DNA of 64,000 bases, taken from contig JAURQX010000005.1 of assembly GCA_030835905.1 (NCBI GenBank), positions 1,135 through 65,134 of the forward strand, in the 5' to 3' direction. Each line of letters begins with the position of its first letter. Within the stretch, counting starts at the first letter, position 1. This document shows, one piece after another, positions 1 through 64,000 of this stretch. Below the pieces are notes generated by a model. The model worked only from the letters and a program-made list of their open reading frames with translations. It was not told the DNA's origin and made no database searches. The position numbers and the translations under genes were made by a program. Origin of the DNA: Alphaproteobacteria bacterium (lineage in GTDB: Bacteria > Pseudomonadota > Alphaproteobacteria > Rickettsiales > UBA1997).

Positions 1-2
1 TG

Positions 3-344
3 CAAAATGCAAAAGAATTTAGAGAAAAGCAAATAGAATTTCATCGTAAGCAGGGCAATCTTAACAAAGAGCAAATAGCATCTTTTGCAAATTATTATCA
101 AAGAAACAATGGTCAAAATGCCACATATAGCGATTATTATATAAAGCCCAGCTCTTTAAATGAGTTAGCTTCTTATAAAAATCTTCTGAATCTTCAAAAT
201 GAGCTAACTGTTAATCAGGAACTGGCTAGAAATTTTGTTGAAACCGTATATTATACTAAACAAGAACAGATAACTGAACAAGAACAGATAAAAGAACGGG
301 TTAAAAGTCAAAATAAAGGTACATGGAAGGGTTATATGAATTAG
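3..344 (+). CDS. hypothetical protein, C-terminal part (gene begins upstream of window)
   Basis: Frame 3 is open from the window edge to TAG at 342-344 (...QEQIKERVKSQNKGTWKGYMN*). It is absent from the ORF track because it has no in-window start. No domain recognised. Overlaps the next ORF start by 22 nt. Confidence 0.4.
   Translation, partial: QNAKEFREKQIEFHRKQGNLNKEQIASFANYYQRNNGQNATYSDYYIKPSSLNELASYKNLLNLQNELTVNQELARNFVETVYYTKQEQITEQEQIKERVKSQNKGTWKGYMN
260..291 (+). repeat. two-copy in-frame tandem duplication, 18-nt period
   Basis: acaagaacagataa occurs at 260-273 and again at 278-291, encoding KQEQIT/EQEQIK. Confidence 0.6.
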
Positions 345-1921
345 CTTTAAATGCAGGCAGAAAGGTGGGTTTGGGTAAAAGGGTTGTCGGCGTAGAGTTT
401 GATAAGAGGCATCAAAAATTTTTAGATAGAAGAAATGAATTATTAAAAAGTTCAAGCCACCTTATTGCTCATGATGCAAATGGTAGAGATTTTACATCAA
501 TTAACCAAAATTTAGAGTCAATTCTAGCTAATTTATCAACTTATTTTGATTTAGATCCTGAGCATGATGCAGCTATAATTAAAGAGATTAGGGAGAGAAT
601 TAATAATTATGGAAATGAAATTGGTGATGAAAAGCTCAAAAAATTAGAAAAAGATTTACAAGTTTTAAATGATGATTTTTCTAGAAAAGTTGAAGAAGGT
701 CAAGAAGATGATGCTCAGAGATGGAAATATAGAGCTTTACAGTTTTTCTTATTAGTTTCTCCAATTGGCCCAATATCATTAGTTGGTGGCGCTTTAAGTT
801 GGTTGCAAATTTTTGAAGCTTTTGGTCCGATATTTGAGAAAGGACTAACATTTGGTGAATCTGTAGGTGAGGTCTTTTCAAAATTTACTTTTGGAATTTC
901 AGATAAAATGCAATTTGACAAAATTAGTGAATTTTTATTTGACTCAATTCCGCTGGTTAAAGAGCCGTTCGAATTATTTGCTGAAATTAGAAATAACGAA
1001 GCAATTAGTTTGGGTCTTGGTTTAGTAGGTGAGACAATAATTCCTAATCCACTTTTTGCTCTTGGTTTAGTGGCAACTTATTCTGTTTGGAATATGGGAA
1101 AAGAAATAGATCATCATACTAAGAGCAATAAAACTCAAAAAGAGTATCATGAAAAAATGATTGATATTATGAGTAAATATAAAATTGATAATTTTGACAA
1201 GCAGCAGGCAAACGCAAAAAGGGCAGCAGATGAAATTTTTGAATTAAGTCAAAAGATAAAAAAAGTAGAAGATATTAAAAACAACTTATGTGAAGAATAT
1301 AAAAAAAATCCAGATTTATTTTCAAATAACGAGAACTTACTAAATGTTTTTAATGCATATAAAAATAGCAATTTAAATGATGTAAAAATCTTAAATATTG
1401 GAGATGCAATTAATGAATGTGGGTCGATTAAGAATTTTCTTGATAGGATTATAAAATTAGATGTTGGTGATATAAATCTTAAAAACGAAATAGATAAATT
1501 ATCATATCATTTAAAAGAGAATAGAGCCATAAAAAGTTATATTGAAAATAATAATTTAGATCCAGATTATGCAGATCGCTTGAATTTAGAAGGTATAAAA
1601 AATCTAGTATTACTTGAAGATTTAAGTGATCAGCTTGATTTTATTAAAAACTTTGAAAATATAAATGATGATCCTAAAAAAGTTCAAAAGAGGATTAAAA
1701 GTCAGCAAGATAAAGTAAGTGAGTTAAAATCATCAATATTTAAAGATGAAAACCGCTCAGACGAAATCAATAAATTAGCAGGTGATATTGGCTTAATTGT
1801 TGATGATCAAAAAAAACATCTAGTAGATTCAATAGCAGAATCTTACAAAAGAAATTCTCCTAGTAACAGCCCATCTCCCCAAAGTCTCCAAAAGACATTC
1901 GAGCTACAAGCTACCAAATAG
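323..1921 (+). CDS. hypothetical coiled-coil protein with two central hydrophobic segments (possible membrane-inserted or secreted effector)
   Basis: 532-aa ORF. Hydrophobic stretches ALQFFLLVSPIGPISLVGGALSWLQIF and AISLGLGLVGETIIPNPLFALGLVATYSVW are flanked by K/E/N-rich helical regions. No signal peptide or known domain recognised. Confidence 0.6.
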   Translation: MEGLYELALNAGRKVGLGKRVVGVEFDKRHQKFLDRRNELLKSSSHLIAHDANGRDFTSINQNLESILANLSTYFDLDPEHDAAIIKEIRERINNYGNEIGDEKLKKLEKDLQVLNDDFSRKVEEGQEDDAQRWKYRALQFFLLVSPIGPISLVGGALSWLQIFEAFGPIFEKGLTFGESVGEVFSKFTFGISDKMQFDKISEFLFDSIPLVKEPFELFAEIRNNEAISLGLGLVGETIIPNPLFALGLVATYSVWNMGKEIDHHTKSNKTQKEYHEKMIDIMSKYKIDNFDKQQANAKRAADEIFELSQKIKKVEDIKNNLCEEYKKNPDLFSNNENLLNVFNAYKNSNLNDVKILNIGDAINECGSIKNFLDRIIKLDVGDINLKNEIDKLSYHLKENRAIKSYIENNNLDPDYADRLNLEGIKNLVLLEDLSDQLDFIKNFENINDDPKKVQKRIKSQQDKVSELKSSIFKDENRSDEINKLAGDIGLIVDDQKKHLVDSIAESYKRNSPSNSPSPQSLQKTFELQATK

Positions 1922-1930
1922 GGTAAGGAA

Positions 1931-2006
1931 TGGTGGAGATAAGGAGACTCGAACTCCTGACCCTCTGCTTGCAAAGCAGATGCTCTACCAACTGAGCTAT
2001 ATCCCC
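1931..2006 (-). tRNA. tRNA-Cys (GCA), CCA encoded
   Basis: The reverse complement reads GGGGATATAGCTCAGTTGGTAGAGCATCTGCTTTGCAAGCAGAGGGTCAGGAGTTCGAGTCTCCTTATCTCCACCA. It has a 7-bp acceptor stem, anticodon loop TTGCAAG and a GTTCGAGTC T-arm. Confidence 0.93.
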
Positions 2007-2224
2007 AAGATGTATTTAAACAAAAATTATCCTAAAAAAACAAAAACTAACTCAAAGTATTTTACATTAAAAGATGCAATTTAAATAATGCAACTTAAAT
2101 AAACTGTATTTAACATTTTAGCCTGAAAAATATTGTTTCTAAATTATCCATTTTCAAATAAAAATGGTATTATGCGTCGGTTGCTGATTCGTCATATTAT
2201 TAAATTGTTAAAAAAAAACCACAA

Positions 2225-3211
2225 ATGATTTTTAAGAAAAAATTTAAGACACATGCAAGAAGAATAAAAATCAATCAAGCCTTTAGTTTGATTGAATTAT
2301 CTATTGTCTTGGTAATTATTTCAATTCTGATCACAGGAGCTTTATCGGCATCAATTTCGAGTGTCAATAATGCTAAATATGGAACAACAAGAAAATTGAT
2401 GGATGCTTTGTATACAGCAATTGGAAATTACGTAAAAATTAATAAAAAATTGCCTTGCCCGGCATCACTAAAACTAGCAAAAAGTAGCACTGATTATGGT
2501 CAAGCAACTGGCACTGATGGTGATTGTTCTGAAGCAACAGGTGGCGTTAATGATATTGGTACAACTGATTTGGTTTATGGTATGGTTCCAGTTAATGATT
2601 TAGGTTTGCTAGGTGAAAATGGAGAAGATGCATTTGGAACAAAATTTTCTTACGTCGTTAACAAAAACCTAACTAAAGATGACACTTTTGATGATTTATT
2701 TATTGACGGCACTCCCGATCCTAATGGTTCAATTACTGTAAATGATAATGGGCGGTTAATCCAATTTGATTTATTGATAATTAGCCATGGAGCTAATAAA
2801 GCTGGTGGATTTGATGCAAACAGTACTTCAGCAAGCGCTAGAAGTAGCGACCTTAGTGAACAATCTAATGATTATTTAGATAGTTCCGCGACATTTCTTG
2901 CAAATGATTCAAGTAGCGATGAATTTGATGATATTTTGCTAAGTAAGAAATTAACTGCGCTAATTTCTGAATTTAATGCTTTTGAACATATTAAGTGTAA
3001 AGCTCAAACAGAGGTAGCATTGTATGGAAGTACAAATGTTAGTTGGGATGAAGCTCTTTATGGCCAAGAAGCCGTCGCGATCACCGCATGTCCTGCTTGT
3101 TCTAGTGCAGTAGATTATAGAGGAGATGTTTCTAATCCAACAAGAAAATGTAATGCTTTTGGACAGTGGGGCGCAATCATAAAGCCATGCGTTCCAGCAG
3201 GCCCTTGTTAG
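2225..3211 (+). CDS. prepilin-type N-terminal domain protein (large atypical type IV pilin/pseudopilin-like)
   Basis: The N-terminus MIFKKKFKTHARRIKINQA|FSLIELSIVLVIISILITGA has the class III signal pattern, with Glu at +5 and a hydrophobic helix. The protein is 328 aa, has 8 Cys, and ends in the Cys-rich tail ...ITACPACSS...RKCNAFGQWGAIIKPCVPAGPC. Confidence 0.7.
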   Translation: MIFKKKFKTHARRIKINQAFSLIELSIVLVIISILITGALSASISSVNNAKYGTTRKLMDALYTAIGNYVKINKKLPCPASLKLAKSSTDYGQATGTDGDCSEATGGVNDIGTTDLVYGMVPVNDLGLLGENGEDAFGTKFSYVVNKNLTKDDTFDDLFIDGTPDPNGSITVNDNGRLIQFDLLIISHGANKAGGFDANSTSASARSSDLSEQSNDYLDSSATFLANDSSSDEFDDILLSKKLTALISEFNAFEHIKCKAQTEVALYGSTNVSWDEALYGQEAVAITACPACSSAVDYRGDVSNPTRKCNAFGQWGAIIKPCVPAGPC

Positions 3212-3228
3212 AAATAATATTATAAAAA

Positions 3229-3951
3229 ATGGATATTTTAACCTACGAAATTTTCTTTAGCCTAATAACCCTGACTTTCTTAGAGGTAATTCTGGGAATC
3301 GATAATGTTATATTCATTGCAATTGCAATTGCAAAGTTACCAGCAAAAAATCGACAAAAAGCAAGGATTTTTGGTTTATCACTAGCATTGATTATTAGAA
3401 TAATAATGCTATTTACCCTTTCGTGGGTAATGACCCTAACTACACCTCTTTTTTATATAAAAGATACTGCATTTTCTTTTAAAAATTTTTTATTACTTTT
3501 TGGTGGTCTATTTTTAGTTATAAAAAGTTCATGGGAAATTATATCCGATTTATTTCCTAAAAAAATCAATGAAAACCAAAAAGAAATTAACGTTGCAAAA
3601 TCAATGATTGCCGCAATTGTTCAAATTTCTCTGATAGACTTTGTATTTTCTTTTGATTCGGTTATTACTGCAATTGCTATGACATCCAATATTCCGGTTA
3701 TAATTACTGCTGTAGTCATTTCTATGTTCGTGATGTTAGTTGCTTCTGAAAAGGTAAGTTATTTTTTAAGAGAATACCCTTCACTAAAAGTTGTGGCTTT
3801 AGCATTCATATTTTTGGTAGGTGTAATATTAATTGCCGATGGATTAAATATACATATTTCTAAAGGTTATTTATACTTTTCTTTGTTTTTTACAATGGCA
3901 GTGGAGTCTTTAAATATTTTGATTCGCAAAAAACATAAACATCATTTGTAA
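3229..3951 (+). CDS. TerC family integral membrane protein
   Basis: Polytopic membrane protein with the TerC hallmark LEVILGIDNVIFIAI near the N-terminus and a second DSVITA repeat half. Confidence 0.85.
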   Translation: MDILTYEIFFSLITLTFLEVILGIDNVIFIAIAIAKLPAKNRQKARIFGLSLALIIRIIMLFTLSWVMTLTTPLFYIKDTAFSFKNFLLLFGGLFLVIKSSWEIISDLFPKKINENQKEINVAKSMIAAIVQISLIDFVFSFDSVITAIAMTSNIPVIITAVVISMFVMLVASEKVSYFLREYPSLKVVALAFIFLVGVILIADGLNIHISKGYLYFSLFFTMAVESLNILIRKKHKHHL

Positions 3952-3960
3952 ATTAAAATT

Positions 3961-5232
3961 GTGGTCAGAGAAAAAATAGCAATCATAGGTTCTGGAATTT
4001 CTGGGTTAACAGCGGCATATTTTCTAAAAGAGAAATATGATATAAAGCTATATGAAAAGCATAATTATTTAGGCGGTCATTCAAACACAATTGATGTAAA
4101 TTATCTTGGCAAAAAAATTGCTGTGGATACTGGTTTCATTGTTTTTAATCATAAGACTTATCCAAACCTCATAGAATTTTTTACGTTGATGGATGTTCCT
4201 TATGACAAAAGCAACATGTCTTTTGCAGCAAAGATTAACAATGGCGAATTTGAATATGCAGGAACTAACTTATTGTCATTATTTGCTCAAACTAAAAATC
4301 TTTTTGATAAAAATTTTTGGCGCATGCTTCGAGATATACTATATTTCAACAAGCATTCATTAAAAATTTTAGCTGATGCAGTAAATCCTAGATACACAAT
4401 TGCTAACTTACTAAGAGATCTTGATGTTGGTGATTATTTTGTAAATTACTATATATTGCCAATGTCTGGAGCTATATGGAGTTGTCCAATTGAGGTTATG
4501 CTAAAATATCCAGCATATAGTTTTTTAAGTTTTTTTAAAAATCATGGATTGCTCAGTATTACTGATCAGCCGCAATGGTATACTGTTAAAGGAGGTTCAA
4601 AAGAATATGTTAAAAAAATTCAACAAAAAATTGGTAACCAAGATATTTTAACAAATAACTTTGTTCATGAGGTTTATAGAAAAAATGATGGTAAAATTGT
4701 TGTTAAATCAGATTTTGGAGAAGATATTTTTGATAAAGTAGTTTTAGCATCCCATCCAGATCAATCACTAAAAATGATAAAAGGTGTTGATACATTTCAA
4801 TTTGAATTTTTATCAGCATTTAAATATCAAAAAAACTTGGCAATTTTACACAAAGACGAGTCGGTTATGCCAAATTCAAAAAGGGCTTGGGCTAGTTGGG
4901 TTTATAGCAAAAACAAAAATGATCAAGAGAGTCAAATTTCTGTTACTTATTGGATGAATAATTTACAAAATATAGATAAATCATTTCCATTATTTGTGAC
5001 CTTGAATCCAAATTCTACAATAAAAAATTCTGATATTTTTGAAAGTATTGTTTATGAACATCCAATTTTCGATAAATCTGCAATAGAGATGCAAAAAAAA
5101 GTCAAGCAGGTTCAAGGTATTAATAATATTTACATTTGTGGAGCTTATTTAGGAAATGGTTTTCATGAAGATGGTATTTCTTCTGCTCTTAATGTTGTAA
5201 ATATGCTTGGGGTTAAAGCGCCATGGCAGTGA
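3961..5232 (+). CDS. NAD/FAD-binding oxidoreductase (amine-oxidase-like, COG2907-type)
   Basis: GTG start. Rossmann dinucleotide motif IAIIGSGISGLTAAYFL...YEKHNYLGGH. Overlaps the next gene by 10 nt, consistent with an operon. Confidence 0.8.
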   Translation: MVREKIAIIGSGISGLTAAYFLKEKYDIKLYEKHNYLGGHSNTIDVNYLGKKIAVDTGFIVFNHKTYPNLIEFFTLMDVPYDKSNMSFAAKINNGEFEYAGTNLLSLFAQTKNLFDKNFWRMLRDILYFNKHSLKILADAVNPRYTIANLLRDLDVGDYFVNYYILPMSGAIWSCPIEVMLKYPAYSFLSFFKNHGLLSITDQPQWYTVKGGSKEYVKKIQQKIGNQDILTNNFVHEVYRKNDGKIVVKSDFGEDIFDKVVLASHPDQSLKMIKGVDTFQFEFLSAFKYQKNLAILHKDESVMPNSKRAWASWVYSKNKNDQESQISVTYWMNNLQNIDKSFPLFVTLNPNSTIKNSDIFESIVYEHPIFDKSAIEMQKKVKQVQGINNIYICGAYLGNGFHEDGISSALNVVNMLGVKAPWQ

Positions 5233-5996
5233 ATTTTAAACATGCTTATATATCTAAAGCTCAAATTTTTCACAAAAGATTAGCGCCCTCAATTAATAAA
5301 TTTACTTATAATGTTTTTTATATCTGCTTTGATATTGCAAAAATCGAGACCCTAAAATCAAGATTTTTTTCGATAGATAGCTTTAATATCTTCTCTCTTA
5401 AAAGAAAAGATTATGGTTCAAAAGATGGTGAAGACATGGAAAAATGGGCTAGATCAATTTTATCTAAAAAAAATATAAAAGAAGTTGATAAAATTTTTTT
5501 ACTAACTCATCCAAGAATTATGGGATACGCTTTTAATCCAGTAAGTTTTTGGTTTTGCTTAGAAAAAAGAGGCTTATTAAAAGCTGTTATTGCTCAAGTA
5601 AACAATACTTTTGGCGAAACTCATTTCTATCTTGTTTTTAATCAAGATAATGCAATTATTGATAAAAACCAATGGCTTGAAACAAGAAAAGATTTTCATG
5701 TTTCACCATTTTATAAAGTAAAAGGTCGATATAAGTTTCGTTTTTCTTTTAATAAAAAAAAGATAGCTGTTTGGATTGATTATTTTGAATATAAAAAATC
5801 TCTACTTACCTCACTAAGAGCAAAAAATGTTGAATTTAATGATTTTAATTTGCTAAAAGCTTTTTTTCTTATGCCTTTTATGATTTTTAAGGTAATATTT
5901 CTAATTCATTGGCAGGCATTAAAATTATTTATAAAAAAAAATAAATATGTTCCTAAGCCAACTAAACCAAATTTTAAATTAACAACAAGTGAATAA
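5223..5996 (+). CDS. DUF1365 family protein
   Basis: N-terminal pattern HKRLAPSINKFTYNVFYICFDI is typical of DUF1365. It sits between the oxidoreductase and the CFA-synthase-like gene, as in the conserved triad. Confidence 0.75.
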   Translation: MAVNFKHAYISKAQIFHKRLAPSINKFTYNVFYICFDIAKIETLKSRFFSIDSFNIFSLKRKDYGSKDGEDMEKWARSILSKKNIKEVDKIFLLTHPRIMGYAFNPVSFWFCLEKRGLLKAVIAQVNNTFGETHFYLVFNQDNAIIDKNQWLETRKDFHVSPFYKVKGRYKFRFSFNKKKIAVWIDYFEYKKSLLTSLRAKNVEFNDFNLLKAFFLMPFMIFKVIFLIHWQALKLFIKKNKYVPKPTKPNFKLTTSE

Positions 5997-7146
5997 ATAC
6001 AAACTACTATGGTCAGCCTTAGAAAAGATTGAATCAGGATCAATTTCTATAAAACTGCCTAATGGTGAAATTAAAAAATTTGACTCAAATAATGTAGGTC
6101 CAAAAGCCCAAATTAATATTAAAACCATTACAGCACTTGATTTATCAATTCATGGAGGCGATGTTGGCTTCGGCGAAAGTTATATGGAAGAAATGTGGGA
6201 TAGCGAAGATTTGCCAGCTTTGCTATCATTTTTTACACATAATGCTGAATCTCTTGAACATTATTTTCATGCTAAAAAATGGCAAAGTATTTGGCTTTTT
6301 TTAATAACATTGTTCAATAAAAATAGCAAAAGAGGAAGTAAAAAAAATATCAGTTATCATTATGATCTTGGAAATAATTTTTATCAATTATGGCTAGATA
6401 AAAGTATGACCTATTCAAGTGCAATATTTGATAGTAAAAATCTTACATTGCATAAGGCTCAAATAAATAAATATAACAATATTTTAAAAAAACTTTCTGG
6501 ACAAACAGTGCTTGAAATTGGCTGTGGTTGGGGTGGTTTTGCTATTGAAGCCGCAAAGAAAAAATTTGATGTAACTTGCCTAACTTTATCAAAGAGACAA
6601 AAGCAATATTTCTACAATTTAATTGAAGGTACAGGTCTTGACAATAATATAAAAATTAAGCTTCAAGATTATAGAGATGAAAAAGGAATTTATGATAACA
6701 TAGTATCAATTGAAATGTTTGAAGCTGTTGGACAAAAATATTGGCAAAAATATTTTCAAACACTTAATAAATGCCTAAAGAAAAAGGGCAAAGCTGTCTT
6801 GCAAATAATTACAATTGATGAAGAGATTTTTGAAGATTATAGAAATAGGGTTGATTTTATACAGAAACATATTTTTCCAGGTGGGTCTTTACCAACGAAT
6901 ACAATTATTAAGAATTTGGCTTTAGATAACGGTATGAAGGTTATTAGCGAATTGAGTTTTGGCCTTGATTATGCAAAAACTTTAGAAATTTGGTTAAAAA
7001 ACTTTGATAAGGCAAAATCAAAAATCATAGAGCAGGGATTTGATGAGAAGTTTATTCGCAAATGGCGCTTTTATCTATCTTATTGTATTGCAGGTTTTTT
7101 AGCAAAACGGACTGATGTTGTTCAGTTTGAAATAATAAATGAATAA
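5989..7146 (+). CDS. cfa: cyclopropane-fatty-acyl-phospholipid synthase family SAM-dependent methyltransferase
   Basis: GTG start. SAM-binding motif VLEIGCGWGGFA and a CFA-synthase-like C-terminus (FPGGSLP...WRFYLSYC). Confidence 0.8.
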   Translation: MNKYKLLWSALEKIESGSISIKLPNGEIKKFDSNNVGPKAQINIKTITALDLSIHGGDVGFGESYMEEMWDSEDLPALLSFFTHNAESLEHYFHAKKWQSIWLFLITLFNKNSKRGSKKNISYHYDLGNNFYQLWLDKSMTYSSAIFDSKNLTLHKAQINKYNNILKKLSGQTVLEIGCGWGGFAIEAAKKKFDVTCLTLSKRQKQYFYNLIEGTGLDNNIKIKLQDYRDEKGIYDNIVSIEMFEAVGQKYWQKYFQTLNKCLKKKGKAVLQIITIDEEIFEDYRNRVDFIQKHIFPGGSLPTNTIIKNLALDNGMKVISELSFGLDYAKTLEIWLKNFDKAKSKIIEQGFDEKFIRKWRFYLSYCIAGFLAKRTDVVQFEIINE

Positions 7147-7168
7147 GAAAGAATTTTCTTTAATAATT

Positions 7169-7699
7169 CTATAAACTATTATTTTTAATACAGTAAGATG
7201 TTAGATCGTTAACAATTGAATTTCTTATTTCTTTTGCTCCCAAATCAAGCAAATTGCTAACAACGTAGTTTTCTGCCGTATGTGTTGCATATCTATTTGA
7301 AGATACATCATAGTTGTCATTTACATTAACATAGCCAGATGAGATGATTTTCTTATCACTTATTCTTTTTAATTTATAATCTATATTTATGTTAATTCTA
7401 TATCGACCTGACGATCCAGTTTCGGTAATATAAGTTGGAGCTAAGGTTTTAGAAATATTATAAGCCAGAATATAGCTAGACTCTGCTTTAACTTTTTGTG
7501 GATTTAATGCGTCGTAAAGTGAATTTTTTAATTCTTGAGATTTTCTATCTCTAATTTTTTGTATTTTAATCGAAGCTAACTCATTAATGCACGAATCAGC
7601 TTTTTTATGATCATAAATAACTTGAAATCCACAAGAATTCAAAAAAAGAAATATTATTTTTAATAAAATAATATTTTGAACAATTCTAAAATTTATCAT
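7169..7699 (-). CDS. lptE: LPS-assembly lipoprotein LptE-like
   Basis: Lipobox LNSCGFQVIY (CGF is typical of LptE). 176 aa. The C-terminal pattern YATHTAENYVVSNLLDLGAKEIRNSI resembles alphaproteobacterial LptE. Confidence 0.55.
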   Translation of the reverse strand: MINFRIVQNIILLKIIFLFLNSCGFQVIYDHKKADSCINELASIKIQKIRDRKSQELKNSLYDALNPQKVKAESSYILAYNISKTLAPTYITETGSSGRYRININIDYKLKRISDKKIISSGYVNVNDNYDVSSNRYATHTAENYVVSNLLDLGAKEIRNSIVNDLTSYCIKNNSL

Positions 7700-7707
7700 T
7701 CTATAAA

Positions 7708-9324
7708 TTACAACTTATTCTTATATTCTAGAGCACTTTCTACATATTTTTTAAAAATAGGGTGTGCATCAAAAGGTCTGGATTTTAATTCTGGATGAAA
7801 CTGAACACCGACAAAAAATGGATGATCAGCTACTTCAATAATTTCTGGTAATTTATCATCAGGAGACATGCCTGAAAATTTTAATCCTGCACTTTCTAGC
7901 TGTGAGCGGTAATTAATATTTACTTCATAGCGATGACGGTGCCTTTCTTCAATCAACTCTTGTTGATAGATTTTTGCGATAAAGCTTCCCTGAGAAATTT
8001 TGCAAGGATAAGATCCAAGACGCATTGTTCCACCTAAATTTTCTTTATCTTTTATAATTTTACTGCCTTGTTTAGTGGTCCATTCATTCATGTTACCAAC
8101 TAAAAACTCACCGTTTTTTGATATTTCATGCGATGTAGCTTCGCTTATTCCAAGAACGTTTCTTGCATATTCAATCACTGCCATCTGCATGCCAAAGCAA
8201 ATTCCTAAATATGGAATTTTTTTAGTTCTGGCGTATTTTATCATGCTGATTTTACCTTCGGTCCCATCAACTCCAAATCCACCCGGCACTAAAATTGCAT
8301 GAATATTATCTGGCAAGTTCTGTTGGTTTTTTCTTGCATTTACCCAAATAACATTGGCTTTAATCTTGTGAGCTATAGCTGCATGATTTATTGCTTCAAG
8401 TAAAGATTTGTAAGAGTCAGGATAGCCAGTATATTTACCAACTATAGCAATATTTACTTCATCCTTAGGATTGTTAATAGCATTTCTAATTTTTAACCAC
8501 TTATCTAAATTAACTTTTTCATCAAATTTTAAGTTAAAAAATCTAAGAATCTCTCTATCCAAGCCATTTTGGTGATATATGATTGGTACTTCATAAATTG
8601 ATTTTACATTAGGAGCAGCAATTACTGAGCTTAAAGGTACAGATGTCATTAATGCAATCTTTCTAAGATGATCATCACTTATTCTCTTTTCAGCTCTGCA
8701 TAAAAGAAAATTTGGCTGAATACCGATAGATCTCAGCTCTTTAACTGAATGTTGAGTGGGTTTAGTTTTTAATTCATCAGCACACTCAATATATGGTAGC
8801 AAGGTTAAATGTAAAAATGCACACTTAGAAGAACCCATTTCATAATGAAGTTGTCTCAAGGCTTCAAAAAAAGGCAAACCCTCAATATCTCCAATAGTCC
8901 CACCAATTTCGCAGAGCATAAAGTCAACATCTTGCGATTCGTTGACAATAAATTCCTTGATAAGATTAGTTACATGAGGAATAACTTGTACCGTACCTCC
9001 CAAGTAATCACCCCTTCTTTCTTTAGCAAGTAAATTTGAATATATTTTGCCAGCACTAATACTGTCTGACTTTTTAGCTTCAACGCCACTAAATCTTTCA
9101 TAATGACCGAGATCAAGATCAGTTTCCGCTCCATCTTCAGTAACAAACACTTCGCCATGCTGAGTTGGGCTCATTGTTCCTGGATCTATATTAAGGTAAG
9201 GATCTAATTTTCTAAGCCTGACTTTAAAGCCACGCTCTTGAAGAAGCGATCCCAAAGCTGCAGAAGCTAAGCCTTTTCCCAAAGAAGATACAACACCACC
9301 TGTAATAAATATAAATCTAGTCAT
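7708..9324 (-). CDS. pyrG: CTP synthase
   Basis: [26 protein letters not shown]-terminus, GATase motif YLGICFGMQ, 538 aa. Confidence 0.97.
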
Positions 9325-9516
9325 TTAATTAATTTAAAAGTATTTTGATTTTTTTAAAATATCTTAATTTACTTTAATAAAAATCAAATACTAAAGTTTA
9401 GTATGCGCATAGTATGTACAAATTTTAATGTAACTAAAAATATTATTGACTATCAGAATGGTTAAATTAAAAGTAGGGGCTATTTTTAATTTATTCGTTG
9501 TTAATATTTAATTTCT

Positions 9517-9888
9517 ATGCCTACAATCAGTCAATTGATAAGAAAACCTCGCCAAAAGCAAGTTGCAAAAAATAAAGTTCCAGCAATGAAAGCTTGTCCA
9601 CAGAAGAGGGGTGTTTGCACAAGAGTTTATACTACCACTCCGAAAAAACCAAACTCAGCTCTTAGAAAAGTTGCTCGTGTTAGATTGACCAACGGCTTTG
9701 AAGTAATTGCTTATATACCAGGTGAAGGACATAACTTACAAGAACACTCTGTAGTTGCTATCAGAGGAGGGCGCGTCAAAGATTTGCCAGGTGTTAGGTA
9801 CCATATTGTTCGAGGTAGTCTTGATACCCAAGGTGTAAAAAATCGTAAACAAAGACGCTCTAAATATGGCGCCCAAAAACCTAAATAA
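9517..9888 (+). CDS. rpsL: 30S ribosomal protein S12
   Basis: [12 protein letters not shown]...[16 protein letters not shown], 123 aa. Confidence 0.98.
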
Positions 9889-9917
9889 TTTTTTAAAATA
9901 TACTATAACACACAACC

Positions 9918-10385
9918 ATGAGAAGAAGAGCTGCAAAAATTAGGAAAATTTTCCCTGATGCAAAATACAAAGAGATAATAGTCTCAAGATTTATCAACCG
10001 ACTTATGAATGATGGAAAAAAGTCAGTCGTTGAAAAAGCTCTATATGAAGCTTTTACTAGACTTGAAAAAAAGCTAGGTAGACATCCCATTGAAATCTTT
10101 AAAGAAGCTCTAGAAAATGTTACTCCAAAGATCGAAGTTAGATCAAGAAGGATTGGCGGTGCAACTTATCAAATCCCAGTCGAAGTACCTGTTAGAAGAG
10201 GTTCTGCTTTAGCATTAAAATGGCTTAAAACAGCTATTGTTAAAGTTAATGGAAGAGATTTATCTTCTAAAATTTACAATGTTTTAGTTGAATCTTTAGA
10301 AAATAGAGGTTGGGCAGTTAAAAAAAGAGAAGAAGTCTTTAAAATGGCCGAAGCTAATAAAGCCTTTTCGCATTATCGTTGGTAG
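9918..10385 (+). CDS. rpsG: 30S ribosomal protein S7
   Basis: MRRRAAKIRKIFPDAKY...ANKAFSHYRW, 155 aa, directly after rpsL. Confidence 0.98.
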   Translation: MRRRAAKIRKIFPDAKYKEIIVSRFINRLMNDGKKSVVEKALYEAFTRLEKKLGRHPIEIFKEALENVTPKIEVRSRRIGGATYQIPVEVPVRRGSALALKWLKTAIVKVNGRDLSSKIYNVLVESLENRGWAVKKREEVFKMAEANKAFSHYRW

Positions 10386-10418
10386 TTTGTTGACAACACT
10401 CATAAAATATCATTTTAA

Positions 10419-11318
10419 ATGCTTTTTGATGTTGCTATTCCAGTCCATGAAAAAGATTTAAGAACACTTGATTTTTGCATAGCATCAATAAAAAAAAATG
10501 TAGTAGGATTTAGAAATATCTACATAATATCTAAGAAGCGCTATACTAAAAATGGACTTTGGGTAGATGAAAGCAAATTTCCTTTTGCTTTTAAAGAAGT
10601 ACAGAACTTATCTGGAAATATTTCAGCTAGTTGGTGCTTTCAACAGTTATTAAAGCTATATTCACCATTATCAATCAAAAACTCTTTGCCAAATATTTTA
10701 ATTATTGACTCTGACACTATATTTTACAAGAAAACTACTTTTTTTGAAAATAACATTCCACTATACAATTTAAGTAAGGATCTAAATTTATATAACTCTG
10801 TTTTTCAAATACAAACCTGCAACCATATTTCAACATTAGTTCCCAAGGTTAAAGAAAAGTTACCTGAGCTATATAATTATAAAGAGCAAGAACACCAGAT
10901 TGTTTGTAAAAAATTTCATGAAAAACTAAGTTTTTTAAGTGAAAATGATAAAAATCTGTCAAGTAATCTGATATCTCCTGTCTGTCATCACATGATATTC
11001 CAAAAAAAAGTTATTGAATGCTTGTTTAAATATATTGAAAAAAAGAATAATAATGAACAATTTTATAAAGTTTTTCTAAAAAGCTTCAATAATTTCAGGT
11101 TTGTAAGCGAATATAGTCTGTATTTTTACTTTTTAATTACTTTTTTTCCAAATTCATATAAAATTAGGATTCTTAAATATAAAAATTCAGCAAATCTAAA
11201 CCCATTACTCGAATCTCTAAGAAAAAAATATGATTACTGTTCATATCATTCTTATATGGCAAGAGATAGTTTAATGTTAAACATTATTAACAATTTTTAT
11301 AGAAAAATAGCATATTAA
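10419..11318 (+). CDS. hypothetical protein, putative GT-A-fold nucleotide-sugar transferase
   Basis: The N-terminal strand-helix FDVAIPVHEKDLRTLDFCIASIKKN and the DxD-like LIIDSDTIF suggest a glycosyltransferase-like fold. Very low GC. Starts 33 nt after the rpsG stop. Confidence 0.55.
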   Translation: MLFDVAIPVHEKDLRTLDFCIASIKKNVVGFRNIYIISKKRYTKNGLWVDESKFPFAFKEVQNLSGNISASWCFQQLLKLYSPLSIKNSLPNILIIDSDTIFYKKTTFFENNIPLYNLSKDLNLYNSVFQIQTCNHISTLVPKVKEKLPELYNYKEQEHQIVCKKFHEKLSFLSENDKNLSSNLISPVCHHMIFQKKVIECLFKYIEKKNNNEQFYKVFLKSFNNFRFVSEYSLYFYFLITFFPNSYKIRILKYKNSANLNPLLESLRKKYDYCSYHSYMARDSLMLNIINNFYRKIAY

Positions 11319-11408
11319 AACTATTGTTAAATATAATGCTAAAAATATTATATAAAACTTCACAAAAAATAGGCATTAGTGAATTTAAATACTAAGCAAA
11401 TATCTAAG

Positions 11409-11564
11409 TACCAATTATCGCAATTAACTATACATTGATGCTTTTTCTTTTTGGTCTAAAGTTTAGAAAAAAAACCTTTTTTATACTAGTACGGGCGGTT
11501 TTTTTTCTAAATTTTATTCTCAAAATATTTTACCTAAATGTCTAGTTAACTGAGATAATTGGTA
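11409..11564. repeat. 156-bp nested inverted-repeat element (28-nt outer arms plus a perfect 15-bp inner hairpin)
   Basis: Outer arms are 11409-11436 (taccaattatcgcaattaactatacatt) and 11537-11564, whose reverse complement is taccaattatctcagttaactagacatt; they match at 25/28. Inner arms are 11462-11476 (tttagaaaaaaaacc) and 11497-11511 (ggttttttttctaaa), perfect, with a 20-nt loop. The unpaired spacers on each side are both 25 nt. Confidence 0.8.
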
Positions 11565-11602
11565 TAAAACGAAATAATTAACTTAATTTTTAATAATAAA
11601 AA

Positions 11603-13687
11603 ATGGCAAGAGAAATTGAAATTGTAAAATATCGCAACATTGGAATCATGGCTCATATTGATGCTGGCAAGACCACAACAACAGAAAGAATTTTATACTA
11701 TACAGGTAAATCTCATAAAATTGGTGAAGTTCATGACGGTGCGGCTACAATGGACTGGATGGAACAAGAGCAAGAAAGAGGTATTACAATTACATCCGCT
11801 GCTACGACTTGTTTCTGGAAGGAGCATAGAATTAATATAATCGATACACCTGGACACGTAGATTTTACAATTGAAGTTGAAAGATCTCTCAGGGTATTAG
11901 ATGGTGCTGTAGCAGTCTTTGATGCAGTTGCTGGTGTAGAGCCTCAATCCGAAACAGTTTGGAGACAAGCAAATAAGTATAACGTTCCAAGAATGTGCTT
12001 CGTGAATAAAATGGACAGAGTTGGAGCGAATTTTTATAGATGTGTAGAAATGATGAAGACTAGACTTGGTGCAAAACCAATTCCAATTCAACTGCCGATA
12101 AATGAGGCTGAAGATTATGGCGGCTTAATCGACCTTGTTAAAATGAAAGCTGTAATTTGGGAAAGTGATGAAATGGGTGCCAAGTATTCTTATCAAGAAA
12201 TTCCAAGTGATTTGGTTTCAAAGGCAAAAGAGTATAGAGAGCAACTTCTAGAGGTAGCAGTAGAGCAGTATGATGATATTATGGAAAAATATCTTGGTGG
12301 CGAAGAAATTACTGAAGAGGAGTTAAAAAAATGTATCCGCAAAGGCACTATTAAAAACTCATTTGTTCCAGTTTTAAATGGTACAGCTTTTAAAAACAAA
12401 GGTGTGCAAACTTTACTTGATGCAGTGGTAGATTACTTACCAAGTCCGGTTGATATTGAAGATACTCCGGCAATTAACTCTAAAAATGACGAGCATATTA
12501 CAATATCATGCGGTGATAAGAAATTGGCAGCATTGGCATTTAAAATTATGACCGACCCTTTTGTTGGCTCTTTGACATTTGTCAGAATATACTCGGGAAC
12601 AATATCTGGTGGAACAACAGTTATAAACACAACTAAAAATAATTCAAAAGAAAGAGTGGGAAGAATTCTTTTAATGCACTCAAATAATAGAGAAGACCTA
12701 AAAGAAGCATATGCTGGAGATATTGTTGCTTTAGCAGGATTAAAACAAACAACTACTGGTGATACATTAGTTGAGCAGGGATATGATATAATTCTCGAAA
12801 GAATGGTTTTTCCTGAACCAGTTATTGAGGTTTCTGTTGAGCCAAAATCAACAGCAGATCAAGAAAAAATGGGTATTGCCTTGTCAAGATTAGCGTCAGA
12901 AGATCCTTCACTTAGAATTGAATCAGATGAAGAGTCTGGTCAAACAATTTTAAAAGGTATGGGCGAGCTTCATTTAGAAATTATAGTTGATAGGATGAAA
13001 CGCGAGTTCAAGGTTGATGCGAATATTGGTCAACCTAAGGTTGCATACAGGGAAGCTATTACAAAGCAAACAGAGATTGATTATACTCACAAGAAGCAAT
13101 CTGGAGGTTCTGGTCAATATGCAAGAGTAAAAATTATTTTTGAACCTTTGGCTGAAGAAGACTCTTCACAAAATTTTGTTTTTGAAAGCGAAATAACTGG
13201 AGGAAGAGTTCCTAAAGAATATATTCCGGGGGTTGAAAAAGGTATTGAGTCCGCTAAAGAAACCGGCGTACTTGCTGGCTATCCAGTTGTTAGGCTGAAA
13301 GCTAGGTTAATTGACGGTGCTTTCCATGATGTCGATTCAAGCGTTTTAGCATTTGAAATTGCGTCAAGGGCTGCTTTTAGAGAAGCTATGGGTAAAGCAA
13401 ATCCCGTTATACTTGAACCTATTATGAAAGTTGAGGTTACAACTCCAGAAGAATATATGGGAGATGTAATTGGAGACATTAACTCAAGAAGAGGGCAGAT
13501 TCAAAATCTTGAAGCAAGAGATGTTGCTCAAGTTATTACTGCAAAAGTTCCATTATCCTCAATGTTTGGTTATGTGAACAATCTTAGATCGCTAACGCAA
13601 GGTAGAGCAAGCTATTCAATGGAATTTGAGTGCTATGAGCCGGTACCAAATAATATAGCTGAAGAAATTAAGGCCAAAAAATCATAA
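11603..13687 (+). CDS. fusA: translation elongation factor G
   Basis: [25 protein letters not shown]-domain, 694 aa. Confidence 0.98.
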
Positions 13688-13714
13688 TTTATTATATTTA
13701 TTATAATTTGTAAT

Positions 13715-13763
13715 TTTTCCACTTTATTTCTAAATTTTTTTTTGGGAAATAGAAGTGGAAAAT
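13715..13763 (+). terminator. putative intrinsic terminator after fusA
   Basis: Imperfect stem tttttccactttatttc / gaaatagaagtggaaaa with a T-rich loop, followed by tttttta. Confidence 0.5.
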
Positions 13764-13913
13764 TTTTTACTTAATTTATTGTAACTTATTTTACATAATA
13801 TATATTATGAGATTTATTTATCTAAAATAGGAATAGATTTTAAAGAACATATTTTAACAATAATCAGATGTATTTAGCCAGCTTTGCTTAACTTAAGCCC
13901 ATATTATTAAACT

Positions 13914-15974
13914 ATGATTTTAAAAACAGACTATCTAATTAATAATATAGAAAAACTATTTAATTATTGGTGCAGTAATACTGCCGATAAAAAAAACTAC
14001 CTGCCCTCAATTATTCCTTTTATTCAATTAGCTTCAATTCTTCAAATTGTCTCAAATAACAAAATTATAGACGATGTTTTATCAAGGTTCTCTACAATAT
14101 ATCGTGAGCTTTTTGCTGTTGATTTAACCTTAAATAATTCTGATTTTCACAATAAAGTTTATCATCATATTGAAAATATTGAAAAAAATAAAACTACTAA
14201 ACTTAGCAAAAAAGAATTTGCGCATTTAGTTACAGCCAAAGATAATTTATATTTTCACGCATATTCTAGATTGGCGTTTTCGTTTGGATTTTTGATTTGC
14301 AACTCTCAAATTGATTGTCTTGATAGTATTACTAACTTTAAAAATGAATTACTTAATGTTAGCAAACATTTAAATGACGAGGACTTTGTTACTCTTTTTT
14401 TAGAAAGTTATAACAAACTTTCATTTTCTAATATGACATCTAAGCTAAGTATAGATAGTGTTGAAAGACATGTAATAAATACCCAGATACATAATTTAGA
14501 AGATAATATATTATATTCACTTAACGCCATAATGAATGATGATAAACTTGGAGAAACATTTAATTTTTTCTCAAGCTTTAATCCTTATGCACTTGATCAC
14601 AAATCATATAAAGTAGATAATTTTAATAGCTATAGCTTTACCAATGATAATAATCCAATGTATCAAATTAATGTTGGTATTAAAATAAAATTTTCATTGA
14701 TTTCTTACAATGAAAATGATCATAGATCATTAAACTCTCCATTTTTTTTAAATGCTAAATTAAAAGAGTCCTTAACTGAGATTTGCATCAGAAAGAAACT
14801 AGAGTCCAAATCCACTAAACCACAATTTGAGATAAAGGATCTAAATAAATATTTTCTTTGTCATGAAGATATTAGCGATCTCGATTTAATAAGTGATTAT
14901 AATTATTGCGATAGCTTAGCGATTGATAAAAAAGATTTTTACGCTATAGTTGATGATATACAAGAAAAGCTAAACTTATTTGAGTCAGAAATTGTTAAAA
15001 ACAATTATCGTAATTTTTGTTTAAAGAATAACAATATTAGAGATAACAGCTACTACTCTTCTGATACGTCTTCTGAATCTTTAAACTGTTCTTTTATATA
15101 TAATTTGGTTAAAAGCTTTACTAGAATTGAGGCCTTTTTTTATAAGTTACTATTTATAAATTCCAACAAATCTAAAGATTTTGGTATTATAGTTAAAAAT
15201 GTTTTCGATCCAAATGAAAGTGACAAAGTAAATTTTAAAAATATTATTTTACTTATAATTTCGGGTAAATTTCATGAGCACTTGTTTAAGATGATGGAAA
15301 ATAATGAAGTTTGTTTAAGTGTATCAAATCTTTCGCAAGAAACTATAAGCAAATTTAGAGAATTAGAAAATTTTTTACAATTTTTAGCTTCTGATACCGG
15401 TCTTATTTTTCAAAATAACAATATTCACTTAAGTTTCTCATTATCAAACCGAGTAGATAATAAAAATCTTCTTAAAGTTAGTAAAGTTGATGAAAATAAT
15501 TTGAACTACAACGGCTTGGTAGTTGAATTTCTTAAAATAATTCAAAAATCACTTATAAAATCAGGAAATAAGGTTAACTTCTTTCAAGACAATAATTTAT
15601 TAGCTATCAAATTTCAAATCAAAAAAGTTGATAGCATTACATACTCAAATAATCGAGCTTTACTTAATAAAAGTACAAATATAATAGTGAGTCAAGCTTC
15701 TGATAATGAAGGTTTAATTAAAATTCATATTATCGGAAATAATTCAACTTTTAATCCAGATCGAAAGCGAGCTATTATTAACGATCACCATCTTGAAAGC
15801 TTACCGCCACTTTTTATAGAAGAACTAACTAATGAGTTTAACGATTTTGTTCATGGCTTAAGCGTTTGCGATATTGATAAACTATGCAAGCAAAATTTTA
15901 AGATAGACGGCATTGGAAATCTTGAATCGCTTGAATTAATAAATGCAAGAAATAGAGTTAGCAACTCAATTTAA
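13914..15974 (+). CDS. hypothetical protein (686-aa orphan, N/K/I/S-rich)
   Basis: Long uninterrupted ORF in very AT-rich DNA. No signal peptide, TM segment or recognisable motif. Confidence 0.6.
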   Translation: MILKTDYLINNIEKLFNYWCSNTADKKNYLPSIIPFIQLASILQIVSNNKIIDDVLSRFSTIYRELFAVDLTLNNSDFHNKVYHHIENIEKNKTTKLSKKEFAHLVTAKDNLYFHAYSRLAFSFGFLICNSQIDCLDSITNFKNELLNVSKHLNDEDFVTLFLESYNKLSFSNMTSKLSIDSVERHVINTQIHNLEDNILYSLNAIMNDDKLGETFNFFSSFNPYALDHKSYKVDNFNSYSFTNDNNPMYQINVGIKIKFSLISYNENDHRSLNSPFFLNAKLKESLTEICIRKKLESKSTKPQFEIKDLNKYFLCHEDISDLDLISDYNYCDSLAIDKKDFYAIVDDIQEKLNLFESEIVKNNYRNFCLKNNNIRDNSYYSSDTSSESLNCSFIYNLVKSFTRIEAFFYKLLFINSNKSKDFGIIVKNVFDPNESDKVNFKNIILLIISGKFHEHLFKMMENNEVCLSVSNLSQETISKFRELENFLQFLASDTGLIFQNNNIHLSFSLSNRVDNKNLLKVSKVDENNLNYNGLVVEFLKIIQKSLIKSGNKVNFFQDNNLLAIKFQIKKVDSITYSNNRALLNKSTNIIVSQASDNEGLIKIHIIGNNSTFNPDRKRAIINDHHLESLPPLFIEELTNEFNDFVHGLSVCDIDKLCKQNFKIDGIGNLESLELINARNRVSNSI

Positions 15975-16105
15975 GAAGTTGATGACATGAAGCAGCAATG
16001 TGAAGCATTTAACAAATAATGCTTGACTTGACTTAATTATATTAGTAAAAAAGTCAATTTCGATTTAAAACTAAAAAAGTTTTAAGTATATTTTTTTAAA
16101 AAGAA

Positions 16106-16300
16106 ATGGCAGCAAAAGGCAAAACATCAAAAGCAAAAAGAAGTTCAATTTTATTTAAAATGGTTAGCTCGGCTGGAACCGGCTACTTTTATCTTGCTCG
16201 CAGAAATCCTAAGCAAAAAACTGAAAAAATGGTTTTTAAAAAATACGATCCTGTTGTTAGGAAGCATGTTGAGTTTAAAGAACAAAAATTATCATCATAA
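16106..16300 (+). CDS. rpmG: 50S ribosomal protein L33
   Basis: VSSAGTGYFYLARRNPK...KKYDPVVRKHVEFKE, 64 aa. Confidence 0.93.
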   Translation: MAAKGKTSKAKRSSILFKMVSSAGTGYFYLARRNPKQKTEKMVFKKYDPVVRKHVEFKEQKLSS

Positions 16301-16389
16301 TTTTTTTCTGACTTTTTTACTTATTTTTAGTTAGTTAGATTAATTAAAAAATTAATTTTGCTAATTCCTTCATATTATCTTGTGAATTA

Positions 16390-17613
16390 ATGGCTAAAAT
16401 TAAAGTTACAAATCCTATTGTCGAAATAGACGGCGATGAAATGACCCGAGTGATTTGGCAAATGATTAAAAATAAACTCATTTTGCCATTCATAGATCTT
16501 AATATAAAATATTTCGATCTTTCAGTTACAAATCGAGATTTAACTAATGATCAAGTAACAATAGACGCCGCTAAAGCAATTAAAGAATATAGCGTTGGAA
16601 TAAAGTGCGCAACCATAACTCCAAACCCAGCTAGACAAAAAGAATTTAATCTTAAGCAGATTTGGCGATCACCAAATGGTACAATTCGTAATATTTTAGA
16701 TGGCACTGTTTTCCGTGAACCAATTGTTTGTAAAAATGTCCCAAGACTTGTTGATAATTGGAAATATCCTATAATAGTTGGACGTCATGCATTTGGCGAT
16801 CAATATAAAGCAACTGATTTCAAAGTGCCCTGCCCTGGAAAGTTAACAATTAAATTTTCAGGAGAAGATGGAAATGTAATTGAAAAAGAAGTTTATGACT
16901 TTAAAGGAGCAGGAGTTGCGCTAGCAATGTATAACACCGAAGAATCAATAAAAGGATTTGCTCGTTCATGCTTCAATCTAGCGCTTCAAAAAAAATGGCC
17001 TCTATATCTTTCAACTAAAGATACTATTCTTAAGCAATATGATGGTTGTTTTAAGGATATATTCCAACAAATCTTTGAAAAAGAATTTCAAAGTGATTTT
17101 AAGAAAGAAAATATTACTTACGAACATCGCTTAATAGACGACATGGTTGCATCTGCACTCAAATGGAATGGCAAATTTGTTTGGGCGTGTAAAAATTACG
17201 ATGGTGATGTGCAATCAGATTCAGTTGCTCAAGGTTTTGGCTCATTAGGCTTAATGACATCTTGCTTAATAACGCCAGATGGCAAAATCATGGAAGCAGA
17301 AGCTGCCCATGGTACTGTTACAAGACATTTCCGTGAACATCAAAAAGGAAATCCAACATCAACAAATTCTATGGCATCAATATTTGCTTGGACTCGCGGC
17401 TTAGCTTTTAGAGGAAAATTAGATAATAATCTTGAATTGATAGATTTTAGCCAAAAGTTAGAAAATGCATGTATAAAAACTGTAGAGTCAGGGAAAATGA
17501 CTAAGGATTTGGCAATCTGTATTCATGGTAAAAATGTTGAGCATAATAAACATTATCTCTATACTGAAGAATTTATCGATGAAATTGCCAAGAAGTTGAA
17601 GGATATTGGTTAA
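16390..17613 (+). CDS. icd: NADP-dependent isocitrate dehydrogenase (homodimeric, eukaryote-like subtype)
   Basis: [23 protein letters not shown]..., 407 aa, colinear with the IDH1/IDH2-type enzymes found in many alphaproteobacteria. Confidence 0.95.
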
Positions 17614-17656
17614 TTTTCTATAGTTTATCTAAAGATTGGATTTGGTATTATACCAT

Positions 17657-18616
17657 TTATGAGAGTTCAAGCATTTTTTGTAAAGGTCTTTTAGCTTGAA
17701 GTCTTAAATTTTCTTCTAGGTTAATTTCTTGTCCAAATTCACTCTTAGACCCATATTTCATTACTAAATAGAGTTTTTCTAGATCATTCAAAGCCATATA
17801 GGGACAACTATTGCATAATGCACAACCAGCACTATTAGTGAATGGACAATCATAAAATTTAGCATTCGGCCTCAGTCTTTTCATTTGGTGAATTATATGA
17901 TGCTCTGTAAGGACTATAAATTCATCAACCTGACTTTCTTTAACATAATTCAATATAGAAGAAGTTGATCCAATATGATCAGCATAGTTTAGTAAGGTTT
18001 CTGGACATTCAGGATGAGCAATGATTTTGGCTTGTGGATGATTTACTTTAAGCTTTATCAACTCTTTTTCGCTATATTGTTCGTGAACAATACAAGAGCC
18101 ATGCCATAAAATCATTTTACGACCAGTTTCTTTTTCAATATATCGACCCAAATGTTGATCTGGAGCAAAAATTATTTCTTTATCATTTGGGATTTGCGAT
18201 ATAATTTTTTTAGCATTTGATGAGGTAACAATTATGTCCGATAAAGCCTTAATTTCAGCGGAACAGTTAATATAAGTTACCGTTAAAGCATTTGGAAATT
18301 TTAGCTTAAATTCAGCAAACTCAGCTGGCGGACAAGATGTTTCAAGACTGCAACCCGCATTTGCATCTGGAATGTAAACTTTCTTAGATGGAGATAAAAT
18401 TTTAGCAACTTCAGCCATAAATTTTACTCCACAAAAATAAATTTCATCAGCTTCATTATCAGCAGCCTTGCGAGATAAATCTAGAGAATCTCCAACAAAG
18501 TCAGCAATATCTTGAATTTCTGAATCCTGATAAAAATGAGATAAAATTATAGCATTTTTTTGCTCTTTAAGACGTAAAATTTCTTCTTCTATATTTTCTG
18601 GTATATGAAATGTCAT
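17657..18616 (-). CDS. nadA: quinolinate synthase
   Basis: ILSHFYQDSEIQDIADFVGDSL, plus conserved Cys residues and a 319-aa length typical of NadA. Confidence 0.93.
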   Translation of the reverse strand: MTFHIPENIEEEILRLKEQKNAIILSHFYQDSEIQDIADFVGDSLDLSRKAADNEADEIYFCGVKFMAEVAKILSPSKKVYIPDANAGCSLETSCPPAEFAEFKLKFPNALTVTYINCSAEIKALSDIIVTSSNAKKIISQIPNDKEIIFAPDQHLGRYIEKETGRKMILWHGSCIVHEQYSEKELIKLKVNHPQAKIIAHPECPETLLNYADHIGSTSSILNYVKESQVDEFIVLTEHHIIHQMKRLRPNAKFYDCPFTNSAGCALCNSCPYMALNDLEKLYLVMKYGSKSEFGQEINLEENLRLQAKRPLQKMLELS

Positions 18617-18618
18617 CG

Positions 18619-19590
18619 CTAAAAACCAATAATTTGCTTAACTTCTTTCATTGTTTGAGAAGCAATGTTAATTGCTTTATTATTGCCTTCATCAAGAATT
18701 GTTTGTACATATGAATAATCGGCTTTCAAATCGTTAAATTTTTTTTGAATTGGTTGTATATTTTGTACTAAAATCTCAGCTAAGTCAGACTTAAATTTAC
18801 CAAAGCCAGAATCATGATATTGGTTAGCAACTTCTAAAACATCTTTTTTTACTAGACTTGCAAAAATATCCAGCAAATTGCATATTTCTGGCCTATTTTC
18901 ATCATAACTTATAAATTCTAGAGAATCTGTTTTGGCTTTTTTTATTTTTTTGATAATTAAATCTGTGTTGTCGTTAAGATTTATTCTTGATAAGTCAGAT
19001 TCGTCTGACTTGCTCATTTTTTTATTTCCATCTTGCAGAGACATAATTCTTGCCACCTCTTTAACAATTAATGGCTCTGGAAGTTTAAAAAATTCTGTAT
19101 TGTAGAGGCGATTAAAAGCACCTGCCAAATCTCTAGCTAATTCTAAATGCTGTTTTTGATCTTCGCCAACCGGTACCAAGTCTGTTTTATAAAGCAAAAT
19201 ATCTGCTGCCATTAAAACTGGATAAGCATAAAGTCCTAAATTACCATCACCAATGGCTTTATCTTTAAATTGCGTCATACGATTTAACCAGCCAAGCGGA
19301 GTTATAGTTGAAAAAATCCATGATAATTCAACATGTTGTGATATTTGACTTTGTACAAAAATGTTAGATTTTTTAGGATCTAAGCCGCAAGCCAAATAAA
19401 GAGCTGCAGCATCTAAAGTATTTTGTCGAAGCTCTAGTGGATTTTGTTTAACAGTAATTGCGTGTAAATTCATTATTCCAAATAAGCAATCATTGCCATC
19501 CTGAAGTGTAAGCCAATTTTTAATTGAGCCCAAATAATTCCCAAGGTGCATGTTTCCAGTGGGCTGAACGCCAGACAAAATTCTTTTCAT
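18619..19590 (-). CDS. trpS: tryptophan--tRNA ligase
   Basis: HIGH-type motif GVQPTGNMHLGNYLG and a KMSKS loop (NKKMSKSDES). I trimmed the start to Met42 of the track ORF (cat at 19588-19590), where homology begins (MKRILSGVQPTG). Confidence 0.93.
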   Translation of the reverse strand: MKRILSGVQPTGNMHLGNYLGSIKNWLTLQDGNDCLFGIMNLHAITVKQNPLELRQNTLDAAALYLACGLDPKKSNIFVQSQISQHVELSWIFSTITPLGWLNRMTQFKDKAIGDGNLGLYAYPVLMAADILLYKTDLVPVGEDQKQHLELARDLAGAFNRLYNTEFFKLPEPLIVKEVARIMSLQDGNKKMSKSDESDLSRINLNDNTDLIIKKIKKAKTDSLEFISYDENRPEICNLLDIFASLVKKDVLEVANQYHDSGFGKFKSDLAEILVQNIQPIQKKFNDLKADYSYVQTILDEGNNKAINIASQTMKEVKQIIGF

Positions 19591-19803
19591 TAAGCTAATT
19601 TTGCAGTTAAATAATTGATGAGCAATAACTAAATTCATCTTTTGTGGTAGATTTGGAATTTGTCTTTTTAGTCTAAAATTTAAGAACAAAACCTTGAGTA
19701 AATCCTGATACAAACAGTTTTTCTCTTAAATTTAATCCTCAAAAATCCTTTATCCAAATGTACTTTAAAAGATGAATTTCGGTATTATTCACATCAAAAG
19801 TCT

Positions 19804-19838
19804 TTTTTGCAATATATTTAAAACATATATTGCAAAAA
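19804..19838. promoter_or_regulatory. perfect 14-bp inverted repeat (candidate operator or hairpin) between trpS and rnpB
   Basis: tttttgcaatatat (19804-19817), ttaaaac loop, atatattgcaaaaa (19825-19838). Confidence 0.5.
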
Positions 19839-19845
19839 CTAAAAT

Positions 19846-20269
19846 CATAAAAAATACTTAGTAATTGCAATCGCTAATTTTAACTTTAGATATTTTTCTT
19901 TGGTTTGAAAGTTAGAGGAAAGTCCGGACTCCGTAAGAGAATAGTACCAGTTAAGAGCTGGCAGATTTGTTGTTTTAGCAACAAATTTAGGGCAAGTGTC
20001 ACAGAAAATATACCGCCAAATAATTTTTTGGTAAGGGTGAAAATGCGAGGTAAGAGCTCACACGCTTATATGGTAACATATATTTGGACAAACCCTGCTA
20101 GGAGCAAAACCAAATAGGAATAGTAATTTTAAAGTAACTTTTAAACAAATATCTCTCTTGTATTAGCTATTCGGGTAGGTTGCTTGAGATCGTTAGCGAT
20201 ATCGATCCTAGATGAATGATTGCTTTTAGATTTATTATCTATAAACAGAATCCGGCTTATTTTATAATG
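19846..20269 (+). ncRNA. rnpB: RNase P RNA, bacterial type A (ends approximate, +/-20 nt)
   Basis: Universal elements are present in order: GAGGAAAGTCCGG (19915 onward), ACAGAAA, GGTAAGGGTGAAA, GGTAAGAGC, AACCCTGC..GAGCAAAACCAAATAGG, GGGTAGGTTGCTTGAG, CCTAGATGAATGA, and ACAGAATCCGGCTTAT (20245-20260). P2 pairs gcaatc with gattgc. Confidence 0.92.
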
Positions 20270-20309
20270 TTATTTTGGTCAAATTTACAATAAATTTTGA
20301 CCAAAATAA
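20270..20309 (+). terminator. 17-bp stem hairpin immediately 3' of rnpB
   Basis: ttattttggtcaaattt / aaattttgaccaaaataa with one bulged T and a 5-nt loop, followed by the T-rich tgatttattttt. Confidence 0.55.
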
Positions 20310-20326
20310 TGATTTATTTTTAATAG

Positions 20327-21151
20327 ATGCAGACAACAAATCAAATTCGCAGTAAGTTTCTAGATTATTTTAAGAAAAATAATCATGAAGTTCTACCCTC
20401 CTCTTCCTTAATTCCACATAATGATCCTTCGCTGTTATTTACTAATGCGGGCATGATTCAGTTTAAGAATTATTTTACCGGACTAGAAAAACCAAAATTT
20501 AAAAGAGTTGCTACTTCTCAAAAATGTTTAAGAGCTGGAGGTAAGCATAATGACCTAGATAATGTTGGTCATACTGCAAGACATCATACTTTTTTTGAAA
20601 TGTTAGGAAATTTTTCTTTTGGCGATTATTTTAAGGAGGAAGCTATTTTTTATGCTTGGGAATTCTTAACTAAAGAATTGCAAATCAATCCAAAAAAACT
20701 ATTAGTCACAATTTATCATGATGATTATGAAGCTCAAAAGATATGGCAAGAAATTTCTGGTTTTTCTGAAGAAAAAATCATAAAAATAAAAACTGATGAT
20801 AATTTTTGGTCTATGGGAGATACTGGACCTTGCGGTCCCTGCTCTGAAATTTTTTACGATCATGGTGAAAAAATATTTGGCGGGATTCCTGGGTCAAAAA
20901 ATGAAGATGGCGATAGGTATATCGAAATATGGAATTTGGTTTTTATGCAATATGAAAAACATCAAGATGGCACCAGAACAAAATTACCAAAGCCATCAAT
21001 TGACACCGGAATGGGTCTTGAAAGAATATCTTCGGTAATGCAATCCGTTCATGATAATTATCAAACAGATAGTTTTACTAAAATTATAGATGAAATTGAC
21101 AAAATTTGTCAATCAAAGATTAAAACAAGCTATAAATTAGAGAATATTTAG
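20327..21151 (+). pseudogene. alaS: alanine--tRNA ligase, N-terminal 274-codon fragment only (truncated)
   Basis: [30 protein letters not shown]...[10 protein letters not shown]...[18 protein letters not shown]...[10 protein letters not shown] match the AlaRS catalytic core. Homology ends at ...KTSYK and the ORF stops four codons later (LENI*). Full-length AlaRS is about 870-880 aa. Confidence 0.85.
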
Positions 21152-22368
21152 TATTTCTTAAGCTCCTGATCATCATATTTTATAACTCTTTTTCGGTATT
21201 TTTGTAAAGCTGAATCAGTTAAAATAATAATAGATCCATATGTAAGAGAAAGTATGGAGCCAAACAAAACTGCAATCTTTACCTTATCAAAAACTAATGG
21301 ACTATCTGAAAATGCTAAAGATCCAATAAATAAACTCATTGTAAAGCCGATACCTGTAAAAATTGCAACACCATAAAATTCACCCCATGATGTTCCTCTA
21401 GGTAAAGATGCAAATTTAAATCTAACTGCTAAATAGCTAAGTAATATTACACCAAACTGCTTACCAATAAATAACCCAAGAATTATACCCAAAATAATAG
21501 AGTCTTTGTAAAGAATTGATATATCAAAATCTTCAATTCTTACTCCAGCATTTACAAAGGCAAAAACTGGCAATATTAAAAAGTTAACTGAAGGCGACAA
21601 TCTTCGATCAATATATTCTAGAATTGGAGTGTTACCAACTCTAAGTGGTATAAACATTGCCATTAGAACTCCAGCAATTGTTGCATGAACACCTGATTTT
21701 AAAATGGCTAACCATAAAAATAGGCCACATAGAAGATATGGCCAAACTTTTCTACAGCCATACCTATTAAGTAAAATCAATCCTATAAAAGAAAATGAAG
21801 ATAATAGCAAGAAAGCAACGTTAATTTCTTTAGTGTAAAATAAAGCTATTATTAATATTGCCGCCAGATCATCTAACACAGCCAATGCTACAAGAAAAAT
21901 TTTAGCTGAAGTAGTAATTCTCTTGCCAAACAAGCAAAGCATTCCATATGCAAACGCTATGTCAGTTGCTGTTGGTACAGCAAAACCCTTAAGATAAGAT
22001 GGTTTATTGTGATTAAAAAGATAAAATATAAGAGCAGGCAATATTATGCCACCAATTGCAGCAATTGCAGGTAAGGAAATTTTTGCTTTAGACGAAAGAT
22101 CTCCTTCCAAAACTTCCTTTTTTAACTCTAAGCCAATTAAGAAAAAAAATACCGCCATTAGGCCATCATTAACCCAATCTCGCAGTGATAATTCTTTACT
22201 ATATGCAATAAAGTCAATCTTAATAGGCACTTCTAATGATAAAAACAAAAAGTAAAAATCAGAATCTTTAGAATTTGCAATCATCATTGCAAAAAATGTT
22301 GCAACAATTAAGATAATTCCTGTAGAGGCTTCAAGTTGAAAAAATTTCTTAATGTGATGCTTAATCAT
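21148..22368 (-). CDS. nhaA: Na+/H+ antiporter NhaA
   Basis: [25 protein letters not shown] start and a polytopic membrane profile, 406 aa. Its stop codon overlaps the stop of the alaS fragment. Confidence 0.92.
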
Positions 22369-22582
22369 ATATTATAGAATTAATAGTTTATGTATATCAT
22401 AAAAAAACCAAATAGCAAAATACTATTAATTGAATCAAAATCAGTTTATTATTTTTACTGATAATCTTGAATAAACTAACTCAGTTATTACTAAATTAAA
22501 ATAGAAAATAAAATTTTAACTATAACTCTTAATTTTTTAGCTAAAAAATATTTTAAATCCCAAAATCAACTTATTTGATAAA

Positions 22583-28248
<5,666 letters not shown>

Positions 28249-28374
28249 TTAGTGTGTTATATTGTGTAATATCTTATGATTATTCGGATAAAATATTTTA
28301 AAGCATCAAAACTAGCCCAAAATAATATTTGTTTTTAATAAATAAAATTTACTTGTTAGATTGAAAAAGTTTTA

Positions 28375-30381
28375 TTATTTGGTTAGATTGATTTCAATAG
28401 TGTTTTTATGTTCTTTTGATTCAATAATCAAGTTTTGTTGAATCTCTTTTATATAGCAAAGAGAGTTTTTTTTATCTTCACAAAAATAGATTAGCCCTTG
28501 TAAGAAGTAGCTATTATTTGCTTTAAGTTGTGGTAAGGTTGTGCTATTGTTTTTTAAATCTTTCCAATCAATTAATTTAATTAGTTTTGCACTAGAATTA
28601 TTTTCCATTTCTAATAAATTGAGATAGCTAGGGGCATAGTCATTAATTTTCCAGCCTTGTCCATAATTTAAACTAAGTTTTATATCTGAATTTGCTGGCA
28701 GTTTTATGTCTTTAACAGTTTCTTTGTTAATAGTAAAATTGATAATATTTCCTTTTTTAATTTTTTGTGAAGGAATAATATCAAAAAGCGATGTTTCATA
28801 GTTTGATCTTTTTATTGTTATAATTCTGCTGTTATTTGTATCAGAAATATAAAAGCGATCTGCCATACTAACGATCGAAGAAGGTTCGTCTAGTTTTAAG
28901 ATATTTTCTTTGAAATTGTCAGAAAATGATTCATAGTCAGATACAGTGTTTGTTTCAAAATTGTATCTTCTAATTATATGATTTAAGCTATCGACGATAT
29001 AGGCTCCAGTATCATCAACTGTTAGCGAGGTTGGATTTTGCATTAGCGCTTCTGCAGCAGAGCCGTTTCGATGTCCAAATGAGCCGATTTTTTTGCCAAC
29101 TAGAGTTTTTACATTTCCGTTAACATCAGCCTTGCGTAAAGATGAACTTTTTGAATCAATAAAATAAACCTCATTTTTGTATGCATAAAGATCTAAGGGT
29201 TGTGCAAGTTCAGCTTCTTTTCCAGCACCATCTTTTAAACCTAGTTTACCACTACCTACAAAAGCTGTTAGAGTTTTATCTCTAACATTAAAAGTTAAAA
29301 TCTGATTTGTGCCAGAATTTGCAATTAGTAAATTATTATAGTCTGGAAAGAATTCAATATCAGATGGTGAGTTAAGTCTAGAATTGGCAACTGGCTTTAT
29401 TGAATTTTCTACTATACCTCCAACTTGACCGTCACCAATAATTGTTTCAACTGAACGTTTATCAAAATCTGCAACACGAATAGCATTGTTTCCAGAATCA
29501 GAAATATAAAGTTTGTTTGCTTCAAAGGTCATACCTTGTGGGTTGTTAAAGGATGCAGATTCAAAACTACCATCCTCAAAACCCAGCTTTGAGTTACCTA
29601 TTTTTTCTAAAATTTTTCCAGAGGTTGAGGTAACCAAAATATTGTTGGTTGAAACATCAGAAATAAATATAGCTGGCTTATTTTCAGAGTTGACTTTGAA
29701 TTCACTGGTAAAACTCAAACGACTTGGAGATTTAAGAATTGTTTTTACTAAATTATTTTTTTCTAGTAAAATATTAACTGGTTTCTTGTTTAGTCTATAT
29801 CTATATTTTTTTGCCAAAAAATTAGCATCTTTTTCCAAATTTTTAATAGCTTGAGAGTTACTATAAGTATTTTTTACTTTACCCAAAGGGTTGATCAAGA
29901 TATAGGTTGGTAAAGATTTTATTGAAAATTCATTATAAAGCTTACTATCTAGATCATCTATAACAGGAAAATTAATATCATATTTCTCAACAGCCTTTTT
30001 AATAGCCTGCAATTTACTGTCATCGTTAAAAAATTTTACATGAATTCCTATAATCAAAACACCGTCTCTTTCTTTGGCTTTTAATTTTTTTAGCTTATCA
30101 ATATTTTGTATACAAGATTGGCATGAGTAATTCCAGAAATTCAAAATAATAATTTTATTTTTTAGATCTTCTTTTTGTAATGGCTCTACTAAATTAATCC
30201 AATTTTTTTTGTCTGTTTTTACTATTTTGTTAATAATTAAATTGCTTTGTTTTGACGAATCGTAGAGAAATGATATTGCAGAAAAAATTGACCAAGCAAC
30301 AATAATTGAGACTATGAAGAACAGGATAAGTGACCTATCCTTTGTGCTCATGTTTATTTTTGGGATGGTGAATTTTAGCAT
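28375..30381 (-). CDS. membrane-anchored thioredoxin-fold protein fused to an NHL-repeat beta-propeller
   Basis: N-terminal TM segment (LILFFIVSIIVAWSIFSAISFLY), CxxC in FWNYSCQSC, then repeated NHL-like units (NNPQGMTF...LYISDSGNNAIRV, LNSPSDIEF...LIANSGTNQIL, LAQPLDLY...VYFIDSKSSSLR, QNPTSLTV...AYIVDSLNHIIRR). Confidence 0.8.
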   Translation of the reverse strand: MLKFTIPKINMSTKDRSLILFFIVSIIVAWSIFSAISFLYDSSKQSNLIINKIVKTDKKNWINLVEPLQKEDLKNKIIILNFWNYSCQSCIQNIDKLKKLKAKERDGVLIIGIHVKFFNDDSKLQAIKKAVEKYDINFPVIDDLDSKLYNEFSIKSLPTYILINPLGKVKNTYSNSQAIKNLEKDANFLAKKYRYRLNKKPVNILLEKNNLVKTILKSPSRLSFTSEFKVNSENKPAIFISDVSTNNILVTSTSGKILEKIGNSKLGFEDGSFESASFNNPQGMTFEANKLYISDSGNNAIRVADFDKRSVETIIGDGQVGGIVENSIKPVANSRLNSPSDIEFFPDYNNLLIANSGTNQILTFNVRDKTLTAFVGSGKLGLKDGAGKEAELAQPLDLYAYKNEVYFIDSKSSSLRKADVNGNVKTLVGKKIGSFGHRNGSAAEALMQNPTSLTVDDTGAYIVDSLNHIIRRYNFETNTVSDYESFSDNFKENILKLDEPSSIVSMADRFYISDTNNSRIITIKRSNYETSLFDIIPSQKIKKGNIINFTINKETVKDIKLPANSDIKLSLNYGQGWKINDYAPSYLNLLEMENNSSAKLIKLIDWKDLKNNSTTLPQLKANNSYFLQGLIYFCEDKKNSLCYIKEIQQNLIIESKEHKNTIEINLTK

Positions 30382-30675
30382 TATTGATTATTCTTATTTC
30401 AAAAGAGTATATTTTATAAATAAGAGGTTTTAAAGCCGACTTTTAATATATTATAAAATTTTAACTTTTTTAGCTGAGTTTGCAATTTAAACCCAAAAAA
30501 AGTGATTGTTAGGAGATAGTTTATTAACCAGTAAGTAGTTAATTTATAGAAATTTTTTAATTAATTCAAAGTAACTATTACTTATATGGCAGTTATATGA
30601 ATTATTTAAGCAAAAAACTAAAGAAAAACTAAGCTAAACAAACTGGTTAATTTAAATAAGAATTAAGGACAAATT

Positions 30676-30870
30676 CTAGAATATTTCACCTTTTCTACCC
30701 CTTCTTCTTCTTGCAATATTATCTTTTAAAACTCTTTTTTTCTTTTCCGAAGGTTTTTCGTAAGCCTGTCTTCTTCTAGCTTCTTTTATCAAACCTTCTC
30801 TTTGAGCTTTTTTTCTTAGAGAACGAATTGCCATCTCTAAGTTCGATCTTCCGTTAACTGCTATTTCCAA
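30676..30870 (-). CDS. rpsU: 30S ribosomal protein S21
   Basis: LEMAIRSLRKKAQREGLIKEARRRQAYEKPSEKKKR, 64 aa. Confidence 0.93.
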   Translation of the reverse strand: MEIAVNGRSNLEMAIRSLRKKAQREGLIKEARRRQAYEKPSEKKKRVLKDNIARRRRGRKGEIF

Positions 30871-30909
30871 GTAAAATACCTCCTTAATAAATAAAATGAA
30901 TTAGTAAAA

Positions 30910-31221
30910 TCAACTTGCATGATGATTTTTAAGCTTTGTCTTATATCTACGAAGTTGCTTTTCAACCTTTTCGCATGCCTGACTAAATGAGCTATGAATA
31001 TCATGTGATTGGTGATCTCCTTTAATTTCGATACCACCGCCCTTAACACCTTCATTGACAATTATAGTGCATAAAAATTCTGGCCCTTCCTTTTTAAAAT
31101 ATACTTCGGCTCCAACTGCTATATCAAAGTATTTTGTTACTGATTCAGTAAGTTTTTCTTCAATAAGTGAGACAAATGATTTGCTCTCATCAATGCCTGC
31201 AAAATAAATTTTTACTTCCAT
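30910..31221 (-). CDS. hpf: ribosome hibernation promoting factor / RaiA family (short form)
   Basis: 103 aa. MEVKIYFAGIDESKSFVSLIEEKLTESVTKYF...ACEKVEKQLRRYKTKLKNHH matches the sigma-54 modulation/HPF fold pattern. Confidence 0.8.
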   Translation of the reverse strand: MEVKIYFAGIDESKSFVSLIEEKLTESVTKYFDIAVGAEVYFKKEGPEFLCTIIVNEGVKGGGIEIKGDHQSHDIHSSFSQACEKVEKQLRRYKTKLKNHHAS

Positions 31222-31224
31222 TTT

Positions 31225-33852
31225 TTAATTAATAGAATTTTTTAGAACATATTGTAAAATGCCACCAGATTTAAAATACTCAACTTCACTGTGAGTATCT
31301 AATCTGCAGATTAAAGAAATACTGGTTTTTGAGCCATCTTCTCTTATAATTACACAAGATAATTCACAGCCTGCTTCAAGTTTAGAATCTATATCTAATA
31401 TATCAATAGTCTCATTACCTTTGATTTTCAATTTTGATATTGATAAACCATCTTTGAAACAGAGTGGTAAAACTCCCATCCCGACTAAGTTTGACCTATG
31501 AATTCTTTCAAAACTTTCTGCTATTACTGCCTTAATTCCTAAAAGTCTTGTTCCTTTAGCAGCCCAATCTCTGGATGAACCAGTTCCATATTCTTTTCCA
31601 GCAAACACAATTAATGGCGTCAAATTCTTTTTATAAGACATTGCAGCGTCATATAGAAAAACTTCATTTCCATCATTATCGTAGGAATAGCCACCTTCTT
31701 TTTGACTAGCTAACATTAAATTTTTAATTCTAACATTAGCAAATGTTCCCCTCATCATCACTTCATGATTTCCCCTTCTTGATCCATAGGAGTTAAAGTC
31801 ATTTTTTTCTATTCCATGCTCAATAAGGTATTTTGCCGCTGCAGAATTTTGTGAAATATTACCAGCAGGTGAAATGTGATCAGTTGTAACTGAGTCACCT
31901 AGTAGTGCAATTATTTTTGCAGACTCAATATTGCTTGTATTGCTCTTTGTTAAATCTTCAAAAAAACTTGGCAATCTGATATAAGTGCTATCTTTTTCCC
32001 AATCATAAGTATTGGATTTGTTTACCATAATTTTTTGCCAATTTTCATCTCCTTCACAAAAGTTAGCATATTTTCTAGAAAAAATTTCTGAATTAACGTT
32101 TTTACTAATAAAATCGTTAATTTCTGAAGTTTTTGGCCAAATGTCACTCAAAAAAACATTATTGCCATTTTTATCTTTAGCAATTGCATCATTAGTAAGA
32201 TTGATTTTTAAACTACCTGCTAATGCATAAGCAACTACTAGTGGAGGAGATGCTAGGTAATTTGCTTTAACCAACTGATGAATCCTGCCCTCAAAATTTC
32301 TATTTCCTGATAAAACTGCACCAACTGTTAAATCATTTTGACGAATTTCTTGATCAATCTCATGATCTAAAGGACCTGAGTTACCAATGCATGTTGTGCA
32401 ACCATAGCCCACTATATTAAATCCAAGTTGATCTAAATAATTTTGCAAGCCAGAGTTTGCCAGATATTCACTAGCAACTTGTGATCCGGGAGCAAATGAG
32501 GTTTTAACATGTTTTTTAACTTTGATACCAAGCTCAATAGCTTTTTTTGCTAAAAGACCAGCTGCAATTAAAACCGCTGGATTGGATGTATTGGTACAAG
32601 ACGTTATGGCAGCAATTACTATATCACCATCTTTCAAGTTGTTAGATTTCTTGTTTTGGGATCTACTTAAACTTCCTTGGAAATCTTCAAATGATTTCAC
32701 AACTTGGTCTAGATCGCATCTATCTTGTGGCCTTTTAGGACCAGCTAAACTTGGCTTTATTTTAGATATATCAAGCTCTATAACTGAAGAAAAATTTGGT
32801 TCGAAGCTATAATCTTCAAGAAAAACACCCTGCTCTTTAGCGTAGTTTCTCACTAAATCAATTGCCTCATCACTTCTAGCTGTTAATTTAAGATAATCTA
32901 TAGTTATTTCGTCAATTGGAAAAATTCCACAAGTTGCCCCATATTCTGGAGCCATATTGGATATCGTTGCTCTATCCGCTAATGTTAAGCTTTTTAGTCC
33001 ATCTCCAAAAAATTCAACAAATTTACCAACAACGCCTTTTTTTCTAAGAATTTGAGTAATATTTAAAACTAAATCAGTTGCGGTTAAGCCTTCAGCCAAT
33101 TTCCCAGTTAGTCTAAAACCTACAACCTCAGGAATTAACATTGATATTGGTTGGCCAAGCATTGCTGCTTCTGCTTCAATTCCACCTACACCCCAACCTA
33201 GAACGCCAAGAGCATTAACCATTGTAGTGTGGCTATCAGTTCCTACTACTGTGTCAAAAAAAGCGATATTTTCATTAGCCAAAACTCTATTGGTTACGAC
33301 TGTAGCTAGTTTTTCAATATTAACTTGGTGACATATGCCCACTCCAGGAGGAACAACATTAAAATTATCAAATGATTTTTGAGCCCATTTTAAGAACTTA
33401 TATCTCTCGAGATTTCTAGAATATTCTTTATCAATATTTTTTTGTAAAGATTCTTTATTTCCTGAAAAATCAACTTGAACCGAATGATCTATAACTAAAT
33501 CTACTGGAACTAGAGGATTGATTTTTTTTGGATCTTTGCTCATCTTAACAACTGCATCTCGCATTGCTGCTAAATCAACAACTGCAGGAACTCCAGTAAA
33601 ATCTTGCATTAAAACTCTGGATGGTGCAAAGGAAATTTCACATCTTTTGCTAAAATCCGATACTGAATCTATAATTAACTTAGCATCACTGATTAAATGT
33701 TGGTCATTGGTATAATTTCTGGCTATATTTTCCAATAAAACCTTTAAGCTAAAAGGTAATTTTGAAATATCACGGCCTAAAGATTTAGCGATAGTTTTTA
33801 TATTGTAAAAGCTGAAATTTTTATCACCTATTTTAAGAGAAGTTTTTTGCAT
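31225..33852 (-). CDS. acnA: aconitate hydratase A
   Basis: 875 aa with Fe-S ligand motifs AAITSCTNTSNP and GCTTCIGNSG. Confidence 0.97.
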   Translation of the reverse strand: MQKTSLKIGDKNFSFYNIKTIAKSLGRDISKLPFSLKVLLENIARNYTNDQHLISDAKLIIDSVSDFSKRCEISFAPSRVLMQDFTGVPAVVDLAAMRDAVVKMSKDPKKINPLVPVDLVIDHSVQVDFSGNKESLQKNIDKEYSRNLERYKFLKWAQKSFDNFNVVPPGVGICHQVNIEKLATVVTNRVLANENIAFFDTVVGTDSHTTMVNALGVLGWGVGGIEAEAAMLGQPISMLIPEVVGFRLTGKLAEGLTATDLVLNITQILRKKGVVGKFVEFFGDGLKSLTLADRATISNMAPEYGATCGIFPIDEITIDYLKLTARSDEAIDLVRNYAKEQGVFLEDYSFEPNFSSVIELDISKIKPSLAGPKRPQDRCDLDQVVKSFEDFQGSLSRSQNKKSNNLKDGDIVIAAITSCTNTSNPAVLIAAGLLAKKAIELGIKVKKHVKTSFAPGSQVASEYLANSGLQNYLDQLGFNIVGYGCTTCIGNSGPLDHEIDQEIRQNDLTVGAVLSGNRNFEGRIHQLVKANYLASPPLVVAYALAGSLKINLTNDAIAKDKNGNNVFLSDIWPKTSEINDFISKNVNSEIFSRKYANFCEGDENWQKIMVNKSNTYDWEKDSTYIRLPSFFEDLTKSNTSNIESAKIIALLGDSVTTDHISPAGNISQNSAAAKYLIEHGIEKNDFNSYGSRRGNHEVMMRGTFANVRIKNLMLASQKEGGYSYDNDGNEVFLYDAAMSYKKNLTPLIVFAGKEYGTGSSRDWAAKGTRLLGIKAVIAESFERIHRSNLVGMGVLPLCFKDGLSISKLKIKGNETIDILDIDSKLEAGCELSCVIIREDGSKTSISLICRLDTHSEVEYFKSGGILQYVLKNSIN

Positions 33853-33865
33853 TTATTTATCTATT

Positions 33866-34600
33866 TTAAACGTGAGATGTTGCACTAACAATCCAATTTG
33901 GATTTGAAGATTTTAAATCTTTTTTAAAAGTCCAAATATCTTCTATTTTGTTAATTTCATCTTTAGACCCAGCAATTAAATTACCATCTTTATCACAAAT
34001 GTAATTTATTTGTTGAGAGACAAATCTAACTGTAATTGAAGCAGTATTTGATAGATTTTTTGCTTTAATAATAGAAGATTCGTCAAACGCAATTATGTTT
34101 GTAACTAAAATTTTACCTTGCACCTTTCTTTTGTTATTTACGCTTTTAAATCCTTCATATATTTTCTGTGAAAGAAGCGTCTGAACATCTTCTAGTTTAT
34201 CACTAGCAAATGCTTTAAGTATTGATTCAAATGCAATTTTGGCACCATTAATAAAAAATTGGCTTGTCATATTGGACTTCTCTAGAATTTTTGCTAGAGA
34301 TTTCTTATCTGCATCTTGAAGATTACTTAATTGAGGATCGTTTTCTATGTCTTGTAACGCATCCTTAGTGCTTTTGAAGCCTATAATTTTTTTATTAGCT
34401 TCAAATTCTTTAGAATTGATATCTTCTATACTAGATTCACTCGAATTTTGAATTAAATTTCTAATTTTATTTTTTTCTGCATTTTTTATTACTCTATCCC
34501 TCTCCTCCTCATCAATTTTTCCAAGCTGCTTATTTAGCTTAAAAAATATGTAAAAAGCAATTGCTGCAAAAATAATAATATCCACAAGTAAATATAACAT
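33866..34600 (-). CDS. Tim44-like domain protein (membrane anchored)
   Basis: Start trimmed to Met32 of the track ORF (cat at 34598-34600), because the longer ORF runs through tRNA-His. N-terminal TM segment LYLLVDIIIFAAIAFYIFF. The C-terminal domain ends ...IEDIWTFKKDLKSSNPNWIVSAT, typical of alphaproteobacterial Tim44-like proteins. Confidence 0.8.
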   Translation of the reverse strand: MLYLLVDIIIFAAIAFYIFFKLNKQLGKIDEEERDRVIKNAEKNKIRNLIQNSSESSIEDINSKEFEANKKIIGFKSTKDALQDIENDPQLSNLQDADKKSLAKILEKSNMTSQFFINGAKIAFESILKAFASDKLEDVQTLLSQKIYEGFKSVNNKRKVQGKILVTNIIAFDESSIIKAKNLSNTASITVRFVSQQINYICDKDGNLIAGSKDEINKIEDIWTFKKDLKSSNPNWIVSATSHV

Positions 34601-34648
34601 TAAATTATTAAACAAAACGCGGTTGATACTTAATGTCTTAATATTAAG

Positions 34649-34726
34649 TGGGGCAGACGACGGGTTTCGAACCCGCGACCCCCAGAACCACAACCTGGTG
34701 CTCTAACCAACTGAGCTACGTCTGCC
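34649..34726 (-). tRNA. tRNA-His (GUG) with encoded G-1, C73 and CCA
   Basis: The reverse complement reads G-GCAGACGTAGCTCAGTTGGTTAGAGCACCAGGTTGTGGTTCTGGGGGTCGCGGGTTCGAAACCCGTCGTCTGCCCCA, with anticodon loop TTGTGGT. Confidence 0.93.
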
Positions 34727-34748
34727 ATATTTTGCGCTATGCTAGCTT

Positions 34749-36077
34749 CTAGATAGCAAAAAAGTCAATCCTATTTTCTTTAAAAATATCTAGAAAGTTT
34801 GGAAAACTAGTTTTGATCATAGATGTATCATCAATTTCAATTCCTCTTTCCATAGTTAAGCCCATTACTAAAAATGACATAGCAATTCTATGATCCATTG
34901 CTGTATCTATTTTTGCTAATTTCTTATGATTTTGCGTCTGACCTTTAATTTCTAGAAAGTCAGCACCTTCAACTACTTCAACACCGCATTCTTTTAAATT
35001 ATTTGCAACCATAGCTAGTCGATCACTTTCTTTAACCCTCAACTCTTCCAAGCCTTCCATTTTAGTAACCCCAGATGCATTAACTGCTGCTATAGCAAGA
35101 ATCGGGTACTCATCTATCATACTAATTGCCCTTGATGCAGGAATATTTACAGCTTTTAACTTACTATAACAAACATGAATATCAGCTACATTCTCACCGC
35201 AAACCTGTCTTTTATTTTTAAGTTCTATATTAGCTCCCATTTCAATTAAACTATCAATAATTCCTGTACGAAGTGGATTTATACCAATATTTGGTAGTGT
35301 TATATCAGAATCTTTAATCAGAAGCGCTGCTACAATTAAAAATGCTGCAGAAGAAATATCGCTAATAACTTCAATATCCTTGGCATAAAAATCATTAAAA
35401 CCATCACATTCAATGATTGCTCCTTGACCTTCATCTTTCTTTCTGACCTTTAAACCTAAATGGCGCATCATGATCTCACTATGATCACGACATTTTTTTG
35501 GCTCATAAATTGTTGTAGTACCCCTAGTTGCAATAGCAGCTAGCAAAATGCAGCTTTTAACTTGCGCTGAAGCAACTTTCATTACATGATCTGTAGCTAT
35601 AGCTTCATTATTTCCTACAATTGCGAAAGGCATTAATTTATCTTGTCTAGCAATGATCTGAGCACCAAATTTTTTGATTGGATCAAATATTCGAGCCATT
35701 GGCCTTCTTCGTAATGAACCATCTCCGGTAAAAAATGAAGTAAAATCATATGGTGCAACTAATCCCGCCATTAATCTTGCCGCAGTACCAGAGTTACCCA
35801 TATCTAAAACATTATTTGGCTCCATCAAACCTACTATACCAGAGCCATTTACAAGCCAGAAATCTTTATTTCTATTGATATCAACCCCCATCAATTCAAG
35901 AGCTGCAGCAGTTTTTAAAACATCCTCACCTTCTAAGAGGCCAGTTATTTTAGTTTGACCATTTGCTAATGCTGAAAATATTAGAGATCGATGTGAAATT
36001 GATTTATCACCAGGTATTTTAATTACGCCTTTGAGTGGTATGTCGCATTTCTTGGATTGAGCAGGAAATAATTGCAT
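34749..36077 (-). CDS. aroA: 3-phosphoshikimate 1-carboxyvinyltransferase (EPSP synthase)
   Basis: LKGVIKIPGDKSISHRSLIFSALANG, 442 aa. Confidence 0.95.
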   Translation of the reverse strand: MQLFPAQSKKCDIPLKGVIKIPGDKSISHRSLIFSALANGQTKITGLLEGEDVLKTAAALELMGVDINRNKDFWLVNGSGIVGLMEPNNVLDMGNSGTAARLMAGLVAPYDFTSFFTGDGSLRRRPMARIFDPIKKFGAQIIARQDKLMPFAIVGNNEAIATDHVMKVASAQVKSCILLAAIATRGTTTIYEPKKCRDHSEIMMRHLGLKVRKKDEGQGAIIECDGFNDFYAKDIEVISDISSAAFLIVAALLIKDSDITLPNIGINPLRTGIIDSLIEMGANIELKNKRQVCGENVADIHVCYSKLKAVNIPASRAISMIDEYPILAIAAVNASGVTKMEGLEELRVKESDRLAMVANNLKECGVEVVEGADFLEIKGQTQNHKKLAKIDTAMDHRIAMSFLVMGLTMERGIEIDDTSMIKTSFPNFLDIFKENRIDFFAI

Positions 36078-36079
36078 AT

Positions 36080-37561
36080 TTATAGGCCTGGCATGAAGTT
36101 AAAAATTGCCTGAGTCATTGGTTTTATAAAAAAGATTAGAAAAACATTAAATAATGCAGCAATCATTATAATTAAATTTGAGTTTAAGTTACCCTCTAAT
36201 TCAATTATATTATTTGGCTGATCAAAGTACATTATTTTTACAATTCGTAAATAATAAAAAGCCGAAATCACGCTAAATAAAACAGCAACTACTGCAACAG
36301 CAACAAATTGCCCCGCTATCACTGAAGAAAGTACATAAAATTTTGAGAAAAAACCTGCCAAAGGTGGAATTCCAGCACTTGAAAACATTAAAACAGATAA
36401 TGCGAAAGCCACTCTTGGATTTGTTTTAGCTAGTCCTGAGAGTGATTGAATATCATAAATTTTCTTTGCCTCTTCATCATTTTCATGATTATACAAATTA
36501 CTATTTTTGCAAACAACTATGTTCAAGAAACCAAAGGTACCAATTGAAATCACAGCATAAATCATTGAGTAAAAGACTGCATATGAAAAGCCATATTTAT
36601 TAAAAATTACTAATGAGAGCAATATAAAACCTACATGCCCAATTGAGCTATATGCAAGTAGCCTTTTAAAGTTCTTTTGAAAGATTGCGCCAAAGCTACC
36701 AATAGCAAATGACAATAATGATATGGTAATAAATATTTTATTTAGTCCTGGCCACTTAATATTTAAGTTGGATAAAATATTTATGAATGCAATAATTACA
36801 GAAAACTTTATAACCGTTGCAAAAAAAGTAGTTACAATTGGTGGAGATCCTTCGTAAACATCAGGCGACCACATATGAAAAGGAGCAGCAGCAATCTTGA
36901 AAAACATGGCTACTATCACTAGAATAAATCCAACCATAACTCCAATTGGAACATTTTTTATAATCTCAGACTCGGAATGAGGATATAGCTGAGACAGCGC
37001 ATTAAAATTAGTAGTTCCACTATAACCATAAATTAAGGATATTCCAAAAAGCAAGATAGCTGAGGCAAGTGATCCTAAAATAAAGTATTTAATTCCTGCT
37101 TCAGCTGATTTAGGAGATTTACGATTGATTGCTGCAAGAATATACAGTGATAAAGCTTGTAGTTCTAGGGCTAGATAAAAAATTAAAAAGTCATTAGCTG
37201 ATATCATTACTATACTACCTAGCGTAGCCAAGAAAATTAAAGAAATAAATTCTGCACTAATTTTTGCTTCACTGATTATAAAGTTAAGTGAAAATAGCAA
37301 AACAGCAGTTAAAATAAGAATTATAAAAGATTTAATGTAAGATGTAAAAAAACTAACCTTTATCATATCATTGAACAGCAATGATTCAGCAACAAAGTTT
37401 TTACTTATTGCAATAAGTGTTACAGCACATACCAACAATGCTAGAAGATGAGAAAGGTAAGATATAGATGATACTTTTTTTCTAAGAAAAACATCAAGCA
37501 TCAATATTATTATAGCCCCACTAAAAAGAGTTATTTCTGGAGATAAAAGCTCTAAATTCAT
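36080..37561 (-). CDS. nuoN: NADH-quinone oxidoreductase subunit N
   Basis: 493-aa polytopic protein with FYLALELQALSLYILAA, typical of NuoN/ND2. Confidence 0.9.
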   Translation of the reverse strand: MNLELLSPEITLFSGAIIILMLDVFLRKKVSSISYLSHLLALLVCAVTLIAISKNFVAESLLFNDMIKVSFFTSYIKSFIILILTAVLLFSLNFIISEAKISAEFISLIFLATLGSIVMISANDFLIFYLALELQALSLYILAAINRKSPKSAEAGIKYFILGSLASAILLFGISLIYGYSGTTNFNALSQLYPHSESEIIKNVPIGVMVGFILVIVAMFFKIAAAPFHMWSPDVYEGSPPIVTTFFATVIKFSVIIAFINILSNLNIKWPGLNKIFITISLLSFAIGSFGAIFQKNFKRLLAYSSIGHVGFILLSLVIFNKYGFSYAVFYSMIYAVISIGTFGFLNIVVCKNSNLYNHENDEEAKKIYDIQSLSGLAKTNPRVAFALSVLMFSSAGIPPLAGFFSKFYVLSSVIAGQFVAVAVVAVLFSVISAFYYLRIVKIMYFDQPNNIIELEGNLNSNLIIMIAALFNVFLIFFIKPMTQAIFNFMPGL

Positions 37562-39040
37562 TTAATTATAAATTTTTATTAGCGACTCAACCGGAGTAGT
37601 AAAAAAGTCAAGTAAGATATTTGGCATAATACCAAATATCATAACCAAAAAAGCCATTAATCCCAGCGCTAGAAATTCGGAATAATTTAGATCTTTAAAG
37701 CTGCTAATTTTTGAGTTGGAGATTTCGCTAAACCAAACTCTTTTGTAAAGCCATAACATATAACATGCCCCAAAAATAACTCCCGTGGCTGCCAAAATTG
37801 CAGTGATTTTACTAGCTTGGAAAGTTCCAATAATTGATAGAAACTCACCTACAAAGCCACTTGTACCTGGTAAACCAACTGATGCCATAGTAAATATCAT
37901 TGCTAAAAATGCAAAATTTGGCATTTTTTCAGCTATACCACCCATTTCGTTAATCTTTTTAGTATGTAGCCTATCATAAATTACACCTACGCAAATAAAT
38001 AGAGCTGCAGAAACAATACCGTGACTGATCATTTGTATAATGGCTCCATTTAAACCTTGCTGGTTAAAACTAAAGATCCCCATTGTTACAAAACCCATGT
38101 GAGCAACAGAAGAATAAGCTATCATTTTTTTCATATCTTCCTGCATGAGAGCTACAAAAGATGCGTAAATTATAGCAATTACACTAATCGTAAAAATAAA
38201 TGGTGCAAAATATACAGAAGCCTCAGGAAAAAATGGCAAAGAAAACCTAATAAAACCATAAGCTCCTAATTTAATTAAAATTCCTGCCAATATAACCGAT
38301 CCTGCAGTTGGCGCTTGCACGTGAGCGTCGGGTAGCCATGTATGGAAGGGAAACATTGGAACCTTAACAGCAAATGAAGCAAAGAATGCAAGCCAGAACC
38401 ATTTTTGATAAGATAGTGGTATTTTTTGTAAATATTCAGTTAGAACAATTATGTCTGTTGTACCAGTAAATACATAAATATAAATAATAGATATCAGAAA
38501 GAATAATGAGCCAAAGATTGTATAGAGGAAAAATTTGTAAGATGCATATATTTTGTTTTCACCACCCCAAATTCCTATTACTAAAAACATTGGTATTAGA
38601 GAAGCTTCAAATAATATATAAAAAAACAACAAATCTAAGGCACAAAAAGCGCCTATTACCATGCCTTCAATTAATAAAAAACAAATTACAAATTCTTTAA
38701 ACCTTGATTTTACTGAGTAACGACTGATTATCAAGCAGATCGGTGTTAAAAAAGTTGTTAATACTATCATTAAAACAGAAATACCATCTACACCGACATA
38801 ATATTTAATATCATGATTAGATATAAATTTTACCATTTCTTTAAATTGAAACCCATCTACAGACTTATCAAAATTAGCAATTAACACTATGGATAAGACA
38901 AAGGTTATTATTGAAACAGCGAGAGAAAAATAATAGTTTAAGGCATCTTTCTTTAAACCAACTACCAATAATAAAATTGCTGATAGGATTGGCAAAAAAG
39001 TGATAGTTGACAGTGCTGGTAGGTTAAAAAATAAACTCAT
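37562..39040 (-). CDS. nuoM: NADH-quinone oxidoreductase subunit M
   Basis: 492-aa polytopic protein with FFYILFEASLIPMFLVIGIWGG, typical of NuoM/ND4. Confidence 0.92.
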   Translation of the reverse strand: MSLFFNLPALSTITFLPILSAILLLVVGLKKDALNYYFSLAVSIITFVLSIVLIANFDKSVDGFQFKEMVKFISNHDIKYYVGVDGISVLMIVLTTFLTPICLIISRYSVKSRFKEFVICFLLIEGMVIGAFCALDLLFFYILFEASLIPMFLVIGIWGGENKIYASYKFFLYTIFGSLFFLISIIYIYVFTGTTDIIVLTEYLQKIPLSYQKWFWLAFFASFAVKVPMFPFHTWLPDAHVQAPTAGSVILAGILIKLGAYGFIRFSLPFFPEASVYFAPFIFTISVIAIIYASFVALMQEDMKKMIAYSSVAHMGFVTMGIFSFNQQGLNGAIIQMISHGIVSAALFICVGVIYDRLHTKKINEMGGIAEKMPNFAFLAMIFTMASVGLPGTSGFVGEFLSIIGTFQASKITAILAATGVIFGACYMLWLYKRVWFSEISNSKISSFKDLNYSEFLALGLMAFLVMIFGIMPNILLDFFTTPVESLIKIYN

Positions 39041-39176
39041 TGATTAAATATTATATCATGAACAAAAGAACGCAACCTTGGTGATTAATAGTGTAAATAA
39101 ATGAAATTTTTTTACTAGGCCAAAACTTTATAATCAATCTTCATTTAAATTAATTTTTAAAATAAGTATTTTGGGA

Positions 39177-40520
39177 CTATTTTTTAATTACTTTCAATAA
39201 ATCTTCAACTACAATTAAACTCTGCTCATCATTATTCTTTTTAAAGATTTCCTGAGCTTTTTTTGCGTATTTTTCTGACTTATCCTGATCTTCTATTATT
39301 AAATTGTAATTTGCTAAAGCTAAGTAGGAGTTACCTTCTTGTCCTAAGTTATAATATATTTTGGATAATTTTAGATAAAGTTGAGCATTTAATTTTTCAT
39401 AATTTTTAGCTTCTAATAAGTATTTAAGTGTTAATTGTAATATTTCCTTATCTGCAATCTTTGCAGCTATTACCGCATCACTAAAAGTGATTTTAGCTAA
39501 TGAAGAATTTTTAGGATCTAATATTTTAATTGCTTTGTTCAAATATATAAGAGCTTCCTTTGGATGTCCTGATTCAAATAAAAACTGACCTTTTAACTCA
39601 TATAAATAAGCTAAGTTAAAGTGGTTTTCTTGAGTTTTAAAGCTGTCAATAACATTATCAATTAATTCAATTGATTCTTGATAATTTCCATGACGATGAT
39701 ATGCTATCGCTAGCATATACTTCCCCAATTCACTTTTATCTTTTTTATATTTTTTAATTAAATCCACAGGATTATCCATAAAGCCTTCTAATTTTGCTAA
39801 GATTATATTCATTATTGGTTGCAAAGAAAAATTAATTTCTTGATTAGAAAACTTTTTGTCTTTTGTGCGATCAACGATTAAATCTATTCTTTTTTGACTA
39901 ATTGGATGAGATAGTGCGTACTCATCAATCATTGGTTCATATGGCTTAAACTCATTCTCAAAGTATTTTAAAAGCTTAACTAAGCCATCAGCAGGATAAG
40001 CAATTTTATCAAGAAATTTAATTGCATATTGATCAGCAGCTTCTTCTTGTGTTCTGGTATATTTTTGCTGCATTCGATCTGCAATATGCGTCCCTCCCAA
40101 GATTAATGCCGCCCCTCCATCATAAGAGCCAGCAGCCATAGCGCCAACTCCAAGCAAGTAGCTTAGTATCATCGCTGTTTTAGAATCATCAAATCCCTCA
40201 CTATTTCTTACTAAATGGCCAGCTTTTATGTGACCCACTTCATGAGCAATAACGCCAATTAATGCATCAGGTGTTGAAAATTTTCTTAAAAGACCAGTAT
40301 TAATAAAAATATTTTGACCACCACTAACAAAGGCATTCAAAGTTGAATCATTGACTAAATATATTTTGATATTTTTTTTATCTAAATTAGCTGATTCAAT
40401 TATTGGATTAATTGCTTGTGCTAAGAAATCCTCAATTTCTCCATCACGAATCATTGAAATATTAGCAAAAGCGATCTTGCTAAAAAAACAAAGAATAATA
40501 AATTTTGTAAATATTCTCAT
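39177..40520 (-). CDS. periplasmic M48 family metalloprotease with C-terminal TPR repeats (BepA-like)
   Basis: Signal peptide MRIFTKFIILCFFSKIAFA, zinc motif IAHEVGHIKAGH, and a TPR-like C-terminal half. Confidence 0.85.
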   Translation of the reverse strand: MRIFTKFIILCFFSKIAFANISMIRDGEIEDFLAQAINPIIESANLDKKNIKIYLVNDSTLNAFVSGGQNIFINTGLLRKFSTPDALIGVIAHEVGHIKAGHLVRNSEGFDDSKTAMILSYLLGVGAMAAGSYDGGAALILGGTHIADRMQQKYTRTQEEAADQYAIKFLDKIAYPADGLVKLLKYFENEFKPYEPMIDEYALSHPISQKRIDLIVDRTKDKKFSNQEINFSLQPIMNIILAKLEGFMDNPVDLIKKYKKDKSELGKYMLAIAYHRHGNYQESIELIDNVIDSFKTQENHFNLAYLYELKGQFLFESGHPKEALIYLNKAIKILDPKNSSLAKITFSDAVIAAKIADKEILQLTLKYLLEAKNYEKLNAQLYLKLSKIYYNLGQEGNSYLALANYNLIIEDQDKSEKYAKKAQEIFKKNNDEQSLIVVEDLLKVIKK

Positions 40521-40724
40521 TAATTATTTATTAAATGTTTTTCTCTCTGAGTGATAATATTTTAACTAAAATAGCAAAATATAGTGTTTTTTTTGCTTGC
40601 TTAGCTATAATAATTGTTGTACTACTTATTTTATCAACCGAAAAGAGTTCTGAAATAAAAAGGGAATTCACTACGATTAATATCGACATTAGTAATCAAA
40701 TTAATATTTGTACTCCAAGTCAAA

Positions 40725-41693
40725 ATGAAGAATGATATTAATCTAATAAAGCTATTTATTGAAAAGATTACTGCTGAAAATGGTTTATCTAAAAACACAA
40801 CCGAGAGTTATGGTCGCGATATTAAGCTTTTTAAAGAATTTTGTAAGCTTAAAAATAAAAATTTAACTAACATCAATCAGTCAGGTATAGAGCTTTATAT
40901 AAAGCAGCTATACCAACAAAATATAAAATCATCATCACTGTCGCGTAAAATTTCAGCTTTACGTAATTTTTATAACTTTTTGGAAGAGCAAGAAAAAATC
41001 CACCAAAACCCTTTGAAAAATATAGCAAGTCCAAAAAAGCAAAACAATTTGCCAAAATTTTTAAGCGAAAAAAACATCTTACAGCTTCTTGACTTTGCCC
41101 AGAAGGATAAATCTGAGTTTGGCATAAAATTATCATGTATATTAGAAATCTTATACGGGTCCGGCATTAGAATCTCGGAATTAATAAACCTACCAATTAG
41201 CTCGATTCAAAAGGACTATAATAATAATTTAAAAAATTATTTATTAATTAGAGGCAAAGGCAACAAAGAAAGAATCGTACCCTTAAGTAGATCGGCAATA
41301 ACAATATTGGGAGAATACTTAATTCTTCGCAAAAAAATTGGCCATGATTCATCAAAATGGCTTTTTAGTGGACATATTCGTAGCTCAAAAAATGCACAAA
41401 ACATTAAAATAAGATCAAAATTTGTTAAAATTGATAAACCCATGACCCGTCAAAGAATTAATCAAATGTTAAAGGAATTGGCATTAAAATCAGGGTTAGA
41501 TCCACAAAAAATAAGCCCTCACATTTTGCGTCATTCATTTGCAACTCATTTATTAAATAGAGGAATAAATATAAGATACTTGCAAGAAATGTTAGGGCAT
41601 GCTACAATAGGAACTACTGAAATTTATACTCATATTTTAGATGGTAAATTAAAGGAACTAGTCTTGAAACACCATCCAATGAATAAAAAATAA
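40725..41693 (+). CDS. xerD: site-specific tyrosine recombinase XerD
   Basis: LSKNTTESYGRDIKLF (XerD-type N-domain). Catalytic region HILRHSFATHLL...LGHATIGTTEIYTH. Confidence 0.8.
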   Translation: MKNDINLIKLFIEKITAENGLSKNTTESYGRDIKLFKEFCKLKNKNLTNINQSGIELYIKQLYQQNIKSSSLSRKISALRNFYNFLEEQEKIHQNPLKNIASPKKQNNLPKFLSEKNILQLLDFAQKDKSEFGIKLSCILEILYGSGIRISELINLPISSIQKDYNNNLKNYLLIRGKGNKERIVPLSRSAITILGEYLILRKKIGHDSSKWLFSGHIRSSKNAQNIKIRSKFVKIDKPMTRQRINQMLKELALKSGLDPQKISPHILRHSFATHLLNRGINIRYLQEMLGHATIGTTEIYTHILDGKLKELVLKHHPMNKK

Positions 41694-41698
41694 GATTT

Positions 41699-42304
41699 AT
41701 GACTGAAAATTTGGAAAATAAAAATAATAAAAGTCAACGAGATCCTTTAGAGGAAAAAAAACTATTCACTCAGGAAGTTGCTAAACAAGCAAAAAATTTT
41801 GTTGGCGCACTTCTTGATCCAAAATTGGATGAAAATTTACTGTCTAGCTTACAAGCCAGAATTAATGAAGAAACATCAAATTATCTTAATTTAAGAAGTT
41901 ATATCCTAAAATTAGATCAAGATAATGATGATAGCCTTAAAGATATCAACAATAATGAAATTAAAGGTAGTGATTTTAAAAAAATATTACACGATCCTAG
42001 GATGTTGGGTCTTAAAATTTCTGAAAAGGCAATTAGTTATAAGATTTCAGAATCAGCAGACGATAAAGAAAAGGAATTTTTAAACAATTTAAAAAGTAAA
42101 ATTTTTAAAAAGGAATTAGAATTGCTTAAAATAATTCAAAAAGAAATACAAGATGAGTGCAATAAAGATGTCGAAAAACAGCAAGAAAAAGAAATATCTG
42201 CTCAAGAGTCTTTAAAAAAACATGAAGAAAAACAAAGTGGGTATATAATAAGAGCGAGCAAAAAAAATCTCATTCATCCCAAGGACAATGGACGCAAAAT
42301 ATAA
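41699..42304 (+). CDS. hypothetical K/E-rich coiled-coil protein
   Basis: 201-aa ORF starting 5 nt after the xerD stop. Low-complexity charged sequence with no recognised motif. Confidence 0.5.
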   Translation: MTENLENKNNKSQRDPLEEKKLFTQEVAKQAKNFVGALLDPKLDENLLSSLQARINEETSNYLNLRSYILKLDQDNDDSLKDINNNEIKGSDFKKILHDPRMLGLKISEKAISYKISESADDKEKEFLNNLKSKIFKKELELLKIIQKEIQDECNKDVEKQQEKEISAQESLKKHEEKQSGYIIRASKKNLIHPKDNGRKI

Positions 42305-42462
42305 TTAATAATGAGCATTGCAATTCAAATAAAAATCCTGTAAAAGAAATTTAGAGCAAGAAGTTATTTGGCTTTTTTAATGTTAAATTACTTTAAATCT
42401 TCAGTTTATTATTTTTAGCAAATTTACAGATTGATGATTTTTTATTTTAAAAAATTTTAAAA

Positions 42463-43263
42463 CTAGCTAAAATGATTCAAAACTAAAGATCCTTTACCAA
42501 CTTTAAGGCTACTTTTTAAAGTTTTAAAAACATATTTATTAGCTTTTTTAACCGATTTTTTTATCGAATTACCTTTGGCTAAATTCGAACATATTGCTGA
42601 TGCAAGACTACAGCCAGTTCCGTGAAACTGTATTTTGCTAATTTTGTTATTATATATCAGATGATAATTGCTAAAATCGTCTAACAATATACTATAAATC
42701 TTATCCTTACTTATATTTAGGTGGCCACCCTTTATCAAAACATTTTTAACTCCAAGCTCTTTGATTTTTTTAGCAGCTAATTTCATATCTTCCAAATTAA
42801 GTATTTCCATTCCTGATAAAATGTTAGCTTCGTCAATATTTGGAGTAACTAAAATTGAAATTGGTAGTAATTTTTTCTTCAAAACATCAATTGCCAAATC
42901 TTCCAGCAAAGCATCACCTGAAGTTGCTACCATCACCGGATCTAAGACTATATTTTTAATATTTCTATTATCTTTGAGAATTCTAAATACTTCTTGTGCA
43001 ATTTCTAGGTTAGATAGCATGCCGATTTTTACAGCATCAAACTTGATATCATCTAAAACTACCTCAAGCTGCTTCTTTAAAAAGTTTATGTCTGGATTGT
43101 GAATAGCAAAAACCCCCTGAGTATTTTGCGCAGTCAAAGAAGTTACAATAGTTGAACAAAAAACTTTGTGAGCACAAGCTGTTTTAATATCAGCTTGTAA
43201 ACCAGCTCCACCACCAGAATCTGAGCCAGCGATGATCAAGATTTTTTTTACTGAATTTGCCAT
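42463..43263 (-). CDS. thiD: hydroxymethylpyrimidine/phosphomethylpyrimidine kinase
   Basis: ILIIAGSDSGGGAGLQADIKT, 266 aa. Confidence 0.93.
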   Translation of the reverse strand: MANSVKKILIIAGSDSGGGAGLQADIKTACAHKVFCSTIVTSLTAQNTQGVFAIHNPDINFLKKQLEVVLDDIKFDAVKIGMLSNLEIAQEVFRILKDNRNIKNIVLDPVMVATSGDALLEDLAIDVLKKKLLPISILVTPNIDEANILSGMEILNLEDMKLAAKKIKELGVKNVLIKGGHLNISKDKIYSILLDDFSNYHLIYNNKISKIQFHGTGCSLASAICSNLAKGNSIKKSVKKANKYVFKTLKSSLKVGKGSLVLNHFS

Positions 43264-44579
43264 ACTAATTTACCAGCAACTATTGTTTTAACCGCCCTGC
43301 CCTTTACTTTAAAATCAGCAAAAGGCGAGTTTTTGGATTTAGAGTGAAATTTTTGTGGATCGATTTGCCATTCTTGATTTATATCAATCAAGGTTAAATC
43401 GGCTCTAGCGCCTTTTTTAATTATACCACCATCAAAATTAATAATTTTTGCTGCATTACAAGTCATTTTAGCTAATAAATTGACTAGAGAAATCAAGCCT
43501 TGGTGGTAGAGAGACAATGATAATGGCAACATAGTTTCAACGCCAACAATACCAAAAGATGCAGTTGCTAAATCCTTATTTTTGGAATCTAAGTCATGCG
43601 GTGCATGGTCGGTAGAAATAGCGTCAATCAAGCCAGTTTTTAAACCCTCAATCAATGCCAAGCGATCAATTTCAGATCTAAGTGGTGGGTTCATTTTAGC
43701 ATTAGTTCCAGATTTTAAAACTTGTTGATCAGTTAACATAAAATGATGCGGACAAACTTCAACTGTGGCATTTAAACCCTTATCTTTAGCTCTTTTAATA
43801 GCATCTAGCGCTTCTTTAGTTGATACATGAAGTAAGTGATATCGACCACCAGTTTTTTCTAAAATAGCCAAATCACGTTCCACAATTACTGATTCTGAAA
43901 TATTAGGAATGCCATTAACATTTAATTTTCTTGAAACTTCTCCTTCATTAATGCACCCTTTGTTACTTAGATTTAAATCCTCGGCATGTTGTGCCACAAC
44001 CAAATCTAAATTTTTTGATTCTTCAAAAGCACGGCGCATCAAATGCGCATTCATTACTGGCAAGCCGTCATCAGTCAAACCAACTGCTCCTGCCTTTTTT
44101 AATTCATCAAAATTTGTTAACTCCTGACCCTTCATCTGCTTGGTAATGCAAGCATAAGCTAAAATATTACAATAAGCCTCATTCTTAGCTTTTTCCTTAA
44201 TAAATTCTAAGATTTTTGCATTATCAATTGTTGGTGAAGTATTTGGCTGACAAACTACTGTTGTTATTCCACCAGCAACAGCGGACTTAGAACCACTAAC
44301 TAGATCTTCTTTGTGAGTTTGTCCTGGATCACGAAAATGTACTTGAATATCAATCAAACCTGGGCACAAAACATGACCACCGCAATCTATAATTTCTGCA
44401 TTGCTAGCTTCAATATTAATACCAAAATCAGCAATTTTATCGCCAACTGTTAAAAGCTCGCCCTGCTTTTGATATTTTGTTGCCGGATCAATAATTATAG
44501 CATTTTTATAGAGTATTTTTTTGTTTTTATCTATTTTTTGATTATATGGTAAGTTAAATTGCGTCATATTTATTCCCAT
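43248..44579 (-). CDS. pyrC: dihydroorotase
   Basis: Metal-binding [18 protein letters not shown], amidohydrolase fold, 443 aa. An alternative start at Met5 (44567) would remove the overlap with guaA. Confidence 0.9.
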
Positions 44580-46183
44580 TCAATTGTTCCGGGTGGTTTT
44601 GAAGTGATGTCACAAACTACACGATTTACACCTCTAACTTCACCAATAATTCGATTACAAACTTTGGTTAAAAAATTATAATCAAATTGATAAATTTCAG
44701 CAGTCATACCATCTGTTGAGGTAACGGCCCTTAAAGCCAAAACATATTCATAAGTTCGAGCATCGCCCATCACACCAACAGTTTTAACTGGCAACAGCAC
44801 AGCAAAAGCTTGCCAAATTTTATCATAAAGTCGCGCCTTTCTAATTTCTTCTAAATAAATTTCATCAGCTTGTTGTAAAATTTTAACTTTTTCTAAAGTA
44901 ACTTCTCCGGGGATTCTAATCGCCAAACCTGGTCCTGGAAATGGATGTCTTGAAACCATGCCATAAGTTAAACCTAATTCTTCGCCTAATTTTCTAACCT
45001 CATCTTTAAAAAGCATGCGCACCGGTTCAAGCAATTTTAGCTTCATATCTTCTGGTAAACCCCCAACATTATGATGTGATTTAATAGTGTGGCTTTTGCC
45101 AGAATTTGGATGGGTTGATTCAATAACATCAGGATAAAGTGTGCCTTGCGCTAAAAACTCTGCATCTTTGATTTTAGATGCTTCTTGATCAAAAATTTCG
45201 ATAAAAGTTTTGCCAATTATCTTTCTTTTTTGCTCGGGATCTGAAATATCTTTTAACTTACTTAAAAACAGCTCACCAGCATCAACATAAACCAAATTTA
45301 CTTTAAAATGATGCTCAAAAGTTTCTTTAACTTGCCTGCCTTCATCTTTTCGAAGTAATCCAGTATCAACAAAAATACAGGTTAATTGCTTACCAATTGC
45401 TTTGTGAATAAGTGCAGCCACTACCGACGAATCAACACCGCCACTCAAGCCGCAAATCACCTTTTTATCACCAACTGTTTTTCTGATTTTAACAATTTCT
45501 TCTTGCATAAAATTGCCCATATTCCAATCCCTATTACAACCAGCAATTTTAACTACAAAATTTTCTAAGAATTTTTTGCCGTCCAGCGAATGCACAACTT
45601 CAGGATGAAATTGCATACCATAAATTTTGCGTTTTTTATCGGCAATCACCGCATTTGGTGCCGACACAGCTGAAGCAATGGAAACAAAGCCAGCTGGTAA
45701 TTGACTAATATGATCGCCATGACTCATCCAGACTTGACTAGCACTTTTAAGATCTTCTCTTTTTAATAGTTGAGATTGATCATATCCCCAAGTTGCAGGA
45801 AGATTTTCCGCCCCACCTTCAGCACCATTTAAAATACAAGAATCATCAAAAATATGAAGCAATGACTTACCAAAGCCGCGATGTGAAGAAATTTCAACCT
45901 TACCACCAAGTAAATGACAAATTAATTGCTGACCATAGCAAATTCCAAGAATTGGAATATTTAACTCAAAAATCTCTTTATCAATTAACGGCGCATCCTT
46001 TCCATAAACCGATTCAGGACCTCCCGAAAAAATAACGGCTTTTGGCTTTATTTTTTTGATATCATTAAGCGAAAAATCGCAATTTCTAACTTCGCAAAAA
46101 ACACCAATTTCACGCACTCTTCGAGCAATTAGCTGAGTAACTTGGCTACCAAAATCAATTATTAAAATGGAGTTATTAGACAT
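44570..46183 (-). CDS. guaA: GMP synthase (glutamine-hydrolysing)
   Basis: GATase motif [10 protein letters not shown]-loop [11 protein letters not shown]-terminus ...KPPGTIEWE. Confidence 0.97.
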
Positions 46184-46184
46184 C

Positions 46185-47177
46185 TTAATTAATTAAAGTT
46201 TTGATTATTTTTTGCTTGATTTCATCGACGCTAAAATCTTGATAAATTATATCATGAATTGTCTGACAAAGCGGTAAATTGATTTGATTTTGCTGCGCTA
46301 ATTTGCAAACTGAAGATGCAGAAATTGCTCCTTCGAAAGTTGTTTTTTCTTCTTTTATAATATATTTGTACTTTTTCCCTGACGCTAATTTTCTACCTAA
46401 AGAATTATTGCGTGATTTATTCGAAGAACAAGTTAAAAAGATATCACCAAACCCTGCAGGAGTTGCAATAAAGCCATCACAATCAAAAAATCTACAAAGT
46501 GTTTTGATTTCTTGGGTACCATATGTTATGATAGCTGCTTTAGCATTAACACCAAGATCAAGGCCATCAATAATTCCACAACCAATTGCTAAAATATTTT
46601 TAACAATTCCACAAATTTCAGCGGTAACTGGCTGCGAGTCATAAATTGCTTTAAAATAGCTATTGTTTAATGCTTCAATAATTGGCTTAGAGATTTCCTG
46701 ATCAGTTGTACAAATATTGGTAATAGTTGGCATGCGATTAGCAACTTCAATTGCAAAATTTGGACCTGACAAAACTGCATATTTTTTATCAGGATTTAGT
46801 TCAGCAAATGAATCCGTTAAAAGATTTAGAGAGCTTGGCTCTAAACCCTTAGAACAGATTATAAATAAACAATCTTTTGGGATGCTTTTTTTCTGTGACA
46901 AATCCTTAAAAACTTGTGCAACAACCTGTGATGGCACAACAATAAAAATTAAATCACAACTAACTAAGAATTCATTATAATTACCAATAGCTTTTAAATT
47001 AGGTGACAATTCAACATTTGGTAAATATTTTTTTGTAGAATGGTGGCTGTTGATTTCATTAATCACATCTTCTTCTATTGAACTCAATACTACATTATTA
47101 CTATTATCAGCTAAAACATTAGCGATTGCAGTTCCCCAAGTTCCTGCGCCAATAACTAAAATATTTTTTTTTACCAT
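46185..47177 (-). CDS. gpsA: NAD(P)H-dependent glycerol-3-phosphate dehydrogenase
   Basis: [18 protein letters not shown] Rossmann motif, 330 aa. Confidence 0.93.
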
Positions 47178-47183
47178 TTAATC

Positions 47184-47591
47184 TTATTCTATTTGTTCAA
47201 TAATTACGTAAGATAAAACCAAATCACCTTCGTCACTAAGACTTAAATGAGTTTTAAATTTTTTACAGTTAAAAAGATTATTTAAAAAGTCGATTTTATT
47301 ATTTTTAATTAATATTTCTGGTTTACCCAAGTTATTGTTTTGTACCTCAATATCTTTAAAATTTATGCCACGCCCAATACCTGTTCCACAGGCTTTAGCA
47401 AACGACTCTTTTGCCGCAAATCTCTTAGCTAGATATGATATTTGCTTCTTATGATTTTTTATTTTTTGAAAGTTGCAAATTTCGTAATTTGTAAAAAATT
47501 TACTTAAAAATAGATTGTTAAATTTTTTGATTAAATTTTCAACCCTAGTCGAATTCAAAATATCAGCACCAATCCCAATAATATGATTCAT
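47184..47591 (-). CDS. acpS: holo-[acyl-carrier-protein] synthase
   Basis: MNHIIGIGADIL...FAAKESFAKA, 135 aa. Confidence 0.88.
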   Translation of the reverse strand: MNHIIGIGADILNSTRVENLIKKFNNLFLSKFFTNYEICNFQKIKNHKKQISYLAKRFAAKESFAKACGTGIGRGINFKDIEVQNNNLGKPEILIKNNKIDFLNNLFNCKKFKTHLSLSDEGDLVLSYVIIEQIE

Positions 47592-48019
47592 TAACTATTT
47601 TATATTTACTTTAAAAAGCTCAAATTTAGAAATAAAATTGATGAAAATTATTATTAATTTTAAGTTACTTGATTTACTAGACACTATTGTTAAAGATTTT
47701 CAATTTTAGATTTTTTCTAATCTTAAGCCCTTTTTAGCAAAAATAGGTAAAGGATAATTTAAAAAACTTAACAAAAAGCTCATAAAGATATTTTACAACT
47801 TAAGCTAGTTTGACTTTGAAAATTAAAGAGTAAAAGTAAATTTTAAATTTAAAACTATAATAAGCATAAGTTAAATTATTTCTTAATTTAACTGGATTCA
47901 TAATTGCATTATGCATTTGAATAAGAATTTTAGAACTCTTTCTTTTATTAGGTTTTATTAAATATTAATAAAATTATTAGCAACTCAAACAGCTTAATAT
48001 TTTAACAATTTTTTTATAA

Positions 48020-49573
48020 ATGGCGCGCAAAAATATTGTTATTACAATCGGTAACTATGGCTCAATTATAACTGTTCACAAAGGCAAAAAAATTGAAAAC
48101 AAAATTTTTCTTAACAAAGAAGATTTTAACCAAGAAAATAAAGATAAAATATCCGCATTTTTTAAAAAAAATAAAAGCTTACCATCCTATATTTTAATTG
48201 ATACACTTGACCAGACTTATAAAAAGAAGCGCTTTCCATCGGTCAATCCGCTAGATTTAAGAAAAATGGCACATCGATCTTTGTCTTCAGAAGGTGACAA
48301 AGATAGTCTTAAAAATTTTATGATCATCAACAAGAAGGCAATTAAGAATTTGGATAAAAAAGATCGGCATTGGGACTGTTTATTTATCTCGTCACCACAA
48401 TCTGAAGAAATTAAAGAGTGGATTAGGTTTTTAGTCGATATGCCTAATTACCTAGTCGGCATATATATGTTACCAGTTGAGTGTTACAATTTATTTAAAC
48501 TTATCAAAAATAGCACTTTTTCCAAAGAAGAAAAGCTTACTTCAAAGAAAAAAAATGACCTTTATTGTATTATTATACAAAATAAAGTTAGCGGTATAAG
48601 ACAAATAGTTTTTTCACAAGATTCTATTGTTTTTACTAGGGTTGTTACCTATGAATTTGCAAAATCTGACTTTGTTGAAAAATTTGAGCAGGACATCTAT
48701 TCAACATTTGAATATTTAAAAAGAATTTATTCTGACCTTCAAATTGAGGAAATGAGGGTTATAAATATTTTTTCAAAAAAAGTTAATAGTCAGCTGCAAG
48801 AAAGTCTAAGCAAGGATTTGAGTTGCAGCTTTTTAACTCCTCATGAATTATCTAAAAAAATTAATTTAGAGTCGGTTGTTCCTGAAAAAAGTAAATATTG
48901 CGATGTTTTGATCTCTAAAATATTTTCTTCAAGTAAGAAGGTAATGAAATTTCAATCACCAAAACTTAAATTTGTTAGTAAATTTTTTAATGGATTGCAA
49001 TTTTCTTATTTCTTAAATTTAGCGCTTTCAATTTGCATTGCTGCCTTAGTTTTATTTACCGTATTAAACAAACAAAATTTAAGTGCAAAAATTGAAAATA
49101 CTGAAATTGACAAATTCAAAGCATTAAAAAAAGTAACATCAATGAAATTGAGTACGCTAAATAACGGACAAGACAGAGTTGAAGGCGTAAATCTTAGCTT
49201 TGAAAGAATTGCAGATTTTGGTAAAATTGATGAAAGTATAGGATCGATTGGACAAGATATTTTTGAATTTTATAAAAAACTCTCTTATTTACAGGGTCTT
49301 AATCTTAAGATCAAAAGCTTTGTATTCAATCTTCAGGGATTTAACCATCAATCACCAATAAAAGTTCAATATCTTTATAAAATGTCTGGCGATGTCTTTA
49401 ATGAAAGTGGCGATATTGAAGATTTATTTCGAGAATTTGACTCATTAACCGTTCAAACTAGGAAGAAGTTTGAAAAGAAAAAAATAACCTTCTCAGAATT
49501 GCCAAAAAATATTGATTTTAGTCAGAAATATTACTCTTTTCCAGTGTTTTTTTCAATTGAAGGTAATGATTAA
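48020..49573 (+). CDS. hypothetical bitopic protein, PilM-like cytoplasmic domain fused to a PilN/GspL-like TM plus periplasmic region
   Basis: Cytoplasmic part of about 320 aa with actin-like strand patterns (IVITIGNYGSIITVH, LVGIYMLPVECYNLF, LYCIIIQNKVSGIRQIVFSQDSIVFTRVV). Single TM at about aa 326-349 (LQFSYFLNLALSICIAALVLFTVL), then a periplasmic tail of about 165 aa. Assignment is by pattern only. Confidence 0.45.
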   Translation: MARKNIVITIGNYGSIITVHKGKKIENKIFLNKEDFNQENKDKISAFFKKNKSLPSYILIDTLDQTYKKKRFPSVNPLDLRKMAHRSLSSEGDKDSLKNFMIINKKAIKNLDKKDRHWDCLFISSPQSEEIKEWIRFLVDMPNYLVGIYMLPVECYNLFKLIKNSTFSKEEKLTSKKKNDLYCIIIQNKVSGIRQIVFSQDSIVFTRVVTYEFAKSDFVEKFEQDIYSTFEYLKRIYSDLQIEEMRVINIFSKKVNSQLQESLSKDLSCSFLTPHELSKKINLESVVPEKSKYCDVLISKIFSSSKKVMKFQSPKLKFVSKFFNGLQFSYFLNLALSICIAALVLFTVLNKQNLSAKIENTEIDKFKALKKVTSMKLSTLNNGQDRVEGVNLSFERIADFGKIDESIGSIGQDIFEFYKKLSYLQGLNLKIKSFVFNLQGFNHQSPIKVQYLYKMSGDVFNESGDIEDLFREFDSLTVQTRKKFEKKKITFSELPKNIDFSQKYYSFPVFFSIEGND

Positions 49574-49588
49574 TATTAAACATAGAGC

Positions 49589-50206
49589 ATGAAGATATCA
49601 ACAATACAAAAAAAAATTGCCGTTAATGCAATCGCTTCTTGTTTACTAATTTTTACAGCATCTTATGGCATATACTATAATATAAAATTCGTAGAAAAGT
49701 CTGAAGCAGAAATTAAAAAAATTAAATCAGAAATCAAAAAATTAGAGCAAGAAAGGTCTCACTTAGAAAGTAAAGCTGCAGAATTTAAAAAATACTCACA
49801 ACTTTGGTCAGAGCTTCCTGATTTAAAAAAACGTGTTGAAGTAATTAAATCAGATAAAGTTAACAAGTCAGTTGCAGAAATTGCAAAAAAACATTTTATT
49901 AAAAAGGTTGATATGAAGCTAAGTCTCCCACAAAAAATGAGTGATGGAATTTTTGATAGAGCTACTATAAAAGTATCTTATGTCAGAGTAGACTTAAGCT
50001 TCTCATCTCTTACAGATATTAGGGCAATTAAATTTATTAATGATTTTACTGATACATTAACAGGTCAAAAAATTATTTCGGAAATAAGTATTTCACGAGA
50101 TAAGGAATATGACCTCAATGATTTAAAGAAGGTTAGCACTGGTCAAGCTGAAGGAAATATTAAAACTAAGGCAATAATTCATTGGTATAATTACGAAGAT
50201 AAATAA
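49589..50206 (+). CDS. hypothetical bitopic protein, PilO/GspM-like
   Basis: N-terminal TM segment (VNAIASCLLIFTASYGIYY), a heptad coiled coil (SEAEIKKIKSEIKKLEQERSHLESKAAEFKK), then VSYVRVDLSFSSLTDIRAIKFINDFTDTLTGQKIISEISISR, which resembles the PilO core. Confidence 0.45.
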   Translation: MKISTIQKKIAVNAIASCLLIFTASYGIYYNIKFVEKSEAEIKKIKSEIKKLEQERSHLESKAAEFKKYSQLWSELPDLKKRVEVIKSDKVNKSVAEIAKKHFIKKVDMKLSLPQKMSDGIFDRATIKVSYVRVDLSFSSLTDIRAIKFINDFTDTLTGQKIISEISISRDKEYDLNDLKKVSTGQAEGNIKTKAIIHWYNYEDK

Positions 50207-50333
50207 AGCTAGAAATTTAAATCAAATCCTAACATTGTAATAACAAATTGATGTCACTATTTGAAAAAATATTTTCCCAATAACCAAAAATATTGCAGAA
50301 GGCAGTAAAAAATTTGCCATTAATAATTTTATT

Positions 50334-51074
50334 ATGAAAAAAGATACAGTAATCAAAAAGCTTAACTTTTATTTGCTTATTAATCTAGTATCTATTTTTT
50401 TTATATTGCTTGTAATTAATATTGGTAATGCGCAGGAGCAAATAATTGACCAAGACAATACAGAAAATGAACAACCTATAAATGCCGACGAACTTCCAGA
50501 CGCAGATACTCCACCAGAACCTAAAAATGTTACTGAACAAGATTCTAAAGAAAAAAATATCGTCAAAGAATTACTAAAATCAATCATGATGAATAAGGAA
50601 GAGGAGCAAAATGTAAACTTAGCTATTGAATCTTTCAAAACTGGAACTGATTTTTTACTTATAGATGAAAATGAAGAGATAGAAGCTAAAGATAGCGATC
50701 AGGCTGAAAAGGAAAAAAAAGAAGAAGATAATAAAAATGCATTTCTTTATCTATCTTCAATTATTTTTCGCAACAAAAATGAATGGGCCGCATGGTTTAA
50801 TGACCAAAAGATTACCTCAGTAGAAAATAACTCAAATAATGAAATTTTTGTAAAAAATATAAATTTTAATTCTGTTGATGTTGTATGGAAAATGAGTCTT
50901 AGTAAATGGAAAATTCTTTCAAGAGTCAATGATGATGCACTTGCACCAAATATAAATGAACAAAATCAAGTTGTATTAGATTTTACTTTAAAAACCAACC
51001 AAACATACGCACTAAAAAGCGGCAAGGTTATTGAAGGTAGAATTAAAATTAATAATAATTTAAGTGCAGATTAA
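50334..51074 (+). CDS. hypothetical exported protein, PilP-like (signal/anchor, acidic linker, beta-rich C-domain)
   Basis: N-terminus LNFYLLINLVSIFFILLVINIGNAQE, a D/E/K-rich linker, then the beta-rich AFLYLSSIIFRNKNEWAAWFNDQKI...VDVVWKMS...YALKSGKVIEGRIKI. Overlaps the map start by 11 nt. Confidence 0.4.
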   Translation: MKKDTVIKKLNFYLLINLVSIFFILLVINIGNAQEQIIDQDNTENEQPINADELPDADTPPEPKNVTEQDSKEKNIVKELLKSIMMNKEEEQNVNLAIESFKTGTDFLLIDENEEIEAKDSDQAEKEKKEEDNKNAFLYLSSIIFRNKNEWAAWFNDQKITSVENNSNNEIFVKNINFNSVDVVWKMSLSKWKILSRVNDDALAPNINEQNQVVLDFTLKTNQTYALKSGKVIEGRIKINNNLSAD

Positions 51075-51819
51075 AATTCATAAAAAGGAAGATTATATTG
51101 CAATGCGAAAAGCTGGTAGATTAGCAGCTTCAATTTTGGATTATATAGAGCCATTTATAAAACCAAATGTTAGCACTGAAGAGTTGAATAGCTTGTGCCA
51201 CAAAGAAATTATCAAAAACAATGCAATACCCGCCCCTCTAAACTATCGTGGCTTTCCAAAATCAATTTGTACTTCAGTTAATCATGTTGTGTGTCATGGC
51301 ATACCATCAGAAAAAAAACTTAATGACGGAGATATAATTAATGTTGATGTAACTGTAATTGTTGATGGATGGCATGGTGACACCAGTAGAACATTTTTTG
51401 TTGGTAAACCTACAATAAAAGCTAAAAGATTAGTTGAAGTTACTTATGAGTGTATGATGCTAGGGATAAAAGAAGTTAAGCCCGGAGCACCTGTCAATAA
51501 TATTGGACGTGCAATCGAAGAGCATGCTACACAAAATGGCTATTCCGTTGTTCGTGATTATTGCGGTCATGGCATAGGAAAAGTATTTCATGACGAACCC
51601 AGCATATTACACTATAATCAACCAGATAATCAACTGATAATGAAAGAAGGTATGTTTTTTACAATTGAGCCCATGATAAATGCTGGTAAATATCAAACAA
51701 TATTAAGTAAGCATGATGGTTGGACAGTTACAACAAGAGACAAGTCTTTATCCGCTCAATTTGAACACACTGTAGGTGTTACGAAAGATGGTTATGAAAT
51801 TTTTACCACAAACTGCTGA
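51064..51819 (+). CDS. map: type I methionine aminopeptidase
   Basis: GTG start. IKIHKKEDYIAMRKAGRLAA..., VVCHGIPS, FEHTVGVT, 251 aa. Confidence 0.95.
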   Translation: MQIKIHKKEDYIAMRKAGRLAASILDYIEPFIKPNVSTEELNSLCHKEIIKNNAIPAPLNYRGFPKSICTSVNHVVCHGIPSEKKLNDGDIINVDVTVIVDGWHGDTSRTFFVGKPTIKAKRLVEVTYECMMLGIKEVKPGAPVNNIGRAIEEHATQNGYSVVRDYCGHGIGKVFHDEPSILHYNQPDNQLIMKEGMFFTIEPMINAGKYQTILSKHDGWTVTTRDKSLSAQFEHTVGVTKDGYEIFTTNC

Positions 51820-51832
51820 TTAAAAACCTAAG

Positions 51833-52114
51833 ATGAAAAATTATAATTTATTTTTGATTAGCTTACTAACTATTTTTATTAATTTAAAAAAATCTTATGC
51901 TAAATTTGCTGATAATCAAAATTACCAAAAATTTTCAATTAATACCGACTCCTTTCTAATTAATCTTGATAGGTCTAAAAATGTAAAATATACTGAGTAC
52001 TTCAATAACCAATATTTATCAGTAGGTTTTAATTTAACAAAATCAACTCAAATAATTGCGGATACTTTTAAAAATAGCTATAATAATAGATACGCAATTT
52101 TTGGCGTTGAGTAA
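51833..52114 (+). CDS. small hypothetical exported protein
   Basis: 93-aa ORF with a signal-like N-terminus (LFLISLLTIFINLKKSYA). No homology recognised. It may be a gene remnant. Confidence 0.3.
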   Translation: MKNYNLFLISLLTIFINLKKSYAKFADNQNYQKFSINTDSFLINLDRSKNVKYTEYFNNQYLSVGFNLTKSTQIIADTFKNSYNNRYAIFGVE

Positions 52115-52251
52115 AAATGGTTCGAGTTTGATGATAGCAATTGACCATTTAGATAAATATTTTAAGAATAAAATCTTAAACACAAATTGGCGTTTTAACT
52201 GTCATTTTAAAAGATCTAATAAATTAATCTGTGTAATAAAAACTAAATTTT

Positions 52252-53151
52252 TTACCTAACACCTAAAACGTGACAAATTGCCTTGGTAAGATCTGCTCGA
52301 TTTAGAGTATAGAAATGAAATTGACTAACTCCTGATTTGTATAAAATCCGACATAGCTCAGTGGCAACCATACCTGCAATCAATTGTCGAGTTTCTGGAT
52401 TGTCGTCAAGATTATTAAAAATATTTTCCATCCATTTAGGGATTTGTGCTCCGCACATTTTGGCAAAATGCTTAACCTGTTTATAATTGCTAACTGGTAA
52501 AATGCCTGGAATTATTGGCACATTAATTCCAGAACTTCGACATTTATCAACAAATTTTAAAAAGGCATCAGCATCAAAGAAAAACTGAGTAATAATGCGA
52601 TCAGCACCACAATCAACCTTAAGTTTAAGATTTTTTATATCCTCCTCGAGATCTTTTGCCTCTGGATGTTTTTCAGGATAACCAGCAACAGATATTTCAA
52701 ATTTTATACCCTCTTTTGATAAATTTTTGATTCCATTTACTAGATCACTAGCATAATGATAACCATCAGGATGTAGCTGGTAACTTGGACTAGAAGCAGG
52801 CATATCTCCCCTTAAGGCTACGATATGTCTTACGCCAATTTGCCAGTAGTTATGCAAAATTTGATTAATCTCTTCTTTTGAAGCAGCAATACAAGTCAGA
52901 TGTGAAGCTGGTTTAAGACTTGTTTCATTTAGTATTTTTTGAATTGTACTATGGGTTCTTTCGCGAGTTGAACCACCTGCCCCATAAGTAACAGAAACAA
53001 AATTCGGATTTAAACTTTTTAACTTGGTAATCGCTTGCCATAATTTATCTTCCATTTCCACATTTTTTGGCGGAAAAAACTCAAATGAAACATCAACATT
53101 TCGATCGTTTATGATAATTTCTTCCAAATTATTGCTGTAGATTTTAGTCAT
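52252..53151 (-). CDS. metF: methylenetetrahydrofolate reductase
   Basis: VSFEFFPPK...FVSVTYGAGGSTR, 299 aa. Confidence 0.93.
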   Translation of the reverse strand: MTKIYSNNLEEIIINDRNVDVSFEFFPPKNVEMEDKLWQAITKLKSLNPNFVSVTYGAGGSTRERTHSTIQKILNETSLKPASHLTCIAASKEEINQILHNYWQIGVRHIVALRGDMPASSPSYQLHPDGYHYASDLVNGIKNLSKEGIKFEISVAGYPEKHPEAKDLEEDIKNLKLKVDCGADRIITQFFFDADAFLKFVDKCRSSGINVPIIPGILPVSNYKQVKHFAKMCGAQIPKWMENIFNNLDDNPETRQLIAGMVATELCRILYKSGVSQFHFYTLNRADLTKAICHVLGVR

Positions 53152-53155
53152 TTGT

Positions 53156-53953
53156 TTAACTGGTAAAAAGTGTAAATTTTTTTTGATTTGCTATTAAGCT
53201 AGATAAGCACCCATCTTCAACTCCTGAAGTTATAATTGTATCACAGCCTGTGCATTGTAACATTTTAGCAGATTTTATTTTGGTAATCATGCCTCCAGTT
53301 CCAATATTTGATATTGAATCACTAGCCATTTTAAGTATTTTTTCGTCAACTTGATTTACTTTATCTATAAATTTGGCGGACTGATTTAATTTAGGGTTTT
53401 CTTCATATAAGCCATCAATATCAGAAAATAAAATCATTAAATTTGCGTCGGTAATTTTTGCAATATGAGCCGCCAAGGTATCATTGTCGCCTATTTTTAT
53501 TTCATCAACTGCTATTGAGTCATTTTCATTAATAATTGGAATAATATTTCTACTCAATAACTCTTCGATAGTATTTTTAAAATTTTCTCTGCGATGATTT
53601 ACATTACAGTCTTCAGCTGTTAATAAAATTTGAGCTACATTTAGTGAGTGATTTTGAAAAATATGATGATAATTATTCATTAGAAAAATTTGGCCAATAG
53701 CTGACATCGCCTGTTTTTGCACCAGATTAAGGTTTTTTTTATTGATGATATTATTTTCTGTTGATATTTGCTTAATTCCCAAAGCTATTGCACCAGATGA
53801 AACAATAATAATGTGATGGTTATTATTAATTAATTCAGCAATATCATGCGCAAAATAGTTAAACCAATTTTTTCGCAAATCATAATCATCAACTATCAAA
53901 GAAGAGCCGACCTTTATAATAATTCTTTTTTTTGAAGAAAAATCGTACCTCAT
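53156..53953 (-). CDS. proB: glutamate 5-kinase (no PUA domain)
   Basis: RIIIKVGSSLI... and amino-acid-kinase-fold motifs (IIVSSGAIALG, IGDNDTLAA, GTGGMITK). At 265 aa it lacks the C-terminal PUA domain. Confidence 0.9.
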   Translation of the reverse strand: MRYDFSSKKRIIIKVGSSLIVDDYDLRKNWFNYFAHDIAELINNNHHIIIVSSGAIALGIKQISTENNIINKKNLNLVQKQAMSAIGQIFLMNNYHHIFQNHSLNVAQILLTAEDCNVNHRRENFKNTIEELLSRNIIPIINENDSIAVDEIKIGDNDTLAAHIAKITDANLMILFSDIDGLYEENPKLNQSAKFIDKVNQVDEKILKMASDSISNIGTGGMITKIKSAKMLQCTGCDTIITSGVEDGCLSSLIANQKKFTLFTS

Positions 53954-53969
53954 TAATTTTAAAAACTAT

Positions 53970-54956
53970 CTAATTATTTAAACCTTTACTTTGCCTAGCT
54001 TTTCTTATTTCGTTTTGATAGACTTGATTTTTTACCAAAGGCACCGGCAACTCTTTGACTACATAGTCAGACAAGCCAGTAATTACATATATTTCAACCG
54101 ATCGGTTTGGTTGATTTGATTTACCGTCAAAAGTAATAATTTCAGGAAATTCTTCTCCTAAGGCCTTTGAGATAATAAAGCTTTCATCTACGCCATTTTT
54201 AATAAGATAATTTTTTACGGTTAAAACTCTGTTAAGAGATAGTGCTTTGTTGTATATTTTGCTGCCTAAACGATCAGCATTACCAACCAATAATACTTTA
54301 AAACCTCTGTTAATTGATTCTATATAAGAAAGCGCTTTGTATAAATCATAAAATGCTTTATCATTTAAATTAGAGCTATCGAAGTCAAAATTAATTCTAA
54401 ATAATTCAAATTCAGGTTTCTCAATCTTGATTGGTTTCGACCTATCTCTATTAATGTTTGCCAAATAATATTCTATTTCGTTAAGTAACTTAATAAATCT
54501 AACTCTACATCTTGCCATTTCGTCAGCAATAAAAACAGAATTAGATTCTCTAGCTATCCAGCAATCATAAAGATAAACTAAATGCGCCAATTGAATTGGG
54601 ATATTTTTTTGTAAGTATTCTTTACCCATTAGATTTTCAAGTCGAGTTTGCATTAACATCATCAACTCAATTTGTGATTCATCAGCATTCCAATCTCTGG
54701 GATTTTCAGGAATTATGTCTTCATCGGTTATTACGCGCAAACCTTTTGTTGAAAAGTACTCAGTTGCATAATTATCATCAACAGCTCTGTATCTTCTTGC
54801 AAAATCTAAATATTCTAAACCAAGGTAGGATCTATAATCACCTTTGTAGATTAGGTGAGATTCAAAATCAGACAAAACATTATAGTTTTTCTTTAAAACG
54901 CACGAGCTTAAAACTAAAAGCAAAAAAATTACTAAAAACTTATTAATAATTCTCAT
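53970..54956 (-). CDS. OmpA-family (peptidoglycan-associated) lipoprotein
   Basis: Lipobox LLLVLSSCVL and a C-terminal OmpA-like domain (LLVGNADRLGSKIYNKALSLNRVLTVKNYL...NRSVEIYV). Confidence 0.8.
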   Translation of the reverse strand: MRIINKFLVIFLLLVLSSCVLKKNYNVLSDFESHLIYKGDYRSYLGLEYLDFARRYRAVDDNYATEYFSTKGLRVITDEDIIPENPRDWNADESQIELMMLMQTRLENLMGKEYLQKNIPIQLAHLVYLYDCWIARESNSVFIADEMARCRVRFIKLLNEIEYYLANINRDRSKPIKIEKPEFELFRINFDFDSSNLNDKAFYDLYKALSYIESINRGFKVLLVGNADRLGSKIYNKALSLNRVLTVKNYLIKNGVDESFIISKALGEEFPEIITFDGKSNQPNRSVEIYVITGLSDYVVKELPVPLVKNQVYQNEIRKARQSKGLNN

Positions 54957-55179
54957 TTATGATTAGATTTTTAAAGAAAAAGACCATTATTCATCAAACT
55001 TATTAGTAAAATGTTTTTATTTAACTTTTAGCTAGTTTATTTCTAAAATAAAGTCTTTATGACAGAAATAATAATTTTATCAAAAAAACTAAAAAATAAT
55101 TCAACAATCCCACCGTAAAAAATTAGAATCTAAGACATTAAATAGTAAACAAGTTTTTAAAGAATTTTTTGATTAATGT

Positions 55180-56787
55180 TTAAGAATTCATAGATTTAAA
55201 GAATTCTTCGTTACTTTTAGTTCCTTCTAATTTTTGTAATAAAAATTCCATTGCTTCTAATGAATTCATTGGATTAACAATTCTTCTAAGCATCCAAACT
55301 TTTGATAAAGTTGCCCTATCAACCAAAATTTCCTCTTTTCTAGTTCCTGACCTTGTGATATCAATTGCCGGGAAAATTCTTTTATCAGAAATTTTACGAT
55401 CAAGAACAATTTCTGCATTACCAGTTCCTTTAAACTCTTCAAAAATAACCTCATCCATTTTAGATCCCGTTTCGATTAATGCTGTCGAAATTATAGTTAA
55501 CGAACCACCTTCTTCAATATTTCTTGCAGCACCTAGGAATCTTTTAGGTTTTTGTAGCGCATTTGAATCAACGCCACCAGTTAGAACTTTACCAGATGAA
55601 GGTATAACTGTGTTATAGGCTCTAGCAAGTCTGGTGATATTATCAAGTAATATTACGACATCTTTTTTAGCCTCGACTAATCTTCTAGCTTTCTCAATTA
55701 CCATTTCTGCAAGCTGAACATGGCGATGCGCTGATTCATCGAAAGTTGAACTAACTACTTCACCCTTTACTGTTCTTATCATATCTGTAACCTCTTCCGG
55801 CCTTTCGTCAATTAAGAGCACAATTAGAGTAACTTCAGGATGATTTGTAGTAATTGCATGGGCAATATTTTGCATTAATGAAGTTTTGCCCGTTCTTGGC
55901 GGTGCAACTATTAAAGCCCTTTGACCCTTACCAAGTGGAGTCACAAGATCTATGATTCTGGTACTTAAATCATTATTTAAGGGATTTTCAACTTCTAATT
56001 TTAGCTTTTTATGTGGGTAAAGAGGCGTTAAATCATCAAATAATACACGATTTCTAATCAACTCAGGAGCGCCAAAATTAACTTCATTTACACGAAGAAG
56101 TGCAAAATACCTTTCTCCTTTTTTAGGAGCTCTAATTTGACCCTTTACTGTATCACCAGTCCTTAGACCAAACCTCTTAATTTGACTCGGAGAAACATAA
56201 ATATCATCTGAACCTGGAAAATAATTTGTTTCATGAGACCTTAAAAAACCAAATCCATCATCTAGCACTTCTAGCACACCTTCACCAATAATTATATTTT
56301 GTGTGTTAGCATTAGAGAAGCTTTTTAAGATATTATAAATTATATCTTGTCTACCAAAATCGCCGATATTTTCTAAGCCATGTTCTTTGGCAATTTCAAT
56401 CAAGCTTTCAGCATTTTTAGTTTTGAGACTTTTTAATTCTAAGATATTTTTTTCATCAATTTTTCCCTCTTCTAAATTCGACTCTTCTTCTTTATTAATA
56501 TTATCCTTATTGTTCTCGTCGGTGTCATTTTTAAATTCATTTCTTCTATGGGGCTTTTTATAATCGCGATCTTGTTGCTTTAGAGATAATTTTTGACCCT
56601 TACTTATTAAACTTCCGCTATGAATTTTCTTAGGTTCAATATTTTTCTTTAATTCTTGATCAGAAGTTAAATCAGATTCTTCTACGGTATTTATAACTAT
56701 ATTATTATTTACTTCATTAGAATTTACTTCGCTAGCGCTGTTTTCTTGGCTCGACTTACTGCCATTAATTGTAAGAGTTGAAGACAT
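55180..56787 (-). CDS. rho: transcription termination factor Rho with an N-terminal extension of about 112 aa
   Basis: From about residue 113 (..NILELKSLK..) it is colinear with E. coli Rho ([35 protein letters not shown]). The preceding 112 aa are N/S/E/K-rich and contain no in-frame ATG. Confidence 0.95.
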
Positions 56788-57167
56788 GTTTATTTAATTG
56801 ATATATTAAGTTAACAAAAACTATAAGATAGTGTTAACAATGTTTAAAATTAAAAGGAAAAGTAGCTTCATAACGCCAATTTGCGCTTAAAAAATTAAAT
56901 GATCCTTTTAAATTAAGTAATTACTAAGAATTTCAACCGCAGTCAATTGCCCAACTAAAATTAAAATTTTTGCGACATTAAACATCAAAAAATTGTAAAA
57001 AGAAAATTTTTTTAGAAGGATTGGCTTAATTTTGAAGATAATTCGACACCACAAAAACCTTAAGTAGTGGCTATTGTGTAATTTTAATTTATAATTTCGA
57101 TCTTGTCAATAACCAATTATATATTTACTTAAAATTTAGTAAAAGTTACTAAAAACCCTCAAATTTT

Positions 57168-57191
57168 ATCTCTAAAGACTTTTTTAGAGAT
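57168..57191 (-). terminator. hairpin immediately downstream of purQ
   Basis: atctctaaag-actt-ttttagagat has a stem of 9-10 bp and begins 3 nt past the purQ stop. Confidence 0.4.
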
Positions 57192-57193
57192 GC

Positions 57194-57877
57194 CTAAATA
57201 TTAAAAAAGTCAAAAATATGCAAACCATCACTTCCTAAATCTTTATTATATCCGATAGCTCTTTCAGGATGAGGCATGATGCCTAATATGTTTTTCTGAT
57301 CATTAAAAACACCTGCTATATTATTTATCGAACCATTTGGATTTGAATTTTTACTTGATTGACCATTCTCATCACAATATTCAAATGCTATTAAATTCTT
57401 ATCCTGAAGCTCTTTTAAAATATTTTCACAAGCAAAATAGTTGCCGTCCATATTAGCGATAGGCATTTTAACTATTTGGTTTTTTTTAAAACTTTTAGTA
57501 AAAATTGATTCGTTATTTTTAACCCTTAAATGAATCGATTTACAAATAAACTTAAGATCTTTGTTGCGAATTAAAGATCCCTTTACAAGACCTATTTCAG
57601 TCAAAATTTGAAAACCGTTGCAGATCCCCAAAATATTGACTCCTTTTTTCGCTAATCTTTTTACCTCTTTAATAACTGGAGCAGTAGCTGCCATGGCTCC
57701 TGATCGTAAATAATCACCATAAGAAAAACCGCCTGGCAATATTATTAAATCAAGATCATTGTCTAAAGATGTTTCTTTATACCAAATATTTTGCACATTA
57801 CCATTAACTGCCTTAATAGCCTCAATACTATCTCTATCGCAATTTGAGCCTGGAAATGTTATGACTACAGCCTTCAT
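57194..57877 (-). CDS. purQ: phosphoribosylformylglycinamidine synthase, glutaminase subunit
   Basis: MKAVVITFPGSNCDRD, GICNGFQIL, MPHPER. Confidence 0.95.
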   Translation of the reverse strand: MKAVVITFPGSNCDRDSIEAIKAVNGNVQNIWYKETSLDNDLDLIILPGGFSYGDYLRSGAMAATAPVIKEVKRLAKKGVNILGICNGFQILTEIGLVKGSLIRNKDLKFICKSIHLRVKNNESIFTKSFKKNQIVKMPIANMDGNYFACENILKELQDKNLIAFEYCDENGQSSKNSNPNGSINNIAGVFNDQKNILGIMPHPERAIGYNKDLGSDGLHIFDFFNI

Positions 57878-57881
57878 AAAA

Positions 57882-58124
57882 TTAAATTATAGTGTAATTA
57901 TAATCCTCGATTACTTTATTAACTAAAAATTTATCACAAATTTCATCAATTATTTGCTGAATTTTTAATGGATCGCTTTCGGAAATTTCTAAATCTATAA
58001 ATTTGCCTTGTCTAACATTTGCAAGATTGCTAAAGCCAAAATCTTTTATCAATAAATTTTCAATGGCTTTGCCTTGTGTATCCAAAACGCCTTTTTTAAG
58101 AGATATATTAATTCTAACTTTCAT
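57882..58124 (-). CDS. purS: phosphoribosylformylglycinamidine synthase subunit PurS
   Basis: 80 aa, MKVRINISLKKGVLDTQGKAIE pattern, directly upstream of purQ. Confidence 0.88.
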   Translation of the reverse strand: MKVRINISLKKGVLDTQGKAIENLLIKDFGFSNLANVRQGKFIDLEISESDPLKIQQIIDEICDKFLVNKVIEDYNYTII

Positions 58125-59092
58125 TTTTTATTTTTCTTAAGAAATACATGATATACGCGGTGATAATGGTAATTAAATTCTGCACCAAAAATAAAAACTA
58201 AACTTATTAAATAAAAAAACATCAAAGAAACTATGATGCCGGCTAAAGATCCATAGACAAAGTTTACTTGATCAAAATATCCAAGATAAAATGCAAAAGC
58301 TTTTTGTAATATTGAATATAAAATAACGGTTAAAATTGAACCTGGTAAAGTTTGGGTTATTTTTTGTTTAGCATTTGGTAATGCAAAATATAGTAATGAT
58401 GTTGATGCAACAATTATTAAAAAAACTATTATTTTACTAAAGTAAAAAAACCAAGCTTTAAAATCTATTCCCAAAGAAAGAAATGAATCTACTTTTTGAA
58501 GTAAGTTTGGAATAATCAAAAAAGCGATAATTCCAACAACTATAGAAAAAGTTATAATAAAAAATTCTATTATACTTACAAATCTTCGCCAAATATAAGG
58601 CGGTGGAAATTCAATACGATAGGCACGATTTAATATTGTTCGGCACCCTTCAACCGAAGACGAGGCTGTCCAGATAACACCTAAAATGGCGATTGTTAAA
58701 AAACCTTGATGTGGACCTGAAATTATCTCCTTAATTCGAGGAGCAAGAGCTTGATTCATTTCTTTAGGAACTGAATTTAGAATATATTCAATGAATTTTA
58801 TTCCTTCATTCGTTGCTCCAAAAAAACCGATAATCGCTATTAAGAAAATTAAAAATGGAAATAGTGACAAAATGCTTAAAAAAGCTAAATACCCAGCATG
58901 CTCTACACCATTTTGATTAACTAAATCAGTTATCGAAGCTTTTAGTATTTTGAAAGGAAGTTTAATATAAAGCCTAAAGAAGCTACTTTTGATCATCCTG
59001 CAAAATTTTCTAATTGTAAAACTTTTATTTCTATCATCTGAATCAACCATCTTAAAATTATGAGGTTTTTTTGTTAAATAATAATCCATCAA
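58121..59092 (-). CDS. YihY/BrkB family membrane protein
   Basis: Polytopic protein with GVEHAGYLAFLSILSLFPFLIFL and a C-terminal GAEFNY, typical of the family. An alternative start at Met15 (59050) avoids overlap with the upstream gene. Confidence 0.8.
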   Translation of the reverse strand: MMDYYLTKKPHNFKMVDSDDRNKSFTIRKFCRMIKSSFFRLYIKLPFKILKASITDLVNQNGVEHAGYLAFLSILSLFPFLIFLIAIIGFFGATNEGIKFIEYILNSVPKEMNQALAPRIKEIISGPHQGFLTIAILGVIWTASSSVEGCRTILNRAYRIEFPPPYIWRRFVSIIEFFIITFSIVVGIIAFLIIPNLLQKVDSFLSLGIDFKAWFFYFSKIIVFLIIVASTSLLYFALPNAKQKITQTLPGSILTVILYSILQKAFAFYLGYFDQVNFVYGSLAGIIVSLMFFYLISLVFIFGAEFNYHYHRVYHVFLKKNKK

Positions 59093-59495
59093 TACTAAAA
59101 CCTTCTCTAGAAAATATATGTTGCGATTCTTCTCTTTTAGAACCTAAACAACCAACTATCGCATCGCACTTAAAAATAGCAGCTTGCCATTCAGCCCAAC
59201 GAATCATCATTTTACCTACACCAATGCCTCTTTTTTTGCGATCAATCATAAAATCTTCAATTTCTAACATTTTACCAAATTGAATTTTTCTAACAATCCT
59301 AACTCCAATAACCCCAATACACCTTCCATTATCAATATCTTTATCTTCGCAAACTTGCGCCATTTTATAACCTCTTTGTATCATATTTAAAACATCGTCG
59401 ATATAGCCATCTGCATTTAAATTTTCGTATATTTGTTGCAAAACATGAAATGTTTTTTCTATATCATCGCGAGTAGAAATTTCTTTTATTTGCAT
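59058..59495 (-). CDS. GNAT family N-acetyltransferase
   Basis: Acetyl-CoA-binding motif IDRKKRGIGVGKMMI. Start trimmed to Met24 of the track ORF (cat at 59493-59495). Confidence 0.75.
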   Translation of the reverse strand: MQIKEISTRDDIEKTFHVLQQIYENLNADGYIDDVLNMIQRGYKMAQVCEDKDIDNGRCIGVIGVRIVRKIQFGKMLEIEDFMIDRKKRGIGVGKMMIRWAEWQAAIFKCDAIVGCLGSKREESQHIFSREGFSIDGLLFNKKTS

Positions 59496-59591
59496 AGTTG
59501 ATTTAATCAAAATAATTAATAGATTTTTTGGCGTTTTTGCTTTTTTATAAAAAATAATTTGCAAGTCAAGAAAACCAATTCAATTAAGTTC

Positions 59592-60791
59592 ATGAAAAAA
59601 ATCAAAAAAGTTGTCCTCGCTTATTCTGGTGGCTTAGATACATCGGTTATTCTAAAATGGCTTCAAGAAAAATATGAATGTGAAGTTGTTACATTTACTG
59701 CTGATTTAGGTCAAGGTGAAGAATTAGAGCCTGCCCGCAAAAAAGCTGAAAGCTTGGGTGTCAAACAAATTTTTATTGAAGATTTGCGCGAAGAATTTGT
59801 GCGCAACTATGTTTTTCCAATGTTTCGTGCCAATACGCTTTATGAAGGCGTTTATTTGCTTGGTACTTCAATTGCTCGGCCATTGATCGCTAAAAGACAA
59901 ATTGAAATTGCTAAACAAGTTGGAGCTGATGCGGTGGCGCATGGTGCTACTGGCAAAGGTAATGATCAAGTGCGTTTTGAAATTGGCTACTATGCCAATA
60001 ATCCTGAAATTAAAATAATCGCTCCATGGCGCGAATGGGATTTAAATTCGCGCACCAAACTTATTGATTACGCTGAAAAAAACCAAATACCAGTTGCTAA
60101 AGATAAAAGAGGTGAAGCGCCCTACTCGGTTGATGCTAATTTGCTTCACACTTCAAGTGAAGGCAAAGTTTTGGAAGATCCAAGTCAAAAGGCACCAGAA
60201 TATGTTTATCAAAGAACAGTTAGTCCGCAAGAAGCGCCTGACAAAATCACTACCATTAAAATTCAATTTAAAAATGGTGATCCAATCGCAATTGATGATC
60301 AAAAAATGTCGCCGGCACAAATTTTAACCAAGCTTAATGAATTAGGTGGTAAAAATGGTATTGGACGCCTTGATCTAGTTGAAAATCGTTTTGTTGGCAT
60401 GAAATCGCGCGGCATTTATGAAACTCCGGGTGGCACTATTCTTTTAACATCGCATCGCGCAATGGAATCAATTACTTTAGACCGTGAAGCAGCGCACCTA
60501 AAAGATGAAATTATGCCACGCTATGCCAGCTTAATTTATAATGGTTTTTGGTTTTCACCTGAGCGCAAAATGTTACAAGCTTTGATCGATGAATCACAAA
60601 AAAATGTTGAAGGTGAAGTGGTTTTAGACCTTTACAAAGGAAGTGTTACGGTTGTTGGCAGATCTTCAGCTAAAAGTCTTTATTCAGTTTCGCATGTTAC
60701 TTTTGAAGAAGATTCAGTTTATGACCAAAGAGACGCACAAGGCTTTATTAAATTGAATGCTTTGCGGTTGAGGTTGAATAGGTTTAAATAA
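59592..60791 (+). CDS. argG: argininosuccinate synthase
   Basis: [15 protein letters not shown]..., 399 aa from the ATG at 59592 (the track ORF starts earlier at a TTG). Confidence 0.96.
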
Positions 60792-60835
60792 AAATTTTGC
60801 CATGAATTAACAAATCTAATTTAAAATCCACCAAA

Positions 60836-61669
60836 ATGACAAAACAAAACCAAATTAAATTATTTGAAGATCAAAAAGTTCGTACTCACTGGAATCAAGA
60901 TGAAGAACAATGGTACTTTTCAATAATTGATGTAATTGCCATTTTGACTGAAAGCGTTGAGCCAAATGCTTATTGGCGTAAATTAAAACAACGCTTAAAA
61001 ACAGAAGGAAATCAAAGTGTGACAAATTGTCACGCTTTGAAAATGATTGCACTTGATGGCAAGATGAGATTTACTGATGTCGCCACCACTCAACAACTGT
61101 TTCGCCCAATTCAATCAATCCCTTCTAAAAAAGCTGAGCCTTTTAAATTATGGCTAGCAAAAATTGCTAATGAAAGATTTGATGAAATGCAAAATCCTGA
61201 ACTTTCAATTGATCGAGCTTTACAACAATATCTAAATCTTGGATACAGCCAAAATTGGATTAACCAAAGGCTTAAAAGCATTGAAATTCGCAAAAGCCTA
61301 ACTGATGAATGGCAAAGAATTGGCTTAAAAAAAGGTCAAGAATTTGCTAACCTAACTGATATTATTACTAAAAGTTGTAGTGGCAAAACTACCAAAGAAT
61401 ACAAGATATTGAAAGGCTTAAAGAAAGAAAATTTGCGAGATAACATGACTAACACCGAGCTAATTTTGAATATGTTAGCCGAAGCTTCAACAACCGATAT
61501 CTCAAAAGCTAAAAATCCAAGAAATTTTACTGAAAGCAAAAAAATTGCCAAGCAAGGAGGAAAAATTTCTGGCAACGCTAGAAAGGAATTAGAAGCTAAA
61601 ACTGGCAAAAAAATAGTAGTTGGATTAAATGCTAAAAAACTTTTAAAAAGTAAGGATAATGAAAAATAG
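60836..61669 (+). CDS. Bro-N domain protein, DinD-like (DNA-damage-inducible protein D / phage antirepressor family)
   Basis: N-terminal KVRTHWNQDEEQWYFSIIDVIAILTES...AYWRKLKQRL...LKMIALDGKMRFTDVA...AEPFKLWLAKIANERFDE fits the Bro-N pattern. The C-terminal half (NMTNTELILNMLAEASTTDISK...AKQGGKISGNARKELEAKTGKKIV) parallels the C-terminal half of E. coli DinD. Confidence 0.8.
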   Translation: MTKQNQIKLFEDQKVRTHWNQDEEQWYFSIIDVIAILTESVEPNAYWRKLKQRLKTEGNQSVTNCHALKMIALDGKMRFTDVATTQQLFRPIQSIPSKKAEPFKLWLAKIANERFDEMQNPELSIDRALQQYLNLGYSQNWINQRLKSIEIRKSLTDEWQRIGLKKGQEFANLTDIITKSCSGKTTKEYKILKGLKKENLRDNMTNTELILNMLAEASTTDISKAKNPRNFTESKKIAKQGGKISGNARKELEAKTGKKIVVGLNAKKLLKSKDNEK

Positions 61670-63116
61670 TCAAAACCAAGAAAGTGAACTAACTAAAGAG
61701 TCAAGAGATCCTTTTGAGGCGGATTGCTTTGGCAGAGAAGAATTAGCCAAAAAACTCTTTAACATAATTAACTACAATTGTCCTTTTATTGACGATTCTT
61801 TTGTAATTAGCCTTAATGCTCCTTTTGGTCGTGGCAAAACCACTTTTATCAGAATGTTTAGTGAATTTTTGCGACAAAAAGAAGAAACTGTTATTGAGAT
61901 AAATGCTTGGGAAACTGATTTTGCCAAAGAGCCTTTAGTGCCAATATTATGCACAATTTTAGAAGAGATTGAAAAAGTTGGCAATGAAAGCTTAACAGAA
62001 AATTTGAAAAAAATTTTAAATGCGATATTTAAGGGTGGCTATGAAATAGCTAAAAATTCTGATCCAGTAACCAAAGTCGTGCTTGATGGTGCGGAAGCAA
62101 CTTTTAAAGAGATAAAAAAACAAGAAATTGATCAACAATTTTCTAGCACCAAGAAGCAGTATGAAGATCTTAAAAAAACATTAGCTGAGTTTGTTGAAAA
62201 AACTCATAAAAAAAGATTAATTATTATTGTTGATGAGCTTGATCGTTGTCGCCCGAATTATGCCATTGAGTTTTTAGAGGCTATTAAACATATTTTTGCC
62301 ATTAAAGGAGTTTTCTTTATTTTGGCAGTTAATAAACAACAGCTCGAAGTTTCAACTAAAGCTTTATTTGGTGAAGGAATTAAATTTGATAATTATTTTT
62401 TAAGATTTGTTTCTAAAGAAGTTAAGCTTGTTGAAGGAAAATTAGAGGATTATGATAAGTTTAATCGAAGCTTGTTTAAGAAATTTTTAGAAAATAAGCC
62501 AAAAGAGCAAAAACCTATTTTTAACGTAGATGTTACATATGAATTTGATTCTAGTCTGGTTAAAATATCTAACAAATTACAAGAATTAATAAATTGGAAT
62601 AGTAAATTATTTTCTAGTTTTAAATTTGAGCCAAGACAAATAGAAAGATTTTACAAAGATTTTAGTTATTTTATTTACAGAAAAAATGATTGGCCAAAAA
62701 ATCAAGATACTTCTCTATTGTGGGTTAAAGGATTATCCTTTTTACTTGTTTTAAGAATTTTAAATAATGGTCTTTTTAATCTTCTACCCAAAGATCATGA
62801 TAAATTTATTGTGGAATTGATTAAAGAATTAAAGAAATTTGGACTGTGTTTTAAAAAGACAAATTCTGAATTTTTTAAATCTAAAAGAGATTTCTGGTAT
62901 TTTGGTGGCGAAATATTGTCGTTTTTTTATTACGAAAAAAATCATCAGTGCAATGATAAGATTGTTGAAGTTTTTCAAGAAAATTTTTTTGGAGAAGATA
63001 ATGAAGAAACTCTAGAAGAGGCAAAGAGTATTATTAAACCGAGAGGATTGGATGAAATTACTATGCGCAATGTATTTAAAAGAATCCAAGAGCTCAAAAC
63101 CATCGAAGACAATTAA
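61659..63116 (+). CDS. KAP family P-loop NTPase (soluble variant, no inserted TM helices seen)
   Basis: Walker A LNAPFGRGKTTF, family-typical INAWETDFAKEPLVPIL, Walker B LIIIVDELDRCRPNYAIEFLE. AAGGA lies 3 nt upstream of the ATG. The start overlaps the upstream gene by 11 nt. Confidence 0.85.
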   Translation: MKNSQNQESELTKESRDPFEADCFGREELAKKLFNIINYNCPFIDDSFVISLNAPFGRGKTTFIRMFSEFLRQKEETVIEINAWETDFAKEPLVPILCTILEEIEKVGNESLTENLKKILNAIFKGGYEIAKNSDPVTKVVLDGAEATFKEIKKQEIDQQFSSTKKQYEDLKKTLAEFVEKTHKKRLIIIVDELDRCRPNYAIEFLEAIKHIFAIKGVFFILAVNKQQLEVSTKALFGEGIKFDNYFLRFVSKEVKLVEGKLEDYDKFNRSLFKKFLENKPKEQKPIFNVDVTYEFDSSLVKISNKLQELINWNSKLFSSFKFEPRQIERFYKDFSYFIYRKNDWPKNQDTSLLWVKGLSFLLVLRILNNGLFNLLPKDHDKFIVELIKELKKFGLCFKKTNSEFFKSKRDFWYFGGEILSFFYYEKNHQCNDKIVEVFQENFFGEDNEETLEEAKSIIKPRGLDEITMRNVFKRIQELKTIEDN

Positions 63117-63139
63117 TATTAACAACAAAACTAATAATC

Positions 63140-64000
63140 ATGAACTTTAATCGACTTAAAGACTGCGTAGTTACTAATAAAAATGTGTTGGTGCGTGTTG
63201 ATATTAATGTGCCGATCAAAGATGGCAAAATTACTGACGACACCAGAATTAGAGCGGTGATCCCTACCCTTGAATATTTAGCAAAAAATAAGGCAAAAGT
63301 TATTGTGATTTCGCATTTTGGTCGGCCAAAAGGACAAAAAGTTGCGTCAATGTCTTTAGTGCAAACTATTGAGCGCATTGCCGAATTACTACCAAATATT
63401 AAGGTTAATTTTGTTGATGATTGCATTGGTGACAAGGTTAAAGAAGAAGTTAGCAAAACCAATTATGGTGAGGTTATTTTGTTAGAAAATTTGCGATTTT
63501 ACACTCAAGAAGAAAAAAACGACGCTGAATTTTCAAGGCAATTAGCATCACTTGCTAATCTTTATGTTAATGATGCTTTTTCTTGCTCGCACCGCGCCCA
63601 TGCATCAATTGTTGGTGTGGCTCAAATTCTTAAAAGTGTGGCTGGGTTTCAAATGGAAAAGGAATTAGATAATCTTAATAATTTGCTACAAAATTCTAAA
63701 AGGCCAATGATGGCGGTGATTGGTGGTGCTAAAATTTCTAGTAAAATTGATTTAGTTAAATCACTTAGCAAAAAATGTGATGCTATTTTTATTGCTGGCG
63801 CCATGGCTAATACCTTCTTTTATGCGATGGGTAATAATGTTGGTAAATCACTTTTTGAAGCCGATTTTAAAGAGGTGGCTTTAAATGCTATTGAGGAAGC
63901 CAAGAAAAATAATTGCCAAATTATTTTGCCAAAAGATGTGGTAGTGTGTAAAAAATTAGAAAATAACACAACTTCACAAAATATTGATTTAAGTGAGGTG
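63140..64000 (+). CDS. pgk: phosphoglycerate kinase (5' 287 codons; runs off the window end)
   Basis: My translation from the ATG at 63140 gives MNFNRLKDCVVTNKNVLVRVDINVPIKDGKITDDTRIRAVIPTLEYLAKNKAKVIVISHFGRPKG. The frame stays open to base 64000. It is absent from the track because it has no stop in the window. Confidence 0.95.
   Translation, partial: MNFNRLKDCVVTNKNVLVRVDINVPIKDGKITDDTRIRAVIPTLEYLAKNKAKVIVISHFGRPKGQKVASMSLVQTIERIAELLPNIKVNFVDDCIGDKVKEEVSKTNYGEVILLENLRFYTQEEKNDAEFSRQLASLANLYVNDAFSCSHRAHASIVGVAQILKSVAGFQMEKELDNLNNLLQNSKRPMMAVIGGAKISSKIDLVKSLSKKCDAIFIAGAMANTFFYAMGNNVGKSLFEADFKEVALNAIEEAKKNNCQIILPKDVVVCKKLENNTTSQNIDLSEV

Follow-up and report, generated by a model that had tools for sequence, protein, structure and literature searches.

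Alanyl-tRNA synthetase is very probably encoded by a split gene pair in a Rickettsiales-like alphaproteobacterium

The window, a stretch of 64,000 nucleotides (C24:1135-65134) from the draft assembly G000 (1,247,719 bases in 57 contigs, 87.8% complete, 0.7% contaminated), lists on its forward strand an open reading frame at 20327..21151 that starts with ATG and encodes 274 residues; we call it alaS-alpha. Residues 6-265 of its product match positions 1-262 of the 552 positions of the class II AlaRS profile PF01411 (E 1e-123; positions 1-264 in the genome search), and since profile coverage stops near position 262, the product is the AlaRS catalytic core only, as an earlier, sequence-only reading of this DNA had recognized; it is a stand-alone class II core with motifs 1-3 and the first helix past motif 3. 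Its best relatives among solved structures are bacterial AlaRS (E 1.7e-116), and residues 3-261 align with chain positions 3-270 of the E. coli AlaRS fragment 3HXU. The C-terminal tail with its stop codon (21118..21151, forward strand) is lineage-specific: the product ends in LENI, followed by TAG at 21149-21151. The convergent nhaA gene for a Na+/H+ antiporter (21148..22368, reverse strand; PF06965, E 1.9e-132), a neighbour and not a part of the enzyme, has its TAA at 21148-21150 on the opposite strand, so that the two stops have 2 nt in common; this overlap, too, had been read correctly from the letters.

Directly upstream of alaS-alpha lies rnpB, the gene for RNase P RNA (19855..20275, forward strand; RF00010, 226.8 bits), and an inverted repeat with 17-nt arms (20270-20286 and 20293-20309, 94% complementary), probably the rnpB terminator hairpin, separates the 3′ end of rnpB from the start of alaS-alpha. 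Both rnpB upstream and addA beyond nhaA had been named in the sequence-only reading; the RF00010 match agrees with the former, and a Pfam search finds a UvrD/AddA-type helicase for the latter. Promoter and terminator scans of the start regions of alaS-alpha and of its partner gene described below gave no more sites than shuffled sequence.

Comparison of 14 loci that carry an alaS N-half separates old from recent features of this neighbourhood. trpS flanks the N-half in six of them (G000, G001, G002, G008, G012 and G014), and rnpB together with a divergent trpS makes up the conserved 5′ context of alaS-alpha. The 3′ neighbour changes in nearly every genome: nhaA is found there in G000 only, and elsewhere the place is taken by genes for a methyltransferase, CobT, Fe-ADH, PRA-PH, AnmK, an ankyrin protein, a pilin-like protein, a prepilin peptidase or an acyltransferase. 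Past the last conserved helix, the tails of the 14 N-halves vary in length and sequence. Judged from these loci, the alaS/nhaA junction looks like a later rearrangement and the LENI tail like a later change, both peculiar to G000. Because the adjacency to nhaA is peculiar to this genome and the N-halves of relatives have other 3′ neighbours, the emphasis first placed on a cut exactly at the end of nhaA was misplaced. In G012 (L101, G012:C2), two ankyrin-repeat proteins are encoded downstream of alaS-alpha (36-2528 and 3449-3892) and a gene for a MazF-type toxin separates alaS-alpha from trpS; the ankyrin proteins fit a host-associated lifestyle.

The rest of the enzyme is encoded on another contig. 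In the whole G000 assembly PF01411 matches two places only, the alaS-alpha frame and contig C57 (C57:5997-6875, profile positions 265-550, E 4e-82 in the whole-genome search), in keeping with the earlier remark that no other frame in the window resembles the remainder of AlaRS; the search for an intact alaS that had been proposed thus found none in this 87.8% complete assembly. A search had likewise been proposed for a free-standing frame beginning near the RVIADH motif, and C57 supplies it: alaS-beta, at C57:6006-7946, encodes 646 residues from its own ATG, with the N-terminus MKAEYKIIADHLRS, and starts MKAEYKIIADH. It contains PF01411 positions 269-550, tRNA_SAD (E 6.2e-14) and DHHA1 (E 3e-11), and its residues 5-163 align with positions 280-437 of 3HXU. 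The four AlaRS domains are therefore distributed in G000 over two open reading frames, on C24 and C57, rather than carried by one polypeptide: the helical tRNA-recognition domain with both G3:U70 readers, the editing domain (HxxxH plus CxxxH zinc site) and C-Ala are all present on beta. As C57 measures 22.8 kb and C24 69.7 kb, both halves are internal to their contigs, and the two subunits are separately encoded and unlinked, as in Nanoarchaeota.

A spacer of 291 nt separates the beta gene from a preceding RNase J-like gene; at its other end the beta gene runs into glmM, and the order RNase J, beta, glmM recurs in six of 13 loci. The spacer (G000:C57:5715-6005) is made up of two dispersed repeats, one palindromic and ~150 nt long, the other ~90 nt long, with copies on at least 15 contigs, several of them at contig ends; such repeats therefore probably break the assembly, and they may be akin to the palindromic elements of Rickettsia. 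A cut of alaS mediated by these repeats was considered and rejected: three congeners have just 4-27 nt before the beta gene, so the repeats are a late insertion and not the cause of the cut. Also rejected was the idea that the alpha tail ..TSYK and the ..(S/E)YK before IIADH of beta are the relic of an overlap or duplication; the likeness is absent from every congener and is probably coincidence.

The cut in G000 is common to most of its family. We searched 126 genomes of 17 genera with PF01411, counting second matches from per-genome totals, and found the N-half complete in 84, with the match stopping at profile positions 255-269 and the open frame measuring 260-325 residues (type A); in three more (G087, G018 and G127) the N-half is partial, because it meets a contig end or is broken into pieces. 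At least two PF01411 matches are present in 83 of the 87 type-A genomes, with a single match in G048, G081, G086 and G120. An N-part ending further on, at 376-391 (type B), occurs in 10 of the 126 genomes, and one full-length match in 14, G044 among them; the alaS of G077 is intact with an insert, and that of G013 appears to be contig-broken. The best match is only C-half-like or weak in 11 genomes, and three (G004, G062 and G132) gave no PF01411 match. In 16 other families of the order, represented by one genome each, alaS is a single gene of 865-954 residues. A search of other genomes' contigs with the N-half returned mostly ordinary alphaproteobacterial alaS, because the catalytic core is so conserved.

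From 13 type-A relatives we extracted both frames, N-halves of 260-293 and C-halves of 612-677 residues, each with start codon, stop codon and flanking genes. The N-halves lie inside contigs except that of G001, which starts 640 nt from a contig end, and the C-halves are uninterrupted in 12 of the 13. In G008 the beta frame (L119, G008:C5 ~2105-2110) has a single in-frame stop after codon 169 with the rest intact, which could stem from faulty sequencing or from a recent nonsense mutation. The halves share a contig in G012, 24 kb apart, and in G017, 9 kb apart. The N-half of G018 is spread over two contigs (profile positions 1-39 at G018:C43:8698-8814 and positions 38-260 at G018:C96:4844-5506), which may be an assembly problem or a further break. 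G044, with 3% contamination, holds a split pair (N-half at G044:C16:12883-13656) and in addition a full-length alaS match (G044:C175:376-2016) that starts 376 nt from the end of a short contig in an open frame of only 690 residues; the intact copy is probably bin contamination.

Our tree of AlaRS (35 rows, halves concatenated, 886 columns, IQ-TREE quick search under LG+C20) places all 13 type-A rows in one clade with SH-aLRT support of 100, so the fission is old, and indicates that the type-A cut arose once, in the ancestor of 10 genera (g1, g4, g6, g8, g10, g12, g14, g15, g16 and g17); the tree is that of the gene itself, with the genus codes as the sole independent check on it. Intact alaS follows recA in six of 10 outgroup loci (L004, L005, L006, L008, L009 and L013), and in all family loci that were examined recA is absent from beside either half and from beside the family's intact alaS.

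The type-A cut falls in a variable loop between the ..DNY.xDxF..II.. helix past motif 3 and the conserved SHRVIADHLRS segment; with alpha aligned to 3-270 of 3HXU and beta to 280-437, it lies at about 270-279. Alignments of the N-halves and C-halves reveal no added docking extension at the new termini: alpha ends at most about 11 residues past the last conserved helix, and beta starts five residues before the conserved IADH. Joining of the two products by a split intein or by intron trans-splicing was considered and set aside, as the termini at the cut are short and an Rfam search of both break points, with E up to 1, gave no intron and no other family.

Both halves are intact, single-copy in the assembly and under purifying selection. 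Neither G000 half has an internal stop or a frameshift. All 14 aligned N-halves (A1, mean column identity 72%) have the catalytic motifs without any change, and in the 13 aligned C-halves (A2, 54%) N27, D125, H300, H304, C401 and H405 are invariant; H300, H304, C401 and H405 are the editing ligands of beta, and N27 and D125 fall, by offset, within one position of E. coli Asn303 and Asp400, the readers of G3:U70. Pairwise dN/dS ranges over 0.03-0.07 in the N-halves and over 0.11-0.24 in the C-halves (13 pairs; dS undefined for the N-halves of G010 and G012) and is 0.07-0.17 against the closest relative, values that are rough because dS is saturated (0.8-2.6, or undefined). The window also carries the substrate: ARAGORN finds a tRNA-Ala(UGC) at 1931..2006 on the reverse strand, and the acceptor stem, read from the sequence, has G3:U70 and A73.

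To examine how the halves might fit, we modelled alpha together with residues 1-195 of beta, each entered as an alignment. The alpha-beta ipSAE was 0.89 in three runs and 0.00 in all three controls. Of 157 solved complexes 116 attain this mark, and of 215 mismatched pairs two do; as structures of intact AlaRS are already solved, the score may reflect model memory, and it speaks for likeness and not for binding. The runs had at least 64% of contacts in common and a partner pLDDT of at least 76, and the predicted interface corresponds to the native interdomain packing: it involves residues 245-265 and 25-29/64-89 on the alpha side and residues 1-23 and 29-70 on the beta side.

We consider it very probable that alaS is in this organism a genuinely split gene, with the alpha subunit encoded in the window and the beta subunit on C57. 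Alpha would be a 274-residue alanine-activating catalytic core, and beta a 646-residue subunit that combines the tRNA-recognition domain and its two G3:U70 readers with the editing domain and C-Ala. The two would assemble non-covalently, the last helix and motif-2 region of alpha packing, in the model, on the first helices of beta; such packing would rebuild the normal AlaRS active site and acceptor-stem reader, and by analogy with the nanoarchaeal enzyme the heteromer alone would charge tRNA-Ala. The type-A fission would be a single old event in the ancestor of the 10 genera, to which the nhaA junction and the LENI tail were added later. Engineered fragments of E. coli AlaRS are in line with this dependence: 368N, the fragment of 368 residues, is described as inactive in charging, residues 369-442 as needed, and 442N as the minimal active form (as cited in PMC11392972), so that alpha, which corresponds to about residues 1-270, should need beta. 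The sequence-only reading had left four options; the split gene is borne out by the half on C57, and a gene remnant, a recent pseudogenisation and an assembly chimera are countered by the lack of an intact copy in this assembly, by the 84 relatives with the same N-half and by the dN/dS of 0.07-0.17.

A further explanation would keep both genes alive and separate their products: beta would act on its own as an AlaX-like factor, with C-Ala, that binds tRNA-Ala and edits in trans, and alpha would be an alanine-adenylating enzyme that meets beta only transiently or serves another acceptor. The complete editing site and C-Ala in beta, the unlinked genes with their different contexts and the lack of a docking extension at the cut would suit such a division of labour. 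However, the assembly has no other AlaRS to charge tRNA-Ala, both G3:U70 readers are in beta while the active site is in alpha, and the predicted interface is the native interdomain one. Taken together, the two parts of this explanation receive little weight from us.

Somewhat less probable still is a gene remnant, that is, a rearrangement that left two dead fragments while an intact alaS sits in the 12% of the genome that is missing from the assembly. A draft of 57 contigs with a completeness of 87.8% leaves room for such a copy, and G044 does have an intact copy next to its split pair; but that genome is 3% contaminated and its intact copy is on a short contig, with the match 376 nt from the end. 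The other 86 type-A genomes show no intact copy beside the split pair among the matches listed, and they include G014, G012, G021 and G097, whose completeness is 97-99%; purifying selection on both halves with invariant key residues does not suit dead fragments. Relaxed selection, disabling mutations and an intact copy elsewhere in the assembly, the marks of a pseudogene, were not found, dN/dS being 0.03-0.24.

That the cut is an artefact, a chimera joined at ~21137-21148 that artificially shortened a normal alaS, we regard as very improbable. The genome is a metagenome-assembled draft, and a contig that spans the junction comes from the probable source run only. This run, one of the estuary metagenomes in which the stretch occurs, yields a 2768-nt contig over 20600-21700 with no differences, and a contig from another study covers 21016-21166, also without difference, yet reaches only 18 nt past the TAG, below our 31-letter rule. 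Four runs were compared, as contigs; two of them (X2 and X4) lacked cover for parts of 21081-21300 and are not evidence either way. Independent read support for the exact alaS/nhaA junction is thin. With the contig of the other study ending so soon after the TAG, the case against a chimera rests mainly on relatives: the N-halves of 84 other assemblies end in the same loop, and the missing part is a separate frame with its own start inside a 22.8-kb contig. That alaS recently became a pseudogene, in a bacterium that depends on a host and imports the activity or does without it, would suit a small (1.25 Mb), AT-rich genome of a Rickettsiales-like group, reduced symbionts being known to lose parts of aminoacyl-tRNA synthetases, but is hardly credible for a cut common to 10 genera, with dN/dS far below 1 and no frameshift or internal stop in either G000 half.

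Besides this old cut, the family has a second one. The type-B cut falls in a second variable loop, just before FSGxxAFxLYDTYGFPLDLT; residues 5-372 of the G005 N-half align with positions 5-384 of 3HXU, and the cut corresponds to about E. coli 385-392. In several intact or type-A proteins the same loop carries in-frame inserts of ~25-100 residues: G010, G012, G014 and G077 have them, as do two genomes from other families, G231 (901 aa) and G310 (1017 aa). The loop is an insertion hot spot. On the AlaRS tree the four type-B rows occupy three places, each beside an intact congener: G015 with G089 (support 100), G005 and G020 with G077 (99), and G022 with G007 (98). Forcing the four rows together costs 724.9 log-likelihood units (AU p 1.4e-55), the group having been named after the tree was seen, and in the three events the halves lie in differing gene contexts. 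Our tree and loci thus suggest that the type-B cut arose at least three times independently within the family.

Outside the family we sampled 400 genomes, evenly over the 39 families of the order, and checked 10 that combine two matches with a low best score, leaving out about 20 other odd rows. Contig breaks account for four of the 10 (G142, G171, G397 and G317), intact frames with an insert for three (G190, G231 and G310), and G394 is frameshifted. The other two, G245 and G268 (family f23, genus g105), are true type-B splits, in which the halves are adjacent and co-oriented with 1-1.5 kb between them: in G245 (L148, G245:C9, 1468-4135) a 322-aa frame stands between, and in G268 (L149/L152, G268:C4) frames of 289 and 147 aa. 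The 322-aa frame, the one intervening frame that was scanned, has no Pfam match. The arrangement may represent an early stage of fission by insertion, and four further genomes of genus g105 display the same score pattern. It is about an even question whether alaS has been, in this Rickettsiales-like lineage, a hot spot of repeated fission, cut at least five times into working subunits at two insertion-tolerant surface loops; the tally behind that proposal, and of the same standing, would comprise one ancient type-A event, three recent and dispersed type-B events, and one type-B event with adjacent halves in another family.

AlaRS is described as the one synthetase with a four-domain, one-chain prototype across biology and Nanoarchaeum as the lone split (PMC10036535), and in the full-text literature covered, which leaves subscription-only papers aside, a split AlaRS is described for Nanoarchaeota only. 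In N. equitans both subunits are reported to be required for G3:U70-specific charging (PMC11392972). The present enzyme resembles nanoarchaeal AlaRS-alpha/AlaRS-beta in having two subunits, both of which we infer to be needed for charging, and differs in being bacterial-type and in occurring in Alphaproteobacteria. It differs also in the place of the cut. N. equitans alpha is described as similar to E. coli 368N and as holding the Asn reader, with an LYDSHG-type motif in beta (PMC11392972; PMC10036535); on this description the nanoarchaeal cut runs through the tRNA-recognition domain and leaves the Asn reader to alpha and the Asp motif to beta, and it therefore lies in the type-B segment and not at the type-A site. 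In type A, by contrast, both readers are in beta, as in G000, and the partition of Asn to alpha and Asp to beta is found only in the type-B relatives, whose cut passes between the same two readers as the nanoarchaeal one, so far as the published description places the latter. New are the second place of fission, the finding that cuts arose there more than once, its nearness to the nanoarchaeal cut, and the arrangement with adjacent halves.

Other aminoacyl-tRNA synthetases with separately encoded polypeptides are the two-subunit LeuRS of Aquifex aeolicus and the alpha2beta2 GlyRS, which belong to differing enzyme families and have differing cut sites. A closer comparison is offered by the engineered E. 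coli fragments (3HXU and related entries): a type-B alpha corresponds to about residues 1-390 and a type-A alpha is shorter, about 1-270, and the E. coli fragments are laboratory truncations without a partner, whereas the genomes described here retain the rest of the enzyme in a second conserved gene. The type-A and type-B pairs are thus natural, evolved counterparts of the classic AlaRS fragments: in most of a bacterial family alaS is cut exactly where the catalytic core meets the tRNA-recognition domain, and relatives have their cut at a second site. If our reading is correct, type A would be a natural test of whether a bare catalytic core can work with recognition, editing and C-Ala supplied in trans by another subunit, and type B would converge on the segment cut in Nanoarchaeota. 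Such pairs allow tests of how catalysis is coupled, in trans, with editing and with recognition of the acceptor stem, of how essential multidomain genes survive fission, and of whether permissive loops predict where fission occurs. For annotation, short alaS genes of this kind should not be called pseudogenes, and estimates of genome completeness should expect two alaS genes. The alaS of G394, a closed 1.6-Mb genome of another family, is broken at one locus (G394:C1:1131650-1133297) by several stops or frameshifts, and is a pseudogene or a sequencing error.

Follow-up and report, generated by a model that had tools for sequence, protein, structure and literature searches.

Several described systems share parts with the locus considered here. 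PifA, the F-plasmid protein responsible for T7 exclusion, QatA of QatABCD and RdrA of RADAR have in common a KAP or KAP-like P-loop core. Many KAP members carry transmembrane helices within the P-loop domain, a feature that is typical but not obligatory. A second point of comparison is DinD of Escherichia coli, a protein of 274 aa with a Bro-N domain at aa 10-105, which is induced in the SOS response and is a reported inhibitor of RecA filaments.

Deinococcus radiodurans DdrC is a sensor of DNA nicks and double-strand breaks; its N-terminal part is a winged helix with a preceding beta-hairpin, and the protein has been described as having no homologues outside Deinococcus (PMC9303277, PMC11347143). 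Single-protein KAP P-loop NTPases protect Enterococcus faecalis, and these Enterococcus and gut defences act alone and require both the Walker B motif and the C-terminal region; one of them, EF_KAP, contains two transmembrane helices, and its C-terminal region is 322 aa long (PLoS Biol 2026, PMC13552941). The PDC systems of PADLOC, finally, are untested candidates that were proposed from their embedding ("guilt-by-embedding") within BREX, DISARM and type I restriction-modification (RM) loci (Payne et al. 2024, bioRxiv 10.1101/2024.01.29.577857).

Relatives of these proteins are encoded by two adjacent genes between argG and pgk in a 64,000-nt stretch of an alphaproteobacterial genome of the Rickettsiales (the window; Table 1). 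A sequence-only reading had taken the pair for a candidate undescribed immunity module, in which a Bro-N/DinD-like sensor is coupled to a KAP NTPase. The locus is instead probably an accessory islet at a variable site after argG that holds two independently mobile, single-gene phage-defence candidates and not one system; in the best reading it was built stepwise, with each gene acting alone.

Table 1. Features of the argG-pgk interval, in window coordinates
Feature	Position	Strand	Basis or remark
argG (argininosuccinate synthase), upstream core flank	59592..60791	+	Pfam Arginosuc_synth in L001 gene call
argG stop codon	60789-60791	+	sequence
argG-gene 1 spacer, 44 nt	60792..60835	+	ends just before gene 1 start
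gene 1, 277 aa, Bro-N + DinD/DdrC-like helical C-terminal domain	60836..61669	+	ORF, Pfam, PADLOC
junction of gene 1 and gene 2	61652..61669	+	AAGGA 61652-61656, ATG 61659, TAG 61667-61669
gene 2, 485 aa, soluble KAP-family P-loop NTPase	61659..63116	+	ORF, Pfam, PADLOC
pgk (phosphoglycerate kinase), downstream core flank, truncated by window end	63140..64000	+	Pfam PGK in L001

The two ORFs, their coordinates and the spacings to either flank were confirmed in the sequence, which gives by direct reading an overlap of 11 nt between the genes and a distance of 23 nt from the stop codon of gene 2 to the ATG of pgk. The same reading had held the genes to be translationally coupled. The overlap and the AAGGA upstream of the second ATG speak for this; against it, the AAGGA lies only 2 nt from the ATG, which is short for a Shine-Dalgarno site, and 6 of the 38 same-strand neighbour pairs in the window overlap. 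With overlaps this common, the 11 nt alone are no proof of a functional link. The genome is AT-rich (30% GC) and about 90% coding, and 23 of the same 38 pairs are separated by at most 30 nt.

In the product of gene 2, the Pfam KAP_NTPase domain (PF07693) spans aa 26-338 with an E value of 4.4e-36 and 125.1 bits against a cut-off of 20. Its three motifs, GRGKTT at aa 57-62 (Walker A), AWETDF at 83-88 and DELDRCRP at 192-199 (including the Walker B sequence DELDR, 192-196), fall at positions where the family alignment is invariant or almost so, and G57, G59, K60 and the run D192-E193-L194-D195-R196 are invariant in an alignment of 32 sequences. The domain encloses a polar helical insert at about aa 93-185 and is followed by an all-helical region at about aa 340-485. 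No transmembrane segment was found in the protein: the highest 19-residue Kyte-Doolittle mean is 1.73, at aa 206-224, and these residues belong to the core of the ATPase fold, as a helix and a strand that the model gives with pLDDT above 90. Outside this core the protein has no hydrophobic segment. As regards membrane helices, KAP relatives of about 450-490 aa look alike. Pfam, the alignment, hydropathy and the AlphaFold2 model (pLDDT 81, pTM 0.81) therefore all agree with the KAP assignment, the three motifs and the missing transmembrane helices that had been noticed from the letters of the sequence. The protein is a member of phrog_8614, and it matches the PADLOC model PDC-S20 (PDLC04959) with an E value of 1.7e-70, aa 8-442 aligning with positions 5-416 of the 464 in the profile.

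The resemblance to the named systems is confined to the ATPase part. The PADLOC model of PifA reaches an E value of 1.6e-17, over aa 20-230 of gene 2 and positions 15-227 of 720 in the profile, and that of QatA 4e-15, again in the ATPase part only, while the NCBIfam QatA model gives 57.4 bits against a cut-off of 600. Beside gene 2 lie argG, gene 1 and pgk, and qatB, qatC and qatD are absent. The best matching folds in the PDB are RdrA, HslU and ORC/Cdc6; the likeness to RdrA exists at the fold level only (TMq at most 0.47), and no gene for the adenosine deaminase RdrB is adjacent. PifA, QatA and RdrA are each about twice as large as gene 2. Compared by description, gene 2 is similar to the Enterococcus proteins in consisting of a KAP domain and a C-terminal region of unknown fold; it differs from EF_KAP in that it has no membrane segment, present in the experimentally validated KAP defences, and in that its C-terminal region is about 145 aa long.

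Gene 1 has the build of DinD. Its Bro-N domain, called in the sequence-only reading and confirmed by Pfam above the cut-off, extends over aa 14-109 (E 1.9e-9, 38.5 bits against 25.6), and a helical domain follows at about aa 135-255. That the C-terminal half is colinear with DinD also proved true, at weak scores: BLASTP aligns aa 122-221 with aa 117-215 of DinD at 28% identity (E 0.002), and a diverse profile of the gene 1 family matches DinD in hhalign with an E value of 3e-5. The two proteins share the motif KGLKK..(L)xDxM..TEL in this half. On the other side, gene 1 scores 15.2 bits with the NCBIfam DinD equivalog model NF008573, far below its cut-off of 242, and it has no LexA-box-like site upstream; neither GTTC-N7-GTTC nor CTGT-N8-ACAG was found at 59,000-64,000 with up to one mismatch, a consensus that may not be that of the host. 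The low score and the lack of such a site make gene 1 a distant relative of DinD and not an orthologue. The SOS link that had been derived from dinD is likewise unsupported at this locus, as far as a consensus possibly foreign to the host can tell.

The same half of the protein leads to DdrC. The NCBIfam DdrC model matches gene 1 at aa 139-224 (E 1e-4), the family profile finds DdrC's C-terminal domain, a four-helix bundle, in the PDB (E 0.0026), and the four best Foldseek hits of the gene 1 model are DdrC chains, aligned over about 208-236 columns (E 0.047). The likeness thus concerns the C-terminal half by profile and the whole length by fold, and all of these scores are weak. The AlphaFold2 model, computed from a shallow alignment (74-81% identity), has a pLDDT below 50 beyond aa 110, so that the fold matches of its C-terminal part are suggestive only. 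Because the scores are weak and DdrC has been called restricted to Deinococcus, the connection between gene 1 and DdrC is to be taken as a proposal. Three independent lines, each weak, tie the C-terminal half of gene 1, or its whole length by fold, to DinD and DdrC. A tentative extension, which we rate slightly short of probable, is that PDC-S13 (the PADLOC family of gene 1, see below), DinD and DdrC belong to a single superfamily of proteins that combine Bro-N with a helical bundle and bind DNA breaks or nicks. If true, this would overturn the view of DdrC as Deinococcus-specific, and it would give a mechanistic handle on a gene that is found within RM and CRISPR loci as well as in phages.

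Neither gene is new to the catalogues of candidate defence genes. Gene 1 matches the PADLOC model PDC-S13 (PDLC04920) over its full length, with an E value of 1.5e-131 and aa 1-275 aligned to positions 1-275 of 286. PDC-S13 and PDC-S20 are already catalogued in PADLOC-DB as separate, single-gene phage-defence candidate families, and the word "undescribed" has to be dropped; the multi-gene (PDC-M) models of PADLOC match neither gene. A full-text literature search found no paper that names PDC-S13 or PDC-S20 and no defence test of any member. The present members differ from their families in setting: gene 2 is a nearly full-length PDC-S20 protein of a stand-alone type of about 450-490 aa, lying here between argG and pgk and not in an RM locus, and gene 1 overlaps with the KAP gene that follows it, a combination observed nowhere else.

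Further support for a defence association of both families, as first suspected, was provided by the neighbourhoods of their relatives elsewhere. Those of gene 1 occur inside RM loci of type I and Cas loci of a type I-C-like kind, and HsdM/S/R, Cas3/Cas5d, an Eco57I methylase and RhuM are among the genes that adjoin them; their neighbours are also often housekeeping genes. One relative lies between trpB and trpA with an Abi_C protein next to it, and others are found on their own between prfB and nrdR. In 10 of 79 loci, KAP relatives have HsdM and HsdS upstream, some KAP relatives being embedded between HsdM/HsdS and HsdR, and further neighbours include HsdR, MmeI and DarT/DarG. Both families occur singly in many contexts, viral and prophage contigs included, and their distribution is patchy.

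The viral copies bear on the reading that competes best with two defence candidates, although it is itself unlikely: gene 1 may be a mobile-element or phage-derived factor of DNA metabolism or anti-defence, leaving the KAP protein alone defensive. It could then be a DinD-like modulator of a RecA-type recombinase, or a protein of restriction alleviation or break management, that hitch-hikes in RM, CRISPR and prophage loci. The gene 1 family is very large and conserved across phyla to a degree unusual for an immunity gene. Representatives of 867 clusters at 50% identity match gene 1 at E values of 1e-30 or below, and identity is 74-81% to the 119 non-self homologues among the matches listed (8,000 scored). 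It matches phrog_15286 with an E value of 1.3e-117, and 166 stretches of viral contigs encode a relative, with copies 54-65% identical to gene 1; such copies on phage and prophage contigs mean that gene 1 could be a mobile-element gene, whether anti-defence factor or DNA-metabolism modulator, and not a defence gene. Extreme conservation across phyla and phages, a likeness to DinD and DdrC, which both act on host DNA repair, and an embedding beside the break-making nucleases HsdR and Cas3 all point the same way. However, guilt-by-embedding fits a defence role equally, and genes of this family also adjoin Abi_C, and here KAP, in compact genomes that are free of phage genes.

The original proposal, by which a Bro-N/DinD-like protein senses phage DNA or damage and activates a coupled KAP NTPase, has become quite improbable. 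In its favour are the features of the junction, the defence association of both families and, given the biochemistry of DdrC, the plausibility of a design that joins a lesion sensor to an NTPase. This hypothesis was challenged by the other genomes, since homologues of the two genes do not co-localise: an HMM search found no gene 1 or other Bro-N relative in any of 166 KAP-relative loci (2.65 Mb, 80 viral loci included), and no KAP protein in any of 164 loci of gene 1 relatives (1.85 Mb). A tblastn search with gene 1 against 86 KAP loci gave no match, nor did the KAP HMM against 160 gene-1 loci. When the neighbours of 79 KAP relatives were clustered in search of a conserved partner, only type I RM subunits recurred. 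Moreover, a sister lineage has an orthologous KAP gene at this site with no gene 1, and there it overlaps argG; PADLOC models both genes as single-gene candidates; and against the junction itself stand the routine overlaps of this genome and the 2-nt gap from AAGGA to ATG. The central claim of a coupled sensor-effector cassette is therefore not upheld, because the partners do not meet in any of the other loci searched and the KAP gene stands without gene 1 in the sister lineage. A narrower version, in which two stand-alone genes were newly welded into an operon and a DdrC/DinD-like lesion binder gates the KAP protein, so that a system would have been caught at birth, is very unlikely too. The superfamily of PDC-S13, DinD and DdrC is more likely than this version, and it is independent of the pairing.

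That the islet is accessory, as its position between two core genes had suggested, is seen from relatives with the same flanks. Gene 1 and KAP occur together between argG and pgk only in the window and in its own copies (L001 and L002). In four sister-lineage loci (L003-L006) the KAP gene is alone at the site and overlaps argG by 8 nt; it is the orthologue of gene 2, at 48% identity, and that of L003 is intact and colinear with gene 2 over the full length, including a shared C-terminal ELKTIED motif. Since this KAP gene overlaps argG instead of gene 1, the tight upstream packing looks like genome compaction. In another relative, L252, the site is empty, with 250 nt between pgk and an argG that is 91% identical, and it holds no remnant of gene 1 or KAP. 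Elsewhere among the relatives, argG is followed by RhuM/Fic with YCII and a DNA ligase, by an LMW phosphatase, or by no cargo at all. The argG of the window is 90-91% identical to that of relatives with an empty or KAP-alone site and its pgk 77-78% identical to those of L003 and L252; the 44-nt spacer aligns poorly to the same position in these two genomes. Between the KAP orthologues the P-loop core is 75-77% identical, against 38-39% for the helical insert and the C-terminal region.

Those site states also decide against a housekeeping locus, with both genes cellular and co-expressed with argG and pgk, which is now highly improbable. The composition of the genes is host-like (GC 0.32 for gene 1 and 0.28 for gene 2, against 0.30 for the window; GC3 0.24 and 0.21). 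There is no terminator in the gap between argG and gene 1 or in that between gene 2 and pgk; no promoter-like site lies wholly inside the 44-nt spacer, the weak matches that touch it crossing the start of gene 1, and none near this start has more than 9 of 12 matches. With no terminator and no convincing promoter of their own, genes 1 and 2 are probably transcribed by read-through from argG, which would suit a housekeeping role, as would the absence of mobility genes and repeats. The first reading had noted no integrase, tRNA or flanking direct repeats at the pair, and the scans bear this out: the window has tRNAs only at 1931 and 34649, no meaningful repeats flank the pair, and no integrase-like family is among the first 25 Pfam families listed for the other 48 ORFs of the window. 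Nevertheless, universal conservation at this position, which would mark a housekeeping locus, is not what the synteny comparison found, the site existing in empty, KAP-alone and two-gene states. L252 lacks both genes beside an argG of 91% identity, another relative lacks gene 1, the KAP protein has fallen to 48% identity where argG is at 90%, and both families are patchy and mobile. PHROG matches and a presence on viral contigs are common to the two families, yet a decaying remnant of a prophage or integrative element is hardly credible, as neither ORF is broken or shortened relative to its family profile, other phage genes, integrase genes, att-like repeats and tRNA are all absent from the vicinity, and the KAP gene of the sister lineage is intact and colinear.

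For the stepwise-built islet of two independent genes, the following history and functions may be proposed. The KAP gene would have come first to the site between argG and pgk and then diverged fast (48% identity, where argG is at 90% and pgk at 78%), and gene 1 would have been inserted later between argG and KAP; its loss in the sister lineage is equally possible, as the order of events, gain or loss of gene 1, rests on three genomes. The gene 2 protein is predicted to be an NTP-driven, oligomeric switch of the AAA+/STAND-like kind, its fold being nearest to the ring-forming RdrA. No enzymatic effector domain is recognisable in it; the conserved P-loop core would drive the variable helical insert and C-terminal region, through which a phage component would be recognised and infection blocked. 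The product of gene 1 is probably a dimer that binds DNA and belongs to the DinD/DdrC type; its Bro-N domain and helical bundle would recognise DNA ends, nicks or recombination intermediates. By this it would disturb the processing of phage DNA or else manage the breaks made by neighbouring nucleases.

The new two-gene immune system that had been proposed does not hold up in that form. What the locus illustrates is that compact genomes gather single-gene defence candidates stepwise at a fixed variable site, without integrases or repeats, and the preservation of the empty, one-gene and two-gene states among relatives makes it a clean natural example. The neighbourhoods lend independent support to two PADLOC candidates, PDC-S13 and PDC-S20. 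For the PDC-S13/DinD-like family, the sequence and model comparisons suggest a role in binding nicks or DNA ends, as in DdrC, and also that relatives of DdrC may exist far outside Deinococcus.

Two ORFs, gene 1 (Bro-N/DinD-like) and gene 2 (KAP P-loop NTPase), lie between argG and pgk at positions confirmed from the sequence, as were their 11-nt overlap, the 44 nt between the argG stop and the gene 1 start, and the 23 nt between the gene 2 stop and the pgk ATG. An AAGGA is present upstream of gene 2, but only 2 nt from its ATG, closer than a Shine-Dalgarno sequence would usually lie. No integrase, tRNA or repeats were found downstream of argG: the only tRNAs of the window lie elsewhere, and nothing meaningful is repeated around the pair. 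Core genes make up the remaining 48 ORFs of the window, with a UvrD-like helicase as the sole defence match among them, and the ordinary class A bacterial RNase P RNA gene (226.8 bits) fits a core-genome window. An ORF antisense to the pgk start and the gene 2 end can almost certainly be dismissed as a shadow ORF of AT-rich sequence. The GC and GC3 of both genes are host-like, and therefore neither was acquired very recently from a GC-rich donor.

Coordinates of the features in the window and in the compared loci
Feature	Sequence	Position	Strand	Length
Gene 1	window	60836..61669	+	277 aa
Gene 2	window	61659..63116	+	485 aa
DdrC-like region of gene 1 (aa 135-255)	window	61240-61600
AAGGA upstream of gene 2	window	61652-61656
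Gene 2 ATG	window	61659
Gene 1 TAG	window	61667-61669
pgk ATG	window	63140
Antisense ORF	window	63097-63462	-	122 aa
RNase P RNA gene	window	19855-20275
tRNAs	window	1931; 34649
argG/KAP overlap (variable-cargo position)	L003	8001-8008		8 nt
Empty argG-pgk gap (variable-cargo position)	L252	9192-9441		250 nt
Variable-cargo position	L260	7213-9905
Variable-cargo position	L250	9313-9783
Gene 1 homologue and Abi_C in trpB-trpA	L256	7230-8816
HsdM, HsdS, KAP, DarT, DarG(macro)	L027	2390-8364
KAP homologue near phage genes	L007	1-2104, 8001-9380

The sequence-only reading had proposed the pair as an undescribed, translationally coupled sensor-effector module; its observations and domain-level interpretation stood, whereas this system-level reading is not supported. 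PADLOC-DB v2 already holds both genes separately: gene 1 is a full-length match to PDC-S13 (E 1.5e-131), with a further match of its Bro-N part to PDC-S04, and gene 2 matches PDC-S20 (E 1.7e-70, aa 8-442), while no multi-gene candidate model in that database matches either gene. These candidates come from genes that lie within BREX, DISARM and type I RM loci (10.1101/2024.01.29.577857). Each gene also matches a PHROG family of unknown function. Furthermore, the two families do not co-localise. Family HMMs were searched against every stop-to-stop ORF of 166 KAP-relative loci (80 from genomes, 6 of the closest KAP homologues and 80 from viral contigs; 2.65 Mb) and 164 gene-1-relative loci (80 metagenomic, 80 viral-contig and 4 of the closest homologues; 1.85 Mb). 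A gene 1 or Bro-N match occurred in 0/166 of the former and a KAP match in 0/164 of the latter, and among the loci collected both genes stand together only in the window and its copies L001 and L002. The lack of co-occurrence and the separate catalogue entries, two outcomes that the sequence-only reading had itself named as refuting, speak against a new coupled two-gene module.

The overlap itself had been read as a sign of dedicated coupling. However, overlaps are common in the window, where about 90% of bases are coding and same-strand neighbours overlap in 6/38 pairs and lie ≤30 nt apart in 23/38, and in the sister lineage (L003-L006) the orthologous KAP gene overlaps argG. No terminator-like site was found in either intergenic gap (argG/gene 1 or gene 2/pgk), and the only promoter-like matches around the start of gene 1 are weak ones (9 of 12) that span its ATG. 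Read-through transcription from argG combined with tight packing is the most economical reading, and the overlap can be explained without dedicated coupling. The SOS link suggested by dinD is likewise unsupported here, because no LexA-box-like site (GTTC-N7-GTTC or CTGT-N8-ACAG, ≤1 mismatch) was found near gene 1 in 59,000-64,000, although the host motif may differ.

Comparison of the argG-pgk site in relatives demonstrated that the pair is not fixed there. The window, the relative L252 and the L003 lineage share the upstream order rho, purQ, purS, a brkB-like gene, an acetyltransferase gene and argG. Relative to the window argG (the query, 100%), L252 has an argG 91% identical followed by an empty gap without remnant of either gene, and the sister lineage, with an argG 90% identical, carries only KAP, whose ATG overlaps the argG stop. 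From end to end the two KAP proteins align colinearly, and they have the C-terminal ELKTIED motif in common, with an identity of only 48% versus 90% for argG and 78% for pgk; between orthologues the P-loop core is 75-77% identical and the insert and C-terminal region 38-39%. In more distant relatives, argG is directly followed by genes for a RhuM/Fic protein, YCII and an ATP-dependent DNA ligase (one), by an LMW phosphatase gene (one) or by nothing (one). Because the cargo differs among relatives, the position is variable and the two genes belong to the accessory genome; in compact genomes the position acts as an insertion hotspot for single genes.

Elsewhere, each family has its own surroundings. 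The 116 immediate neighbours of metagenomic gene 1 copies recurrently include HsdM/HsdS/HsdR, Cas3/Cas5d, an Eco57I-type methylase, RhuM and RadC, together with many housekeeping genes. In the compact relative L256, a gene 1 homologue (80% identity) and an Abi_C protein gene are wedged between trpB and trpA, splitting a classic operon pair, and in another relative a copy (81%) stands alone between prfB and nrdR. KAP relatives have HsdM and HsdS upstream in 10/79 loci, with HsdR, MmeI and DarT/DarG also nearby and no other recurrent partner found in the 79 loci. The compact defence island of L027 (also L028) illustrates the embedding behind PDC-S20. The third-closest KAP homologue (L007, 45% identity) is flanked by icd and a split SDF transporter gene and has genes for a phage terminase and head-tail connector about 6 kb away, a context unlike the argG site, which suggests that the KAP gene moves between sites. 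The two families fit independent single-gene elements that tend to settle within defence loci and mobile elements, and the locus adds a new example of each of two known candidate families, which here stand next to each other at a variable site.

Gene 2 is a KAP NTPase (Pfam KAP_NTPase, aa 26-338, E 4.4e-36) whose previously recognised motifs occupy columns that are invariant or almost so in an alignment of 32 sequences, and a hydropathy scan agreed that it has no membrane segment. The AlphaFold2 model is good (pLDDT 81, pTM 0.81): its P-loop core carries a polar helical insert, and the C-terminal region is all-helical. Its closest solved folds are RdrA, the ring ATPase of RADAR (the nearest, TMq up to 0.47), HslU and ORC/Cdc6; the PADLOC models for PifA and QatA match the ATPase part only. 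A recent report described single-protein KAP NTPases that protect E. faecalis in a Walker B-dependent manner, but these carry membrane helices (PMC13552941). Gene 2 is probably an NTP-driven oligomeric switch in which the rapidly evolving insert and C-terminal helical region would detect a phage component. Since an enzymatic effector cannot be recognised in it, gene 2 may act by sequestration or remodelling, or through a host partner.

In gene 1, the Bro-N domain was recovered above threshold (Pfam, aa 14-109, E 1.9e-9), and the C-terminal half matches no Pfam family. The family is very large (867 representatives of 50%-identity clusters at E≤1e-30): gene 1 shares 74-81% identity with the 119 non-self homologues listed of 8,000 scored, from Proteobacteria and Bacteroidota including Flavobacterium, and 54-65% with viral-contig copies, and about 100 columns are invariant across 32 sequences. 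Such conservation is unusual for a defence-island gene and therefore suggests a universally conserved interaction target, such as a DNA structure, RecA or the replication machinery.

The claimed colinearity of the C-terminal half with E. coli DinD, a protein of the same architecture and length, was reproduced by BLASTP, although the similarity is weak (E 0.002). NCBIfam models for DdrC (aa 139-224, E 1e-4) and DinD (aa 135-227, E 0.01) also match weakly, far under their curated cut-offs. The profile of A4, the more diverse family alignment, matched DinD by hhalign across 103 columns (E 3e-5), linking aa 135-255 to it, and its best match in the PDB sequence set was DdrC (E 0.0026, residues 114-222, the four-helix-bundle domain). 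In a fold search against 350,542 PDB chains, even the poor gene 1 model had four chains of full-length DdrC as its leading matches (best E 0.047, probability 0.92). By profile, NCBIfam model and fold search alike, the nearest solved relative of aa 135-255 appears to be Deinococcus DdrC (PDB 7UDI, 8U0G, 7QVB). Each line is weak and the weight comes from their agreement alone; homology among gene 1, DinD and DdrC has about an even chance.

DdrC is a domain-swapped dimer, with a winged helix after a beta-hairpin and a four-helix bundle, that binds nick pairs or double-strand ends and compacts or circularises DNA (PMC9303277, PMC11347143); its literature reports no homologues outside Deinococcus. 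An analogous role for gene 1 may be to bind DNA ends, nicks or recombination intermediates, and such binding would suit a gene that lodges beside HsdR and Cas3. The DinD/DdrC relationship is the best lead to gene 1 function. What is worth keeping is this proposed relationship with PDC-S13, in which DdrC, DinD and PDC-S13 may form an unrecognised superfamily, and the stepwise assembly of an islet in a compact genome.
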